A DNA stretch of 13,015 bases from an uncultured archaeon (GCA_964388035.1 CAYLZE010000068.1:1-13015); one strand, 5' to 3'; numbered from the stretch's first letter, positions 1 to 13,015 are shown. Notes: generated by a model not told the origin, from the letters alone. Made by a program: numbers and translations.

Positions 1-638
1 TAACTCTTTCCGAATTAAGTGTAATTGTCCAAGGGTTTGGAAATGTAGGTTCTGTAATTGCAGAAGAACTAAATAAAGAAGGATGTAAAGTCATTGCTGT
101 TTCAGATTCCACAGCAGGTCTTTATTCTGAAAAGGGTTTAGACGTACCAGAATTAGTAAAATGGAAGGAAGGTGGAAATTCTTTTAAGGATTATTCTAAA
201 GAAGGCATTCAAGTCATGGGCCAAAGGGAAATATTGACCATGAAATGCGATATTTTAGTTCCATCAGCCTTGGAAAATCAAATTACATTGCGAAATGCTA
301 GTCAAATTGATTGCAAAATTATTTTGGAAGGTGCTAATGGTCCAACAACTCCAGAGGCAGATGAAGTTTTAGAAAGGAAAGGTATAATTATCGTTCCAGA
401 TATTTTGGCTAATAGTGGAGGTGTTTTAGTTTCTTATTTCGAATTTGTTCAAGATATAAATGCCTATTTTTGGGATTTAGATAGAATTAATAGTGAATTG
501 AGGCAAGTGCTTGTAAAGACTTTCAATGATGTATACGAAGTAGCTAAAGAAAAAAGCATTTCCTTACGACTGGCAGCTTATGTCTTGGCGGTATCCACAG
601 TAGCTGAGGCAATAGAATTAAGAGGGTTTTATCCCTAA
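1..638 (+). CDS. gdhA: Glutamate dehydrogenase (Glu/Leu/Phe/Val dehydrogenase family), 5'-truncated by window edge
   Basis: The frame is open from nt 3 (TLSELSVIVQGFGNVGSVIA..., Rossmann GxGxxG) into the tracked ORF, which carries EGANGPTT and PDILANSGGVLVSYFE. Stop TAA at 636-638. Confidence 0.95.
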   Translation, partial: TLSELSVIVQGFGNVGSVIAEELNKEGCKVIAVSDSTAGLYSEKGLDVPELVKWKEGGNSFKDYSKEGIQVMGQREILTMKCDILVPSALENQITLRNASQIDCKIILEGANGPTTPEADEVLERKGIIIVPDILANSGGVLVSYFEFVQDINAYFWDLDRINSELRQVLVKTFNDVYEVAKEKSISLRLAAYVLAVSTVAEAIELRGFYP

Positions 639-645
639 TATCCGT

Positions 646-700
646 CCTTTCCTTTTTTAACGTTCTGTTCTTTTTATTTTTCAATCTTAATTTTTTTTTA
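646..700 (+). terminator. Archaeal U-tract terminator of gdhA
   Basis: Several T runs (ccttttttaa, tctttttattttt, tttttttttt-like) directly follow the stop codon. Confidence 0.6.
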
Positions 701-746
701 GAAGTATTATATTATTTTTTTATTAGAGAATATTTTAATTTTCACG

Positions 747-901
747 TGGGGACAAGTAGGCGTTCTACTCCGAGCTTTTTAGGATACTTTGGATAATAAA
801 TCCCTTTAATATTTCCTTAATGTTAAATTTTAACGACAATAATTTCATCAAACGGTCTTTGTTTTAAAAATAATTCTGAAGGATTCAAGAACGTGCCCCC
901 A
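747..901. repeat. 155-bp intergenic element closed by imperfect inverted repeats (structured RNA or MITE-like)
   Basis: TGGGGACA (747-754) with TGCCCCCA (894-901), and CGTTCT (761-766) with AGAACG (888-893). The ends are GC-rich in AT-rich DNA. Confidence 0.45.
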
Positions 902-912
902 TCTTTAATATT

Positions 913-2211
913 TCAACCGGCAACGAGAGTAAGGAAAAATAAGTAAAGAATTGATGCCGCAATATGGATCACAGCAAAACTTGCCCCTATTTTTAACAAG
1001 CGCTTGTAATTAAGATTCTCGACGCCCGAATCTCGTGCAATTTTTAAAGTCATCATGTCGGCCGCGGCTCCTTGAGGAATGAGATTTCCCCCGAGATTAA
1101 TCCCAATGATGAATGCAAAAAATAAGGGTACTGGGGCAAAATGAAAATCCGTTATCAACGTTTCCACGATAGGGATGAATGCCAGCGCGGTTGGAGTGTT
1201 TGCCACTAATCCCGAAATGCCGCTCACTATCATCAAAATTAGAAAATATAATAGAAAGGGATTCATGTTTTCAAAGGGAATACTTTCAAAAATCTCTCGA
1301 AATCCCGCCTGTAAGAGACAACCAACTACCACGTACAGAGAAATGAAGAAAAATATGATTTCCCATTCCACGTCTTTTAAAATTTCTTTCATGGGTTTAT
1401 TCGTGAATTTTCGATTAACTAAGACTAAAATAAATGCTGAAATCGCGGCAGTTAAATATAATAAGGGTAAGATTGCAAATAATACGATGGTGACAATAAT
1501 GGCAATCGCATTAAAATAGAAATATTTCTTGTTTTTTATGATGACTTCCGCATCAACTAATTCCAATACTATTTTTCTCTGTTGAACTTCAATTAGGGGT
1601 TCCTTGCTCAATATAAATTGGTCTATTAAAAAAATCGTGAGAAATAATAAAGAAAAGGAAAATAACCAATAGTGTTGAATGAAATATAAGGTATTCAAAT
1701 TAAAAAACGTGGAAATAATGATATTTTCCCCGCTGGAAAACGGGGTAATGATGGATCCGATATTTATGCATATGGTCATTCCCAATAAGTAGGTACCAGC
1801 TCGTATTTTTAGAAAATGACAAAGACGAATAACTACCGGGGCTAAAATGAGCACTACCACCACATCAGTTATAATAGCTGCTAGAAGAGTGGTGATGATG
1901 CATAATAAGTAGAAAAAAACTCTTTGATCTCCCTTTGATATCTTGAAAAGCTTCACGGCTAAAAATTCCAAGATATTCGAGTCTTGGGCTACTTTTGTGA
2001 TGATGCTCATGCTGAGGATAATGATAATGGCTTCAAATTCAATGAACGAAATAATGGTTTGAAAGGTTATCCCCGTGACCAAAGCCGTAATTAAACCTGC
2101 GATGAAACACCCCAATAGGGAGATGGCCACAAAATCTACATTCTTAATGGAATAGCTAATGATTATGATAGCAAAGATAATGAAAATGACTATTAATAGG
2201 GGAACATCCAT
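913..2211 (-). CDS. Ion-transporter superfamily permease (ArsB/NhaD/SLC13/P-protein-like)
   Basis: 432-aa polytopic membrane protein with a two-repeat layout and motifs NIGSIITP, VEWEIIFFFISLYVVVG, SGLVANTP and NLGGNLIPQGAAA. Confidence 0.85.
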   Translation of the reverse strand: MDVPLLIVIFIIFAIIIISYSIKNVDFVAISLLGCFIAGLITALVTGITFQTIISFIEFEAIIIILSMSIITKVAQDSNILEFLAVKLFKISKGDQRVFFYLLCIITTLLAAIITDVVVVLILAPVVIRLCHFLKIRAGTYLLGMTICINIGSIITPFSSGENIIISTFFNLNTLYFIQHYWLFSFSLLFLTIFLIDQFILSKEPLIEVQQRKIVLELVDAEVIIKNKKYFYFNAIAIIVTIVLFAILPLLYLTAAISAFILVLVNRKFTNKPMKEILKDVEWEIIFFFISLYVVVGCLLQAGFREIFESIPFENMNPFLLYFLILMIVSGISGLVANTPTALAFIPIVETLITDFHFAPVPLFFAFIIGINLGGNLIPQGAAADMMTLKIARDSGVENLNYKRLLKIGASFAVIHIAASILYLFFLTLVAG

Positions 2212-2334
2212 TTTTATACGAGCTCAAAAAGTTGCACTTAATTATGGTAATAAAGAACTTCTAATAAAGATGATTATTGAACCGATACTTAAACCAGTGC
2301 GAGGAACATTCAAAACAAATAAATGACGTGCAAA

Positions 2335-3180
2335 TCACATGAGCAAAAATAAGCGCAAGAAGAATTCTGCCAGATTTAACTCATTTAAGATCTTGAAATT
2401 ACTGGCTATATAATCAAAAATATTTTCTTCCATGAAAAAAGAGATGCTATCTCTTGGACCGATATTTCCTTTAATAATATCTACGACAACTTTCATTATA
2501 GTGATGATCTGCTTCTCCACAACCATCATATCGCAATTATTAGGATTTATACTGATAATATTAAACCCAGTTGTTTGATTAAATGAAATCTTACTCAATT
2601 CGGGGTCGTTCTTGACGTATTGATGGTTTTTATAATTTGTAAACATGGTTCTCAGTTGCGTGAATATAGTTCCTTTTTGCTTTTCGGATACATGCCCATC
2701 AATCACGTTCATGAGGAGATTCAAGATCTGCTGGAACACGCCCAAGATATCAAAAAATTCGGCAATCGTGGTAACATCTTCCGCTTGTTTCCATTGGGTA
2801 TAATATTCTTCAATAGTTTTTTTAAACTCCCGATATCCCTCCACGTTTCCATTCCATTTATTGTGCCATTCCTTGGCATCCTTCACGTATTGATGTAGAA
2901 AAGACTGTTTTATAACATTTAATCTCGCTTTTAACATTGCAGAAGTAACGTCCTTGGTATCTGCAGCAATAAATAGTAATTTGGATTCTTTATCTTCCAG
3001 ATATACCCATCGAAGACCTGCCATTTCGATACTTTCTAATCCTTGCTTGAATTCAGCCACCGTAAATTGATTTAATGCCGCTAAAAGCCCAGATACCAGA
3101 TCTTCATCCACTGGAAAACCCATGAAGGACTGATATAAGAGGGTAATACCCGATTCTGAGTGCATGACCCAAATATTCAA
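2335..3180 (-). CDS. Protein with N-terminal longin-like domain (Asgard eukaryotic-signature type) and helical C-terminal region
   Basis: The N-terminal ~135 aa follow the beta-beta-alpha-beta-beta-beta-alpha pattern (NIWVMHSESGITLLYQSF; DEDLVSGLLAALNQF; LESIEM; WVYLE; LLFIAA; LKARLNVIKQSF). TTG start with SD-like AGGTG at 3186-3190. Confidence 0.75.
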   Translation of the reverse strand: MNIWVMHSESGITLLYQSFMGFPVDEDLVSGLLAALNQFTVAEFKQGLESIEMAGLRWVYLEDKESKLLFIAADTKDVTSAMLKARLNVIKQSFLHQYVKDAKEWHNKWNGNVEGYREFKKTIEEYYTQWKQAEDVTTIAEFFDILGVFQQILNLLMNVIDGHVSEKQKGTIFTQLRTMFTNYKNHQYVKNDPELSKISFNQTTGFNIISINPNNCDMMVVEKQIITIMKVVVDIIKGNIGPRDSISFFMEENIFDYIASNFKILNELNLAEFFLRLFLLM

Positions 3181-3244
3181 TATTGCACCTTTATTTTCAA
3201 ATTAATATGAGTTATTTTTGATTTAATATATAATAAAATTAAGA

Positions 3245-3261
3245 CTATAAAAGCTCTTTTA
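3245..3261. repeat. 17-bp direct repeat, copy 1 (CTATAAAAGCTCTTTTA)
   Basis: Identical to 3617-3633, the last codons and stop of the 160-aa gene. The match extends to 23 bp with 2 mismatches. Confidence 0.9.
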
Positions 3262-3616
3262 GATCATTTAATTTTTTCCATTAATAGTATTCTAACACAA
3301 TTCTATCTTGAATGATTAGTATCAGCTAGTAGAATTCCTCGATCCTATCAACAAAACTTCTAGGGCTCGTTTGCTGAGCGGGATCATATACCACGGCGGG
3401 GACGCCCGTTAATGATTGCGTGTAAACCATCATGGAACGTGCTGCTTCTATATAGAATTCATATCCTCTAATTCCACCTCGATAACATCATTTTCTATCT
3501 TGAGATCATTATAAGTACTTTGGATATAACCAGCTGATGCTGAAAATCCTATCCCCTTGGCACACAATAATTTCACGTAAACGAAGTCGAAATGTTTATC
3601 TTTCTCGCATTTACAC
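3262..3616 (-). pseudogene. Decayed gene or inserted remnant between the 17-bp repeats
   Basis: SD-like AGGTG then ATG at 3610 gives only MRER*. Neighbouring frames carry ~50-codon open stretches broken by stops. No intact ORF. Confidence 0.35.
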
Positions 3617-3633
3617 CTATAAAAGCTCTTTTA
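3617..3633. repeat. 17-bp direct repeat, copy 2 (3' end of SRPBCC-like gene)
   Basis: CTATAAAAGCTCTTTTA, identical to 3245-3261. Confidence 0.9.
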
Positions 3634-4099
3634 AATCGTGATCTTTACAAAATTTTTCTAAATTTCGTAATAAATCATTTAATTTTGTTCTCAAGATCAT
3701 TTCCGAGGCACTTTTCCCCACTGAATTAAGAAATCCACTGTTTAAATTAAAATTATGAACAAAAACTCCAATTTTAGTCTTCTTTTCCGATAATGATTTA
3801 ACCCTTATATTTCCCTCTAAATCTTTTACTTCCTTATTATTTCTGACATTGAATTCTATTAATCTTCCCTTTTCTTGGTCCTCTCCCTTATCCACCATGA
3901 CTAATTCCCCTTCCATTTCAATCGGGAAATTAACGACATTCACCTCATCAAGAATTTTGCTATGAAATACGTTAGGAGCAATAAACTCCACGTGGATTTC
4001 TTTCACGGGACTGAGTCGTTCCCACATTTTTTCTTTAAAAAGAGCCTGGAGGAATTCATTCTTGTTCAAATTATTTATTTCTAAGACTTTCGAAATCAT
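3617..4099 (-). CDS. SRPBCC/START-fold (CoxG-like) protein
   Basis: 160 aa: strand, short helices (EFLQALF..MWERLSP), a run of beta strands, then GFLNSVGKSASE and a long C-terminal amphipathic helix, as in helix-grip folds. SD-like AGGTA at 4109-4113. Confidence 0.6.
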   Translation of the reverse strand: MISKVLEINNLNKNEFLQALFKEKMWERLSPVKEIHVEFIAPNVFHSKILDEVNVVNFPIEMEGELVMVDKGEDQEKGRLIEFNVRNNKEVKDLEGNIRVKSLSEKKTKIGVFVHNFNLNSGFLNSVGKSASEMILRTKLNDLLRNLEKFCKDHDLKELL

Positions 4100-4215
4100 T
4101 TTTCTTTTTACCTATTAAAGTACACGTATTATCTTGGTTTAAAAAAATTAATAATGGATATAATTTGAAGTTTATTTCCTAACTATATTTCATGAGTCAG
4201 TATTTCTGTTAAAAT

Positions 4216-4275
4216 GCCTCAGACTTCCTCAATAATTAAATCATCTTTATTCATGGGTATGATTTCATCATTGGC
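4216..4275 (-). ncRNA. Box C/D sRNA (2'-O-methylation guide) candidate
   Basis: Minus strand, 60 nt: GCC-A-[AUGAUGA, box C]-AAUCAUACCC-[AUGA, D']-AUAA-[AGAUGA, C']-UUUAAUUAUUGAGGAAGU-[CUGA, D]-GGC. Consensus C and D boxes with a GCC/GGC closing stem in K-turn register. Confidence 0.7.
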
Positions 4276-4330
4276 TACAAAACTATAAAATATTTGATAA
4301 AAGATGAATCTAATGATTAACCTTTTGGTA

Positions 4331-4543
4331 TTATACTTCTCGAATTAATTTGGTTCCCTCCAGGTCATTAAGATTCTTACATTTGGGGCATTCCCATTTG
4401 TTATCCGCGGTTTTCACGGTATTTATGCAATTGGAGCACACTGCTGTGTCGCAAATGCAATAATATAAGCTTTCTAAGGAATTTTCGAAATTTTTATGGC
4501 AGATATAGCAAGTTGGGGGCCTTCCTTTACTCTTTTTACTCAT
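4331..4543 (-). CDS. Stand-alone C4C4 RING-type zinc finger protein
   Basis: C-x2-C-x13-C-x-C-x4-C-x2-C-x12-C-x2-C, ending in CPKCK; 70 aa. Confidence 0.8.
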   Translation of the reverse strand: MSKKSKGRPPTCYICHKNFENSLESLYYCICDTAVCSNCINTVKTADNKWECPKCKNLNDLEGTKLIREV

Positions 4544-4622
4544 CTTTCGTACTTAAAGTTCTTAATTTAAAAAAGATAGATTACGTATTATTTAGTTTAA
4601 TATTATTTATAATTTTTCCAAC

Positions 4623-4636
4623 TTTTATATATATAA
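4623..4636 (+). promoter_or_regulatory. TATA box for the small membrane protein gene
   Basis: TTTTATATATATAA lies about 30-40 bp upstream of ATG 4666. Confidence 0.45.
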
Positions 4637-4665
4637 TGCAGATCAGCAAAAATGTCAGTAAAAAC

Positions 4666-4857
4666 ATGCGACTCTTATATCTCTTGACCATTTTTTTTAT
4701 TTATAGAATTGTTATAGCTTTAATTGAGGGAAGAACCACAGAAGGCATGGCATGGACCCTTTTTCTTCTGGTGTATCTGGTTTCTATCACGATTCTTTAT
4801 TTTGTCGTTAAAAGATGGGAAAAGGAAGGCACTCCGCAAGTATCTTCCCGAAATTAA
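4666..4857 (+). CDS. Small two-TM membrane protein (63 aa; alternative ATG at 4636)
   Basis: MRLLYLLTIFFIYRIVIALIEG...AWTLFLLVYLVSITILYFVVKRWEKE. The tracked start at 4513 overlaps the RING gene and promoter DNA, so a downstream start is preferred. Confidence 0.6.
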   Translation: MRLLYLLTIFFIYRIVIALIEGRTTEGMAWTLFLLVYLVSITILYFVVKRWEKEGTPQVSSRN

Positions 4858-4900
4858 GTCTTCTTTATTCATATTGAGATTTTATTGAGATTATTTCATA

Positions 4901-6400
4901 TCATGATGCGGGATTTTTAGGGATCAAGAGGACGAAGTTGCTTCCTTTAGCAGAATCTTCATTAACTCTATTTTCCACCCATATTTTACCTTTATAAAAA
5001 TCAATTATTTTATACACTAAAGAAAGACCTAAGCCCATTCCCTTTTCACCTTTAAGTTTTTGATACCCCTTCAGAAATATTTTTTCTTTTAATTCATCAG
5101 AGATTCCAATTCCATTATCAATGAATTCCATTTTAATCAGATCTGAATTAAATTCGGAAATATTAATGATGACTTGGGGAATATCGGAATCATTATACTT
5201 GATAGCATTAGTTAAAATATTCTGAATAACATCAATTAAGAATTCATTTGCCCTAACTTCGATATTTTCTTTAAAAGAATGTACTTGAATATTTAGCTCT
5301 TTTCCTTGAAAACTTTGCCGAACAAATTGTATGGCTTGGTCTAAGTACTCTAAAAGATTTATTCTACTGAGTGCAATCATCTCGTTTTCTAAAGAAAATA
5401 ACTTTTTAATATTGGAAACCAATATTTTAGCTGCATTAATTTGATTTCTAATAATTTCATGTAGCTCATCAAGTTTCTCGAGGGAGAGTTCCTTTCCCTC
5501 TTTACGCAATTGGCCGTGAAGTTCAATAGAGAAAGATATATTCTGTATGATATTACTCATGTCATGAAGAAGCAAGTCCCTATAAAAATTAGCCCGATCG
5601 TGTGCTTCAAAATATCTTTCTTCAGATTTTTTTAAATCCTCTAGTAATTTTTGCCTGGGGGGCATTATTATATATCGAACATCAAACGGCTTTTTCATGT
5701 ATTGTTTAACATCTTCTCTGAAAAGTATGAGAAAAAGCAGTAGAAAGGGGGTATATCCTAGCCCCAGAATGAATTTTCCTAAAAAACCCCCCGTTATCGC
5801 GGATCCTAAGTCGGGTTCAAGAAGTTTCAGAACAAAGGGAAAAATAAATCCATCAAAACATAAGATGCCAATATACACCACCACATAAACGGGAATTAAA
5901 AGTGCGAAAATTAAGTTAAAATTCTCCACTATTTTAAAAATGGAAAACATGAGAATTAATTCTATCACATACGCCGATAAACTCATTAAATTTACGGAAA
6001 TAGTTGTCCTGAAAATCACGGGGGTAATTTGAAAGATATTTAAGATGCTCGAGTTATCTAATATGGAATAAAGGAGAAAATAGAGAAAAAACAAGAATAC
6101 ATTGAGCAAAACCCCGATTAAAATTGAGTTTCTTACGACGGCGGGATTGTTACTCAAAATAGCAACAATAAAAACCAAGAGGATCAAGGAGCAATAGGAA
6201 ATATTTCCTCCTGTAATAATAAGATTCTCAGAAAAAATTATGCTGTAAAAAATGGCATATAATTGAGTGAAAACAAACAAGAATCCAAAATACGTATAAA
6301 AAATCGCCATGGAGTTAAATTTCTGGATGTGCTTGGCGATTAAAAGTGGAGGAATTCCATAGATCAAAAGATGAGTGAAAAGGATTAAAAAGGGATACAT
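4901..6400 (-). CDS. Membrane sensor histidine kinase with VUT/YhhQ-like N-terminal membrane domain
   Basis: H box LLLHDMSN, N box NILTNAIKY, G1 DNGIGI, F box KIF, G2 GMGLGL. The first ~230 aa contain about 7 TM helices. Confidence 0.9.
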   Translation of the reverse strand: MYPFLILFTHLLIYGIPPLLIAKHIQKFNSMAIFYTYFGFLFVFTQLYAIFYSIIFSENLIITGGNISYCSLILLVFIVAILSNNPAVVRNSILIGVLLNVFLFFLYFLLYSILDNSSILNIFQITPVIFRTTISVNLMSLSAYVIELILMFSIFKIVENFNLIFALLIPVYVVVYIGILCFDGFIFPFVLKLLEPDLGSAITGGFLGKFILGLGYTPFLLLFLILFREDVKQYMKKPFDVRYIIMPPRQKLLEDLKKSEERYFEAHDRANFYRDLLLHDMSNIIQNISFSIELHGQLRKEGKELSLEKLDELHEIIRNQINAAKILVSNIKKLFSLENEMIALSRINLLEYLDQAIQFVRQSFQGKELNIQVHSFKENIEVRANEFLIDVIQNILTNAIKYNDSDIPQVIINISEFNSDLIKMEFIDNGIGISDELKEKIFLKGYQKLKGEKGMGLGLSLVYKIIDFYKGKIWVENRVNEDSAKGSNFVLLIPKNPAS

Positions 6401-6596
6401 GGGCTTTCCTTACCGAACTAATAATTTTTAATTACATGTCCTATTTCTGTATAATATGGTTATAAATTTTTATATGACCTATAAATGCACATAAAGGAAT
6501 TTATATTTATTTATCGATTCTAAAAAAGTCAGGAGTAATTCTTTAAAAGGACTTAAGGATTCTTAATCTCCCGCTTATATTGAGATAATAAAAAGC

Positions 6597-7515
6597 ATGT
6601 CATTATGGATTAGAAAAGCGATCTTTTATCAAAATTAATATCGAAATTAATCATGCGGCAGATGTAAAAAGAAATCAGGAACGCTATTCAACCCGCATGA
6701 AAGGGAAATGCATCGTTCTGTTATTCAGAAAAACATCTACACGCACGAGAGTATCCTTTCAGAATGGAATGTATCAATTAGGAGGAAATGCAATCTATTT
6801 GGATTGGCTAACGACGAATTTGCATTTAGGGGATCTTTCTGATGAAATCAAGTGCATGACGAGCTATGTAGATTTATTGATGGCAAGGGTTTATAAACAA
6901 GATACCTTGGAAATCATGAAAAACGCTTCAAGCGTGCCTGTTATTAATGGATTATCCGATTTATATCATCCTTGCCAAATATTAAGCGATTTATTGACCA
7001 TTAAGGAAAAAATGGGGCGGTTTGAGGGAGTACATTTAGCATATATTGGTGATGGAAACAATGTATGCAATTCCTTGATCATCGGATGTACCATGGCAGG
7101 AATTCATGTTTCCGTGGCAACTCCTAAAGAGTATAAACCCTCAAATGAAGCTTTGGAGTGGGTCCGAGCTCAAAATAAGATGAATCTTTTGACGTTATAT
7201 GAAGACCCCGTCGATGCAGTTAAAAATGCCGATTTTGTTTATACGGATACTTTTATCTCAATGGGGCAAGAACAAGAAACGGAGATTAGACTTAAAGTGT
7301 TTAAAGACTACCAAATTAATAAAGCATTATTGAGTCATACGAAAAAAGATCCTTATATCCTGCATTGTCTTCCGGACCATAGAGGTATTGAAATTACCAG
7401 CGAAGTCTTGGACTCCGAAAAGTCAATAGTATTTGAACAAGCCGAAAATAGATTGCATCTTCAAAAAGCTCTAATGTTGCACCTTTTGGGAAAGGGGTCA
7501 ATGGAAGAAGAATAA
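6597..7515 (+). CDS. argF: Ornithine carbamoyltransferase; 5' end appears frameshifted and shortened (intact frame 6697-7515)
   Basis: STRTR, HPCQ, GDGNNV, DTFISMG, HCLP and QAENR motifs. The OTC-like frame extends upstream of 6697 (GLEKRSFIKIN), but the plausible start, ATG 6597, is one base out of frame. Confidence 0.85.
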
Positions 7516-7521
7516 GCGATC

Positions 7522-7586
7522 TTTTTTACTTTTAAAGAAAGATATTTTTAAAACGAGATTTTTAAGTTCACATAAAAAAAAAGAAA
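7522..7586. terminator. Convergent U-tract terminators (argF on +, iorB on -)
   Basis: T run at 7522-7533 on the + strand; A run at 7574-7586 gives a U tract on the - strand. Confidence 0.55.
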
Positions 7587-7597
7587 GCTTTAATTTT

Positions 7598-8203
7598 TTA
7601 AATATAATTATATCCCAAATCAATAGCTTTTAAATTTGCTTCTACTACCTTGATAGGAACTACCTTCGGTATTACTTGTTTTAACTGATCCAAAGTAATT
7701 GGAAAGTCCTCTTGGTTAGCTAAAGCACCCAATAGGACTACATTTGAAGTGAGAGGATTTCCTGCCTTATTGGCGAGTTCTAATGCTTTGACTAGTTTAA
7801 TTTGCGAGCTGAATTGTTTCATTTTCTGAATGATATTTTCAATGGAAATATAAGGCTTATCTGGATTTTTTACTCTCTCAAAGGTGCTTTGAACGGGGTA
7901 CCACATGTAATCATTTAAAATGATACTTCCCTCTTTTTTTATAAATTCAATGTTTCGAAGCCCTTCAATCGCTTCCATTGCTAGCAACACGTCTGCTTCC
8001 CCGTAAGGAATCAAGGGAGAATAAATCTCCTCTACCGTGCTTATTCGAATATGCGTGTAGATGGACCCTGAACGTTGGGCTAATCCATGAGTCTCTGCCG
8101 TCCTTATGTTATATCCGAAGTCAGCGCAAGCTAATCCCATTATATTGGAAACCAACATCAAGCCTTGTCCTCCCACCCCACAAGTCATTATGTTATAAAT
8201 CAT
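7598..8203 (-). CDS. iorB: Indolepyruvate:ferredoxin oxidoreductase beta subunit
   Basis: GVGGQG, ETHGLAQRSGS, SPLIPYGEAD and NVVLLGA motifs; overlaps the iorA end by 11 bp. Confidence 0.95.
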   Translation of the reverse strand: MIYNIMTCGVGGQGLMLVSNIMGLACADFGYNIRTAETHGLAQRSGSIYTHIRISTVEEIYSPLIPYGEADVLLAMEAIEGLRNIEFIKKEGSIILNDYMWYPVQSTFERVKNPDKPYISIENIIQKMKQFSSQIKLVKALELANKAGNPLTSNVVLLGALANQEDFPITLDQLKQVIPKVVPIKVVEANLKAIDLGYNYI

Positions 8204-10181
8204 GACGCACCTCCCTCTGTTCGTGATAAGGCTTTATTACATCCTTTTCAGAGCGGTTCTCATGATCAGTATAAGGACAGAGAATGGAACATACTCCACA
8301 ACCGTCACAGAGTTCTGCTGAAATATGGGAAGAATATCCCTTCCAAACTTTATTTTGGTCATCTGTATATTCCTTAAACTCCGATTCCATTGAAATCGCG
8401 GGACAATAAAAGTCTTTCATGCAAGTATGGCATTTTCGACAAATTTGCCAATCCACATGAAAAGGTTGGATTTTCTCGCCCCTTTTTCGCTTGTTTCGAT
8501 CGTTCCAGAGGGCACACGGTCCTCTTGAGATTACTATCCTGGGGCCGGGCTGTTCAAATGCTTGTTTTAGGGGAGCGATTGCATTTTTCGTGTCAAAGCA
8601 TTCAATCACGGTTATGTTTTGAAATCCTATTCCTTTTAGTACATCCTCGATTTGAATCTTATTCTTTGGATTGTTGCCAGGTCCATATCCCGTTCCGGGA
8701 TTGGGTTGCTGTCCGGTCATTGCGGTGACTGAATTATCCACTATCATAATGAGGACATTTTCATTATTATTACAGATATTTATCATCCCAGGTAGGCCCG
8801 CATGAAAAAACGTGCTGTCTCCGATTACCGAGATAACTTTCTCCTCGGAAGCTAGTGAGATTCCACTTCCTGCTCCTAAGGTCGCACCCATTGCGAGCAT
8901 TAAGTCATCCGCATTCACTTTAAAATAGATATCTTTATTTAGGAGCAACATGGAATAACATCCAATATCATTGATGAAGGCAATGTTGTTAGATTTTCCA
9001 CTAATGGCTCTCTGTAATGCCCAAAACGTGGCTCTATGAGGACAACCCGGACAAAAAACGGGAATTCGAACGGGCAAAATAGTCTTTAAGTTTGAAGCCG
9101 TTTGAAGGATCTGATCATATGCTAGCTTCGAATCCAATTTAAATGCATCGTTTAGAGCTTTCATGACAATAGGAACGTTATACTCAAATGCTTCGCTGAA
9201 AGCTCCCGATTCTTTTCCAATTATTTCCACGTTTGGATTAACATCCTTTGCTAATGCTTTTACTTGTAATTCCAAATAAGGCGATAATTCTTCTACAATT
9301 ATCAATTTTTCTAAATCTTTAATGAACGTATTGATCAACGTGCGCGGAAGGGGATAAGTGGTGCCTATTTTCAAGATGGGCGGATTAATATTTAATTTTT
9401 GAGTGGCTTCTAAAACGTAATTATAAGAAATTCCTGAAGTGATTATTCCCACTTTAGACGTGCCTTCATGTTCCTTGTTGAAAGGAGAATCATTAAATTC
9501 CGACTCTATTATTTTAACCTTTTCCAGCAATTTTAGCTTTAACTCCCTTGCTTTAGCACCTACGGTCGAATATTTCTTATTAAACGCTCTGAAACTACTT
9601 TTCTCAAATGGAGTGCGATTAAGAGGGGCAAGAGGTACGATGGTGGATTGGTGGTTAATCCGGGTCGTGGTGCGAACGAGAACGATCGTTTGATGCTTTT
9701 CTGATAATTCAAATGCCCATTTCACCATTTCTTTTGCTTCCACCGGATCGGTCGGTTCTAGCATGGGAATGTAGGCATAGCGACCAAAAAATCTTCCGTC
9801 TTCTTCACTTTGAGAAGAATGGCAATAAGGATCATCGGCAAATACCAGAACACATCCTTTATTTACTCCCGTGTATCCCAGACTGAAAAAGGTATCCGAA
9901 GCAACGTTTAAGCCGACGCTTTTCATGGCGGTTAATGATCTCTGCCCTCCCATGGATGCCCCCGCCACGATTTCAAGGGCAACTTTTTCATTGGTTGCAA
10001 CTTCCATCTTGATATTAAAATCATCGGAAATTTCGAAAAATGTATCCAATATTTCCGATACGGGTGAGCCGGGATAAAATGCTACCACTTTCACGTCCGC
10101 CTCCAACGCTCCACGAACTATCGCTTCATTACAAAATAAAAAAGCTTTTTCTTTATCTCGTGCTATGACATCCTTAATCAT
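8193..10181 (-). CDS. iorA: Indolepyruvate:ferredoxin oxidoreductase alpha subunit
   Basis: NEAIVRG, YPGSP, NEKVALE, MKSVGLNVASD, CPGCPHR, TPP motif GDSTFFH...DN, and a C-terminal ferredoxin with CRKCHTC...CP and CDGCGVC...CP. SD GAGGT at 10188-10192. Confidence 0.96.
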   Translation of the reverse strand: MIKDVIARDKEKAFLFCNEAIVRGALEADVKVVAFYPGSPVSEILDTFFEISDDFNIKMEVATNEKVALEIVAGASMGGQRSLTAMKSVGLNVASDTFFSLGYTGVNKGCVLVFADDPYCHSSQSEEDGRFFGRYAYIPMLEPTDPVEAKEMVKWAFELSEKHQTIVLVRTTTRINHQSTIVPLAPLNRTPFEKSSFRAFNKKYSTVGAKARELKLKLLEKVKIIESEFNDSPFNKEHEGTSKVGIITSGISYNYVLEATQKLNINPPILKIGTTYPLPRTLINTFIKDLEKLIIVEELSPYLELQVKALAKDVNPNVEIIGKESGAFSEAFEYNVPIVMKALNDAFKLDSKLAYDQILQTASNLKTILPVRIPVFCPGCPHRATFWALQRAISGKSNNIAFINDIGCYSMLLLNKDIYFKVNADDLMLAMGATLGAGSGISLASEEKVISVIGDSTFFHAGLPGMINICNNNENVLIMIVDNSVTAMTGQQPNPGTGYGPGNNPKNKIQIEDVLKGIGFQNITVIECFDTKNAIAPLKQAFEQPGPRIVISRGPCALWNDRNKRKRGEKIQPFHVDWQICRKCHTCMKDFYCPAISMESEFKEYTDDQNKVWKGYSSHISAELCDGCGVCSILCPYTDHENRSEKDVIKPYHEQREVRHDL
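8208..8214 (-). promoter_or_regulatory. Shine-Dalgarno GGAGGTG of iorB (inside the iorA 3' end)
   Basis: GGAGGTG lies 4 nt before the ATG at 8203. Confidence 0.7.
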
Positions 10182-10251
10182 GTTTAAACCTCAACGAATA
10201 GCTCAAGGAATAATTGATTTTATACTCTTAAAAATGTTCTAATTATATTAT

Positions 10252-10284
10252 ATAGGAACATTCCTTACAAAACCATGTTCCTAT
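10252..10284. promoter_or_regulatory. Perfect 10-13-10 inverted repeat upstream of iorAB (putative operator)
   Basis: ATAGGAACAT-N13-ATGTTCCTAT. Confidence 0.5.
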
Positions 10285-10353
10285 TAGAAGAAGAGTAAAA
10301 GAAAAATTATTGCAAAATACCGCTCAAATAAGGGATCATTAAAAATTCAAATT

Positions 10354-10701
10354 TCACTTTTTTTTCAAGAAATCAGGCAATAAACCATCCAAACCAAGGC
10401 TTCTTAATACAGTATCGCCCGTGTCAATCTTTACCTTCATTTCTTGCATGTTCTTAATCGCCTGTTCCAAGGATTTTGCAAAAGTTTCGGTCATTTTTAA
10501 AATCGCTTCAGAAGTGAGCTCTAAAGATTCCTTTATCGTCGTATTCGTTTCACTCAGGATGCTACTCATCTTATCCATGGCGGTGGAGACTTTCTCGGAT
10601 AAATTGGAAATCTCTTCACTTACAGCGTGCATTTCTGTCTTAATCTCGGACAGTTCCGCTTTCATATCTTTTATTCCAAACATTTTTTCATGCCATGACA
10701 A
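10354..10701 (-). CDS. Small coiled-coil/amphipathic helical protein of unknown function
   Basis: 115 aa; heptad-like M/L/I/V periodicity over residues ~10-90; no TM segment. Confidence 0.8.
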   Translation of the reverse strand: MSWHEKMFGIKDMKAELSEIKTEMHAVSEEISNLSEKVSTAMDKMSSILSETNTTIKESLELTSEAILKMTETFAKSLEQAIKNMQEMKVKIDTGDTVLRSLGLDGLLPDFLKKK

Positions 10702-10900
10702 ACATGGATTGAATGAACTTTTAATATTTCAACTAATAATCATTAAAAGAAACCTTTTCATATCAAATTTATTCATGGACCAGAACAAAAATTGGATTAA
10801 CAGGGTTAGTTTAAAAAAGTATCATTATGATTACATGTCCTTATAGCAGGAGGGAAAAGCCATGAATTTCCATTTGATGATGAAATGGGAGATAATGGGT

Positions 10901-11311
10901 TTAATGGTGATGATCGGAAGCATCATCCGCTTCCGTGTGGATTTTATCTACTCCGTAACCCTTTCCTCCTCCCGGAGAACAAATACTCTCTCCCCCTTCT
11001 AACGTACCATCCAACATTTTCTTAATTACTTCCTTGATGTCTCCGTCTACCCCGGTGATTACTTCAATTCCATATTGATTGAAGAATTGAATCGCTCGTT
11101 GCCCCATTCCACCAGTAATCATGCATTTCGCCCCTTGCTCATTCACAAATGCTGGAATGGTCCCAACCGCATGCCCAGGATTATTTAATTCTCTTATTTC
11201 GACTACTTCATTATTCTCATTAATTTCCACGAATGTGAAACTGGGGGCTCGCCCAAAATGAGCGGATACTCTTCCCGAATCTGAACTAATTGCAATGATC
11301 ATTTTTTTCAA
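10901..11311 (-). CDS. NifB/NifX-family (MTH1175-like) cofactor-binding protein
   Basis: VSAHFGRAPSF, GGMGQRA and GIEVITG motifs with a Cys/His-containing tail. Start is TTG 11311 or ATG 11302. Confidence 0.9.
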   Translation of the reverse strand: MKKMIIAISSDSGRVSAHFGRAPSFTFVEINENNEVVEIRELNNPGHAVGTIPAFVNEQGAKCMITGGMGQRAIQFFNQYGIEVITGVDGDIKEVIKKMLDGTLEGGESICSPGGGKGYGVDKIHTEADDASDHHH

Positions 11312-11340
11312 TTTTTTTATTTAAGTATATATAAGATTTG

Positions 11341-11374
11341 ATATTTATAAATATTTTTGAATATATATTCAAAA
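11341..11374. promoter_or_regulatory. TATA-containing 14-bp palindrome abutting a perfect 20-bp palindrome (putative operator)
   Basis: ATATTTATAAATAT (11341-11354) and TTTTGAATATATATTCAAAA (11355-11374). Confidence 0.6.
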
Positions 11375-11473
11375 TAAATTAAATACACTTTCCCGCTAAA
11401 GTTATTTCCTATAACAATTATAATTTTATTTTAAAAAACTCTTACTTACATGCAAGTATTAAATGATGATCAC

Positions 11474-11620
11474 ATGTCAGAATGGAAAAATAAAATTGAT
11501 GATACATGCCGAGATACTTCGGACGCGTTTTGTACGGGTTGAATTTTTGTAGACAGTGTTATCAAGGTCGTTAGAAAAGTAAAGAATCGCAATAAAACGA
11601 AAAAACCTTCAAAAAAATAA
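11474..11620 (+). CDS. Candidate small selenoprotein (CxxU), 48 aa; alternative in-frame ATG at 11450
   Basis: MSEWKNKIDDTCRDTSDAFCTG-[TGA 11540-11542]-IFVDSVIKVVRKVKNRNKTKKPSKK-TAA, followed by a foldable 3' UTR and a + strand U tract. Confidence 0.35.
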
Positions 11621-11692
11621 TGAATCTCGAAAATTAAATCATTAAATGATAGGATTTAATTGATATGTTCCGCAAGAACCATGAGATTTGAT
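11620..11692 (+). other. Structured 3' UTR (three-way junction; non-canonical SECIS candidate)
   Basis: GAAUCUC/GAGAUUU (11622-11628/11683-11689), AAUUAAAUC/GAUUUAAUU (11632-11640/11653-11661) and GUUC/GAAC (11667-11679), flanked by AUGA and UGAU. Confidence 0.3.
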
Positions 11693-11700
11693 GTACTATC

Positions 11701-11768
11701 TCTTTTTTTCTATTTTTTCAATCAACCACGTAAAAAAAGTAAATTTTAGTAAAAAGAAAAAGGGAAAA
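11701..11768. terminator. Convergent U-tract terminators
   Basis: T tract at 11701-11718 on + (no tracked + strand gene precedes it); A-rich tract at 11751-11768 just after the wecC-like stop on -. Confidence 0.5.
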
Positions 11769-11770
11769 TG

Positions 11771-13015
11771 TTAGAGACGGTGGTTGCCTTCTCCCACTTT
11801 CTTGTAAATAAATCCTTTCGCTTCTACTTCCTTTTTATTGAAAATATTCCTTCCGTCAATGATAATCGGAGTTCTGACTTTTTTCTTGAGTTCATCAAGA
11901 TCAATATCATAATATTGGCGGTGATTTGTCGCAAAGATCAATACATCCGAATCCACCACAGCTTTGTCAAAATCATCCGTTAATTCCGTGAGATTATAAT
12001 CCTTTTCCTTCACGTAGGGATCGTGAGCAATATAATTTATGTTATGCGAATGATATCGATTTTGTAAAATCATGACGATATTTTCCGACGGCGTATTTCT
12101 GGTGTCATCAGTATCGGCTTTATACGAAACCCCCAATAAAGCAATCTTGAGATTATCAAGGGGCATTCCATTTTCTTGAAGTGCTTCCTCCATTAATTCT
12201 ACCACGTGTTCTGGCATGAAATCATTTAAATCTCTTGAATTCGGTACGATTTTTATCCTATCCTTGAACTTTTTTTTAGTGTATGCCTCATGTCCATATA
12301 ACAATAACCAAGGATCTTTAGTGAGACAATGTCCTCCCACCCCGGAACCTGGATAATGCATCATCCTATCATGGCGATAATTTATCAATCTTATAATTTC
12401 ATACACATTTCGGTTAAAATCTTCGCATAACAGCGCCATCTCATTTGCAAAAGCGATGTTCACATCCCGATAAGAATTTTCTATGCATTTGGTCAGTTCT
12501 GCGGTTAATGTATCCGTGACCTGGAGTTCTTTTTTTACCACCTTGCCATACAGAAATTTTGCCCGTTTATTAGCTTCTTCACATCCTCCTCCAATGACTC
12601 GCGGAAAATCCGTGATATATTCGATTAATTTTCCCGGCATCACCCTCTCGAAGGAAAAAACGAGATAAAAGTCCGTTCCCCTTTTTAACCGACTTCCTTT
12701 TTCTAAGATGGGTTGAACGATGTTATCCGTGGTACCGGGGGCGACAGTGGACTCAATGATGATAGTAACTCCTTTTTTCATGTATTTAGCAACTTCTTCA
12801 GAGACTTCTTTTAAAGATTCATAACGAGGGATCCGTAGATCATCAACGGGTGTTTGTACATCTATCAAAATATAGTCCGCTTTTTTTATCTCATCATATT
12901 TATCCGTCACTTTAAATTTGCCATTTTTGACTACCCGAGAGATTAATGCATCTAAACCCGGTTCCTCCCCCTCGAAGGGATTCTTTCCGGCATTTAACCA
13001 GTCAATCTTCCAACC
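11771..13015 (-). CDS. wecC: UDP-N-acetyl-hexosamine (nucleotide-sugar) dehydrogenase, WecC/WbpA-like, 5'-truncated by window edge
   Basis: DVQTP, ESTVAPGTT, ERVMPG, AELTKCIENSYRDVNIAFANE, GGHCLTKDP and YKADTDDTRNTP. The frame stays open to the window edge (GWKIDWLNAGKNPFEGEEPGL). The exact substrate is not determinable, so the symbol is tentative. Confidence 0.85.
   Translation of the reverse strand, partial: GWKIDWLNAGKNPFEGEEPGLDALISRVVKNGKFKVTDKYDEIKKADYILIDVQTPVDDLRIPRYESLKEVSEEVAKYMKKGVTIIIESTVAPGTTDNIVQPILEKGSRLKRGTDFYLVFSFERVMPGKLIEYITDFPRVIGGGCEEANKRAKFLYGKVVKKELQVTDTLTAELTKCIENSYRDVNIAFANEMALLCEDFNRNVYEIIRLINYRHDRMMHYPGSGVGGHCLTKDPWLLLYGHEAYTKKKFKDRIKIVPNSRDLNDFMPEHVVELMEEALQENGMPLDNLKIALLGVSYKADTDDTRNTPSENIVMILQNRYHSHNINYIAHDPYVKEKDYNLTELTDDFDKAVVDSDVLIFATNHRQYYDIDLDELKKKVRTPIIIDGRNIFNKKEVEAKGFIYKKVGEGNHRL

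Follow-up and report, generated by a model that had tools for sequence, protein, structure and literature searches.

The protein P0001 is probably an orphan membrane sensor kinase of an Asgard archaeon, in which the input is a VUPS domain of seven helices that branched off from the Vut_1/YhhQ transporters towards signalling, and in which a small molecule would set the autophosphorylation of His279. Its gene was found as one intact open frame on the minus strand of the window, by which we mean the whole stretch of 13,015 nucleotides analysed (G+C about 33%), and the window comes from contig C68 of a 5.47 Mb genome with a completeness of 96.7%. The nearest protein relatives are labelled "Promethearchaeota archaeon" (an Asgard archaeon) in the source records. 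The original prediction had described a histidine kinase with a VUT/YhhQ-like sensor from five strings, and all five were found in the translation: ITGGNISY (62-69), VRNSILIG (89-96), MSLSAYVIE (139-147), CFDGFIF (181-187) and GKFILGLGYTP (208-218). This observation was confirmed as real and beyond chance, because one part of the protein matches the Pfam family VUPS and residues 386-495 match HATPase_c. The features are collected in Table 1.

Table 1. Features of the VUPS-domain sensor histidine kinase gene and their positions in the window.
Feature	Residues	Position (nt)	Strand	Basis
Whole gene, VUPS-domain sensor histidine kinase (P0001)	499 aa	4901..6400	-	ORF list, translation, Pfam, orthologues
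Membrane sensor module, seven predicted TM helices	1-228	5717..6400	-	AlphaFold model, hydropathy
Predicted TM helices	3-28, 32-51, 64-83, 86-115, 128-159, 165-194, 206-226; short hairpin 53-63			AlphaFold model
Pfam VUPS (PF20973) match	20-224	5729..6343	-	56.7 bits, E 3e-15
Juxtamembrane linker, basic, with Pro-Pro, least conserved	229-248	5657..5716	-	Model, 45% identity
Continuous helix: signalling helix and DHp helix 1	249-300	5501..5656	-	Full-length model
Predicted phospho-acceptor His279-Asp280	279-280	5561-5566	-	Invariant in 29 sequences
DHp helix 2	307-339	5384..5482	-	Model; NCBIfam alignment
Catalytic ATP-binding domain	345-495	4916..5368	-	HATPase_c 67 bits

The VUPS family ("vitamin uptake-like sensor") was matched with 54-57 bits against a gathering cut-off of 27 bits, and the best score spans profile positions 5-206 of 206. 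When the membrane part was searched against Pfam with E up to 10, no family besides VUPS was reported; the same profile was matched by all 29 of the 29 orthologous sensor domains, with no other family recurring. Another sensor family without VUT similarity was thus not what the N-terminal domain turned out to be, since it matches VUPS and its model has a Vut_1-like fold. Pfam already lists this architecture under VUPS, a known ligand-orphan family of which the protein is an ordinary member: as in other VUPS proteins, the N-terminal multi-helix domain provides the input to a signalling output, here DHp and HATPase_c. In the literature we found no full-text description of the VUPS domain and no ligand, transport or phosphorylation data for any VUPS protein, and the domain is unmentioned in the archaeal two-component census, the HD-GYP domain survey and the Asgard kinase paper.

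The sensor-only AlphaFold model was obtained with pLDDT 90 and pTM 0.88, and the full-length model with pLDDT 78, in which the ATP lid was of low confidence, as usual. From hydropathy and the K/R-rich segment after the last helix, the N-terminus is predicted to lie outside and the C-terminus with the kinase inside.

The proposed derivation of the sensor from the VUT/YhhQ transporter lineage is supported by the VUPS match, the Vut_1-like model, the cross-matching profiles and a collinear hhalign alignment, yet the protein is a VUPS kinase and not a YhhQ transporter. In the ESM Atlas, the shape of the sensor model matched a bacterial VUPS-GGDEF-EAL protein (TM 0.85), a further VUPS protein (TM 0.78) and a Vut_1 "queuosine precursor transporter family" protein (TM 0.70 by query and 0.73 by target, 216 residues, rmsd 3.5 Å); in the two nearest VUPS clusters of the Atlas, 96-100% of the members carry VUPS. 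The profiles also match across the two families: with the Vut_1 profile (PF02592), only one of the 29 orthologues, that of genome G030 (47% identical), exceeds the Vut_1 cut-off (29.3 bits), and with the VUPS profile a genuine Vut_1 protein reaches 27.5 bits and so passes the VUPS cut-off. P0001 itself gave no match to the Vut_1 profile even at E up to 10. The hhalign comparison with Asgard Vut_1 proteins was collinear over 131-203 columns with P 0.0008-0.0015 (reversed control 0.63) and a probability of only 17-25%; the sequence link between the sensor and Vut_1 is weak.

Four of the five motif parallels originally drawn with YhhQ stood in the alignment (R-x2-I-x2-G, S-x2-AY, D-x2-IF and K-x7-TP), while G-N-x-x-[FY] matches no Vut_1 motif. 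Conserved or invariant Vut_1 positions are aligned by Arg90, by Asp183-x-x-[IL]-Phe and by Lys209-x7-Thr-Pro (Thr217-Pro218); Ser140-x-x-Ala-Tyr aligns with a conserved Vut_1 position, and Glu147 sits one alignment position off the Vut_1 Glu. The motifs D-x3-E-x2-G and LWxRN, which are invariant in 12 Asgard Vut_1 proteins, are lost, the corresponding kinase positions being hydrophobic or gapped. The sensor thus resembles Vut_1 (COG1738/YhhQ; TCDB VUT 2.A.88) in predicted fold, collinear alignment and shared positions, and differs from it in that Vut_1 proteins stand alone, measure about 220-260 aa and lack a signalling output, and in that the distribution of the kinase, unlike that of Vut_1, is unrelated to QueC. 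The C-terminus of YhhQ is cytoplasmic, and this fits a kinase fused at the C-terminus; COG1738/YhhQ is grouped with the VUT/ECF-type carriers in TCDB (PMC5372724).

Among solved structures, an all-against-all chain scan gave ECF S-components as 11 of the 16 best matches, with BioY (4dve), BtuM (8ovv), RibU (3p5n), ThiT (3rlb), PanT (4rfs) and FolT (5d0y) aligned over 147-171 residues at about residues 26-235 (helices 2-7); the Z-scores were 6.3-7.7, and according to the warning of the tool values below 8 fall in a range possibly generic for helical bundles, so they are not decisive alone. Foldseek against the PDB returned nothing significant (best E 0.59), with ECF S-components at TM about 0.3. 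The sequence identity to the S-components is only 6-12%, the sensor has an extra N-terminal helix and no ECF module is implicated; moreover, their function is transport, whereas that of the sensor is predicted to be signalling. These values make a common fold of the sensor and the ECF S-components likely but not proven.

A whole transporter fold ahead of a histidine kinase, by which binding or flux is passed to phosphorylation, occurs also in CbrA (with an SLC5-like domain) and in Amt-kinase fusions. These have bacterial hosts and unrelated transporter folds, some with experimental ligands, and to our knowledge none of their inputs is homologous to the VUPS sensor. For transporter-kinase fusions such as CbrA a transceptor role has been proposed, and the VUPS domain might likewise still carry its substrate across the membrane while the kinase reads the transport flux. 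The whole transporter-like fold is kept here (pLDDT 90, TM 0.70 to Vut_1), Arg90, Glu147, Asp183 and Lys209 persist as charged residues within the membrane, and this genome has no separate Vut_1 gene. However, the invariant Vut_1 signature has been lost by about half, and some genomes (for example G249 and G258) hold both a Vut_1 gene and the kinase; we consider continued transport unlikely.

Conservation was highest in the sensor. The mean pairwise identity within the clade is 64.5% for the sensor vs 55% for the kinase core, with 48% for DHp, 58% for the ATPase domain and 45% for the linker. Conserved in at least 85% of 134 diverse VUPS domains are Pro18, Leu114, Phe130 and Phe223 together with the family residues Tyr35, Tyr52, Gly65, Tyr69, Arg90, Asn121, Glu147, Asp183-Gly184, Phe187-Pro188 and Lys209, all of which are present here; the four charged residues Arg90, Glu147, Asp183 and Lys209 are kept in at least 90% of them. 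In addition, Gln46, Thr63, Asn66, Ser71, Asn91, Asn100 and Ser140 are invariant in the Asgard clade, and the S-x-x-AY motif is specific to the Asgard clade of the kinase as compared with the wider VUPS family.

Being the strongest-conserved part of the protein, the sensor therefore probably recognises something specific and is not a mere anchor. It is quite improbable that the membrane module binds no small molecule and works as an anchor or dimerisation module, as a sensor of membrane properties or as a receiver of signals from a partner protein. Many multi-helix kinase inputs do stay ligand-orphan, and the S-components of ECF transporters act by docking to a partner; but over 40 invariant positions, often polar and intramembrane, would not be maintained in a mere anchor, nor would such an anchor exceed the kinase core in conservation, and against the partner version no conserved neighbouring partner gene was seen.

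The junction of sensor and kinase by a coiled coil was essentially right as first described: a short linker containing prolines is followed by an unbroken helix that holds His279. In the helix before His279, exactly 7 residues are missing in P0001 and its 2 closest orthologues compared with 26 other orthologues. An indel of one heptad preserves the coiled-coil register, as expected if this helix carries the signal.

The kinase core has the features of the HisKA type, with a His in the DHp helix, the GHKL boxes and the helical hairpin 249-300/307-339 in the model and alignment. The boxes were assigned as N (N394/N398), G1 (D428-x-G430-x-G432), F (F442) and G2 (G454-x-G456-x-G458). Across 29 aligned full-length orthologues, little or no variation occurs at His279-Asp280 or in the N, G1, F and G2 boxes, and the kinase core therefore looks complete and functional, judged by its sequence. 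HATPase_c of Pfam covers residues 386-495, and the NCBIfam kinase models extend from about residue 272 to the C-terminal end. Pfam HisKA (PF00512) was unreported for P0001, yet it was matched in the orthologues P0014, P0034 and P0121. Dimerisation of histidine kinases is textbook knowledge.

About 37 full-length orthologues with 46-58% identity and 445-584 aa were found in Asgard metagenomes and genomes, all of the same VUPS and HATPase_c architecture. VUPS above the cut-off is contained in 26 of 301 Asgard genomes, always with one copy per genome, and a sensor-only word-indexed search returned the Asgard orthologues alone. When 1.84 billion representatives were searched exhaustively with the profile, only 182 proteins were obtained at E up to 0.001, and the domain is N-terminal in every whole gene among them. 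Ten sampled relatives had as outputs PAS/GAF kinases, hybrid kinases with receiver, or GGDEF-EAL, and one protein bears the name of an Odinarchaeota sensor kinase; an N-terminal domain with such varied outputs is typical of a portable input module. Unlike these, the protein studied here has a plain kinase output without PAS, GAF or REC and possesses the clade's own invariant residues. As stated in the original prediction, VUPS domains are described mainly in bacterial signalling proteins; this agrees with the VUPS clusters of the Atlas, which are 99-100% bacterial, whereas the host here is an Asgard archaeon.

Two other forms of the domain were noticed in the same order: a stand-alone VUPS-like membrane protein of 255 aa (L042:2890-3657, minus strand) in a single-contig 4.36-Mb genome, and, in a neighbouring family, a hybrid VUPS-kinase-receiver protein of 668 aa (L043:1926-3932, plus strand).

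As first noted, the window contains no response regulator; we found no receiver domain in it. The whole genome gave 23 receiver (REC) matches, of which the nearest is a stand-alone REC of 138 aa about 10.6 kb off on the same contig. In seven orthologous loci no adjacent receiver and no conserved partner was found, the seven neighbourhoods all being different. With no adjacent receiver and no conserved neighbours, the kinase is an orphan; none of the receivers stands out as its partner, and its regulon is unreadable from the context. The 138-aa receiver (L041:3950-4366, minus strand; C68 16965-17381) has unrelated genes on both sides, one for DUF2961 and one for a methyltransferase, and is the only candidate for a two-component partner on this contig.

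The neighbours in the window are a glutamate dehydrogenase fragment, a CitMHS transporter, three ORFs without family, an ornithine/aspartate carbamoyltransferase, an IorAB-like oxidoreductase pair, a Nitro_FeMo-Co domain protein and a UDP-sugar dehydrogenase. Indolepyruvate oxidoreductase genes were considered as partners of the kinase; they occur near it here and in one other locus in differing arrangements, and this was taken as coincidence. The ORFs without Pfam family are located at 2335-3180 (minus strand, 281 aa), 3617-4099 (minus strand, 160 aa) and 4513-4857 (plus strand, 114 aa), the last being hydrophobic and convergent with the kinase, and none of the three recurs beside the orthologues examined. 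In two related loci (L004:9554-10003 and L039:7577-8699), genes for a 3-methyladenine DNA glycosylase (Tag, Adenine_glyco) and a DUF3795 protein flank the VUPS kinase; this arrangement is absent from the window and is shared only by those two closely related loci.

The carbamoyltransferase ORF (6592-7515, plus strand) showed an unusual start. Its first ATG at 6697 corresponds to position 37 of the Pfam N-terminal domain; when the frame was read back to the stop at 6589-6591, the match reached position 18 and the score was 121 vs 112 bits, and neither ATG nor GTG nor TTG occurs in the upstream extension. This points to damage at the 5′ end, a fault in the assembly or a non-canonical start.

For the VUPS kinase, we propose the following route of the signal. 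The input would consist of the six-helix ECF S-component fold with one extra N-terminal helix, and a small molecule would bind in a membrane-embedded pocket lined by the VUPS-conserved polar residues Tyr35, Tyr52, Tyr69, Arg90, Asn121, Glu147, Asp183 and Lys209, which, from the topology alone, may cluster in one place. The change upon binding would pass through the last membrane helix and the short linker to the long coiled-coil helix of conserved register, where it would control how the intact ATPase domain autophosphorylates His279. From His279 the phosphoryl group would pass to a receiver domain encoded elsewhere in the genome, which has about 23 of them.

As for the ligand, the original prediction had suggested a receptor for deazapurines, nucleobases or vitamins, and we found no support for any of these. 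The idea of deazapurines goes back to the homology to YhhQ only, and in the Asgard genomes the distribution of the kinase follows neither QueC nor Vut_1. In one Asgard family QueC was found in 0 of 21 genomes and Vut_1 in 19 of 21; another had QueC in 28 of 28 and Vut_1 in 0 of 28; and in a third, large family each was found in 3 of 76. Vut_1 thus behaves as a salvage gene across Asgard families, with a split at the family level between synthesis and salvage of 7-deazaguanine. The kinase was found both with and without QueC and Vut_1, with no association. Within the family of this genome, QueC is present in 5 of the 7 kinase carriers (this genome included) vs a baseline of 47 of 68, and in the family with rare QueC it is present in 0 of 10 kinase carriers vs 3 of 76 overall; the genomes compared are related and incomplete, so these counts represent an absence of support and not a disproof.

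This genome contains TGT and homologues of QueD and QueC, the last within a fusion, and no Vut_1. De novo synthesis of preQ0 looks possible from the QueC and QueD homologues, and the organism therefore may not need salvage. The QueC domain forms the C-terminus of a 527-aa protein (G000:C22:28256-29836; L044:1757-3337, minus strand), of which the N-terminal 280 aa are an NAD(P)-binding NmrA/epimerase-like domain, and QueD is about 2.3 kb away. In many genomes of the same family QueC is found in frames of 520-570 aa, which looks like a reductase-QueC fusion typical of the lineage.

We consider it very improbable that the sensor binds 7-deazapurines (preQ0, preQ1, queuine) or related nucleobases as a receptor and reports the availability of archaeosine precursors. 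In favour of this reading are the homology to Vut_1, a family in which YhhQ of E. coli is required for the uptake of preQ0 (PMC5372724), the four Vut_1-conserved positions kept or nearly so, the use of the pathway by this genome with TGT and a QueC-containing protein, and the gene for a 3-methyladenine glycosylase, an enzyme that binds a free purine base, beside the kinase in two related loci. Against it, the kinase tracks neither synthesis nor salvage whereas Vut_1 shows the salvage pattern, the genome has QueC and QueD homologues without Vut_1, the two Vut_1 motifs D-x3-E-x2-G and LWxRN are lost, and no queuosine or archaeosine gene adjoins the kinase in eight loci; furthermore, according to Zallot et al. 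no residue is conserved throughout COG1738, and the family may also include carriers with different substrates, such as other purines (PMC5372724).

The VUPS kinase clearly illustrates how a transporter fold has been put to new use in sensing, here in the archaea most closely related to eukaryotes, and few membrane-embedded kinases were found in Asgard archaea in a published survey (PMC10343646). Because the architecture is catalogued and no particular ligand or regulon is indicated, the present value lies mainly in the correct annotation and in a defined set of residues. A broader and rather improbable reading is that the Asgard VUPS kinases are dedicated receptors for an extracellular metabolite that resembles a purine or a vitamin (preQ0 or queuine, for example) and that they might still transport; if true, this would be the first ligand-defined Asgard membrane receptor and the first ligand assigned across VUPS, and it would link micronutrient cross-feeding in syntrophic communities to two-component signalling. 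The ligand, once found, would annotate a whole Pfam family spanning bacteria and archaea.
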